DNA of 64,000 bases, from assembly GCF_963921235.1 (NCBI RefSeq), contig NC_086108.1, positions 38,132,001 to 38,196,000 on the forward strand, in the 5' to 3' direction. The position numbers and the translations under genes were made by a program. Position 1 is the stretch's first letter, and each line of letters opens with the position of its first letter. Under the pieces are notes generated by a model, which ran no database searches, was not told the DNA's origin, and saw only the letters and a program-made list of their open reading frames with translations. Of the stretch, positions 1 to 64,000 are shown one piece after another. This DNA comes from Mobula hypostoma (Eukaryota).

Positions 1-227
1 ACCTTCACAAGCCTTCCAGGGCCTGCTACAGTGAAGCATCCCCAGAGCATGATGCAGCTACTACCATGCTTCACAGAAGGAATGGTGTGTTTTGAATGGT
101 GTGTTTTTGATGATATGCAGTGTTTGGCTTACGCCTAACATAATATTTAGTATGATGGCCAAAAAGCTCAATTTTGGTTTTATCAGAGTCTCCCGCATGA
201 CTTCTAGCAAACTGTAGCCAAGATTTC
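1..227 (-). mobile_element. Tc1-like transposon, left-hand fragment (decayed transposase), interrupted by L1
   Basis: 'gaagcatccccagagcatgatgcagctactaccatgcttcac' is the reverse complement of a Tc1 VKHGG-IMLWGCF-type motif; the Tc1 sequence resumes at 3962. Confidence 0.75.
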
Positions 228-3200
228 TTTCTTTTTCAATCTTTTTATTAGCTTCATAAAAATAAACATAACACGATAATGTACAAAGTTATTCGGAATA
301 CATTGTTATAATTAGCATAAGTGATTATAAAGCCAGTTGACACTTAAATGATAAAACTCCCAATCATATAGGATACAAATGAACAATATATAAAAAAGAA
401 AAATATCTAAAAAAATTCATGAAAAAGGAAAAAAAAAATTATAACCCCCCAATAAAAAACTAATCTGAACAGAATTAATCAACTAAACTAAAAAAAGACA
501 TGGGCTGTTTGTAACATCGTAAAAAAAGAGAAAGGAGAAAACCTCAGTGTCGACGACTCCGTTCCTCTCAACCAATATTACAAAGAAATAAAATAAGTTT
601 AGAAAAGGTCAAATTACGTCATATGAAAATGTTGAATAAATGGCCTCCAAGTCTTTTTGAACTTAATAGAGGGATCATAAACAACACATCTAATTTTTTC
701 CAAATTTAAACACAACATAGTTTGAGAAAATCAATGAAATGTGGTAGGAGGATTAATCTCTTTCCAATTCAGCAAAGTAGATCTTCTAGCCATTAAAGTA
801 AGAAATGCAATCATCCGACGAGCTGAAGAGGTCAGATGATTTGATTCTATCATTGGTAATCCAAAAATAGCAGTAGTTGGGTGAGGTTGTAAGTCTATAT
901 TCAAAACCATTGAAATAATATCAAAAATATCTTTCCAATATTTTTCTAACAAAGGACACGACCAAAACACGTGATCTAAAGAAGCTCTCTCAGAATGACA
1001 TCTATCACATATTGGATTAATATAAGAATAATAACGAGATAATTTATCTTTGGACATATGAGCCCTGTGCACTACTTTAAACTGTATCAACACATGTTTA
1101 GCACATATAGAGGATGAGTTAACTAATTGAAGAATTTTTTCCCATTTTTCAATCGGTACCATAATCTTAAGTTCTCTTTCCCAATCAGTTTTAATTTTAT
1201 TACATACATCAGGACATAAATTCATAATTATGTTATAAATAATTGCTACAACACCTTTCTGAAAAAGATTTAAATCTAAATTTTTTTCCAAAATATCCAT
1301 TGGATATAGATGTGGAAAATTAGGAGAAACAGTAATTAAAAAGTTTCTAACCTGTAGTTATCTAAAAAAGTGAGATCTCGGCAAATTATATTTACTAGAT
1401 AATTCTTCAAAGGACATAAAACAATTATCCAAAAATAAATCATGAAATTGTACTATACCTTTGATTTTCCAATCTAAATAAGCTTGATCCATAGTGGAAG
1501 ATTGAAAAAAGAAATTAGATATAATAGGACGTGCTAAAATAAATTGGTTCAACCCAAAAAATTTTTGAAATTGAAACCATATACATAAAGTATGTTTAAC
1601 TATTGGGTTATTCATTTGTTTATATAATTTAGAAAGAATAAAAGGAAGCAAAGTCCCTAAAATAGAACCCAATGAAAACCCTTGTAAAGAATTACATTCA
1701 AGATTTACCCAATGTGGACTTGAAATTACATCTAAGTCCTGTCACCAAAATTTTAAGTATCGAATGTTAATTGCCCAATAGTAAAATCTAAATTTCGGGA
1801 GCGCTAACCCCTCCCCCACCTCTTTTTTAGATTTCTGTAAATGCCTTTTATCTAACCTAGGGTTTTTGTTCTGCCATATATATGAGGAAATTTTTGAATC
1901 AACATTATCGAAAGAAGATTTTGGAATAAAAATTGGTACCATTTGAAATATATATGAAAATTTAGGCAAAATAATCATCTTGATAGCATTGATCCGACCG
2001 ATCACTGACAAAGACAATGGAGACCATTTAGTAAACAAAAGTTTATTCTGATCAATTAAAGGTAAAACATTAGCTTTAAGTAAATCTTTATGCGTTTTCA
2101 TGATTTTAACCCCTAAATATATAAAAGAGTCAGTAACCAATTTAAATGGTAGACATCCATAAATAGGAACCTGCTTATTTAGGGGAAATAGTTCACTCTT
2201 ATTAAGGTTCAATTTATAACCAGAAAAGTTACTAAATTGAGCCAACAAAGATAAAATAACAGGAATTGATTTCTCTGGATTAGAGATATATAATAACAAA
2301 TCATCTGCATATAATGATAATTTATGTATTTCATTTCCACGGGTAATACCAAAAATGTTAGGCGAGTCTCAGATAACAATTACCAAAGGTTCAATGGCAA
2401 TATTAAATAATAATGGACTAAGAGGGTATCCTTGCCTGGTACCCCGAGATAGACGAAAAAAGGGGAGATCTTTGATTATTAGTACAAACCAAAGCTACAG
2501 GGGTATGATATAACAATTTTAATCCAGGATATAAATATCTGACTAAAATTAAATTTCTCGAACACACTAAATAAATAAGGCCATTCAACTCCATCGAAAG
2601 CTTTCTCAGCATGTAATGAAATAATACATTCCGGAGTGTTAAGTGAGGGAGTATAAACAATATTCATTAACCTCCTGATATTGAAAGATGAATAACGGTT
2701 TTAATAAATCCTGTTTGGTCCACAGAGATAATTTGAGGTAATACCTTCTCTAAACTAGTTGCTAAAATTTTTGAAAAAATTTTTGAATCTACATTCAAAG
2801 GAGATATCAGTCTATATGATGCACAATCAGTAGGATCTTTGTTCTTTTTAAGAATTAAAGAAATAGAAGCTTCATAAAACCATTGTGGTAATTTACCTAA
2901 TCTGATTGCTTCTTTGAATATTCTAGACAACCAAGGAGACAGAATAGAGGAAAAATATTTTTAAAATTCCACTGTAAAACCATCAGGACCAGGTGCTTCA
3001 CCGGAATTCATTGAAGAGATTACAGCTGTTATTTCTTCCTCTGTAATAGGAGTTTCTAATGTTAAACAGTCTTCGGGTGATAATTTCAGAAAATTCAATT
3101 TTCTTAGAAAGTCATGCATGATATTAAAAACATGAGGAATGTCAGAATGGTATAAAGAGGTATAAAATTCTTGATAGGTTTTGTTTATCTCGTCCTGATC

Positions 3201-3961
3201 AACTGTCAAAGTATCATCATGTTTACGGATCTTAGTAATTTAATGCTTAACCGAAGTAGTTTTCAATTGATTAGCTAATAATTTACCCGATTTATCACTA
3301 TGAATATAAAACTCACTTCTAGTTTTCATTAATTGATTTTCGATCGAGGATGTTAATAGTAAACTATGTTCAATTTGGAGTTCAACTCTCTGTTTATAAA
3401 GCTCCTTACTAGGAGCAATAGCATATTTTTTATCAATTCTTTAATTTTATCAACCAGCAAAAGTATTTCATTCTTAATACGTTTTTTTCAAACCAACAGA
3501 ATAGGAAATAATCTATCCACGAATATAAGCTTTAAAAGCATCCCATACTGTTGCATTGGAAATTTCTTCCATAATACTAGTTGAAAAGAAGAAATCAATC
3601 TGTTCCTTCATAAACTTAACAAAGTCCAAGTCTTGAAGCAAATTAAAATTAAATCGCCATTGTTCATTAGTAGAAGAAGTATCCATTAACTTAATAGAAA
3701 GCTTCATTGGAGAATGATCCGAAATGGCGATAATGTCATAATTGCAATCAATTACAGATGGAATTAAATGAGAGTCAACAAAAAAGTAGTCAATTCGAGA
3801 ATAAGAATGATAAACATGTGAAAAGGATGAAAACTCTTTGTCCTTTGGGTGTAGAAATCTCCAAATTTCTGAAATCCCAGAATCAGTCATAAAAGAGCTG
3901 ATAAGAGCAGCCGACTTATTCAGTAGAGCCGGTCTACATATGGATCTATCCAACATGGGAT
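228..3961 (-). mobile_element. L1-clade LINE, 5'-truncated inside the endonuclease domain, ORF2 broken by frameshifts
   Basis: Ordered ORF2 pieces: APE endonuclease (RIDYFFVD, SDHSP; 3513-3956), RT (APGPDGFTVEF, SYRLISPLNVDSK, AEKAFD, LYADD near 2305), C-terminal CDRC..H..WSC knuckle (731-1300). AATAAA and A-rich tail at 228-250; degenerate 18-bp TSD at 210-227 / 3962-3979 (14/18). Confidence 0.93.
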
Positions 3962-4708
3962 AACTCGAGCTAAGACTTCATGTGAGTTTCTTTTCTAACA
4001 GTGGCCTTCTCTTTGCCACTCTCCCATAAAGCTGCGACTGATGAAGCACCCGGGAAACAGTTGTTGCATGTGCAGTCTCTCCCAACTCAGCCACTGAAGC
4101 TTGTAATTCCTCCAAAATTTTTCATTGGTCTCTTGATGGCCCCCTAACCTGTTTCCTTCTTGCACAGTCTCTCAGTTTTTGAGGATGGCCTGCTCTAGGC
4201 AGATCTACTGCTATGCCATATTCTTTCCATGTCTTGATGACTTACTTAATTATACTACAAGGGATATTTAGTGACTTAGAAATTTTCTTATATCCATCTC
4301 CTGACTTGTGCTTTTCAATAGCCCTGTCGTGGAATTGCTTGAAGTGTTCTTTTGTCTTCATGGTATAGATTTTGCCAGGATACTGACTCACCAGCAGTTG
4401 GAGCTTCCAGGTACAGGTGTATTTTTACTACAATCAATTGAAACATGTTGATTGCACAAACCGATCTCCATCTAAATAATTATGTGACTTTTGAAAGTAA
4501 CTGGCTGCACTAGTGATGATTTGGAGTGTCATATTTAAGGGGAGTGAACCTCAATTCAGATCAATGTGTAGAGATCGGTTTTCACTTTGACATGAAGGAG
4601 TCTTTTTCTGTTGATTTGTGTTAAAAAAGCCAAAATAAATCTACTGTGGTTCAATGTTGTAAAACAATAAAAAATGAAAACTTACAAAGGGGGGTGAATA
4701 TTTTATAG
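3962..4708 (-). mobile_element. Tc1-like transposon, right-hand fragment including terminal repeat
   Basis: Continues the sequence broken at 227; ends in Tc1-type terminus 'aaaggggggtgaatattttatag'. Confidence 0.7.
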
Positions 4709-4714
4709 TAAAGA

Positions 4715-5265
4715 TTAATACTCTTCTTTGTCCAAAGGAATATTGTGTTCAAAACACTGGTGGACTAATAGATAAGGAGTGACCATTAAAATATCTAATT
4801 GTTTTAAGGATAAACTCGACACTGCTGAATACGGGGCACAGTTTGTGATTGAAGAAAGACAGGCTCTTTTGAGGCAAAAGATCAAAGAGTTGGTCTGTTT
4901 CTGGGTCCCTCTGAACTTGTGGATCTTGTATAAATGAATGAAATTTTCCATCCATTCTTTGGATTTTGCCCAGACTGGGATCGCAATCAGTGCCTGGGAC
5001 CCAGGGATAGTTTCACTAGCAAGTCAGAATTCAGAGTTACATCAGCAACAACAACAATCAAGTGGTGACGAAGAATCATGAGCCCTGAAATCTATGTGGA
5101 AATTTTTATGACTTGCTATGTGGTATTTTTGTGTGTATTATCTATGCTATGTATTTTATGACAATAAATTAAGCCTAAGTTACTTTGTTGTGATTGTACA
5201 TTTATTAACATATCATCTGGACACTCGAAATGTTGGGTTTGACTAATCCAGCCATTTCTGTTCGA
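4715..5265 (+). repeat. Old LTR-like dispersed repeat, copy 1
   Basis: Colinear similarity to 29750-30250 (e.g. aacaatcaagtggtg..aagaat.atgagccctgaaa); TATAAA at 4929 and AATAAA at 5163. Confidence 0.55.
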
Positions 5266-5274
5266 ATACACACA

Positions 5275-6065
5275 AGAGGCAGGATAGGGAAGGTGTAGTC
5301 AAAGTAGCTGTGTCGGTGGGTTCATAAAAATGTCAGTGGCAATTCTCTCCTGAGATGGAGATAGAGTGATCTGGAAAAGAAAAAGAAGTGTCAGATTCAG
5401 TTCAGGAGAATTTGATGCCAAATAGGCTGGAAGTCAGTGGTGAAAGTGATGAAACCGATGTGTTCTGCATGTGAATACAGGAAGCATCACAATGGATTTG
5501 TTGATGTAGTGGAGAAAGAGTGTGTGGGATGGTGGAATAAGCTTAGAACTTTTTCTCATGTAGTAATAAAAAGACAGGTGCAGTTCGACCTTGTGAGAAC
5601 CCTTTGATCTGTATTAAAAGTGAAGTTGTTGAGGGCAAGGACAAGTTCTGCTAAGTAGATGAGAGATTTTTTTGAGGAAAATCGGTTGTGTCTTTGTTTA
5701 AGAAAGAAATACAGACCTTTCTAATGTGGAATGGAGGTGTACGAAGACTGGATATCCATGGCAAAGGATGAACCAGTTGGAATAAGGAAATTGTAAATTA
5801 TTGAAATGGTGGTAGCCATGAGGGAAATCCTGGATACAAGTGGGAATAGACTGGGCAAGGAAGGAAGTTGAGATATGAAGAATCGAGTTTAGTGAGGCAA
5901 GAGCAGGTGGAAATAGTGGGCTTTCTAGGGCAGCCCTGTTTATACATCTGGAGTAGAAGATAATTGGTCATATGGGGGTTAGATCACTTTGAGATTTGAG
6001 GCTGCAGAGGGGAGATCTCCTGATCTCTTGAGAATAGTAATGATCTGGGAGACAGTGGTCTATTG
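5275..6065 (-). mobile_element. Decayed Penelope-like reverse transcriptase fragment
   Basis: Minus-strand translation gives FAMDIQSSYTSIPH, LAELVLALNNFTF, LFLHYINKS (decayed RYIDD) and a TDIF..PTD..YFDYT-like motif in Penelope RT order. Confidence 0.75.
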
Positions 6066-6924
6066 GTAATTTTTTCTAGGCAGCCAAACAGCTGACACAT
6101 TTGAAAGGCTCCTACAATCAACCTAATTATTTGATCTAGTCAGTTCAGTAAAAGAGAATCACAATGGTTGGTGCTGGTCTGAAAATTTCTCTTACATCTG
6201 CTGAACTTCAAAATTCATGTCATAGAGCCTCTGAACAGATTGAGGGGACATCAAAACTCTAAACGTTTCATCAGCAAAAGGCAGAGACATCAGTTCACCG
6301 AGATTTGATCAAGCAGCTTTCAAGTGATGGAAAGCAAGGAAGCACCTTAGCACCCCTCTATGGAAATAGTGTCCATGTTGGCATTCCTGACGTCAGTTTG
6401 AATTCCCTCAATTTTTCTAGCATTTGAAGAGCATGCTTGTTCATCACACTTTCCCCGTAGACTTTAAAAAACCCAACAGGATCACAATCAGAGCTTTGTT
6501 ACTTTTTGTGTATTTTGTAGCCTGTCCAGTTTCTTTGTGGTTCGTGGATAGCATGAACATTAACAACTGGGTATTACAGAACATGTCGGATGTTGCTGTC
6601 CATCATCATCATTTCATGGTTCAGAAATTTTTGCAAGTACTTCTAGCCAAATTCCTTGATAGCCATTTAGAATTGCACTGCTTTTTCAGATGTAAGTGAG
6701 GTGAATTCCTGAGAGCCAGTTCAGCATTTCCGAATTTAATGAAAGAAGCATGCATGTGCTCTGTATATAACAGGAATACAATTTAACTGAGCAAGCAGAG
6801 AGATTTTGATTGGAAGGAAACTTGAACCCCATGACATGTATACCCAGGACAACCAGATCTTCTCTTTATTGCTGCTATCATCCATCACTGCACTGCTGAT
6901 GAGTATCCCTTTTATATCTGTATA

Positions 6925-7360
6925 ATCCTGGAACATCTGGACAGCAAAGGTGCATACATCAGGATGTCCTTTATCAACTGTAGCTCAGCATTCTATACCA
7001 TCATCCCCTCAAACTAATCAATAAGCTCGAAGACCTTGGCCTCAATACCTCCTTGTGCAATTGGTTCCTGGCTTTCCTCACCTGCAGACACCAGTCAGTT
7101 CAGATTGGCAACAGCATCTCCTCCAACAACCACCATCAGCACAAGTGGACCACAAGGCTGGTCACTTAGCCCTCTGTTCTATTCACTACACTTATGACAG
7201 TGGGGCTAAGCACAGCTTCAGTGCCCCATTTGAGTTTGCTCACAGGTCAAATCAAAAGTGGTGATGAATCAGCAGGTACTGTAGGAGGGAGCTTGAAAAT
7301 CTTGTTGAGTGGTGCCACAGCAACAACCTTGTAATGTCAGTAAGGCCAAGGAGCTGAACA
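6925..7360 (+). mobile_element. Rex1/Babar-type LINE RT fragment
   Basis: LEHLDSKGAYIRM.FI..SSAF.TIIP motif, homologous to 21518-22546. Confidence 0.75.
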
Positions 7361-7364
7361 AATA

Positions 7365-7903
7365 CCTATGAAAGGATGCTGTTTTTTGATTGCAACTCAG
7401 CATTTAGCACCATCATTCTTACAGAACTGATCAAAAAGCTACAGACACTGTGCTTCTGCACCTCCCTCTGCAACTGGACTCTCAACTTCCCAATCAGGTT
7501 ACCACAACCTGAGCAGACTGGAAATAACACCTCCACCTCACTTACTATCAACACTGATGCACTTCAGGAATGTGTGCCTAGCCCACTGCTCTACCCTCTC
7601 CACACTCATGGCACAGCTCAAATGCCATCTATAAATTTGCTGATGATACAACCATTGTTGGCAGATATTCAAATAGTGACGAGAGGGTGTACTGAAGCAA
7701 GTTATACCAGCTGATTGAGTGGTGTCACAGCAACAACTTTGTACTCAGTGTCGGAAAGACCAAAGAACTGATTGTGGATTTCTAAAAAGCTAAGACGAGG
7801 GAACACACACACTAGTCCACATAGAGGGATCAGAAGCAGAGAAAGTGAGCAACATACAAATTCCTGGGTGTTAATATCACTGAGGAGCTAACCTGGTACC
7901 CAT
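7365..7903 (+). mobile_element. Rex1-type LINE fragment, 5' part, interrupted by Gmr1-like element
   Basis: MLFFDCNSAFSTII..., FADD, KTKELIVDF, KFLGVNITEELTW; continues at 14570. Confidence 0.8.
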
Positions 7904-8800
7904 TGTTACGCACCCCGTAACTGGATTGCCAAACCAGCAGAAATGGACCACTCAATTGGAGTCTGGATTACTGGAACTAAGAAAGTTTTATTAAAGAAAT
8001 AAGAAACACAGTACTCTAATAGTAAGGACATAAATGCAACAGGTTAGCAATGAATAAACACATATGTACACAGAACTAGGATAATAGGATCAATCAAGCT
8101 CTATCGCAGTCTAGGGGTAAATGACCAGTTTCAAGTGACGCAAAGTTCAGTTCAGTTCGCAGTAATCACTGTTGTGCCATTGGGCGGGGAAAAGGAGAGA
8201 GAGCGAAAGCGAATGAATACTCAAAACGGATTCCACACAGACCTTTGATATTCCTCACAGTTAGCTTTCGGGCGAGTCCTTGGTAATGTCTTCTGAGGTC
8301 ACCGACTGTGACCCCTCCGTTCCAGACACGATCGTTCTTCAGCGGTGAACCCAGCTCCCAGGCAAGTGCGGACACACACCAGGTTCCCACCGACCGTATC
8401 TTTCCACCCTGTGCGTCTATGTCTGGTCCCGCGACCAGACCTCCAAAGACTCCCACCGACTTGTGGGGGCGCACCGCTTCCAGGGTCTCGTTACCTCGTG
8501 GTGTCGTGTGTGTCTTAGCGAACCTGCCCCTTTTTATCCCCCTGCTGGGGTATTGCCTGTCCATCACACTTCAAACAGTTCAGGGTTCAAAAGGAGCCGG
8601 TCTTGACAATACTCAGACCGGTGTCTCCTTCCGTTAAACTCTCTCGTCTCTTCATTAACATTTCCAAATGCTGCTCCATTGTCTTACTTATCTCTCTCTC
8701 CTGAAGACAGGTGGCAGATCAACTGTTGATCCCACTGGTGTTAGCACAGGACAGCTAACATCTTAGTCTATGTGTACTTTTGTAACCCTCTTTCGTCACA
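7904..8800 (-). repeat. 3' LTR of Gmr1-like element (897 bp)
   Basis: tgttacg...cgtcaca; about 96-97% identical by eye to 13658-14569, plus one 15-bp indel. Confidence 0.97.
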
Positions 8801-8812
8801 CCCCTCCCCTTT
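8801..8812 (-). promoter_or_regulatory. Polypurine tract of Gmr1-like element
   Basis: Minus-strand AAAGGGGAGGGG directly abuts TGTGACG of the 3' LTR. Confidence 0.9.
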
Positions 8813-8917
8813 AAGGATTTTTACCGGGGTAAAAATTATAAGCATGAATACATTATTAGATACACACAAATATACATCTTCATCAGCTATTTGGCTAATA
8901 CAGAGAATTTTAAGTTG

Positions 8918-11900
8918 TCAACACCTTGACAGACAGTCAGCAATCACATTTTCTGTTCCTTTTATATGTGTAATTTTTATATCAAATTCCTGTAGCACCA
9001 GACTCCAACTTAGCAATCTTTTGTTTTTATCTTTCATAGTGGCCAAAAACACTAATGGGTTGTGGTCAGTGTAAATTACCAGTGGTTTCCGTGACGGGCA
9101 AATATAAACTTCAAAATGTTGTAATGCTAGTATGATGGCCAGTAACTCCTTTTCCACAGTGGAATAATTTCTCTGATGGATATTAAATTTCTTAGAAAAA
9201 TAAGCGACTGGGTGCTCAACCCCCTCTTTGTCTGTCTGCAACAGCACCGCCCCAGCAGCTCCGTCGCTAGCATCTGTTGTTAGGGAGAAAGGTTTTGAAA
9301 AATCAGGCGCATTTAGCACAGGATGGTAACACAGAATCGCCTTCAGACTCTCGGCTTGTTGACAAAGGTCGTTCCACACAAACTTCGCATTCTTTGGCAA
9401 AAGCTTAGTGAGAGGGAGGGTAATATCCGCAAAGTTTTTGCAAAACTTCCTATAATACCCCACCATCCCCAAGAAACTTCTCAGGGCTCTCTTGTCTGTC
9501 GGGGTGGGGACCTCCGAGATAGCCCGCACCTTAGTCTGCATCGGAGCCAGCTGCCCCTCTCCTACCACAAATCCCAGATAAGTGACCTTCGCGTGGCTGA
9601 ACTCACTTTTTGCGAGGTTCACTGTCAGGTTGGCTTCGGACAGCCGTTTAAATAGCTCCTCTACCGCCACAATGTGCTCCTCCCACGTGTCACTCCAGAC
9701 CACCAAATCATCAATATATGCTTCTGTGTTCCTTAGTCCTTTTATCACTGAATTAATCATCCTCTGGAAGGTCCCTGGGGCATTTTTCATGCCAAAAGGT
9801 AGAACATTATACTCGTATAAACCAGAGGGGGTGACAAATGCCGAGATTTCTCTAGCCCGGTCGGTTAAAGGAACACACCAGTACCCTTTCAGCAAATCGA
9901 TTTTTGTGATGTACGTAGCTCTCCCCACTTTATCGATGCAATCGTCTACCCTTGGGATGGGGTAAGCATCAGTTTTCGTGATAGCGTTCACCTTTCTGTA
10001 ATCTGTACAGAATCAGATGCTCCCATCGGCTTTCGGGACAACCACACAGGGGGACGCCCATTCCGACTTGGATGGCCTAATAATATCAGTGGCTAGCATG
10101 TGCTCAATCTCTTTCTCCACTAGCTTGCCCTTCTCCAAGTTCATCCTATAGGGGTGTTGTTTAATAGGCTGGTCTGAGGTGACCACAACATCATGCACCG
10201 TCCCTTTGCATCGCCTCGGGACATCGGGACATACATCTGCGTGCCGGTTAATTAGCTTTATCAATGGCCCGCTTTGTTCGGGGGTTAGGTGAGAGACCTT
10301 ATCAGCAAAATTAGCCAGAACAATAGAGTTCTCCAATCGGGTCGGCACCATATTCATCTTTTCAAGATGGGTTTTCCCGTATCATTCGACACCCCAGTCT
10401 CATTAATTTCCGTGATAACACCAACCAGGTTTTCTTTCTGATCGTGGTAGGCTTTTAACATGTTAATGTATACCAACTGTGTGGGTTTACGCCTGTCCAG
10501 CGTTTCGATAACATAATTCAAAGGGTCTATCTTTTTAATTACCTTGTACGGACCATGGAATCTCGCCTGGAGGGGTTGGCTACCACTGGGAACAGAACTA
10601 AGACCCGATCGCCCACTTGGAACACTTTTTCGCGGGCACGCCTATCATACCATTTTTTCATTTTAGTCTGGGGGTGTCACAGATTTTCTTTGGCAAAGTC
10701 ACAGATCCTTTCAAGCCTCTCACGAAATTTTAAAACATAATCAATCACATTAACTTGGACTGCCGGACTGGACCATTGCTCTTTTAGCAAGGTCACTGGT
10801 CCTCTGGGCCGATGACCAAAGACAAGCTCGAATGGGCTGAACCCCAATGACTCTTGAACCGTGCCCCTCACGGCAAATAACAGGAGGGGCAAAGCATCAT
10901 CCCAGCTCCTAGCGTTTTCTTGACAGTAAATTTTAATCATGGTCTTTAATGTGGCGTGGAATCATTCCAACGCCCCTTGTGACTTGGGGTCGTACGCGGA
11001 GGCCAAAATCTGCTTTGCTCCCATCTCATCCAACATCCGTCGGAATGTGTGAGATGTGAAGACACTCCCCTGATCTGACTGGATTTCCCTGGGCAGCTCC
11101 ACCGTAGTGAAAAATTTCACAAGCGCCTTTACCACTGCGGGAGCCTTGACGCTTGCCAGGGGCACCGCCTCCGGAAACCTGGTGGCGGCGCACATCATAG
11201 TCATCACATACTCCCGCCCACTCGCAGTTCTGGGCAGGGGACCGACAAAATCCACAATCACTCGAGAAAAAGGTTCCCCGAAAGTGGGTATCGGTCGAAG
11301 GGGTGCTTTAGGCAGGACCTGATTTGGCTTTCCTACCACCTGACATAAATGACATCGCCTACAATATTCAACAATATCTTTCCTCATGTTCGGCCAGTAA
11401 AACTCTTTCATAATTCTGTCGACTGTCTTCCTCACCCCAAAATGTCCACCGAGGGGTACCTTGTGGGCCAAGTTAAAAATCTCGCCCCTATAAATTTTTG
11501 GCACTACCACCTGGTGTACAACTCCCCATTCCTCATCTGCGGACACAGTACGTGGTCTCCATTTCTTCATTAGTACTCCCTCCTTCACATAATAGCCTAC
11601 TGGCTCCGTTTTTAATTCTGCGTCAGAGAGAGCTGTCTCCGCCAAATCCATCAGCTCCTCGTCTCGCTCCTGTGCCTGTATAAAGTCCTTCCTGGCTAAT
11701 GCTAAGTCTGCCTCAGCTCCCTCACTTCCTCTTGTTCCACTACGCTCCTTCTTTGCACTTTCTACCTCTCCCTGGTACAGGGCTGGTAGAAACATCTCAG
11801 CTAACTTTATATCAGCCTCTGCAGCCTTTCTCGACATACGCCGAGTCACTGCGCAAACGGGATAAACCTGTGAGTCCATGGGCGGGGCCTCAATGCTGGC

Positions 11901-12260
11901 AGGCTGACTTGTCAATCTCACTGCTGGGAACACAATTCCCCCCGCGAGGTCATTACCGAGTAAGACTTCCACGTCTTTCATCGGTAGTTCGGGTCTCACC
12001 CCGATCGTGACTGGTCCAGAGATCAAGTCACTTTGTAGGTGTATCTGGTGCAAAGGCACGGCTTCAGTCCCTTTTCCAATGCCTTTGATCACACTGACCT
12101 CCCCAGTCGTGGTCTCTGAACTAAAGTCTAAAACACTCCTCAAGATCAGTGACTGACAAGCTCCCGTGTCTCTCCAGATCCGTACTGGAACTGGGTTTAA
12201 CCTCCCCTTCACCGACACAAATCCGGCCGAGATAAACCTCTCGCGCCCTTCCTGAACTTT
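8918..12260 (-). pseudogene. pol: pol: protease-integrase-reverse transcriptase-RNase H (interrupted)
   Basis: RDTGACQSLI (PR); H..H..CRRCHLC, VDFVGPLP, SDQG, QGALE (IN); GPY motif; KQHPYR, WASP, YIDD (RT); TDAS, EKELLA, YTDHNPL, ADCLSR (RH). In-frame TGA at 10962, 10677 and 10013, plus at least one frameshift. Confidence 0.93.
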
Positions 12261-12261
12261 A

Positions 12262-13559
12262 TCAGACCTCCTTTCCCCTGGAGGTTGGTGCCGGCTCAAT
12301 ACAGCCAGTCGGAACCGCCGTTTTTCCTTTCCCCGTCTCCTTCTCTGGGGCAAAGCACCTGGATGCAAAGTGTCCGACTTTCCCACAATTATAACAGACG
12401 ACCCTGGGAGACTTCCTACCAAACTGCTCCCGGTCTACCTTATCCTTCTCACTAGTCCCCAGCTTACTTACTGACTTTTCTGGCGGACTCTCCCTGCCGT
12501 CCTGACTACTCTTCTGGTAGCCTTTACTCGGGGAAAACTTCATTTTATGGGTCAACGCGTACACACCCACTAACTTAGCAGTTGCGGCTAATGTTGCTGC
12601 CTCTTTCTGATCTAGGTAGGGTCTCATACCTTCAGGGACACAACCTTTAAACTGCTCAATCAGGATCAGCTGTAGCAGTCTGTCATATTCCCCATTTACC
12701 CCCTTCAAGGTGCACCAATGCTCACAATATGTCTGCATCTCACGGGCAAACTCTAAATATGTGCGGTCCCACTGTTTCCTCACATTCCGGAACCTCTGCC
12801 GGTATGCCTCTGGGACCAACTCATAAATCCTGAGGATGGCATCTTTCACCACCTCATACCTCTGGGCATCTTCCGCGGAAAAAGCCAAGTAAGCTTGTTG
12901 GGCCTTTCCTTTAAGTACACTCTGAAGCAAAACAGCCCACTTATCCCTCGGCCAGTCCTGACTTGCAGCAACTTTTTCGAAATGGAGAAAGTACCGATCC
13001 ACATTGGTATCGTCAAATGGGGGAACCAGCCTAACCTCCTGGGTCGCCCTGAACCCTCCACCTTGGTTCGGCATGGGCCCCTGCTCTGCCCTTATCCTTA
13101 ACCTCTCCAGCTCGAATTCCCTTTCCCGCTGTTTCTCTTCTCGCTCCAACTGTTTGTCCCTCTCTCTCTCTTGCCGTTCTAACTGTTTCTCTCTCTCTTG
13201 CCGTTCTAACTGTTTCTCTCTCTCTTGCCATTCTAAATGTTTCTCTCTCTCTTGCCGTTTTGTTTCTCTTCGTGTTCTAGCTGCCGTACCCGGAACGCGT
13301 GCTCGAGTCTCAGTTTTTCAAGCTGCACCTGTACTGCGTCTCCACCAGGTTTTCCAATAGATATCACCTCCAGCTCCCCTTGGGGAAACACACCTTTAGA
13401 TACATAGTGCTCTACGATAGCTGTGTGTATCTCCTCTCTCCTCATTGTCGACTTCCCCTTAACAAGATTCAACCGTTTGGCCACAGCTGCCAATTCCGCT
13501 TTCCTGGCATCCTCTAATGCCTCCAAGGTCGGCGCCTTTAGAAATTCCTCAATCTCCAT
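12262..13559 (-). pseudogene. gag: gag with coiled-coil repeat, SCAN-like capsid domain and CCHC knuckle (frameshifted)
   Basis: EAYRQRFR...LILIEQF..VP (SCAN-like), CYNCGKVGHFASRC; 27-bp tandem repeat (LERQEREKQ) at about 13150-13270. Confidence 0.9.
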
Positions 13560-13635
13560 TTCTGCTGTTTGCCTTTTCTTTCTTTCAGGAATTTTAACCC
13601 AATCAATTTACCCCATCCCAAATTTAGCATTCACA

Positions 13636-13653
13636 ATCCCGGACGTGCCCCCA
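13636..13653 (-). promoter_or_regulatory. Primer-binding site, tRNA-Pro type
   Basis: TGGGGGCACGTCCGGGAT, 17/18 match to the classical tRNA-Pro PBS TGGGGGCTCGTCCGGGAT, 4 nt inside the 5' LTR. Confidence 0.9.
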
Positions 13654-13657
13654 CTTA

Positions 13658-14569
13658 TGTTACGTACCCTGTAACTGGGTTGCCAAACCAGCAGAAATGG
13701 ACCACTCAGTTGGAGTCTGGATTACTGGAACTAAGAAAGTTTTATTAAAGAAATAAGAAACACAATACTCTAATAGTAAGGATATAAATGCAACAGGTTA
13801 GCAATGAATAAACACACATGTACACAGAACTAGGATAATAGGATCAATCAAGCTCTATCACAGTCTAGGGGTAAATGACCAGTTTCAAGTGACGCAAAGT
13901 TCAGTTCAATTGAGTTCAGTGCAGTTCACAGTAATCACTGTTGTGCCGTTGGGTGGGGAAAAGGAGAGAGAGCGAAAGTGAATGAATATTCAAAACGGAT
14001 TCCACACAGACCTTCGATATTCCTTGCAGTTAGCTTTCGGGCGAGTCCTTGGTAATGTCTTCTGAGGTCACTGACTGTGACCCCTCCGTTCCAGACACGA
14101 TCATTCTTAAGTGGTGAAACCAGCACCCAGGCAAGTGCGGACACACACCAGGTTCCCACCGACCGTATCTTTCCACCCTGTGCGTCTATGTCTGGTCTCG
14201 CGACCAGACCTCCAAACACTCCCACCGACTTGTGGGGGCGCACCGCTTCCAGGGTCTCGTTACCTCGTGGTGTCGTGTGTGCCTTAGCGAATCTGCCCTT
14301 TTTTATCCCCCTGCTGGGGTATCGCCTGTCCATCACACTTCAAACAGTTCAGGGTTCAAAAGGAGCCGGTCTTGACAATACTCAGACCGGTGTCTCCTTC
14401 CGTTAAACTCTCTCGTCTCTTCATTAACATTTCCAAATGCTGCTCCATTGTCTTACTTATCTCTCTCTCCTGAAGACAGGTGGCAGATCAACTGTTGATC
14501 CCACTGGTGCTAGCACAGGACAGTTAACATCTTAGTCTATGTGTACTTTTGTAACCCTCTTTCGTCACA
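13658..14569 (-). repeat. 5' LTR of Gmr1-like element (912 bp)
   Basis: Direct repeat of 7904-8800; followed on the minus strand by the PBS. Confidence 0.97.
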
Positions 14570-14959
14570 CCATATATCAATGCAGCTATAAAGAGGACAA
14601 TACAGTGGTTATATTTGATCCGGAGTTTGAGGAGATTTGATATGTCACCTAAAACACTCACAAATTTCTACAAATATACAGTAGAGAGCATTCTGACAGG
14701 ATGCATTACTGTCTGGTATGGAGCGGGTGGGGAGGGTGTACTGCCCAGGATCGAAGTGAGCTGCAGAGAGTTGTAAAATTAGTCAGCTCCATCATGGGCA
14801 GCAGCCTCCAAAGTATCCAAGACATCTTCAAAGAACAGCGTCTTAAAAAGGCAGCATCAATCATTAAGGGCCCTCACCTCCCAGGACATGCCCCTTTTTC
14901 ATTGTTACCATCAGGAAGGAGTTAAAAAAGTATGATGACACACTCTCAACATTTTAATT

Positions 14960-14994
<35 letters not shown>

Positions 14995-15109
14995 TTACTG
15001 TAATTCACAGTTTTTTTCTATATTATCATGTATTGCATTGTACTGTTGGTGCAAAGTTAAGAAATTTCACGAAATACACTCGTGACATTAAACCTGATTC
15101 TGATTCTGA
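14570..15109 (+). mobile_element. Rex1-type LINE fragment, 3' part with tail
   Basis: HINAA..LYLIRSLRRF.MSPKTLTNFY..TVESILTG continues 7365-7903; (TA)n(CA)n at about 14960-14992; ends in attaaacctgattctgattctga. Confidence 0.8.
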
Positions 15110-15947
15110 AATTGACTTTAGGAGAAGGAAACCAGAGGTCTATGAGCCAGTCCTCATCAGAGGATCAGAGGTGGAGAGGGTTAGCACCTTTTAATTCCTT
15201 GGTGTTCTTATTTCGGAGGACCTATCCTGAGCCTCGTACCTTAGTGCAATAACAAAGAAAGTACAGCAGTTCCTCTACTTCCACAGGAGTTTGCAGAGAT
15301 TCTGCATGGCATCGAAGACTTTGACAGACTTCTATAGCTATGTAGTGGAGAATATATTGACTGGCTGCCTCACAGTCGGGTATGGAAACACCAATGCCCT
15401 TGAATGGAAAATTGTACAATAAGTAATGGATACAGCCTTCCCAACCATTGAGCACATCGGCATGGAGCATTGTTGCAGGAAAGCAGCATCCACCATCAGG
15501 GGATGTCCATGCTGTCTTCTCACTGCTGCCATCAGGACGAAGGTACAGGAGCCTCAGGACTCCCACCACCAGGTTCAGGAGCAGTTGCTACCCCTCACCC
15601 ATCAGGGTCCTGAACCAAGGAGGGTAATTCCACTCAACTTCACTTGCCCCATCATTGAAATGTTCCCACAACCAATAGACTCACTTTCAAGGACTCTTCA
15701 ACTCATGTTCTCAATATGTATTGCTTATTTATTTATTTATTATTATAATTTATTCTTTTTGGATTTGCAGAGTTTGTTGTCTTCTGCACACTGGTTGAAC
15801 ACCCTTGTTGGGCAGTCTTTCTTTGATCCTGTTATGGTTATTGTTCTGTAGATTTATTGAGTTTGCCCACAAGAAAATGTTTCTCAGGGTTGTATATGGT
15901 GACATATATGTAATTTGATAATAAAATTTACTTTGAACTTTGAACTT
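15110..15947 (+). mobile_element. Rex1-type LINE 3' fragment
   Basis: IDFRRRKP..EVERVS.F.FLGV, VVENILTGC motifs; tail aataaaatttactttgaactttgaactt. Confidence 0.7.
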
Positions 15948-16559
15948 AATTAATAGTTTTTGTTGGGTTTGTTTGCTCTTAACTTATCATCTCATCTTTA
16001 TTTACCAGATGTGATTCTAAGGATTATATGTGCACACAAGTTATCCGTACCAGCGTATCAGTTCGTTACAGAGACACCAGTAGGAATAATGTGCACACAG
16101 AAAGAAGAGCTCTTTCTTGCAATTTTATCATAATATTTGGATTAAGAATGGAAGTAGCTTGATACAGTTCTCATTGCAGAGCAATAGTGAAAGGTATTAA
16201 AAGGAAGATGCTGTGTTCGAATGTGTCAAAGTCTAGAGACCAGCCAAGCAAGATAATGAAAGTTCAGTTACTTCTGTCACAACAAAAGAATGTTATTTAG
16301 ATAATCAATTAGCTTGGACACAATTAATCTATCTCAAAAAGTTAGAAAGAAACAATCCCACAATCAAGTACAGAGGTTCATATATGCAGCTTTCTGAAAA
16401 AAAAACAAACAGAAATAGGCAGCATGTTCCTTTCTAACACAGTCCACCAAAATAAGGTATACATCATTAAATTAAAGGTTCAATACTACCTAGGAATTGA
16501 ATGATAATCAGTTCCCAGTGGTCAAAAGTTTTTGATTTTGTCCGAGAGATTTCAACTTT

Positions 16560-17160
16560 AGTAAATTGGTTTATTATTGTCACATGTTCTGAGGTACACT
16601 GAAAAATTTTCTTTTGAATGCCATCTATAAAGATAATTGCATCACAACACTGCAAAGAAAAAGCCGTAATAGAATGCAGGATAAAGTGTTACATTTCAAA
16701 AAAGAGTGCAGGGTTGGCATACAATAAAGTCCAAAATCATAACAAGGTAGATTGTGAGGCTCAGAGTCCTTCTTATTGTACTTGAAGACCACTCAGTAGT
16801 CTTATAACAGCAGGATATAAGCTGTCCTTGGGTCTGGCTTTTAGGTTTTTGTATCCTATTCCTGATAGGAAGGGGGATGAGAAGAGAATGGCTGGGATAG
16901 GTAGGGTCTTTGCTTATGTTAGCAACTTCACTGGGGCAATGAGAAACGTGGACAAGAGTCAATGGAGAAGAGGCTGTGTTTCATGATGTGCTCAGTTGTG
17001 TCCCTAACGATCTGCAGTTTCTTGCTTTCTCAGACAAAGCAACAGTCATGGTGCGTCTGGATAAATGGTGCATCAATTAAAATTGGTGAGGTTCAAAGGA
17101 CGTGCTAAGTTTCTTTAGCCTCTTGAGGAAGTGGAGATGCTGGTGTACTTTCTTGGCTTA
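16560..17160 (-). mobile_element. Decayed LINE (Rex1-like) 3' end
   Basis: Begins with 'ggtttattattgtcacatg', shared with 56870-57470 and 60037-60470. Confidence 0.55.
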
Positions 17161-18236
17161 AAGTATGATTTTCCTTTAAAGAACCTCTAACATGAAATTT
17201 CATCCAGCTGGTAACTAGTCCATTGTGCAGGTCTGCTTATCTTTACAAATAAAGTTCCAGGTGAAGAATGAAGTGCAGACTGAATCACACTTAATAGCAT
17301 TGCTCTTGGCTTAAAAGTGGACCCTATAGAATAGTGTCAGTCATATTTAACCTAGAAGACATAATTTCTGAATGATGAAACATTTCAATAAGTCTTAATA
17401 GGTTAATAAAGAAAAAAACTACAAATACAGGAAATCTGAAATTAAAAACAATGTAAAACACAGCAAAAGTGAATGAAAATAAAAATTAATATTTCAGCTT
17501 TTATCAATGCACAGTAAGCCTTTAAATACAAACAAAAAGGCAGTACATCAAGTACTGGGCATCTAGACGAAGTGGACAAGACGATTTGTAAATCAGTTAC
17601 TGGCCCAGATCTTGCTAGGGAATAGCAGCTGTTTCCACGTGGCTTAAGGATTTCTATTCAAAACCACAATACTGTTGTCAGTTTTAGCCATTTCTTTTTG
17701 TAATTACATTCCAAAGCTCAACTTCTCATTGAGCTTTGCATGGGAGCATTAACTGGAACATTCTGCCCTCTGCTTTTGAAGCTAAATCATTAGCAGCTAC
17801 TTCATTGACATCAGCGCAATAAAACAGCTGTGAAGGACAATGCACTGGTTAAACTGTTTTATTTAAATTAAATGTTTTTCATCTGTTTGTGATAAGGCTT
17901 CATTGTTTTAAATTTAAATTGATTAGATTTTTTAATAACTCTGCACAGTTGTTGAATTTGGCTAAATATCAGATTTTTTTTGTCAGCGTGACTTAGCTAG
18001 TTGTCAAAGATTTTTTTCAGCACTGAATTGAACATGTATTTTCTTGCAGCTCCTTGCATTAACCATTGCATTGTGAAATACCCTGGTGTTTCAAAGGCTT
18101 TGCCTTGAGGGAAGGAGCTACACTGGAATTACATAAGATTAAGTCTAAATTTTCTTTGGAGTTCTATGGCAAATATGTGCATAGATTGTTGCTGACCACA
18201 AATTTTATACTACTGAGTTTTAGTGTTTTGTAGGTA

Positions 18237-18479
18237 TTTTATTTATTGAGATATAGCGTGAAACAGGCCCTTGTGATGCTTTGAGCCATGCCATCCAGCA
18301 ATCCCCTGATATAATCCTAGCCTAATGTCCAGACCATTTACGGTGACCAATTAACCTACCAACTGGTACATCTTTGGACTGTGGGGGAAAACCGGAGCCC
18401 CTAGAGGAAACCTACATGGTCATGGGGAGGCAAAGGCAGGAATTGAACTGTAAAGCTTTGTGCTAACCACAATACTACC
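18237..18479 (-). mobile_element. tRNA-derived SINE (V-SINE/HE1-like)
   Basis: Homologous to 25075-25359; core 'tctttggactgtgggggaaaaccggagc'; (TAAA)n tail. Confidence 0.75.
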
Positions 18480-18644
18480 AATGGTAGATTAACTGCGAAG
18501 CAATGCAGAGTTAAACAACAGGTTCTCACAAATGAACAAAGTCTAAAAAAGTTTTTTTTTTCTTCTGTTGTATGCAAAATTCTATTTCTAAAGATAATTT
18601 TAACAAACTTATAGCTCTAAAATGGATATTGTCAAAATACTTAC

Positions 18645-18724
18645 TTGACCTTTGGTTTTTGATGAAAAACAGTTTCAGGCGTTCTTTGAAAGTGTTTTCA
18701 TTCACATAAAATTCAACTTGCACT
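18645..18724 (-). CDS. KCNT1/KCNT2: Internal coding exon of a Slo2 sodium-activated potassium channel (KCNT1 or KCNT2), N-terminal region before S1
   Basis: 80-bp exon (1+78+1 nt) encoding [26 protein letters not shown]; polypyrimidine acceptor ttctttttcattcacAG (AG at 18726-18725) and GTAAGT donor (18644-18639). The peptide matches recalled KCNT1; the paralogue cannot be resolved from one exon. Confidence 0.93.
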
Positions 18725-19267
18725 CTGTGAATGAAAAAGAATATGCAACCTATTTTCAGATTTATTGACTTTCATAATAAAAGACAGTAAAACTATTACT
18801 CAGACAGTTTCAAACATGATAGGGTCTGCTGCAGAGCAAATAATTAAAGGATTACACTTTAGTTTAATGTATGGCTTTTGTCGCAAAAATTCTGAACAAT
18901 CAGTCATCAACGTTCTCTGTTTTAGTACAGTGCAGCAACTTTATCAGACTTGGACATCATCAGCAACTATAATCCTTCTACTTTGGGAAACTGGACAAGA
19001 GAGGATTGTTTTGCTGAGTCAACAACAAATTAATACAGAATCCTGAGAGCGAGTACAAAAAGAAAACACAGATTCAACTTCCAGCAGCACTTGGTGATAA
19101 AAATATATTTCAACCTGGCATCAGCTTAAAAGATAAAGATGCATGTGGTATCTTGAGAAGATGGGCAATGTAATCATGTCACATAAGATGACAATTCAAC
19201 CATGATCTGGCATTTAATTAGATCATATTGAATCTATATCTTTACTCTGTTTTGGTAACTGACAAGC

Positions 19268-19430
19268 AAAGGAAATCTGCAGATTCTTAAACTCTAGCAA
19301 GAACAGAAAAAGCTGGAAATATTCAGCAGGTCAGACAGTGCCTGAATCAATGCTTCACACTGATTCTCTTTCATTCTCCACAAATGCTGCCTCACATGAT
19401 GAGCATTTCCAGGATTTTCTGATTTTATTC
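19268..19430. repeat. Old Penelope-derived palindromic remnant
   Basis: gctggaaatattcagcaggtcagacag ... tgctgcctcacatgatgagcatttccag imperfect inverted arms, related to the ends of 27810-29014. Confidence 0.55.
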
Positions 19431-21363
19431 AATTTTGATAATATCATATTCTCTCTAACTTTGTGAGTTATTGCACATTTTCCTTAACTTTTCAAATACT
19501 TATAGTGTACGTGGACATGATAGGCAGCAAAATTAGATTCAAATAAAACTCAATTTACTTGTGAAAAAGGGTATAACAAAAATCACTCTAAAGAATAATA
19601 ATGGATTTTCTTTATATCAGCATTAGAAATGAATTTCGTTTAGTTTACAACAATGTGTTGAATTAATATTTGAATCATAAAAGATTTATACCCATATGGA
19701 GACTCAAGTTACCTTGGATATTACTTATTACAAATTAATTGGAATATCTGCCACTTCAGTGTTGAGTACCCAATATACTAAATGTGTCTCAGACACTAAT
19801 AACTTTTACAGACAGTTACATCTCATATGTTAGATTGCTTTATTACTGAGTGCCTTCAGGAGGCTTTGCTGAACAGGCAATGCAGTTGCTATGGCTTCTC
19901 CACCAAGAGAGTAAATTTCTGAGGCAAGATGGCAGATTTAATTTTCAATCCTACAAACCAATCTTTTTCACAGCATGCTCAGGGCAAGACCGAGGATCAT
20001 GCACTTGCTTTGTCTCCTCTCTCCCACTACACAAGAAAACAAAATCCGCAGTTTGTCTGAATACATGTCCTTCTGTACCTGTATGATACCCATTTTGCTG
20101 ACCTACAACTCGGGGCCTTATTACATTATATATTATTTCATTTATGATACAGGGGTTTTGACTGAATTATCAATATCATATTCAGTTCAATCGTATATGA
20201 CTCCTAAACTTCATCTGCTGAACTTGCATTTTCTTACTTAATTATTTTTGTCACCTACGAAGCAGGAAAAACTAATCAGCTATCTATTATTGGATGAACC
20301 ACAATTTCACCTCACTAAACACTGTGAAAACAGAAGCCATTATCTTTGAACCCTGGCATAAATTCTGATTCTATCCATCTTCACCATTCTTGATCCATTA
20401 CCTTGTCGGGCCCTGCAGAAGCTGGACTATTGCTCTAATGTGTTTTTCATTTAAAATCTGTCTTTCCAAGATTAAATGCTGCACTTCCATTTGATACGGT
20501 CTGAAGAAAGGTACCTAAAGGCAGGCTCTCCCAAACCACTGCTCCAATACTGTAAGCATGAAATGCTGCAGTTTTCATTTGCTCCTTCCTTTGAAGGATC
20601 TTCTGAAATGATTAATAAATAAACCCATCTTTCTACATTTAACTGTCATTGCAAAACCTAAGAATTAAACTTCCATCAAGATAGTTTTAAAACATGGGTG
20701 AAGGCTGTCAAAAATAAACACCAAGTTTATTAACACTGGTTTGGCTGCAAATGAGGTATTGTATCTAGTTCTGGGTTAGAAATTTTAGAAAAGATGTGAA
20801 AGTTTTAGAGAAAGTGTAAGAGGCAAGAAAGAGGCAAGCAATGGGAGCTACCTTAGTAAATATATTTAAGACAAGATTGGAGGTAAATGGAATTAATGTG
20901 AATGGGCAATAATGTGAATGGTCAATTTTTTTGTACTGTACAAATCCAATTTAGTGTTATTCACCTTGGCACAGAGCCAGCTGTAAGGAGGTATGATGGA
21001 GGTGTTTAAAACCATGAAGGGTATTGACAGAGTAGGTGGAAAGAAACTTTCCCTAATGCTAGATATGTTAAGAACCAGGAGACCACAGCAAGAAAGTGAT
21101 TTGCAAGAGTGTTTCAGGGAATTATTTTCACACAAGTGATAAGGGTCTAGAACGCAATGTAATGGGAAGAAATTAAATTTTACCAGACTAAGAATTTGAG
21201 ATACGTGTCCAAGAGTAAAGAACTTAGAGCAAGGGAAAAAGCTGGTATGGACTTAATATTATTGTCTGAATCTTTTCAGGTTGTAACAATTTTGTGTTTC
21301 TGCATGGAAACTAAATTGAGTTCTTAATGATTTCACTGTTTTGTTCTAGTGGTTTGTCAAAAA

Positions 21364-22745
21364 TTTGAATCAAATTGAATTGACTTTATTTCTTACATCT
21401 TTCACATACATAACGAGTAAAAATCTTTATGTTACGTCTCTGTCTAAATGCGCAATGTGTAATCATAATAATTTATAATAAATAAAGCAATCAATGTAAC
21501 ATAGGAATACACACAAATCAGTGTGAGTTAATCAGTCTGATGGCCTGGTGGAAGAAGCTGTCCCAGAGCCTGTTGGTCCTGGCTTTAATGCTACAGTACC
21601 ATTTCCCGGATGGTAGCAGCTGGAATAGATGTTGTTGGGGTGACTTGGGTCCCCAGTGATCCTTCGGGCTCTTTTTCTCACACCCGTTTTTGTAAATGTC
21701 CTGAATCATGAGAAGTTCACAACTACAGATGCACTGGGCTGTCCATACCACTCTCTGTAGAATCCTGCAATTAAGTGGGGTACAGTTCCCATACCAGGCG
21801 GCAATGCAGCCAGTCAAGATGCTCTCAATTGTGCCCCTGTAGAAAGTTTGTAGGATTTGGGGGCCCATACTAAACTTCCCTAACCATCTGAGGAGAAAGA
21901 GGTGCTGTTGTGCCTTTTTCACCACACAGCTGGTGTGTACAGACCATGTAAGGGCCTCAGTGATGTAGATGCAGAAGAACTTAAAGCTGTTTACCCTCTC
22001 AACCCCAGATCCACTGATGTCAGTAGGGGTTAGCCCGTCTCCATTCCTCCTGTAATCCACAACCAGCTCCTTTGTTTTTGCGACATTGAGGGAGAGGTTG
22101 TTTTCTTGACACCACTGTGTCAGAGAGATGGCTTCTTCCCTGTAGGCCACCTCGTTATTGTTTGAGATAAGGCCAATCAATGTAGTATCATCTGCAAATT
22201 GATTTAGCAGATTAGAGCTGTGGGTGGCGACACAGTCATGGGTATACAGGGAGTAAAGGAGGGGACGTAGTACACAGCTCTGAGGAGCTCCTGTGTTGAG
22301 AGTCAGCGGGGTGGAGGTGAGAGAGCCCACTCTTACCACCTGCCAGCGATCTGACAGGAAGTCCAGGATCCAGCTGCACAAGGCAGGGTCAAAGCCCAGG
22401 TCTCTGAGCTTCCTGTCGAGCCTGGATGGAATGATGGTGTTGAATGCTGAACTGTAGTCCAAGAGCAGCATTCTCACATAAGCATCCTTCTTCTCCAGAT
22501 GTGTAAGGACAGTATGTAGAGTAGTAACTATTGCATCGTCTGTCAATCGATTGTGTCAGTAGGCGGATTGTAGTCCTTGACCAGCCTCTCAAAGTATTTG
22601 CTTATTATTGAGGTGAGTGTGACAGGACGCCAGACATTCAGGCATGTTACCTTGGTCCTTTTTTGGTCTAGGGACAATGGTGGATAATTTGAAGCAGGAG
22701 GGCACTCTACATTGGGAGAGAGAAAGATTAATAATGTCTGTAAAA
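21364..22745 (-). mobile_element. Rex1/Babar-type LINE, 5'-truncated, 342-aa RT C-terminal ORF still open
   Basis: ORF 21518-22546: [53 protein letters not shown] and short-repeat tail at about 21364-21390. Confidence 0.9.
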
Positions 22746-22770
22746 GAGTAGTTAGTTAGACTGTAATACA

Positions 22771-23326
22771 CACTCAGTGGACATTTTATTAGACCTGTAC
22801 ACCTTCTGGTTAATGCAAATATCTAATCAGTTAATCATGTGGCCGCAACTCAGAGCATAACAGCATGTAGACATGGTCAAGAGATTCAGTTGTTGTCCAG
22901 ACTAAACATCAGAATGAAGAAGAAATGTGATTGAAGTGACTTTGACCATGGAAGTATTGTTGGTGGTTTGAGTATCTCAGAAACTGATGATCTCCTGGGA
23001 TTTTTACACACAACAGCTTCCATAGTTTATAGTGAATTGTGCAAAAGACAAAAGAAGTATCAAGTGAGCGGCAGTTCTGAGAGTGGAAAATATCATGTTA
23101 ATGAGAGAGCTCAGAGGAAAATGTCCAGACCGGTTCAAGTTGACAGGAAGGCGACAGTAGCTCAAATATTCATGCATTAAAACAGTCGCGTAGGGAAGAG
23201 CACCTCTGAACACACAACACATTGAACCTTGAAGTGGATGGACTACAGCAGTAGAAGATCACAAACATACATTCAGTGACCACTTTATTAAGTACAGGAG
23301 GTATTTTAAAAAGTGGTTACTGAGTG
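22771..23326 (+). mobile_element. Non-autonomous Tc1-like deletion derivative
   Basis: Termini cactcagtgg... / ...aagtggttactgagtg; internal remnant of transposase N-terminus (LSISETDDLLGF). Confidence 0.65.
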
Positions 23327-25074
23327 CATATTTTTTTTAGTGGGTACCTGTTCTTTCATGGATGCTGATTTGCAATACAAATTAGGTCCGTATTAAACTG
23401 CATACAGGGAATGATTGACTGCAATCATGAATCATTTTCTGTTCAATTCCTCCATAAATCCATTATATCTCTTTATAAACTACTTTTTGATATCAATGGA
23501 AAGCCAGACAATTATTTGTTTAAAAACTTGAAAACAGAATACACACTAAAATGCTGTTAATATTCATTTTTTGACATTCCATTAAAGAGGCAAGAAGAGA
23601 ATTGGGTATTAGGATTTTGACAGCGTCTGTGACTATAGTTATGAGGAATCTGTGATGACTGCAGCTAAGAAAGTTATTGGGTGAATAAGAAAAGTTCTTC
23701 AAAACGAAATTCATACTCTTATAAATACATAAGGAAAATCTCCGATCATCTAACATGGTTATTTTACATTAATCATTTTACAACTGTGTTGTGTAATCAT
23801 TAGCAAACTGTAACACTAATGGATTTGTTGAGGGAGAAGCATAGGATTAGACCAGATGTTTCATTTAGAAAGCGTGCATAAGTCCAGAAAATCTTCGATA
23901 AGGAAAAGTTTCACCACACAGGCAACGCAAAATGCATGTCAACTTAACATAGTTTTGAAAGCCTGCTTCTGCAAAGTTCAAGCATATATTATGCTTCACA
24001 GGATGGAAAGGGGAGTGGGTTGGGAAGAGGTTTATGTTTTGTGGTCAAGGGTGTCATATACACCATCTGTGAGACCTGGAAGGTATTTACCAATATCTGT
24101 AGAAAAACACAGCAAGTCACTGCTGATATCTTATTCAGAGAAAACAACTTTCCAATAAAATTCTATAATGTAGGATGGATAAATGGTGGACAATATCTGG
24201 GCCACATATCCACAGCAATGGATGAAGTGACACATTTCTATGCTGGGAATTGTAAAATATAGCAATCTACAAACTGGATGCATGATTCACCATCAGGAAG
24301 GATCTCTGCACTCAGTGGAATGCTTATAATAAGCTTCACTCATTGTACTCTGGAATCAGTGACACTGGTGTTAGATCCAAAACATACAACTGTTCTTTTC
24401 AAACATGGGGCAATCGAACATCTAAACAAAAGCCAAACTTTCACTAGACTATCAACTTACACCTGGGTTAGCAAATGTACTGTATTTCAGTTGTAAGATG
24501 AAGAAGAAAAGGTTGCGAATAAAATCACATGCTAGCAAGGAACAGAACAAGAATAATTCCCCAATCACTTAATCAAATTATAGTATATTGTATTGATTTC
24601 TAATACGCTGCTGAGTTCATTCAAACTGAGTTTCAGAGTCACTTATCACATGTACATCAGAGCATACAGTGAAATTTGTCACTTGTGCCAACAACCAACA
24701 CAACCTAAGGATGTGTTGGGGTCAGGCTGCAAGTGTCACCACACATTTCAGTGCCACCATAGCATACCTACCATGTTTGGAGAACATACAAGCAACAACA
24801 ACGATACCAAAACAAGCCCCTTACCTTCCTCCCACCCACCCATGCACACACAGAGACAGTTCCCTAACCCCAGGACAGGCAGTATTCAGAATTCAGGGCA
24901 TTACACAGTTCAGGAGATTTCCTTTCTTTCCTGAGCTACTGTATTTATATCATGCATTCAATTCGTCAATCCCCCAGAGCAACAAAACAGAATATCTTTT
25001 GTTTTCTGAGCAAAATTTATTTATTTTGTAATAGGAGAATTGAAAATTAAACACAAGGTATATTTAAAGTTCAC

Positions 25075-25359
25075 ATTTATTTGTTTATTGAGATAAAGGC
25101 AGAGTAGACCCTTCCAGCCCTTCGAGCTGTGTTACCCAGCAACCCCTGATATAATCATGGCCTAATCAGGGAACAATTTACAAAGACCAATTAACCTACA
25201 AACCGGTACATCTTTGGACTATGGGAGGAAACAGGAGCACCTGGAGGAAACCCACCCAGTCACTGGGAGAATGTCCAAGCTCCTTAAAGGCAGCGGAGGG
25301 AATTGAACCCAGGTCACTGGTACTGTAAAGCCCTGTGTTAACCACAACACTACTGTGCC
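25075..25359 (-). mobile_element. tRNA-derived SINE (V-SINE/HE1-like), near full length
   Basis: Minus-strand head ggcacagtagtgttgtggttaac...gggttcaattccc (A- and B-box-like), same core and tail as 18237-18479. Confidence 0.8.
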
Positions 25360-27494
25360 AACCACTACCATTTCTCCCACCATAATCTTCATCTTTTTTT
25401 ACTTACATGGCTATGGCATACAGATTTAATATCATACTCTGATCTAGCCCAGACCTTCCAGTGTCACACCATGATAGTTTTGTAAGCTGCTGCCATCTAC
25501 TGTGTTAGAAGAACTGATGATTGGAATGTTGACCGCTGGTCCTTGGTTGATTATCAGGAGGAGTAGGAAACGTAACTAACCTCCTTCTGCTTGGAGAAAT
25601 TTATGAAGAATTCATCGAAATACAATACCAGCAGCCACAACCAATTCTATATTCACCAACAGTCCCAAAGCTTACCTTTCTTCATTTACTGACCATCACA
25701 GCACCTGATTTAACATTATGAAAAAGAATAAAGACCAGCAGAGAATAATTTCTGCCAATCACATTTTAGCAGACAGAACAAAAATGTAATTCCTATCAAA
25801 GTGTATTATTTTCTCAACTGAAGTCTCTAAATGTTTTACTTCTGCTTTCCTATGCCTATCCTATTACTCAAAAACCACAAATAATGTATATATTGCAATA
25901 TCACTGAAGTATGATTATTTCATGTACTGAAGATTTGGAGGCAGTACAGGTTCCTCATCACAAACCATGCCTTACATTGAGAAATGTTGCTTGCCAATCC
26001 AAACTTATCCTGATCTTTTGCTGTGGAAGTTAAGATGATGTTTTATCACACATGGGTACTTGGTTTTATCACCTTCCATGCCTGCGTTGCTATTAGGCTG
26101 CTCAATATTCTTCTACAAGATTCATGCCAAAATGATTCCGTCACTTACACATGTAAGACATGTTCTACTGAAGGTTGTTCTCCATTGAACAAAGATGATT
26201 GACAGCAGATTTTAAATTTAAGTCAAGTAGTAAATTGGAATATGAAGGAAATCATTTTATGCAGAGATTAACTATTAGCGTACCAAGAGGCTTCTGGTAA
26301 GATGGCAGTGCACTGGGACGCAGGGGTCACTCTGGATCCAATCAAACACATAATTGTTTGTTCTTTGCATCTTTTTTACAATTACAAGACACTGCTGGAT
26401 ACTAAGAATATCAAGTGCTACAAGAGTACCCCATCAGCGAATTGCTTGATAGCAATGGAGCTGGTCTTATTGTCGTGTTGTTGCCTGGACTTGTTGCCAT
26501 TGTTGCTGGACTCTGTACCCATTGTCATGCTGAGGCAGTACATTGTGTGAATGATTGTGTCAGACGTTTTTATTGTGATCACAAGACCTCGTTGGACATT
26601 GGTGATGTAGAATACCGCAAGACCAGTTCACTGGTTCATTGAGAACACCAACGGCAGGGGAGCTGAGTTGCCTTGGTTGTTGCACAAACTAGGCCTTCAT
26701 GCCTTGGGGTTGCCTGTTTGCAATCACCCATGGGAGGAGATAACAGAGGCAGTGTGGGGAAGAGCAAAGGCCTCTGTGGATGCGCTGGAATCTCTATTAG
26801 TTTGGGGATTGGGCCCTCCCATCAGTGCTGCCCTCTAGTGTTCACTCACTGCCATCCTTCGGTGTGTACTCAGTGCTACTCTCTGGTGTTCCTTTGGTGG
26901 AACTTGATTGGACCAGGACAATTTACCTTCAATCTGCAGGACATGCCACTCAGCGACTTAGCCTCTATTATTTTTGCTCTTTGTGCTTCTGTGTTTTCTG
27001 CTATTGTAGCCACATGTGCTATTTGTGCTATATGCTGCTGGAAATGTGTCTTACACCTTGGCTCCAGAGGACCATTATTTGGTTTAGCTATATCATGTAT
27101 GGTTGAACGATAATTAAACTTCATCTGAAACTAACTTCTTATGAGGATGGTGAAAACAAAATCTATCAAAGCCTTTGAGAAGGAATTAGATAAGCCTGGG
27201 GAAAAAGTAATTTACTGGACTAAGGAAAAAGGCTGGTAAATGAAATTTACTGGACTGTACTGCTAGGCATTGGTAAAGGCTGGATGACCCCCTCTGAGCC
27301 GACGCATTGTGAAGATGATATGCAATAATTAAGGATTTTCACAAGTAAATTTCATCTAAGAATATCCCAAAAGATTCATAAGAGTTGAAGAGTCTAAACA
27401 TATAATAAAATACATTAAAAAAGAGAAATTACTTAAATCTAAGCTGTTGTTTGAAAAGAGCTTGCCACATTCTCTCCAAAACCACTTGTGTTAA

Positions 27495-27725
27495 CTTCAG
27501 GTGCTATGGTTTCCTCCCACATTCTAAAGTCATATGAGTTAGAGTTAATAAGTTGTGGGCATGCAATGTTGGTGGTGGAAGCATGGCGACATTTTCAGTC
27601 AGCCCCAAGCTCATCATCAGACTGTTGGTCATTGACGGAAATGACACATTTCACTATATGTGTATTCAGTGTGTTGATGTTTCCATGTACTTGTGACAAA
27701 TGAAGCTATTTTTTAGTCTAGTCTT
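27495..27725 (+). mobile_element. SINE fragment (core plus LINE-derived tail)
   Basis: ggtttcctcccacattctaaag core; 3' part resembles the reverse complement of about 24630-24775. Confidence 0.5.
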
Positions 27726-27871
27726 CAGTATCATGTTTACTTTTCAACCACTGCACTTTCGTTGATTATTACAACTATATGGACTAGTGCTAAATAATAA
27801 CAGCCTTTGCAACACACATCAAAGTTGCTGGTGAACGCAGCAGGCCAAGCAGCATCTATAGGAAGAGGCGC

Positions 27872-27907
27872 AGTCGACGTTTCAGGCCGAGACCCTTCGT
27901 CAGGACT
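27872..27907 (-). ncRNA. Minimal hammerhead ribozyme motif (Penelope type)
   Basis: AGTC-CTGACGA-AGGGTCTCGGCCT-GAAA-CGTC-GACT: stem I AGTC/GACT, core CUGANGA and GAAA, palindromic ACGU stem III, GUC site. Confidence 0.75.
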
Positions 27908-28200
27908 AACTGAAGGAAGAGTGAGTAAGGGATTTGAAAGCTGGAGGGGGAGGGGGAGATGCAAAATGATAGGAGAAGACAGGGGGGGGAGGGATAGAGC
28001 CGAGAGCTGGACAGGTGATAGGCAAAAGGGGATACGAGAGGATCATGGGACAGGAGGTCCGGGAAGAAAGACGGGGGGGGGGTGACCCAGAGGATGGGCA
28101 AGAGGTATATTCAGAGGGACAGAGGGAGAAAAAGGAGAGTGAGAGAAAGAATGTGTGCATAAAAATGAGTAACAGATGGGGTACGAGGGGGAGGTGGGGC

Positions 28201-28527
28201 CTAGCGGAAGTTAGAGAAGTCAATGTTCATGCCATCAGGTTGGAGGCTACCCAGACAGAATATAAGGTGTTGTTCCTCCAACCTGAGTGTGGCTTCCCCT
28301 TTACAGTAGAGGAGGCCGTGGATAGACATGTCAGAATGGGAATGGGATGTGGAATTAAAATGTGTGGCCACTGGGAGATCCTGCTTTCTCTGGTGGACAG
28401 AGCGTAGATGTTCAGCAAAGCGGTCTCCCAGTCTGCGTCGGGTCTCACCAATATATAAAAGGCCACATCGGGAGCACCGGACGCAGTATATCACCCCAGT
28501 CGACTCACAGGTGAAGTGATGCCTCAC
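28201..28527 (-). pseudogene. Penelope GIY-YIG endonuclease domain (C-terminal fragment of the element ORF)
   Basis: FTCESTGVIYCVRCSRCGLLYIGETRRRLGDRFAEH...HFN...GMN. Confidence 0.9.
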
Positions 28528-28872
28528 CTGGAAGGACTGTTTGGGGCCCTGAATGGTGGTATGGGAGGAAGTGTAAGGGCATGTGTAGCACTTGTTCCGC
28601 TTACACGGATAAGTGCCAGGAGGGAGATCAGTGGGGAGGGATGGGGGGGACGAATGGACAAGGGAGTTGTGTAGGGAGCGATCCCTGCGGAATGCAGAGA
28701 GAGGGGGGGAGGGAAAGATGTGCTTAGTGGTGGGATCCCGTTGGAGGTGGCGGAAGTTACGGCACCTGTCCAGCTCTCGGCTCTATCCCTCCCCCTCCTG
28801 TCTTCTCCTATCATTTTGCATCTCCCCCTCCCCCTCCAGCTTTCAAATCCCTTACTCACTCTTCCTTCAGTT

Positions 28873-28908
28873 AGTCCTGACGAAGGATCTCGGCCTGAAA
28901 CGTCGACT
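28873..28908 (+). ncRNA. Minimal hammerhead ribozyme motif (Penelope type), inverted arm copy
   Basis: AGTC-CTGACGA-AGGATCTCGGCCT-GAAA-CGTC-GACT. Confidence 0.72.
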
Positions 28909-29749
28909 GCGCCTCTTCCTATAGATGCTGCTTGGCCTGCTGCGTTCACCAGCAACTTTGATGTGTGTTGCTTGAATTTCCAGCATCTGCAGAATTCCTG
29001 TTGTTTGCGTTTAAAATAACAGCCTTTGGTTTATTTTTATGTTTTATAATACACTCTGAATAGCAAAATGGCACATTGTTTAGGGGCACTAAAGTAAAAC
29101 ATGTTCATGAGATAATTAGGCCCTATAAATGAAATGTTTTCAATATCTCTTTGAAAGCACTTCACTCACTGATGTATTTCAATAAACTGAAAGGCCTATA
29201 TTTTGATTTGCCTCTGTAGTAACTGACACCATTATGATACTAGTGTTCGCTTTGCATTATTGTATTAATTCTTAATGAATCACAATACTTAAATGCATTT
29301 ACTGATAGAACCCAATTCCCTAGGATATTGCCTATGAAGGGGTTAAGTTTATCTGTAACATGTAATATAAAATGGATAGATGTAGTTTGAAAACACCAGC
29401 AGAGCACTTGTTACCACTTTACTCTAACTGTTGCAATCTCAGCAGGAGACTCGTGGGGACAGTGAGATGTCACTTTCCATATGCAAAATAGGTTCTCATT
29501 ATCAATAACCAAGCTTAAATTGGAAGATACTCTGTCAGATATTGAACCATATTAAATTTTGTATAATTGAGTGAATGTCTATGAGGTCAATGACAATTTA
29601 AGACTTTCTGAACTTTTGGCTTGTGGGGTCTCTGGAGTCAACAACGAGTAACCATTAAAATGCAAATATCTGTTAGTGAGTAAGTATTGAAAATGTCTGT
29701 CAAGTGGTTTGTCTGTCCAGACTCTGGCTTATTGTTTATATATGTAAGC

Positions 29750-30250
29750 CTTAATGTACTTTTGAAAGCCCAAGGATTGGAAAGTGTGACTATTAAAGTG
29801 TCCAGCTGATTAATGAGGGTACGATGAATGCTGTGTTAATGGACACACGATGTGTTGTTTGGTTTGAACAGGCTGTAGTGAGATCAAGGGGTTTATCTGG
29901 CTTGTCGTTGCTCAGCCCTTGTAGAACTTGTATAAATTAAATCATTTTTCATTCATTCTTTGGATTTCAACTGGGGTGGGAAACTACAATCAATGCCTAG
30001 GACCCAAGGTGGTTCAAGAGTGAGTCAGAATTTGGAGTGCCCCTGACAGTGAGAACAATCAAGTGGTGTCTAAGAATTATGAGCCCTGAAACCTTGGTGA
30101 CTTGCTACATAGTATTTGGGGTATTTTATTTATGATTTCTATTTTATGATAATAAATTAGGCTTAACTTACTTTGTTGAGTGTGTTCACTTTATTACCAC
30201 ATCTCCTAGACACTGGAATTGTTGTGTCTGATCAACTCAGCCCATTAGAG
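29750..30250 (+). repeat. Old LTR-like dispersed repeat, copy 2
   Basis: Similar to 4715-5265; TATAAA at 29931 and AATAAA at 30151. Confidence 0.55.
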
Positions 30251-30976
30251 CTATGTACCGCCTACTTCTATCTGTTTTTGGAACCTTCAGGTTGGTTTTT
30301 GATAGGACCACTGAAGACTCCTCAAGAAAATGATTCAAACCAATTTTTCATCTAAACAATATATCTTCTACTACCTCCTCTTCTTTGGCAATCCTTCATG
30401 ATCAGGGGTAAATTCACTCTAGTTTGGTGGTTTCTGAAGTCACTAAAAAGGACAAAACTGCAACCACAAATGGGGTGAATGCAGAGTTTGTGATGTAGTC
30501 CACTTCATCTATCATTTATGTTGGACTTGATGATGCGACTTAATGTTCCTAGTTGCAAAACAATTTTTCCTTTCTCACTGAATGGCCATGGGTCTGGCAT
30601 TCAAAGTACACATGTTCCAATTCTTCCAATAGGCTTTGAGAACATCCTTCACTCTTTTCTTTTGTATCTATTCCAACTATTTCCAGGACAGAACTCATAA
30701 CAAAATGTCTGTTTTGGCAACCTATTATCAGCCATTAAAAAATAAATTCCCTGTCCAAGAGAGTAGTAAGTGTAAATTAGGGCCTCAATGCTGCAATATT
30801 GGCCTGGGGGAGGATGCTGTCATTTGGTTCACCTGTTCTACCAATGGATTTGGGGTGACAATACTGATAGTATTTTTCTGGTTTTGATTTCAAGTGGTCA
30901 TCTAAGATTTGAAAACCTTGCCAACAATATTCCCATTGTTTCCCTGTCACCAAGTCAAACTAATTTCAGATGACAG

Positions 30977-31420
30977 GCAACACACACATCAAAGTTGCTG
31001 GTGAACGCAGCAGGCCAGGCAGCATCTCTAGGAAGAGGTACAGTCGACGTTTCAGGCTGAGACCCTTCGTCAGGACTAACTGAAGGAAGAGTTAGTAAGA
31101 GATTTGGAAGTGGGAGGGGGAGGGGGAGATCCAAAATGATAGGAGAAGACAGGAGGGGGAGGGATGGAGCCAAGAGCTGGACAGGTGATTGGCAAAGGGG
31201 ATATGAGAGGATCATGGGCCAGGAGGTCCAGGGAGAAAGACAAGGGGGGGGGGGAACCAGAGGATGGGCAAAGTGTATAGTCAGAGGGACAGAGGGAGAA
31301 AAAAGAGAGTGAGAGAAAGAACGTGTGTATAAAAATAAATAACGGATGGGGTACGAGGGGGAGGTGGGGCATAGGCGGAAGTTAGAGAAGTCAATGTTCA
31401 TGCCATCAGGTTGGAGGCTA
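30977..31420 (-). mobile_element. Penelope-like element 3' fragment
   Basis: About 90% similar by eye to 27810-28250; includes the GMNIDFSNFR ORF end. Confidence 0.9.
31042..31077 (-). ncRNA. Minimal hammerhead ribozyme motif (Penelope type)
   Basis: AGTC-CTGACGA-AGGGTCTCAGCCT-GAAA-CGTC-GACT. Confidence 0.72.
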
Positions 31421-32074
31421 GTTAGTTTCTAAACCTCACAAACCTATGTGCTCCACCAGAGTCTTTATTTGGCATACGTTCACCGGAAATTGAAAATAAC
31501 ATAACTCTTGTAGAGCAGTGATGGTGCTGTCCATTCACCATCTACTTCATAGTATATACCTACAGGGAGAAACATATGACTCATTTGAAGAGATGAGAGA
31601 AATGGACATAATGAGATCAGCATATACTCGTGTCATATCTTGTGTCTCCATTTCTAGGAAATATATATTTTGCCTTAAACAACTACATAATTACAACTTC
31701 TGATATTTTGGGAAGCAATAGAAAATATTCAATAGCATCCAAGATAGTAACACTCAACCAAGAATAACCCAAAGGAGACCCAGCAAAACTAAAGGTAAAG
31801 AAAAAAAAATCCATACCTGCAATCAGAGATGGAAATGTGAAGGAATACAATGACTTTTAGAACAAACTGTGGAGATAGCTAAAGACATGATCTCTGCTGG
31901 TGGGGTGAAAAGGGACTGAACATGTTAGAGATTAGGAAATAAAACTATTACCACTACATCACTTTTCATGGTAAACAATCCATTAATCATAAACTCAGGC
32001 AACATATTAATAGACTTGTCATCTGATGTGTTATTTTATAAAACATTCTTGTAACATTATGAAGTATGTTAAAG

Positions 32075-35000
32075 TAAGGTAGAAAAAGGGAGGAGGTCCT
32101 GAAGAGAGAATTCAGGGAGTTAGGTAGGAAGCTGAAAAGGCAGGACCTCCAGGTTAGTAATCTCAGGATTGCTGCCTGTGCCACATGCTAACAAGTGCAA
32201 GAATAACATGATCAGGCATACTAATGTGTGGCTGAGAGACTGGTGTAAGGGGCAGGGCTTCAGATTCCTGGATCATTGAGGTCTCTTCTGGGGGAGGTAC
32301 GACCTGTATGAAAAGGATGGCTTACACCTGAGCCCAATATCCTAGAAGGCAGGTTTAATAGAGCTGTTAGGGAGGGTTTAAACTAATTTGGCAGGGGGAT
32401 GGGAATCGGAGTGATAGGGCTGAGCAAGGGGAAAACAGAAATAAATCAAAGATAGCATGCAACAGAGATGATAGAAAGGACAGGCAGGAGATGAGGCATA
32501 ATCACAGCCAGTGGGATGAGTTAACGGGCAATAGAGATGTGGTGCAATTAAAAGAGAAAGCAACAGATACTGGACTGAAATTGTTATATTTGAATGCACA
32601 CAGTATAAGAAATAAAATGGACGATCTTGAAATTCAGCTACAGATTGGCAAGTATGACATTGTGGCCATCTCTAAAACTTGGCTAAAGGATGGCTGCCAT
32701 TGGGAGCTGAACGTCCAAGGATATACAGTGTATCAGAAAGATAGGTTAGTAGGCAGAGGGCGTGGTGTGGCTCTGTTTATAAGAAATAATATTAAACCAT
32801 TAGAAAGGGATGACATAAGATCAGTAGGTATAGAGTCTCTATGGGTTGAGTTAAGAAATGGCAAGGGTAAAAGGACCCTAATGGCAGTTGTATACAGGCC
32901 ACCAAACAGCAGCCAGGATGTAGATTACAAATTACAGCAGGAAATAGAAAAGGTACGTCAGAAGGGCAATGTCAAGATACTCATTGGGAATTTTAACAAA
33001 AAAGTGGATTGGGAGAACCAGGCCAGCACTGGACATTGAGAGAGAGAATTTGTTGAATGTCTAAGGGATGGCTTTTTAGAACAGCTTGATGTTGAGCCCA
33101 CTGGGGGATTAGCGGTGCTGGATTGGTGCTGGTGTTGTGCAATGTTCTGGAGGTGACATGAGAGCTTAAAGTTAAGGAACCCTTAGGGAACAATGATTAT
33201 CTTAAATGATCGGGTTCACTTTGAAATTCGAGAACGAGAAAATAAAATCCAATGTGTCCGTATTTCAGGGGAATAAAGCAAATTGCAATGGCTTAAGAGG
33301 GGAACTGGCCGAAGTTGACTGGAAAGAGACACCAGCAGGAAGGACAGCAGAGCAGCAAAAGCTGGAGTTTCTGTGAAAAATGAGGGAAGTGCCAGACAGA
33401 TACATTCCAAGTAAGAAGTAATTTTTGAATAGAAGGACACTACCGTGGCTGACAAGTGAAGTCAGAGCCTAAGTAAAAGCAAAAGAGAGGGCAAACAAGG
33501 AAGCCAGATAGTGGGAAAATAGAGGATTGGGAAGCTTTTAAAAACTTGCAGAAGGAAAACAAGAAGGTCATTAGGTTGAAAAGATGAATTATGAAAGGAA
33601 GCTGGCAACTTATATCAAAGAAGATACGAAAAGCATTTTTAAGTATATAAAAGGTAAAAGAGAGTTGAGGGTAGATATAGGACCAATGGAAAACGATGCT
33701 GGAGATATTGTAATGAGAGACACAGAGATAACAGGGGAACTAAATGCATATTTTGCATCAGTCTTCACAGTGGAAGATATCTGCAGTCTACTGGACATTC
33801 AAGAGTGTCAGGGAAGTGCAGCGAAAATTACGACTGAGAAGGTGCTCAGGAAGCTTAATGGTCTGAGGGTGGATAAATCTCCTGGACCTGATGGAATGCA
33901 CCATTGAGTTCTGAAGGAAGTAGCTGGAGAGATTGCAGAGGCATTAACGATGATCTTTCAAGAATGGATAGATTTTGGCATTGTACCGGATGTCTGGAAA
34001 ATTGCAGGTGTTACTCCACTATTTAAGAAGGGTGGGAAGCAGCAGAAAGGAAACTATAGACCTGGTAGCCTGACATCAGTGGTTGGGAAGTTGTTGGAAT
34101 CGATTGTTAAGGACGAGATTACGGAGTACCTGGAGGCACGTGATAAGATAGGCCAAAGCCAGCATGGTTTCCTGAAAGGAAAATCCTGCCTATCAAACCT
34201 ACTGCAATTTTTTGAGGCAATTACAAGCGGGATAAACAAAGGACGTGCAGTAGATGTGGCGTACTTGGATTTTTAGAAGGCTTTTGACAAGGTGCCACAC
34301 ATGAGGCTGCTTAGCAAGATAAGAGCCCATGGAATTACAGGGAAGTTATTAGCAAGGGTGGAGCATTGGTTGGTCATCAGAAAACAGAGAATGGGAATAA
34401 AGGGATCTTATTCTGGTACTTTGGCTGGCTGCTGCTTACCAGTGGAGTTCCATAGTGATCAGTGTTGGGACCGCTGCTTTTTACAATATATGTCAATGAT
34501 TTGGACTACAGTATTAATGGATTTATGGCTAAATTTGCCGATGATACAAAGATAGGTAGAGCAGCGGTTAGTGTTGAGGAAACAGAGAGCCTGCAGAGAG
34601 ACTTAGATAGTTTAGGGGAATGGGTAAAGAAGTGGCAAATGAAATACAATGTTGTAAAGTGTATGGTCATGCACTTTGGTGGAAGAAATAAATGGGCAGA
34701 CTATTATTTAGATGGGGAGAGAATTCAAAACGCAGAGGTGCAAAGTGACTTCGGTGTCCTTGTGCAAAATACCATAAGGGTTAACCTCCAGGTTGATTCA
34801 GTGGTGCAAAAGGCAAATGCAATGTTGGCATTCATTTCTAGATGTATGACCACACTTGGAGTATTGTGTGCAGTTTTGGTCACCTTATTTTAGAAAGGAT
34901 ATACTGACATTGGAAAGGGTTCAGAGAAGATTTACAAGAATGATTGCAGGAATAAAAGGGTTACCGTATGAGGAAAGTCTGGGAGATCTTGAGCTGTATT

Positions 35001-35352
35001 CCCTGGAATTCAGGAGAATGAGGGGGGATTGCATTGAAACATTCTGAATGGTAAAAGGCCTGAACAGATTAGATATGGCAAAGTTATCTCCCATGGTAGG
35101 AAAGTCTAGGACAAGAGGGCACAGATTCAGGATTGAAGGACATCCATTTAGAACAGCGATGCAGAGGAATTAATTTAATGGTAAATCTGTGGAATTTTTT
35201 GCCATGAAAGTCTGTGGAGGACAAACCATTGGGTGTATTTAAGGGAGAGATAAATCGGTCCTTGAGTACCCAGAGCATCAAAGAGTATGGGGAGAAGGCA
35301 GGGGAGTGGGGATGACTGGAAGAATTGGATCAGCCCATGATTGAATGGTAGA
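32075..35352 (+). mobile_element. CR1-clade LINE, decayed (end of ORF1 esterase plus ORF2 EN-RT)
   Basis: FRFLDH..DLY.KDGLHL (ORF1); LYLNAHSIRNK, VYRPPN (EN); KSPGPDG, NYRP.SLTSVV, QHGF, YLDF.KAFD, FADDTK, YCVQFWSP (RT). Confidence 0.92.
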
Positions 35353-37035
35353 GTTTTATAGAGCATCTGAATTGGTTAATTGTTGTTTTACATCATTTAT
35401 TTTCATTAATTTTAGAGTTCTTGGTTATTTCGAGTAGTTTGCACTTCTGTAACATGATCTCCTGGTGCTTTCTATTTAAACTTGTTAAGTTTATTTGGAT
35501 AGGCTCGGGGATTCCGTGTTAATTGTATTATCTAAGCAGACACCCGATTAGCACTAAACACAGTCACAGTTGTGACAATGTTATGTACTGCAGTGTCGTT
35601 CAGCCAAATCACTAATGTTCTGTTGAAATTCTTACGAATAAGCTTTGGTCACCATCTCTACATCGGTGTCTGTCTTTCCTCCACACTTGTGTTCCAACAT
35701 TGCCAGCACACAACGTGATAGTGACCAACTGATTATCCCCCAAATTTCACATTTTATAATATAAATATTGTGTAAAACCTTCAATGGTCTCCACAGTGAT
35801 TCTTGGCTTGATTGCCAACTTGAGGCAACATGTCAGAAGCCCGACCAGTTCTTGAGCTGTGTAACACTATTTCAGTATCCCTCAAGAGCGTATCATTCAG
35901 TAAATTTTTTATAGATGTGACTGTCAATAAACAATGATTACACAGATTTGACTTGCATCTGTCCTTTTCACTCCTAGGCAGAACAGACAACAGGAATGAG
36001 GAAAGCATAAGATCATTGGAATTTGATGATCCAGCCAATGCCCTTACATAAGCACATACAACAGGAAGGACCTGTCCTCAGCACATTTTAAAGAAGTAAA
36101 TTCAAAGATCGTTGGTGAGCCCAAGACATCCTGAACAATGCCAGTTACTTCCAAATATGGGTAAATTCTTTAGCCATCCAACTCAAACACAAGGTGACTG
36201 GAAGAATATCCAGAGAGTAAAGTGCTCCCAGCTGAAAACCCTATACAACATGATGGGGAGGGACAATTCTCTCCAGAAAACTTCTGTGAAGACCAATTTG
36301 TTGAAATGTTTGTTTACTGAGGACATACTCTCTGAAATCTGTAAATTCCTACAGTTGCTCTCCCAAGCTTAGAAGACAGAAAATGACCATGAGTGACTGT
36401 AGATGTTTGCGAGTACTTAGTTACAGATTGTGTGCCTCTTTTCCTAGGTTAAAGTGGTAACTTCAGTTGTCTATAAAATGCATTAGTAATGTTGTGACTG
36501 TGATCAAAGTCACCAGAGAGGCACTGAAGCTGGTGATGTAGAAGTCTTTATTCATCACAATAAGTAGGTATTCTCATGGTGACACTCTCAGTAGAGTCTC
36601 AAAAATCAAAAAGTACATCTCATTTTTATACCCTTAAGATCAAAGGCAACAGAAGATGATTCAAAACAATTTCAATAGTTACAATAACATCATTTACTTC
36701 AATATTTAAGGCTGACAATGCTTCCTTTCTATTACATATCTACAGTTGGAGACACCTTTGACTGGGATACTTCCCTGAACCTATTTACATTTACAACAGT
36801 GCAAATTCCTTAAATCCATAGTTGATGCAAAACATTTAACACAACCTTTTGCTTTTTTGATTAGTGCATATGCCATCTCTTAATCTGTAGGCCAGTTTAA
36901 CTTCAATTTACTGCTTGTAATTTACAATAGGAAGTAAGGACTTACTGTTGCTTAAATTAGTATCTGCTATATCCACATAACACCAGAATACTCTCTAACA
37001 AAGATATTCAATTGCAAAAAATTTGAAGAAATATA

Positions 37036-37087
37036 CAGTACTGTGCAAATGTCTTAGGCATATGTCTAAGGCATTTACACAGTACTG
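37036..37087. mobile_element. 52-bp Tc1-type mini inverted-repeat element
   Basis: TA-cagtactgtgcaaatgtcttaggcat / atgtctaaggcatttacacagtactg-TA (23/26 palindromic); related copy at about 37388-37453. Confidence 0.65.
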
Positions 37088-37109
37088 TATAGTTCTTCAA
37101 TACTATATT

Positions 37110-37368
37110 TTTTTATATCATGTCACACCAGACATTCAGCCATCCTTTCTGGCGCATAGTGTCAGGATTGGTCTCCTTTCGGATTAACCGGGTCACAATA
37201 TGAACATTCCTGACTCAACCCTTTTTTTTTATGAGGCCGATTGGCTAGCTTGACGTTCAACCTGGCACAGATGGAAAGCGTGCTCGGGGGGTGGCCCAAC
37301 TTGGATTCGAACTCGGGAACCTTTGCTCTGGAGTCCGGCACTGATGCCATTGCGCTAACAGCCAGCCG
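37110..37368 (-). mobile_element. tRNA-derived SINE, second family
   Basis: Minus-strand head ggctggctgttagcgcaatggcatcagtgccggactcc...cccgagttcgaatcc (A and B boxes), then a body and A-rich tail unrelated to the other SINEs. Confidence 0.7.
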
Positions 37369-38417
37369 ATATATATATTGAACTTACAGTACTGTGCAAA
37401 AGTCTTAGGCACCCTGTGTGTGTATATGTACACATCTAAGACTTTACCACAGTAAGTAAGTAAGTAAGGGAAGGCATGTAAATACTGTAAATGTCATTCA
37501 TTTTCCTGTCATTCTGAATTTCTCCTGAAGAACTTAAGACTTGAGACATTGGACCGGTCATCCACGCAGATGTCTAGACTGAATTGATACAAGTACCATG
37601 CTGGAAATAAAGGGCTTCAAGCTGTGTGCAAAATCAGGATCACTTCCCTGCATTGTCCTCCTTCTGTAACTTTACTTCCTTAAAAATTCTCATTGATCAA
37701 CCCATCAGTCACCTGTCCTGGCCCGTATTACCAAAGAAGTGCACTCAAGAATCATTTATAAATGTATCAGCACGTTAATACCAGATAGATGCAAGCTGAT
37801 TTCCCTGTAGCCACAGACTATTAGTTACTTGTTGCATCTATAAAAGGGTCAGAATTTCAGGCCAATTAGTACTGATATGGAGACTCAGTTCATTGAAAAA
37901 AATATTTCAGCCACGCACATGGGGTGTTATAGGAAGTCCACAGATCATTTGTGGAGGGAAATAAAGAGTTAACATTTTGGCCCAAGATCCTTCATCAGTG
38001 CAGGAATATTTCAGCCAATAATTTCTGATCAGATGGCTTTTAAAAATATCTTCATCTGCCTTAAAGTACTTTTCGGTGGATTTAGTTTAAAGGCAAAGCC
38101 ATTTAATAGCAATTGGCCCTAACTTGCCAATCTCACTTGAGTTAACAAAAATTAGCTAGTCTAAGAAACAAAATGTCATTAAAATATAGATGAAAGGTGA
38201 TCCAGTAGAATATTAACTTAGAAAAAGATTCAAACCATAATAACAGTCTGTATCTTCACAGTGAATATTTTGCATTGATATTTAGTGCTAAGTAACTAGG
38301 AAATAGTTTTGGCACATTTCTCTCTACATGAAAGACAAAATTCATCCTCTCCAGGTTCCCATTTAATCCATAACCTTTAAATAAAATTAAATAAAACTGC
38401 ATGCCTAGTTCACACAT

Positions 38418-38667
38418 TGTTGTGTATTTAATATTTCAGTAATATTCAAGTAATATTGTAACTATACTGTTTGATTCAGCATACTTTGTTGATTGTATAA
38501 GTCATTACAGGTTATATGTAAAAGTATGTGAATGGCATACGTCAGTACATCACTACATCATAAATATGTGCCTCACTAGAAGTGAAAAACAGACTAAGGA
38601 CATGCTATCCCCGGCTCTGTGTTTTTCTTTCGATTCATTTTACGTTTTGAAGTTAAAAAGCATAAGA
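38418..38667 (+). repeat. 5' LTR of old Gypsy element
   Basis: tgttgtgtatttaata...aagcataaga; similar to 55449-55683. Confidence 0.75.
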
Positions 38668-38859
38668 ATGGTGACAAGTAAGTTTTAAAATGACTACCTA
38701 CCTGTTCAAGTTCAGCACGTTTTTTGACTTTGCAAGGGAGAGAGAGAACGTCAAGTTAAAAATAAAAGTGAAGCACATATTTTTTACTTTGGAAGGGCAG
38801 TGAGATGTTTGAGTTAAAAAAAAGCCAGAAAATGAATTAAATTCATGGGTTCATAAATA

Positions 38860-39341
38860 CGAGGGGTGATTGATAAGTTCATGGCCTAAGATAAAAGGAG
38901 TCAATTATAGAAAACCTAGCACATTTATTTTTCCTACATTTACACACTTAGTCCAGCAGTCGTGGAGCATACAGACCCCTTCTTTGTAGAAGTCGGCGTC
39001 TTGGATCTCCAGAAGTGGTCCACAGCAGAGGTGATTGATAAGTTTGTGGCCTAAGGTAGAAGGAGATGAGTTACTAACTTCCTTCTGCATTTTCACCCAA
39101 AGAGTTGACCCGCACGTGCATATAGTGAGAGCTGTATGACTCGTCTTCTTCTACCTTAGGCCACAAACGTATCAATCACCCCTGCTGTGGACCACTTCTA
39201 CAAAGAAGGGATCCGTATGCTCCATGACCGCTGGACTAAGTGTGTACATGTAGGAGGGGACCATGTTGAAAAATAAATGTGCTAGGTTTTCTAAAATTGA
39301 CTCCTTCTACCTTAGGCCATGAACTTATCAATCACCCCACG
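38860..39341. mobile_element. Mariner-derived MITE with nested terminal repeats
   Basis: TA-cgaggggtgattgataagtt...aacttatcaatcaccccacg-TA; carries transposase C-terminal remnant FYKEG.RMLHDRWTKCV..GGD.VEK*. Confidence 0.85.
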
Positions 39342-39386
39342 TAGTGAGTACCAGGTGATCATTTTAATAACTAAATAACACAGAAA

Positions 39387-39586
39387 TGGTTGGCTTGGTT
39401 GGAATGATAGATGTGCTTGATTACACAAAGCTACAGTAATTGGGTTGAACCAAAACCGTTGTTAATTGCAGAGCACTGTAGGTTTCTGGTTGGCTTGGTT
39501 GGAATGATAGATGTGCTTGATTACACAAAGCTACAGTAATTGGGTTGAACCAAAACCGTTGTTAATTGCAGAGCACTGTAGGTTTC
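39387..39586 (+). repeat. Perfect 100-bp tandem duplication
   Basis: 39387-39486 is identical to 39487-39586. Confidence 0.95.
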
Positions 39587-42500
39587 ATGAGCATAATCTA
39601 AAGGAAGGGGAAATCCATATTAGCGTACATGACTGTATCGAAGGGATTGTCTGAGCATTGTCAGTTCAGTGATGGGTTTAATGATGCACTGAGAAATTGT
39701 TCAGTTTATGGAATCTTACAAGAAAGCATTCAAGAACTGCTCCTAACTGCAACACAACTCGTATTTAAAAGAGCAGTTGAAATCATTGTATCAATGGAAA
39801 CAGCAGCCAGAGACGGAATTGAGTTGTAGTCAGGAATGAAAGTGAGTGTGAATAAAATTGTAACATCTACACAGAAACTAGCCTGGCTGAACAAATCACC
39901 AGACCAATTGCAGGTTTAAAGGTGAAACTTGCAGAAAATGCAACAAAGCAGGGCACATAGAAAGAGCATGGCGGGCAAAGAAGAATAAATGGACTACGCA
40001 GGGAAGTGAAAAAGATGAAAAGTTAAGTTGCAGTTTCAAAAAGAGCACTAAACTGCATGCCGTTGATGAAAAATCTGATACTGATGAAAGTGATCCAGGA
40101 CTAAGTAGCCTTAAGATTTACAATGTGAAGATGAGCAACTGACAAGCAATATGGCTTACACCAGAAGTAAATAGCAAATTACCTAAAATGGAATTGGACA
40201 CTGGCTCAGCTGTTGTAGTCATTTCATAAAATGAGTTTGAATGGTACTTCAAAAATACTGAACTGAAGCCAGTAGATATCCAACTACGAATTTATATTCG
40301 GGAGATAACTCCTGTGGGAGTGACATTCATAACAGTTAAATAAAACAACCAAAAGCACATGTAATAATAACAGGAGGGCCAGTGTTGCAGGATTGTGATT
40401 GGCTGAGAAATTTCAATCAGTGGTTGATGCCCCAAGGCTACAGGATATGTCGTAGTTGCGATCCTTTTTAGAATTTGTCAATTGCTATAACAAGTTTCTG
40501 CCAAACCTAACTACTGTGCTCCACCCATTGAACTCATTATTACTATTTGGGAAGAAACAACAATGTACAAAGCAGTGTGAGATGGCTTTCCAAAAGACAA
40601 AGAAAATGGTGACGTCAGACATGGTACTCACGCATTATGATCCACACTTGCCTGTAACGCCTCACCTTATGGTAAAGATGAGGTCATGCCACATGCTATG
40701 AATGATGGAAGTGAACTCCCTATACCTGCATCACATTCCCTTACTGCTGCAGAGAAAAACTACACACATATTGACAGAGAGGTTTTGAGTCTGATTTGGA
40801 GTGTAAAAGGTTTCAACCACTACTTGTCTGGGAGTGACATTACCCTCGTTACTGATCAACATTTTCATTCTACAGAAGGGCATTCCACTAACATCAGAAG
40901 CACAAATGCAGAGATAGGCTCTGTTCTTGGAGGACACAATCAAAAGATCAAATCCAAGAGGACATCTAATCATCAAACTACTGATAGATTGTCCTGTTTA
41001 CCTTTGGAAAAGGAAATACCTAATAAATTTTCAAAAGATGACACTCCTCTTGATGTATTCTCCCTCATGCAAATTGAAAATATCCCTATTACAGCAGAGA
41101 TGATCCAAGGGAAATTGGAAAAGACCCCACACTGTCTCAAGTCTACACGGCAATGCAAAATAGCTGGAACATGCAGCAGAAATTCCACTTACTTTACCCC
41201 ATTCTTACCAGTGCCTGGATAAACTTGCCCTTGACAGTGTTACATTGATCGACCCTTGTAATAATGATCGGTGAGGCACAGAGAATCTGTGTTTACCAAC
41301 TTGTACTTTATTGTCTCACTTACACAACCAATACCTATGTGCACATCCTGACATTCCATGAACAGTCAAAGTGCAGAAAAGATATTGCCAGTTTAAAAGG
41401 AGTTTCTTCTGCTGGCCATATGTTCCTCGTAGTTTCAAATCTCAATGTGTCCATGGGGCACTTCACATCCACGATAGTTAGTCTCCTAGAGTTTCCGCCA
41501 CCAGCACACTTGAAGCTTTATATTCATTTCTAACCAATTCAAATACTGCATACCAGTGTCATTGGCTGTAGGTCATGTGTCTGACCTTTAACACCTTCTT
41601 ACTGGCTTTGCTCCAGACCAGCATCTATTCATTGCCCTCTTCCCAGCAAGTGAGAATTGGTAATTTAATCTCAATCAGTCACCAGCTTGAATCACACAGA
41701 CCAGCATTCACAAACCTGCATGTTATATCCAACCAAAGAACACCTCACAAATAACTTCTATAGAAATGATCCCTAGTTCAGCAGATTACCTGAGGCATCA
41801 TTGTGTTTGCTTTAAAACACTGACCAAGCCAAGCGATTGACTCACAAAATGGAGAACATAATCACTTCATAAAATGGCAGTGTCCATCTCCTCCGTCATG
41901 GCAAAAACAACAGCAATTGGGACGTCTGCTTCCACTATTCTTGACTCATTCAAATTCACTGATTTGCAGACTGTAGTTTTTTTTCCTGCCCAACAATGGA
42001 GGATAACTAATATGGGAATTGAGAGTCCTGTTACCATACAGGCTGAGAGGAAAGTGCTGGAGGAGCTACATACCAGTGATCTAGGCATGGTGAAAATGGA
42101 AATGTTGGCTTGAAGCTTCGTCTGGTGCCCTGAGATAAAACAACAAATTGGACAGCTTGCCATGCACTGTTCATGTCAACATGTCCAGAAGATGCCAAAA
42201 ACAGCAGCTCTCTATCCCACCAACCCTGGCAACAGATTAATGTGGATTTTGCTAGACCATTCATGGGTACAAATTTCCTAGTAATAATGGATGCAGCTAC
42301 AAAATGGCTAGAAACATTCCTAATAGTCTCCCACACAGATTTGCATACTGTTGATGTGTTGAGAAGCCTCTTCTCAGGCACTGATGCTCCAGAGCACTTA
42401 GACAGTGACAAAGGACCAAGTTTGCTGTAGAACAGCTTCAGTCATTCCTAAAAATGAATGGAATAAAACATATTACATCTACACCATACCACCCAGCTAC

Positions 42501-43458
42501 AAAAGGCTTGGCAGAAAAGTTTGCCCAGAGTGTAAAGAATACACTGCAGAGCACATTACATTAATACTGAATCCGAAGCTCACCAGTTTCCTCCTTGCTG
42601 CACACTTTACAACAACTCACCAGCAATGCCGTTCCTGGGTTGTCCCTTCTGCACATGCTTAGATCTCCTCAAATCCAATCTCAGAGTGAGTATGCAGGAC
42701 AAACAACTGAGATGAACTGAGAGCTCCTCAGACAAAGAGGTTCCATATTTCACTCCTGGACAAGCAGTCCCAGCTAGGGAATACAAGAGGTGATCAAAGG
42801 TGGGCACTTGGAAAGATTAAGAACAGAACTGGGTCACTCTCCCGCACAGTGGAGATTACATATGATATTATCTGGAAATGACATACTGATCATTTGAGGA
42901 GAGCAGAGTCAATTGTTAGAGAAGAAAGGTGTTCAGAGCTGTCAGAACCACCTCAAGCAATCCCAGTGTCAACTCCTACAACCATCAAGGCAGAGGCCCA
43001 GAGCTTGAAAGTGTTTTACAGGCACAGGTCTCAGTTGCCAAGCAGAGTAATCCCCCTTGTCAGGAAAGACATTATCCTACAAGTGTAAAAAATCTATAGA
43101 TCCTTAGGGACAATCTAAAATTTCCAATGTATTGGATGTCTACATTATAGTTGCCTATTGCCTATATATATATATTGTGTGTGTGTGTGACGATCTGGGT
43201 GGGGGTGTGGTCCACAGCCTGCCCCTGCATTTCTAACAACCAGTACTGTTTACTGTTCTTGTGTTAAAATGCTTTTGTGGGATTATGGTGGGAAGTTCCA
43301 GTTCATTTATTGCTACAATTTAGCTTGGGTTATACAGTTATTCATCTGTGTATTTGTGGATCACCCTGACTGTAACCGGGGTGTGTGATGGTCACCTCCC
43401 CCGTCTGTGTGAGACTGGTTGGGTACATTCTTCGGGTCATGGTGTCCGGTCTGTTTCT

Positions 43459-46400
43459 TGACACCTTCGCGCTGCTGACGGGCACCATTGCCTACGTGCA
43501 GGACAGGGGGCTGGACACCTGCCCAGTCAGCTTGGACCAGGAGAAAGCCTTCGACGGGATATCATACATGTACAGTTGAAGTCAGAAGTTTACATACGTT
43601 TAGCCAAATATATTTAAACTCAGTTTTTCACAATTCCTGACATTTAATCCTAGAAAACATTCCCTGTCTTAGGTCAGTTAGGATCACTACTTTATTTTAA
43701 AAATGTGAAATGTCAGAATAATAGTAGAGAGAATGATTTATTTCAGCTTTTATTTCTTTCATCACTTTCCTAGTGGCTCAGAAGTTTACATACACTCTGT
43801 TAGTATTTGGCAGCATTGCCTTCAAATTGTTTAACTTGGGTCAAACATTTTGGATAGCCTTCCACAAGCTTCTCACAGTAAGTTGTTGGAATTTTGTTCC
43901 ATTCCTCCAGAATTCCTCCAGACGGAACTGTTGTAACTGAGTCAGGTTTGTAGGCCTTCTTGCTCACACATGCTTTTTCAGTTCTGCCCACAAATTTTCT
44001 ATCGGATTGAGGTCAGGGCTTTGGAATGGCCACTCCAATACCATGACTTTGTTGTCCACAACTTTGGAAGTATGCTTGGGGACATTGTCCATTTGGGAGA
44101 CCCATTCACCACCGAGCTTTAACCTCCTGGCTGATGTCTTGAGATGTTGCTTCAATATATCCACATAATTTTCCTTCCTCATGATGCCATCTATTTTGTG
44201 AAGTGTACCAGTCCCTCCTGCAGCAAAGCATCCTCACAACATGATGCTGCCACCCCCATGCTTCACGGTTGGGATGGTGTTCTTCAGCTTCCAAGCCTCA
44301 CCCTTTTTCCTCCAAACATAACAATGGTCATTCTGGCCAAACAGTTCAATTTTTGTTTCATCAGACTAGAGGACATTTCTCCAAAAAGTAAAATCTTTGT
44401 CCCCATGTGCACTTGCAAACTGTAGTCTGGCTTTTTAGTGTGGTTTTTGAGCAGTGGCTTCTTCCTTGCTGAGCAGCCTTTCAGGTTATGTCGATACAGG
44501 ACTCGTTTTACAGTGGATATAGATACACGTCTACCTGTTTCCTCCAGCATCTTCCCAAGGTCCTTTGCTGTTGTTCTGGAATTGATTTGCACTTTTTGCG
44601 CCAAAGTACATTCATCCCTAGGAGACAGAATGTGTCTCTTTCTTGAGCGGTATGACAGCTGCGTGGTCCCATGGTGTTTATACTTGCATACTATTGTTTT
44701 TACATATGAACGTGGTACCCTCAGGCGTTTGGAAATTGCTCCCAAGGATGAACCAGACTTGACATCATTTTCTGACCTCAATCTGATAGAAAGTTTGTGG
44801 GTAGAACTGAAAAAGCATGTGCGAGCAAGGAGGCCTACAAACCTGACTCAGTCACACTAGTTCTGCCTGGAGGAATGGAACAAAATTCCAGCAACTTACT
44901 GTGAGAAGCTTGTGGAAGGCTACCCAAAACGTTTGACCCAAGTTAAACAATTTAAAGGCAATGTTACCAAATACTAACAAAGTGTATGTAAACTTCTGAC
45001 CCACTGGGAAAGTGATAAAAGAAATAAAAGCTGAAATAAATCATTCTCTCTACTATTATTATGACATTTCACATTCTTAAAATAAAGTAGTGATCCTAAC
45101 TGACCTAAGACAGGGAATGTTTTCTAGGATTAAATGTCAGGAATTGTGAAAAACTGAGTTTAAATGTATTTGGCTAAGGTGTAGGTAAACTTCTGACTTC
45201 AACTGTACATGGCAGACGTACTCTCCAAAATGGGATTTGGGGAGGGAATCAGGAATTGGATCAAACTGCTCTACACAGACATCTGTAGTGCAGTCCAAGT
45301 CAACGGGTGGGAAACAGATAGTTTCCCCATCAAGCCTGGAGTCAAACAGGGCTGCCCTCTCTCCCCTGTCTTGTTCGTGTGCTGCATACAGCCCTTTGCC
45401 GAAGCCATCAGCAGGGATGAGGGCATAAGTGGGGTGACGCTGCCAGGCAGTGGAGGGACCCAAGTGAAAACCTCCCTGTACATGGACGACGTCACCATCT
45501 TCTGCTCTGATCCGAGGTCAGTTCACAGGCTGATTGGCATCTGCGACCAGTTTGAGCTGGTGTCGGGGGCCAGAGCCAACCACACGAAGAGTGAAGCCAT
45601 GCTCTTCGGCAACTGGCCGACCGATCCAGTGTCTCTTTCACCATCAGGTCTGATCACGTGAAGGTGTTGGGGATCTAGTTCAGAGGGGCCGAGGCATGCA
45701 ATAAGAACTGGCTGGAGCAGATTGCCAAGGTAAAACAGAAACTGGTCGCTCCCTATCGATAACGGGCAAGAACCTGGTCATCAAATGTGAGGTGCTCTCA
45801 GGGCTGCTGTACTTGGTGCAAGTGTGGCCCGTCCCCCACTCCTGCAGCTCGGAAATCACCTGACCCGTCTTTAGATTTGTCTGGGGATCCAAGATGGAGT
45901 GGGTCAGACGGGCTACCATGCACAAGTCCCTGGACAATGGGGGCAAAAATGTTCCCAATGTCCCCCTCATCCTGATGGCCAGCTTCATGTGTAGCTGCAT
46001 CAGGTTGTGTGTAGAACCCAGGTACGTGAGCACCAAGTACTACTATGTGCCCAGGTTCTACTTGTCGCCCTGGCTACGAAGGATGGGTCTGGCCCCATTT
46101 CCGCGCAACGCCCCAGTCAGCTGGTCGTTGCCACACTACCTGCCCTTTGTGGAGGAGTTCTTCCAGGACAGCACCTTTGACCACAGGACCATCAGGCAGT
46201 GGTCGACACAGAATGTCCTGCAGACACTGCAGAAGAACGTGATGGACACAGTGGGTTGGGTTCCTTGAGCAGACCGTCCAGTTCACCGGGCAAAATGCCT
46301 CATCGCCAGACCTCACCAACAGGAACAAAACCTTGCCAGTTTGGCAGTGAGAGGGGCCCTCCCAGTCAGATCCCTCCTGTATGCCCAGAACATCGTCTCC

Positions 46401-46970
46401 ACACCCCGCTGCCCATGGGAGGACTGCAGTGAGGCGGAGTCAGTGTCCCACAACACACTGTGGGTTGGCGGAGAAGGTGTGGAGGAGGATGGAGGGGCTA
46501 GTGTCACACTTCATCCCCAGCAGCCGCCTAACAGAGGACTCTCTGATCTACCAGCTGTTCCCAGGGACGCCCTGGAGACAAACATCCGGTGCTGCTGGCA
46601 GATCATCAACTCGGTGAAAGATGCTCTTTGGCTGGCCCGATACTTGATGGTCTACCAGCACATGGAGATGTTCGTGGCAGAATGTTGCCAACTGGCACAT
46701 TCTCAGCTGCAGGAGTACCTGCTGAGGGATGCACTGAAACTTGGTGCAGCCACCGTAAGGGCCTGGTGGGGAAGGACCACGGTTTAGGGCTCTTCTACTG
46801 CAGGAGTGGGAGGGGTTGGGTGGCGGGGAGTATACCACTCAACAATGGTGGCTGAAAGTGTGGAAATGTATAGAATATAGTGGAAACGTCTGTAAAGGAT
46901 TGAGAGTCATTGACTGGTTTATTGTAAATAATTTTATTTTGAATAAAGTATATTTTGTTAATAAAAAATA
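43459..46970 (+). mobile_element. Tx1/L1-clade LINE, 5'-truncated, split by a Tc1
   Basis: SLDQEKAFDGISYM|YMADVLSKMGFG continuous across the Tc1; GVKQGCPLSP, LYMDDV, AVRGALPVR..CPW; aataaagtatattttg plus A-rich tail. Confidence 0.88.
43573..45205 (-). mobile_element. Sleeping Beauty/Tss1-like IR/DR Tc1 transposon with two right ends
   Basis: TA-cagttgaagtcagaagtttac...gtaaacttctgacttcaactg-TA; transposase pieces KSGSSLGAISKRL...ARKKPLL, MRKENYVDILKQHLKTS, SPDLNPIENLW, ...QFEGNAAKY; about 440-bp inverted arms 43573-44016 / 44772-45205. Confidence 0.95.
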
Positions 46971-48860
46971 AATTGTTGTTGAGTTAAAGAGCTTCCTCGT
47001 CTGTCATTATGGACCAAATGCTCGCCACATTGGTGCCAAGAGTGGGATGCGAGAAAAGCTACAACGGCGGATAGGGTGCCTTAAGACCTGGAGAATAAGA
47101 CAAGGGACCGAGCAGTGTGCCTCTCCTGCACCCACGGGCAGGGCTTGTGAAGATGGGACCCAGAGGGAGGACCTGGGAACAGAGCAGGGCAGAGTGCATC
47201 ACTCACCTCCGTCGCGACCCGCACCGGGGAGCCAAAGACGCCATAGCCATGGGAGGATGGACACCATGGCAGACACCGCCGGAGCATCAGGAAGGTCAAA
47301 GGGCCTCGACAATTTGCGCCTCAAGGTCTACCCTGAAGCTCCCCAGATACAACGGTACCAGCCGCCTGGAGCCGTATCTGGTGCAAGTCAATCTTGCCGC
47401 ATGGCACAACGCTTGGATCCCACCGAGACGGCGGGGCACCTTGCCCTGGCTCTGGAGGGAGATGCCATGCGGGTCCTCCTCGACCTAACGCCAGCAGAGC
47501 AGTGCGTCTACGGGGCGCTCAAGCGGCGTTTTGAGCAGAGGCCATGGACAGAAGCAATGAGGGAAGAACTGTGCAGCAGACGGTGCCGTATGGGCAGGGG
47601 TGGAGTGCTGCCGGAGCTCACCTTAAAAAGTCAAAATAAACAAGCGGGGAATTTAACAGCGGCCCCATATTAAATAGAGGGAATTTTACAGAAGCGGGGG
47701 TTGGGGAGTGGGGTTGGTGGCTGGTGGGGAAAATACCAGTAATAACATTAGGATAGGATATTTGATCATTTTTGGTGAAATCCTGGAGCTGTGACTGTTT
47801 TTTATTTAGGTATTTGTGAAATTTGTCCTCGCTCAACCCGTTGTTTTCCCAGCATACGCTGCTGTAGCCTCCCACCATTTCACGGATCCTCAGTCTCTCT
47901 CCAGCTGAGGGGCAACTGTACACAAGTGTGAGCATTTTTCTGCTCTTTCCAATGGGTACCATTGGATTCCCGGTAGGAGCTATATGAAACAAGGAACAAA
48001 CGTCGCAACCTAAGGTTAAAAGTCAAAAATAATGAAAGAAAAATTCACTGTTCACTTCTCTTGGGCCTGATTTTGATGAAATATTCAAGGTAATCATCCA
48101 AAATCCTCTTCTACACCTGGAAAAAGTGAATTTAATTTTTTTTACAAGCCAAATGGGAAAAAAAAATAATTTCTAGGCTCTACGCTAGTTTATGTCATTC
48201 CAACTATCAATAGCAGATCAGCCCCTTGGCCGAGCTCCACCAACTATAGTTGATTGGAAAGAGGCCCTTTTTCTCTTAGTGTTGATAGGAAAAAGAGTAA
48301 TTTAGTGAGGCAATGATCAAGACGAAACACATTTCCAAACCTCCCAAATGGTTGCTCTCCTCCCGTTAACATTTGTCACTTCCAAAATACGACATTTTTT
48401 ATTTGTACAGATACGATAATTTATGTAAAGATTATATTTAAAGACTAAACAGGGTCTGTATTGGTCTGATCATGTAATACCCGACGTGTGAGGATATTGT
48501 GAGTATTGACACTCACAGGTACACTTCCTGTCCAACCATTTCTGCGAGAGAAACGGTATGAGGTAGAGTTACCAACCTACCGCTTTTGATACTAATATTC
48601 AGCAATATTCGTGGCTTTAGCAATAGTTTATTAGATGTTCTTTTTCATACTTGATTACAGTACTTGGTTCCAATTTAGGTGGCTAAAAGCGTAAAAAGCT
48701 TATTTGCTTTATTTCTGTTATTTTTATACCTGCTTGGGAACACTGCTAAGCGCTGCGGGCCCTGCTGTTTGTTCTGACTCAGTCGTATTAGCAGGCTACA
48801 CCCGTGGTGGTCCACAGATTACTTGCTAATACAAATGTTAATTTTTCTCAATAACAACCC

Positions 48861-51128
48861 TATGGCTTCTTAGCAAACAATGTTAACTTCTTTCTTTCGT
48901 AAACAAGCTGAGGAGTGTAACAAGAATAAATTACAAGAGACTGATAACAGTAAAAGTGTTTTGCCTGCTTCTAGTTCAAATTTTCTAACTGGGTCCAAAT
49001 GCAGTTCTGAAAGTAATGGTCCTTCGAAGTCAGGCTTGTATCCCTGTTCAGATGTTTGAACTGAAGAAATGTGGAAGAAAAAGAAGGAAACTTATCCGTA
49101 GTTAGACTTCAAGGATGATACACTTGAAGTATGTAAAGTATGTGCAACTGCAAACAAAAGCAAATTGACACGTTTCACTTCTAAGGGTTTGAGGCTGTCA
49201 GATGAATGGCAGATGTACCAAGTATCCTATTCTGGAGCCGATCGAAGTACATGCTTGAAGTCTCTCAGAAAAAAAATTGTTGATCACTAACTATCAAAAG
49301 CTCATACTGTTGCTCTAAGTGTTGAAAATATAACTAGTGAAGGTGCTCTTGGAAAATTATGTGACACCATGAATGCTTCGCATCTAAAGGCAACTTGTTC
49401 AATTTTTCGTTCTGCATATTGTTTAGCTCAGAATGACAGACCATACTCTGATCACTTTGGCTTATTGGAACTTCAAAAAAATAATGGTATTGACATTGGA
49501 ATTGGACTGCATTCCCACACTAGTGCTGCAGACATAATTAATCACATAGCCATTAACATGAAAAAGAAAATTTGCCAGCATATCAAGAGGGTAAATGGCA
49601 AATTTCCGCTCTCATTGATGAATCAACAAGCCTGAGCATTAAGACTGTCCTAATAGTTTATTTGAAATGTGAAAGTTATAAGGAAGATGATCCCCATTTT
49701 ATGTTTTTAGATCTAATTGAACTGCCTGATCAGAAAGCTGCAACTATTGCTAAGCATCTATTGAACAGTCCCAATAACTATGGGTTTGATGACTCTTACT
49801 TGAAACAGAACCTTGTAGCATTTGCTAGTGATGGGGCGAGCGTAATGTTTGGTGTCAAATCTGGTGTTGCTACAAATCTCAAGGAACATTACCCTGATGT
49901 GTTAATTTGACACTGTCTTAATCACAGATTAGAACTTGCAGTAGGTGATTCAGTGAGAGAAGTTGTTGCTTGTTTAGGTAATTTCTCCAAACTTCCCCTT
50001 TTCAACTGCCTCTTGAGCTTCTAGAGTTCAATCATTTATGAACAAATTGTACTCTGTTTACAGTAGATCACCTTAAATCAAAAGGAACTGTCTGAATGTG
50101 CCTCTCATCTAGAACGACAAATTTGCAAAATAGGCCGTGTTCTGGGCACCAGGTGGGTAGCTAGCTCATTTCGAACAGTTTCAGCAGTGTGGCAAAATTA
50201 TGAAGCACTGTATTTTCATTTTGAAAAAGCAATGAAGGATGAAACAAGATCTGGGAGTGACAGAAAAACCTATGAAGGTCGGTCGAAAAGACTCGCTTCA
50301 GAACAGTTTCTAATGGACTTAGCTCTAATGTATGACACGTTGCATGAACTTGGTTTACTGTCAGAGTGTTTACAGAAACGCACTACTACGATTGTTTATG
50401 CTGACAAACTGATCAAACGGAGCATAAGATCACTGCATGGACTGAAAGAGCAACCTGGTACAAAAACTCTAGAAGCTCAAGAGGCAGTTGAAAAGGGGAA
50501 GGTTGGAGAAATTACCTAAACAAGCAACAACAAAATTGTCTCTATTAATTATCTACAGTTTCCTACTAGTCTTATAAACAATTTGCAGCACCGTATGTTC
50601 ACAGCAACATCCTTGAAAGGTTCTCAAACTTCTAAACCTCAAAGTATGTATGAATCCCTGCTAAATGAAATGTGTGTCCTTGTTAAAGATAACTGGCCTG
50701 CTGAAATACCACATAATTATGGAGAAGCTGCAATATCATCTCTCCGTAAGAGGTTTAAGCTTTCTTCTTCCTCTGTAAAAAATGCCTTCAGAGATTATGT
50801 GGAGGATTGTGGACGCCACATCCCCCAAGATTTACACCCATTACTGAGCTGTTCACAAGTTATTCCTATTAGTACTGCTGAGCATGAGAAAGGATTCAGT
50901 TACATGAACTTCATGATAATAACAACAACACGCTCAAGGATTCTCATAGATCATGTATCAGCACTTATGTTTATTAAACTACATGGACTTCCTCTAGTTC
51001 AGTGGAATCCTGAGCTGTATGTCACATCATGGCTGCGGTACCACAGATCAGCAGATGACACCAAGACAAGGGTTGCTTCAGACCCCAGAACACATATTAC
51101 GCCTGGCCCTTTGTGGAAATTATTGTGA
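48861..51128 (+). pseudogene. hAT transposase pseudogene (KIAA1586/ZNF862-like)
   Basis: LIDESTS, ASDGASVM, HCLNHRLEL, TRWVASS, IPISTAEHEKGFS motifs in order, with stops and frameshifts. Confidence 0.85.
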
Positions 51129-51267
51129 AACTTCTCATTGGTGGCATTTGGTAAATAAGTAATGACTTTTAAATTGGTAAAATACATGATTACCGTCTTT
51201 TTCTTTACTGGCTTGATAATTATATTTTATGATAATTAGTGAGTGCAATCATGCAATACTTCATATA

Positions 51268-51362
51268 TGTCACACCCAATTTGTGTACCTGCTCGTTACA
51301 TGAACGGGGCAAGGAAGTAGCCCAGTACATGAAATGAGCAGGTACACAAATTGGGTGTGACG
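51268..51362. mobile_element. 95-bp TA-flanked MITE
   Basis: Perfect 26-bp arms gtcacacccaatttgtgtacctgctc (51269-51294 / 51336-51361); TA on both sides. Confidence 0.7.
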
Positions 51363-51364
51363 TA

Positions 51365-51560
51365 CCAGAGGTGATTGATAAGTTCATGGCCTTAGGTAGA
51401 AGGAGTCAATTTTTGAAAACCTAGCAATTTTCAATTATCTGAAACAGAAATACCACAGAAGTTATTAACTTCAAACTTTCTGCATAATCTGAGTTGAACT
51501 ACACTTGCATGTAACAAGAGCTGTATAACCTTAGGCCACGAACTTATCAATCACCCCTCG
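51365..51560. mobile_element. Short mariner-derived MITE, same family as 38860-39341
   Basis: gaggtgattgataagttcatggcc ... ggccacgaacttatcaatcacccctcg, TA flanks. Confidence 0.8.
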
Positions 51561-53688
51561 TACAACTCTGGAGTCTGGCACCTAAAAGATTGGCACTGCA
51601 CCCCTGCATATAGGAGTAAATTTGGGAGCGCTTACAGCAGATCTCCGCCACTGTGCTCGGCGTGGCTACCCGAGTCCCCTCCCGCGGCCCAGGAAAAGCT
51701 TGCCCTCTATGCCTTTGTAAAGGCGCTGATGCCAGAGCACCTTCAGCAGCACGTTTGCCTGACGTCGCCGTCATCGCTGGCCGAGGCAGAGAGAGCAGAA
51801 GCGATCTTAGCCCCCCATCGCCCCGCATGCAGCGAACCCGGGCTCATCTCACCGAGGTGGAGGAGGAAACTGACAAGGAGGAGCCCGTGACACAGGTCCA
51901 GCCAGCGCCGCGCCGACCCCACCAGCGGCCACGAAACGACCTCTGCTACCGGTGCGGTGAGGCAGGTCATTTGGCCCGGGACTGCCCCGCACCGGCACCA
52001 CGCCACAGCTCAGCGCAGCCATCGGGAAACGCCGAGTGGGCAGCACCGCCCGAATCCTCCAGCAGAATCCCTCCATTGTCGGGCCCCTCCGGGTGGGCCA
52101 TTTGTGGGAGGAGCAAAGCTTATACGTGGACTGCATGGTGGAGGAAATCAGATGCCTTGCATTGGTGGACACAGGGTCAACCATCACTATCATCCGTCCT
52201 GGTGTTCTCCCGAACACGGACCAGCCATCCCCGCCTGGGTGGACAATGATGGCGGTCCAACTGGCGATGGTCACCAGTGACTGCGGCGATGCGAGGGAAG
52301 AGGAGGCTGCACATCGCAGTGGACAGAAACGCAGCGGAGCACAAGGTGTGGCTGGCCGACATCCGAGAGTCCTGCATCCTTGGCCTGGACCCGCTGTCCC
52401 GCTGGGGGGCCTGCGAGGACGTGTCGGGGGCAACACTCTCCCTCGGTGACAAAGCCGTGGCTCTCCAACTGGGCAGCTCCAGGAAACGGTCCCAGAAGGA
52501 GCGGCAACCACCATGGGTTTCAAAGCTTCCCGTGACAGTGCAGCACACCTGGCGGCGGCCACATGCCATACAGTTGAGCCGCAGGCAAACGACACTGACG
52601 GCGCTTCGAGTGACATCCAGCTATGACCTCCCCACCGTGGAGCAGCAGCTGTGCAGAGAAAAGGTAAGTGATCCCGTGCCGCCCGGGTGAGGGAATGGCT
52701 GAGTGTGGGACGAAGGCCGGAGTGGGCAGAGGTCTCTGCCCTGGACCCATACTCGCCGTGGGGCACACTGGAGGTCCACGACGGGTTGCTGTTCAGGCAG
52801 TGGCAGTTGTCCGATGGTGACAGACTCTTGCAGCTGGTGGTCCCCCGGGGGCTCCACGCCACGGTTCTGCGGTTGGTGCACAGGCTGGTGGGGGCCGGCC
52901 ATCTCGGAGCTGCAAAGACGTTGGGCAGGCTGCATGAACGCTTCTATTGTCCTGGGTACAGGCAGGACGTGGAGATGATGGTGCACGGCTGCGTAGCTTT
53001 CACGTCCCAGAAGGGACTGGGCCGCCAGTCTGGGGTGCCAATCCAGCAGTACATGGTGGGGGCCCCAGTAAGTGTCTACTGCCCCTCCTGGAAAACGGAC
53101 TATTCCCCCCCAGGCTGGGAGGCACTGGAGGGGGCTAGGAGAGGAGCTCAACCGCATCTCTGATATGGTATATCGGGTGCGGTTGCCTGAGCGACAGAAG
53201 TCACTGTCGACCCACTGTCGACTGTCGACATGCACTGGGACCGGCTTGGCACCGTTTCAGCCCTTGGCCACCACTACCCCAGCGAGGCTGAAGGAAGGAA
53301 GTGACACTCTGGGTGCCCTGCCTCTTGCATTGCAAAATCAGGTGGCAGTGTCCACGTCCGCTGGAACTTTTGGACCTTGCTACGGACTCTGGGGCCACCG
53401 GGGACAGCTGACCCCTCAGGTGGGGACGGTGTGACGTTCCGGGTGGGGGCGTGGTCGACAGCCTGCCTCTGCAGTTCTAACGACCAGCACTGTTTGCTGT
53501 TCTTGTGTTAAAATGTTTTACTGGGATTATGGTGGGAAGTTCCAGTTCGTTTATTGTTACATTTTAGCTTGGGTTATACAGTTATTTGCTTGTGTACTTG
53601 TGGGTCACCCTGACTGTAACTGGGGTGTGTGATGGTCACCTCCCCCATCTGTATGAGACTGGTTGGGTTCACTCTTCGAGTCATGGTA

Positions 53689-55013
53689 CAGGTTTCCCCC
53701 GCCATCCAAAGGCAGAGCGTTCCTATGAAACGGTTTGTAAGCCGGAATGTTGTAAAGCGAAGAAGCAATTACCATTTACTTATATGGGAAAAATTTTTGA
53801 GCGTTCGCAGACTTAAAAATAACCTACTAAATCATGCCAAATAACACATAAAACCTAAAGTAACAGTAACATATAGTAAAAACAGGAATGATATGATAAA
53901 TGCAAGCCTATGTAAAGTAGAAATATTTCTCTACTATCATTGCCGCACTGTGCTCCGTAGCGAAAATCTCACGCAAGCACTCTCGGCAGAAACACTTTCT
54001 CCAGTAACCTTTAAACTATGAAGCTGCCAAATCATACCAAATAACGCATAAAAATACACAGCCTATATAAAGTAGAAATAATGTATGTACAGTGTCGTAT
54101 CACTTACGGGAATCGGGACAGCACCGAGCACACTGATGGTGGTGTTATGTTGAGCTGTCAGAGGTTGGGGTGGTGCAGTGGCCCCCCCACCCTCCAGGCC
54201 GCCAACCGATACCGATTGGCGAAGAATGCAGGGGTACAGCGGTAGCCGGGATGCACCCAGCATGTCTTTAAGAAAAAAGCCGAAATAAACAGGCTAATTA
54301 ATTAGGTGCCGCATGACACGTAATTAATTAGCTTGTTTATTTTGGCCTTTTTCATAAAAAAGATGTGCTGGGTGCGTCCCGGCTACCGCTGCAACATATC
54401 GGTCCGCGGCCTGGGGGTTGGGGTGGTGGGACACTGGGGTGTCATCTCATCATCGTCTCTTTCCATTAGGCCAGGCAGGTCATCTTCTATGTCTGCCTGC
54501 CTCGATGTCGAAGATCGAGGTTCGTCGTCTGCTGTGGCCGATGTGGAAGGCTTGCTTGACTGCTTAGCCTCGTGCATACAGTTCTTTGTAAGCACTCAAA
54601 CGATCTTGGAAATATATTCTAAACCGACGTAGCCTTTCAAAATTAAAGTCGTACTTTATCATGCCAAAATCTCTTCAACATCATCTTCGTCAACTTCCAC
54701 AAGCCAAACTCACGTTGTCCTTGCTTTGTTCACCATGATCGAAACACTTAACTATGTCTAGTTTTAGTGTAACACCCTTATGAGCTCTTTTAGGCTTTCC
54801 GATACCTTAGGACTCACCTGCTAATGGCTGCTCACAGGCAAGTGTTTAAGCAATGCCGGCGAGAATGCAGTTCCAAATCCGGGGGAGGAGCCGCTGCTCG
54901 GAGCACGCGTAACAGTGAAAACACCTTCCGTTAGCGAAAACAGGGAACTAATGTAGGTCTTTCGCAACAGTGAGGTTTCGTAAAGCAAACGTTCATAAAG
55001 CGGGGGACACCTG
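53689..55013. mobile_element. Tigger/pogo-like non-autonomous DNA transposon in the 3' LTR
   Basis: TA-caggtttcccccgc ... gcgggggacacctg-TA (13/14 TIR); removing it restores colinearity with the 5' LTR. Confidence 0.82.
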
Positions 55014-55448
55014 TACCTGGTCTGTTTGTGTCTATCGCAATAAAACTGTTGAGTTAAAGAGCTTCCTCATCTGTCATTATGGACTAAATGCTCCAGCCAG
55101 AGAGAGAGAGAACAGCATTCATTAACCTGCTTCTGTACTTGTATAGATGTTTTTATGACCCCATAGTGTTATACGCACAGATAAAAAAATTATTTTCCAA
55201 GAATGGTTACGGTGGGGAAAATGGTTTGCATAGCAATGGATTTTTCAATAGATCCACAACTACTGAGAGATAACCATCATATTTTAGATTATATTGATTA
55301 TGGCACAGATATCAGCCAAGATACAGGAAATATTTCCCTTTGAAAATAATACCATGGGATTTCTTGTTGATACATGAGTGAACAGACAGTGTCTTTGGAC
55401 AAAGAGAGAGAGAGAGAGATGCATTCTATATTGAGCTAAGCATAGAGG

Positions 55449-55683
55449 AGTGCAGTGTAATTAATATTTGAGTAATATTGTAAATTTTTGTTTGATTAGC
55501 ATTATTGTTTATATAATTCATTGTGGGTTATACGTAAAAGTACGTGAATGGCATATGTCATTATGCCACTACGTCATCAGAGTGCACCTCACTAAAAGTA
55601 AAAACTGAACCTAGGACACATTATCCTCAGCTCCATGTTTTTCTTTCAATTAATTTTATGTTTTGGATTTACAAAACATAACT
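55449..55683 (+). repeat. LTR similar to 38418-38667 (probable 3' LTR of old Gypsy)
   Basis: Shared ggttata.gtaaaagta.gtgaatggcata, cctcacta.aagt.aaaa, tttttctttc.att.atttta.gtttt. Confidence 0.72.
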
Positions 55684-56869
55684 CATACTATTCCTGCTTC
55701 CATGGACACAGGATCAGAATTCATTCTGACATATTTATTGCATTTAACAAAACAACAGCATCCAATATGTCATCAGGCTAAACCCAATTCAAAACTAATT
55801 TGGTCAAAAGATTTGCCAACCTCAGCATCATCTACGTTGTAAAATCAGCTACAGGAAAGGTTGTCCAAGATCAGTTGATCATCTCACCACTACTTGTCCT
55901 CACAAAATAATAACTGAGAAATTGGTTTTGTTTCCAAAATCAGATGCAAATACAGTAGTGAATTAAATGTTTGTCACCAGATCTCACTGGCCTAAGGCCC
56001 AAATGAAAATGGAATTTGGAACTCATTTCCATTCAATAGGCAAGCTTTGGCAACTGATTGTTGCCCAGGAGCTGTTCAAATCCCAGTAACTTTAGTATCA
56101 GGTCACTGAATTGGAGAAATCATTACAGAAGTAGATCAGCCCTTCAACTCCGTGAGCACTAATCAGGTCAGAGCTAACCAGTGCTTCAATGCTATTTACT
56201 AGCCTTTGTCGAATATCCCTTGATAACTTAAAGAAAAGCGTTCTTCAATTTTTCTTCCAAGAATTTCAATTGACCTCATATTCACATTATTATGCAGAGG
56301 GCAAGTTCTAGATTTCAATGCTTAATAAAAGAATTATTTTCAATTTTCACTACCGTCTGATTTTCTATTCACCTCCAGCAGAAACTGTTCCACTGCATTG
56401 ATTAAGTTGCATCACTCAAAAATTGAGTGAATCACCCTTAATATATTCTAAAATGAAGGAACAGAAACAATATTTTATGCAAACATTCCTCATAATAGTT
56501 TCAGCCCCATGTGTTTTCTAGGGTCATTCGCCATCCATGCTTAATAAATATGGCTTAGTAAATGCTTAAAGTGAATCCTGAAACTAAAATAATCATTTAG
56601 CAATAAAAGAGCCTTTGAAACTAGTTCTGGCAAAAGCCCATAACTAGATTAATTATTCTTCCTGTACTCTCTCCATGGAGTTGGCGGAAATTAGTGGAAA
56701 AGCTGTTTCTAGCATTATTAGTTATACTTTCTCATTTTCCACATTTTATACTGGTTGCAAATTATGGAACCAAAGAATTGTAGAAAAGTAGCAGAGAAGG
56801 CCTACAGTTGTGTTACCCAATTAATCCCATACATAGACTTATAATTATTTTTCTTTACAAGTCTTTGGG

Positions 56870-56989
56870 ATTGGAATTGGTTTATTATTGTCACATGTAC
56901 CAAGGTACAGTGAGAAACCTACTTTTACATGCCATCCATAAAAATAATTTCATCACATCGTGCATTTGAGTTAGTATAAGGTAAAACAA

Positions 56990-57021
<32 letters not shown>

Positions 57022-57471
57022 GGGGGGGGCGGGGAGGGGGTGGTGGTTGGGGTTAGTTTGATGTTCTTGTAGTTCACCAAGTTGTTTTTTTTAAGCCATT
57101 GCTCAATTTAAATTTGGTGAGATTTGGGTTGGGATTTAATGTTCTCATAGTTCACCCAATTTGTTTTACTGCAGGGCAGGTGGGAGAGAGGGTTGTTGCT
57201 CTTGATGTGCAATCTAATTTGGGGTGATTCTTAAGTGCTTTGTATGGGGAGGGGGGTTGATGGATTTTTCAAACTTCTATAGTTTTCTTGTTTCATGGCT
57301 ATCTGGAGAAGATGAATCTCAGAGTTGAATATGACATACATATTTTGATTACAAATGAATCTTTGAACAATAACATAATATAGAGTAAAGAGCAACAGGT
57401 ACAAAGAAAGTGCAACAATAAACTTCAAAATCAGAATGAAGTATATTATGAGGTCAGCAGTCCATCTTATT
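56870..57471 (-). mobile_element. Decayed LINE 3' end (host of the CR1), containing (TG)n at 56994-57020 and a further small insert
   Basis: Similar to 16560-16780; continues at 60037-60470. Confidence 0.5.
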
Positions 57472-60036
57472 AAACATAGAACATAGAATAGTACAGCAAA
57501 GTACAGGCCCTTCGGCCCACAATGTTGTGCCGACCCTCAAACCCTGCCTCCCATATAAGTCCCCACCTTAAATTCCTCCACATACCTGTCTAGTAGTCTC
57601 TTAAACTTCACTAGTGTATCTACCTCCACCACTGACTCAGGCAGTGCATTCCACGCACCAACCACTCTCCGAGTAAAAAACCTTCCTCTAATATCCCCCT
57701 TGAACTTCCCACCCCTTACCTTAAAGCCATGTCCTCTTGTATTGAGCAGTGGTGCCCTGGGGAAGAGGCGCTGGCTATCCACTCTATCTATTCCTCTTAT
57801 TATCTTGTACACCTCTATCATGTCTCCTCTTATCCTCCTTCTCTCCAAAGAGTAAAGCCCTAGCTCCCTCAATCTCTGATCATAATGCATACTTTCTAAA
57901 CCAGGCAGCATCCTGGTAAATCTCCTCTGTACCCTTTCCAATGCTTCCACATCCTTCCTATAGTGAGGTGACCAGAACTGGACGCAGTACTCCAAATGTG
58001 GCCTAACCAGAGTTTTATAGAGCTGCACCATTACATCGCGACTCTTAAACTCTATCCCTCGACTTATGAAAGCTAACACCCCATAAGCTTTCTTAACTAC
58101 CCTATCCACCTGTGAGGCAACTTTCAGGGATCTGTGGACATGTACCTCGAGATCCCTCTGCTCCTCCACACTCCCAAGTATCCTGCCACTTACTTTGTAC
58201 TCTGCCTTGGAGTTTGTCCTTCCAAAGTGTACCACCTCACACTTCTCCGGGTTGAACTCCATCTGCCACTTCTCAGCCCACTTCTGCATACTATCAATGT
58301 CTCTCTGCAATCTTTGACAATCCTCTACACTATCTACAACACCACCAACCTTTGTGTCGTCTCAAACTTGCCAACCCACCCTTCTACCCCTACATCCAGA
58401 CCGTTAATAAAAATCACGAAAAGTAAAGGTCCTAGAACAGATCCTTGTGGGACACCACTAGTCACCATCCTCCAATCTGAATGTACTCCCTCCACCACCA
58501 CCCTCTGCCTTCTGCAGGAAAGCCAATTCTGAATCCACCTGGCCAAACTTCCCTGGATCCCATGCCTTCTAACTTTCTGAATAAGCCTACCGTGTGGAAC
58601 CTTGTCAAATGCCTTACTAAAATCCATATAGATCACATCCACTACACTACCCTCATCTATATGCCTGGTTACCTCCTCAAAGAACTCTATCAGGCTTGTA
58701 GACACGATCTGCCCTTCACAAAGCCATGCTGACTGTCCCTGATCAGACCATGATTCTCTAAATGCCTATAGATCCTATCTCTAAGAATCTTTTCCAACAG
58801 CTTTCCCACCACAGACGTAAGGCTCACTGGTCTATAATTACCCGGACTATCCCTACTAACTTTTTTGAACAAGGGAACAACATTTGCCTCCCTCCAGTCC
58901 TCCGGTACCATTCCCGTGGACAACGAGGACATAAAGATCCTAGCCAGAGGCTCAGCAATCTCTTCTCTCGCCTCGTGGAGCAGCCTGGGGAATATTACGT
59001 CAGGCCCCAGGAACTTATCTGTCCTAATGTATTTTATCAACTCCAACACCTCCTCTCCCTTAATATCAACATGCTCCAGAACATCAACCTCACTCATATT
59101 GTCCTCACCATCATCAAGTTCCCTCTCATTGGTGAATACCGAAGAGAAGTATTCATTGAGGACCTCGCTCACTTCCACAGCCTCCAGGCACATCTTCCCA
59201 CCTTTATCTCTAATCGGTCCTACCTTCACTCCTGTCATCCTTTTTTTCTTCACATAATTGAAAAATGCCTTGGGGTTTTCCTTTACCCTACTCGCCAAAG
59301 CCTTCTCATGCCCCCTTCTTGCTCTTCTCAGCCCCTTCTTAAGCTCCTTTCTTGCTTCCCTATATTCCTCAATAGACCCATCTGATCCTTGCTTCCTATA
59401 CCTCATGTATGCTGCCTTCTTCCACCTGACTTGATTTTCCACCTCACTTGTCACCCATGGTTCCTTCACCCTACCATTCTTTATCTTCCTCACCGGGACA
59501 AATTTATCCCTTACATCCCGCAAGAGATCTCTAAACATCTACCACATGTCCATAGTACATTTCCCTGCAAAAATATCATCCCAATTCACACCCGCAAATT
59601 CTAGCCTTATAGCCTCATAATTTGCCTTTCCCCAATTAAAAATGTTCCTGTCCTCTTTGATTCTATCCTTTTCCATGATAATGCTAAAGGCCAGGGAGCG
59701 GTGGTCACTGTCCCCCAGATGCTCACCCACTGGGAGATCTGTGACCTGACCCGGTTCATTACCTAGTACTAGATCTAGTATGGCATTCCCCCTGGTCGGC
59801 CTGTCCACATACTGTGACTGGAATCCATCCTGGACACACTTAACAAACTCTGCCCCATCTAAACCCTTGGAACTAATCAGGTGCCAATCAATATTAGGGA
59901 AGTTAAAGTCACCCATGATAACAAACCTGTTATTTTTGCACCTTTCGAAAATCTGCCTCCCAATCTGCTCCTCTATATTTCTGCTGTTACCAGGGGGCCT
60001 ATAGAATACCCCCAGTAGAGTAACTGCTCCCTTCCT
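57472..60036 (-). mobile_element. Young CR1-clade LINE, 5'-truncated within the endonuclease
   Basis: Long ORF2 pieces (MGDFNFPNIDW, LGDSDH; NYRPVSLTSVVGK; YMDFSKAFDKVPH, GVPQGSVLGP; YCVQFWSP) with few frameshifts; tail (ttctatg)n at 57472-57490. Confidence 0.95.
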
Positions 60037-61826
60037 ATTGTACTAGGGAACTATATAATTGTTTTATTGCTTTGGATAGAAGCTATCTTTATGTCTGATG
60101 GTACATGCTTTCAGATTTTTCTATCTTCTTCCCATTGGGAGAGTGGAGAATAGAGAATATCTGGGGGCGGTTGGAGGCTTTCATTATGATTACTGCTGAA
60201 CTGAGGCAGCGTAAAGTATAGATCACGGAGAGAAGGCTGGTTTTGTGATGTGCAGAACTGTGTTATCATCTCTCTACAGTATCTCATGGTCACAGGTAGA
60301 GCAGTTGCCATATCAAACTATGATATCTCCAGATAGGCTGCTTTACATAGTGCCTTGGTAAAAATTAGTAAAGATCGACTAGGACATGCCAATTGTCTTC
60401 AGCCTGCTGAGGATGTACTGTAGAAGCATATGTAATCTCTCTTGACTATGGCATTGATGCATCTAGATCCGTACAGAACCAATGATAGCTGCTTTCAATA
60501 TTAGATTGTTCAATGTCTGTGGAGCTGGAGATGTGAATGAGTTGGATACAGTTTCCTGTGGTCTTTATACTCCAGTTTTAAAAAGCAAGTAAGGCCCTTC
60601 GGGATGTTCTGCAGAGTGGAAAATTGCTTGCGATAATAGTAACTTAGTAATGGCCAATAAAAAGAAGATAAGTTTAAGCAGAGCACCCGTTATTGGGGTG
60701 GCAATTGCTTGAGTGGACAGTGTTAGAGTGGTCAGGCTTTCGTTCAGCTAGCTTGGGTGAGAACTGGCAGAGGCTAGAACATAAGCTTGAGAAGTTAGAG
60801 GTTTAATAAGTGTAGGCAGGTGTCATCCGGAGGGCGTTGAAGGCGGACCCAAATGCAAGACACAGACACTGAAGTACTGGGAACTGGACTGGACACAGAC
60901 TAGGAGCTGGGACAGGAACACAGACTTAGGCTAGGAAAGCAGGACAGGACGAGGAACTGGAAACTAGGAGCCTGGGTTTGGACTCCGAGCCAGAGACTGG
61001 ACAAGGACCCAGTACCTGGGTCTTGACTCGGGCTCGGACCCCGGAACTAGGCGAGGACATGGCGTGGCTACAGGTCTGGACATGGCTTGGGTTCTTCAAG
61101 GCTTGGCTACTGGACTAGATGAGGCTTGGGTTCTTCGAGGTTTGGCTGCAGGACTAGACGAGGTTTGGGTTCTTCGAGGCTTGGCTGCAGGACTAGATGA
61201 GACTAGGGTATGAACAGGGACGGGGCAAGGACCCAGAACCTGGGTTTTGACTCGGCCTTGGACTCCGGAACTAAGCGAAGACATGACGTGGCTACTGAAC
61301 TAGATGAGGCTTGGATTCTTTGAGGCTTTCCTGGGCAGGACGAGGAACTCCTTCTTGGGACACAGGGCCAGGACCCTTCCTTGGACGCCGGGCCGGAATG
61401 CCTACTAGGATGCGAGACCAGGATGACTGCCGAGGTAAACCGCCGAGGAAACTGTCAGGGATTCAGATGGAGAGGAGAAGGAAACAGACCAGCCTCAGGG
61501 TAACAGCAAAGATGGCATGACTTACCCAACAGAGGCGAGGACAGGAAGGGACAGATCCAACCGTAGGGTAACGGCAAGGACGGCCTGACTTACCCCCACG
61601 GAGGCAAGGACAGGAAAGGACAGATCCAACCACAAGGTAATAGTAAAAACAGCCTGACTTACCCCACAAAGGCAAGAACAGGAAGGGAGCACAATCTGGG
61701 GTGGCTCCAATTTTCGGGGCAGCCAGCAACCTTGGCTGGTTACGGAAACAGCCAAATCCATGTCTAGCTCGGAGTGGCAGACGGCCACTCAGCTGGCCTC
61801 AGAAACGACCGAATCCATACCATGAT

Positions 61827-62032
61827 CAAAGTTGCTGGTGAACGCAGCAGGCCAGGCAGCATCTGTAGGAAGAGGTGCAGTCGACGTTTCAGGCCGAGAC
61901 CCTTCATCAGGACCCCCTGGCCTGAAACGTCGACTGCACCTCTTCCTACAGATGCTGCCTGGCCTGCTGCGTTCACCAGCAACTTTGATGTGTGTTGCTT
62001 GAATTTCCAGCATCTGCAGAATTCCTGTTGTT
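61827..62032. mobile_element. 206-bp Penelope-derived palindromic insertion
   Basis: Perfect 71-bp arms 61825-61895 / 61919-61989; 13-bp TSD tccataccatgat (61814-61826 / 62033-62045). Confidence 0.92.
61879..61914 (-). ncRNA. Minimal hammerhead ribozyme motif (Penelope type)
   Basis: GGTC-CTGATGA-AGGGTCTCGGCCT-GAAA-CGTC-GACT. Confidence 0.65.
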
Positions 62033-64000
62033 TCCATACCATGATGACTGCTCCGACTAGAGACAACAAGGCTCCATGAAGCGGCGGTCCTCCAACCAGG
62101 TCTAGAGATCACAAATGGCTGCTCTAGCATTTCACCGGTGGGTTGCTCGAAGGGGATACTGACAAGTTGAACCAGCACCCACACTCGATCCCAGGGCCAC
62201 TTATATTCCCAGCCCAAGGACGAGCATCAGGTGCCTATGATTAAGCCCAATGGAAACAAGGGACAGCCGGAAAACCCGGAGTCCACGGACCGCACCGTGA
62301 ACCGAAATGCCTTCTTCACGGACCAGACCATGACAGCAGGATGGTAGTTCAGACAATAGAATGCTCCTCCTGTGAGATGTTGGATTTCAGGTTACCTAAT
62401 GGTCTTTCTAATGATGTCATCTGCAGGAGTACTCCTGATTGACCGGGACAAGGAACTCTAGCTGGAGCTAGACGCACTGAGGACAACCCGAATGGCTGAA
62501 AACTTCATAGATGAGGCTTTATTGAGGTGGTCACACCCAAAGTGCAGGCTTCAGATAGTAAATGGGTGACTGCAAGGAGAAGTACGGGGAGTAGGCAGTC
62601 TGTGCAGGGTTCTCCATGGCCATTCCCCTCAGCAACAAGTATACCCCTTTGGATTCTGCTGGGGGGGAGCGTCGACCTATCAAGGCACAACAACAGCACT
62701 GTGCAACTCGTGGCACTGTGGTCAGCTCTGAGGATCAACAGGGAGGGGTAAAGATAGGCAGGTAGTGACAGGAGACTTGGTAAGTTAGGAGGATGGACAG
62801 CAGAATCTGTGTTCAGCAGAAGAGAAGACAGGATGGTATGTTGCCTCCCAGTTGCTGGAGTCCAGGATGTCTCAGAGCAATTGCAAAAGATTCTCAAGAG
62901 GGAAGATAAAGCCAGAGGTTGTGCTGATATTGGCACAAATGACATAGGTAGAAAGGAGGAAGAATCCTACGTAATGAGTATAGGAAGTTAGGAATGAGGC
63001 TGAGGAGCAGGAATAGAATGATGATACAGGTGAATGAGTGCCTGAGAAGCTGGTGCAGGGGGTAAGGTTTCAGATTTCTGGATCATTGGGATCCCTTCTA
63101 AGGAAGGTAAGACCTGTACAAAATGGATGGGTTACACCTGAACCCCAGGGGGAGCGACATTCTTGCAGGTTTGCTAGAGTTGTTGGGGAGGATTTAAACT
63201 AAGTTTGAAGGGGGATTGGAACTGGAGTGACAGGGCTGAGGATGGGACACTTGATATACAAGTCAATGCAATGTGTAGTGAGACTGTGAGGAAAAACAAG
63301 TAAATGATAGGGCACAATTGCAGTCAGTGGGTTGAGTTGAAGTGTAACATCAAAGAAAAATGAAAAGGGCTATGAATACAGCACTGAAGGTTTTATATTT
63401 GAATGTATGCAGTCTTAGGAATAAGGTAAATGATCTTGTAGCACAGTTAGAGTTGGCAGGAATGATGCTGTGAGCATCACAGAGTCGTGGCAAAAAGAAG
63501 GTCATAGTTGATAGCTTAATGTCCAAGGATACATGTATTGAAAGTACAGGCAGGTGTGGAGAGGGGGTGGTGTGGCTCTGTTGATAAACAACAAATCAAA
63601 TTCTTAGAACAAGGTGACATAGGATCATAAGACGTAGAATCCTGAAAGGTAGAGTTAAGAAATGGCAAGGGTAAAAAGACCCTGATTATACAGCCTTCCA
63701 AACAGCCAGCAGGATGTGAGATATAAATTTCAATGAGAAATAAAAACGACATGTAATAAGGGCAATGTTACAATAATCATGGGGCAGTTCAATATGCAGG
63801 TAGATTCGGAAAATCTGGTTAAAGCTGGATCCCAACAGAGGGAAGTTGTAGAATGCCTATGAGATGGCTTGTTGTTGAGTCCATGAGGGGAAAGGCAATT
63901 CTAGATCAGATGTTGTGTAATGAACCAGATTAGATTAGGGAGCTTAAGGCAAAGGAACCCTTAAGAAGCAGTGGTCATATCATGGAATTCACCCTGCAAT

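Follow-up and report, generated by a model that had tools for sequence, protein, structure and literature searches.

A transposon with two right ends

The Tc1-like unit at 43573-45205 of the window (the whole 64,000-nucleotide stretch of ray DNA that was analysed) is a precisely resolved right-right derivative of a transposon of the Sleeping Beauty (SB) family. Its native 3' end is arm B. At the other terminus, where the left end belongs, lies arm A, which repeats the element's final 434 nt in inverted orientation (Table 1). This anatomy is real, and partial evidence from contigs makes it likely that the element was mobile in its right-right form. The preferred reading, which is considered probable, is that the unit derives from a right-right founder of the SB/Tss1 family that arose by template switching while the family was active and was then mobilised in trans.

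The unit combines a TA duplication with terminal inverted repeats, as do Tc1/mariner elements, and it falls in the IR/DR subgroup by having two DRs in each end of roughly 225 bp, with an outer-inner spacing of about 197 bp in both arms. A DNA identity of 90-93% to two reference elements (L001 and L003), together with matches to SB structures, places it in the SB/Tss1 subfamily; it departs from the canonical form of that subfamily, which has a distinct left IR/DR with a half-DR enhancer, in that both arms are right-type. The two arms are 91.5% identical over 445 columns. Short length (<1 kb) and internal deletion, the marks of a MITE, are not seen: the unit has native length, and when its own four indels are counted back it measures 1,639 bp, the length of L001 and L003. 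The limits that the initial annotation gave for the unit, the arms and the flanking TA dinucleotides proved exact. No second copy of the family was found within the 64-kb window.

Table 1. Coordinates of the transposon, its parts and its insertion site in the window.
Feature	Position	Strand	Remarks
Interrupted non-LTR retroelement RT frame, upstream part	43376-43572	+	left limit approximate
TA target-site duplication, left copy	43571-43572	none	
Non-autonomous SB/Tss1-family Tc1 unit, whole	43573-45205	-	1,633 bp
Arm B, native 3' end	43573-44016	-	right IR/DR (43573-43796) and last transposase codons
Arm B, outer DR	43573-43604		
Arm B, inner DR	43770-43801	-	
Arm B, tandem duplication	43901-43922		11 bp
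SB-like transposase remnant, dead	43800-44761	-	codons 19/20-340
Junction	44760-44774	-	15 nt, exact match to reference 5' UTR 261-275
Junction, part shared with coding sequence	44760-44761		2 nt
Junction, UTR-only part	44762-44771		10 nt
Junction, part shared with arm A	44772-44774		3 nt
Arm A, final 434 nt repeated in inverted orientation in the left end's place	44772-45205	+	right IR/DR (44981-45205) and codons about 274-340
Arm A, inner DR	44976-45007	+	
Arm A, outer DR	45174-45205		right-type
TA target-site duplication, right copy	45206-45207	none	
Interrupted RT frame, downstream part	45208-45661	+	RVT_1, E 9.6e-16

Asymmetry of the family's ends

The two references are distinct full-length elements of 1,639 bp that were obtained by a terminal-motif scan of metagenome contigs; neither comes from the host, and the comparison of left ends is thus made against non-host elements. 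L001 (L001:1613-3251) is a natural-looking full-length element with TA on both sides and an uninterrupted 340-aa ORF, the product of which is 92.6% identical to a Salmo trutta protein. The unit in the window is 90.6% identical to it at the DNA level over 1,206 columns.

Within L001 and L003 themselves, the left and right IR/DRs are about 68% alike in a gap-rich alignment. This divergence rules out symmetric family ends, so the asymmetry that the initial annotation had assumed is borne out and the objection it foresaw, that full-length members might have identical ends, falls away. Its claim of two right ends stands as well: when the last 434 nt of L001 and of L003 are reverse-complemented, arm A matches them at 93.1% and 92.9% identity, respectively, compared with 68.7% for the left IR/DR, and both window arms match the right end at 91-93%. 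Positions 44774-44974 of arm A match aa 274-340 of the reference transposase (tblastn). Both reference left ends contain a half-DR-like motif at position 154, with 10 of the 12 DR-core letters, whereas neither the window arms nor the reference right ends contain anything closer than 7 of 12. The motif is presumably the published SB enhancer HDR, which is located in the left IR according to the accessible part of PMC5224488.

The junction

Between arm A and the transposase remnant lie 15 nt that match a segment of the element's own 5' UTR exactly, a match with a chance probability of about 6e-6 (0.007 for the inner 10-mer alone). The sequence had been described as an 11-bp filler; the exact match rules out an untemplated origin. 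Because the UTR segment is bounded by the microhomologies CAG and CA, the junction looks like the product of template switching, with one switch from the arm to the 5' UTR and a second from the UTR to codon 19-20. The new 5' sequence (44762-45205) measures 444 nt and takes the place of exactly 444 nt of the reference, preserving the native length of 1,639 bp; this agreement, noticed after the fact, may reflect a single in-register event or chance. There is no TA in the 18 nt around the junction, which therefore does not appear to be a scar of integration or autointegration. An 8-nt word is common to the junction and reference position 420, but it is present in L001 and not in L003 and was given no weight.

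The same junction could have come from two young copies lying head to head or nested, if two deletions, one at the 3-nt and one at the 2-nt microhomology, joined the right 434 nt of one copy to the 5' UTR and coding sequence of its partner, and the outer right ends later transposed as a pair. Such a hybrid origin, which would itself require right-right transposition by way of a different birth, is consistent with arms that have no private changes in common, as expected of two separate copies, and the available text of PMC3952818 describes bimolecular use of ends by piggyBac and, as a rare event, of left ends by SB. It is nevertheless quite improbable, since it needs an adjacent insertion as well as two deletions, no TA lies in the 18 nt concerned, and the exact conservation of length would be chance.

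The transposase remnant

The remnant of the transposase is dead. Measured against an intact ORF of 340 aa, it has no ATG of its own and no in-frame ATG upstream, and it is broken by a 1-bp frameshift near 44440, a stop at 44234-44236 and a 15-bp deletion at 44057/44058. On the minus strand it begins with KSGSSL at 44760, which corresponds to position 20 of the HTH_SB profile, and coding homology resumes at the last base of codon 19, in agreement with the abrupt start and the loss of about 19 N-terminal codons that were recognised at the outset. A chimeric transposase at the junction was ruled out, as no in-frame ATG occurs upstream before a stop. The Pfam domains HTH_SB, HTH_Tnp_Tc3_2 and DDE_3 give the remnant the paired-like HTH and DDE make-up of its class, and it matches the solved structures of the SB PAI and RED domains (5UNK, E 4.7e-24). 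All three acidic motifs are present; the spacing from D to E is 29 residues by reason of the 15-bp deletion and 34 with the reference spacing. The deletion is absent from 7-8 family contigs in each of three of the four runs examined below.

Insertion site

With the unit and one TA removed, a retroelement reads through in an open frame (...KAFDGISYM-YMADVLSKMG...). The initial annotation had reported this restored frame (GISYM-YMADV) as that of a host Tx1 element; the frame was found as described, and what was confirmed behind the Tx1 label is a non-LTR-type RT domain, carried by the downstream part. The upstream part alone (43376-43572) gave no Pfam match. The TA is likewise duplicated on both sides as reported, but the perfect palindrome catgTAcatg, described as its site, is probably a result of CpG decay, because contigs of the host retroelement's family read ...CGCACAC directly before 45205 (17 contigs of X1 and 8 of X6), that is, cacgTAcatg. 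Co-copying of the palindrome with the arm and a special target mark were both rejected, the right half being native to the retroelement family and the left half corresponding to a CpG transition. Directly upstream of the interrupted retroelement fragment lies the first copy of a 259-bp repeat (43185-43443 and 53429-53687, 89.6% identical), the second copy of which comes after decayed frames resembling those of an LTR retrotransposon.

The target-site duplication and the restored frame do not prove mobility of the right-right form, because a left-right copy that was converted in place keeps both. Such a history would have a left-right element insert here and its left end soon be overwritten by the same template switch, for example during post-excision gap repair, so that the unit never moved in right-right form. 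It accounts no less well for the duplication, the templated junction and the restored frame, the replacement of 444 nt by 444 nt is what one local event might give, and the poor performance of right-only SB substrates recorded in the accessible part of PMC3952818 agrees with it. To the extent that the initial annotation drew its idea of mobilisation in trans from the clean insertion site, the idea does not follow from it; mobilisation is nonetheless likely, on suggestive evidence from the dating of mutations in the arms and from the contigs.

Age of the rearrangement

Contigs of four runs (two samples, organisms A and B) were aligned to 44020-45700 at 85% likeness, runs with a word share under 0.1 having been left out. 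The organisms hold at best 0.46 (A) and 0.34 (B) of the region's words, and neither is shown to be the host. The SB-type family is abundant in both, with 3,659-5,752 contigs aligned per run, and in each run 74-97 contigs depart from it at 45207 and continue into other flanks that start with TA.

The sites at which the arms differ from both references comprise 11 specific to arm A, 14 specific to arm B, 17 shared by the arms and 4 unclassed. Family contigs carry another letter in nearly 100% of cases at 9 of the 11 sites specific to arm A and at 0 of the 17 shared sites (Fisher p 8e-6), among the 40 differences listed, beyond which there are 66 further letter differences, so that absence from the lists is weak evidence. 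The 17 shared sites thus look like letters of the host family, and the arms look free of detectable common decay. Private changes number 11 in 434 positions of arm A, 14 in 433 of arm B and, among those listed, 24 in 703 of the interior; the arms combined (25/867) do not differ significantly from the interior (24/703, p 0.56). As no mutations private to this copy were detected in common between the arms, the data support, rather than establish, the view that each arm has decayed on its own over roughly the same time as the interior, and that the right-right form dates back as far as the insertion. Late conversion in place is accordingly unlikely and early conversion is possible, an early event being one that would likewise leave no private mutations in common.

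The arm-specific differences also bear on the suspicion that the unit is an artefact of assembly, in which a chimeric fold-back joined two repeats. The repeat is of high copy number (thousands of contigs per run), and among reads of the window's own sample none was seen to span the locus, as an artefact would allow. An artefact is scarcely credible, however, for arms that differ at 25 arm-specific sites and by indels, with flanks that both rejoin in frame, a junction whose template segment this copy otherwise lacks and a diverged contig that crosses the junction.

Related contigs

That contig, record 11 of X2 (276 nt, depth 54), aligns to 44517-44783 with 37 other letters and 0 gaps in 267 nt; beyond the junction, a normal element would agree at only 6 of 22 letters. 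With 37 differences it is too diverged to be this locus; its 23 letters beyond 44760 fall under the 31-letter rule for bridging, and it is one of 32 records listed, with 18,821 others. A second contig of X2 joins the interior at 44495 to 44773 on the same strand through 12 non-native letters, and so has the same inverted-arm layout and the same arm start. The two contigs support the presence of the junction in more than one copy, short of demonstrating it; no second complete right-right element with its own target-site duplication and flanks was seen among the contigs of the four runs. If the junction is present in many copies, any given copy is unlikely to be the founder, and conversion in place would leave unexplained the 14%-diverged contig across the junction, the second contig that begins an inverted arm, and the raised depth of the arm. 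On balance it is unlikely.

The coding part of the arm has 2.42, 3.23, 2.29 and 2.99 times the median depth of the interior in the four runs (1.4-2.5 times the interior maximum), and the bin at the junction 0.76, 1.04, 1.53 and 1.12 times that median, with no collapse; contig depth is not a copy number. In X1 the depth is 17,082 at 44793 and 27,729 at 44802, far below the 129,571 at 44853, so the step may sit inside the arm and stem from an internally deleted subfamily. No loose end was found at 44760/44761 among the 24 loose ends listed (with 1,445 others, and 63 joints beyond those listed), nor among the same loose ends at 44772, where one is expected under any model. A loose end of X6 at 44983 (organism B) joins the inner DR to about codon 3, with 28 of 30 letters equal to the reference, and is another deleted or rearranged derivative of the family in that organism. 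The native N-terminal codons that it carries are consistent with left-right relatives as a source of transposase.

Origin and mobilisation

In the preferred reading, the right-right form would have been born once, while the family was active, by template switching guided by microhomology during replication or gap repair. Synthesis starting at the left terminus may have jumped to the near-identical outer DR of the right end and copied 434 nt of that end inward; the 3-nt microhomology would then have led it into the 5' UTR for a stretch of 10 nt, and the 2-nt microhomology from there into codon 19-20. The product would have four DRs as transposase-binding sites in the usual outer and inner order, and would be without the left half-DR enhancer, the ATG and 19 codons. 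The transposase of intact left-right relatives could then have cut this unit and pasted it, in trans, into a TA of the retroelement. A further and tentative suggestion, on the doubtful side, is that the enhancer-less right-right form became the main amplified form of the SB family in the host lineage, having originated early, kept the native length and out-multiplied its left-right master. In that event, either the left-end enhancer is dispensable in the germ line or perfect arms of 434 nt offset its loss.

Other features of the window

The window contains several further mobile elements. Fragments of two other, more distant Tc1-like transposases lie at 3-229 and 3924-4358, with 46-63% and 30% aa identity, respectively, to the protein of L001. 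Direct repeats of ~900 bp (7904-8802 and 13658-14571, 95% identical) surround gag-, pol- and integrase-like frames and mark an LTR retrotransposon. At 27809-28971, 30982-31420 and 61825-62033, head-to-head inverted copies with 209-bp arms (99%) occur around a GIY-YIG-like frame (weak match, E 3e-4). A TA-flanked element of 486 bp at 38858-39343, which we take to be a mariner-type MITE, is an inverted repeat of itself throughout (74%), and ends related to it occur at about 51363-51430 and 55462-55681. Decayed frames at 49291-51125, with a 67-bp inverted pair (49962-50028 and 50465-50531), gave no Pfam match and presumably derive from a hAT-type transposase.

Significance

SB is in wide use for gene transfer. 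Laboratory work links its left-end enhancer, which probably aids synapsis, to efficient movement; SB constructs with two right ends reportedly move poorly. A natural right-right subfamily, if real, would amount to an experiment in the vertebrate germ line on the need for the enhancer, and would also test whether long perfect inverted arms can replace it. The junction records template switches at base level, and the unit extends end replacement from simple-TIR mariners, where 5' sequence replaces 3' sequence only, to the opposite direction and to an IR/DR element. Should the junction turn out to be unique, it would be a neat repair accident of a dead transposon and nothing out of the ordinary.

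Comparison with known systems

No natural right-right SB element was found in the literature searched; the form may already be catalogued in Repbase or Dfam, which lie outside that scope. The available text of PMC9777934 (Jia et al. 2022) describes no end replacement and its readable supplement does not contain the junction, the accessible parts of PMC4877112 (Bari) and PMC5490172 (aphid mariners) have internal deletions and no end replacement, and the accessible part of PMC6362248 reports no right-right copies. Natural plasmids gave no match to the element. Viral contigs held no relative by protein, terminal motif, junction or host-type arm motif, and prokaryote genomes contained neither the junction nor the arm motif; these negatives carry little weight, ray DNA not being expected there. 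A search for the junction peptide gave no candidate among proteins of 102-328 aa or 30-101 aa; among longer proteins there were 23 matches in 411 candidates, mostly teleost or unnamed proteins that need not have the junction N-terminus. As far as the available text of PMC9777934 goes, its survey records no SB-group elements in Chondrichthyes. The unit in the window is 90-93% identical in DNA to salmonid-type SB elements, yet its host is a ray, and it is a candidate for horizontal transfer.

With Sleeping Beauty and the salmonid Tss1, the unit shares an SB-type transposase, two DRs per end and TA duplication; it differs from them in lacking the left IR/DR, the half-DR and the start codon, in being dead, and in having 434-nt inverted arms that include coding sequence. 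In ray-finned fish, SB TIRs of 44-415 bp have been described, one 3' TIR partly overlapping the ORF (Jia et al. 2022, PMC9777934, accessible part), and such cases may be unrecognised rearrangements of the same kind.

A natural parallel is provided by the Drosophila mariner MITE sublineages Dromar7, 11, 28 and 36, in which an inverted copy of one end replaces the other, giving long TIRs in amplified, non-autonomous elements (Wallau et al. 2014, PMC4161770, accessible part). In all seven Drosophila mariner cases of that source, as far as its available text shows, the 3' part is replaced by the 5' part, whereas the present unit shows the reverse, with 3' sequence in place of the 5' part. Moreover, the Drosophila cases are simple-TIR mariners classed as MITEs of <1 kb, whereas the present unit is an IR/DR Tc1 element of full native length, with ends of a kind reported to be functionally unequal.

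Engineered same-end transposons (Mos1 RR, Mboumar-9 LL and SB LL, in the available descriptions) resemble the unit in having the same end on both sides of the cargo. Mos1 and Mboumar-9 perform best with their preferred end in duplicate, and a similar SB result is cited, in the accessible part of PMC4505599. In cell assays, SB without its left IR gave 0 transposase-mediated integrations out of 30, and without its right IR 5 out of 70 (PMC3952818, accessible part), counts that argue, in small numbers, against efficient right-right pairing. The engineered SB pair and the natural unit stand opposed in their choice of end: the SB enhancer sits in the left end, and it is the other, right end that the natural unit pairs.
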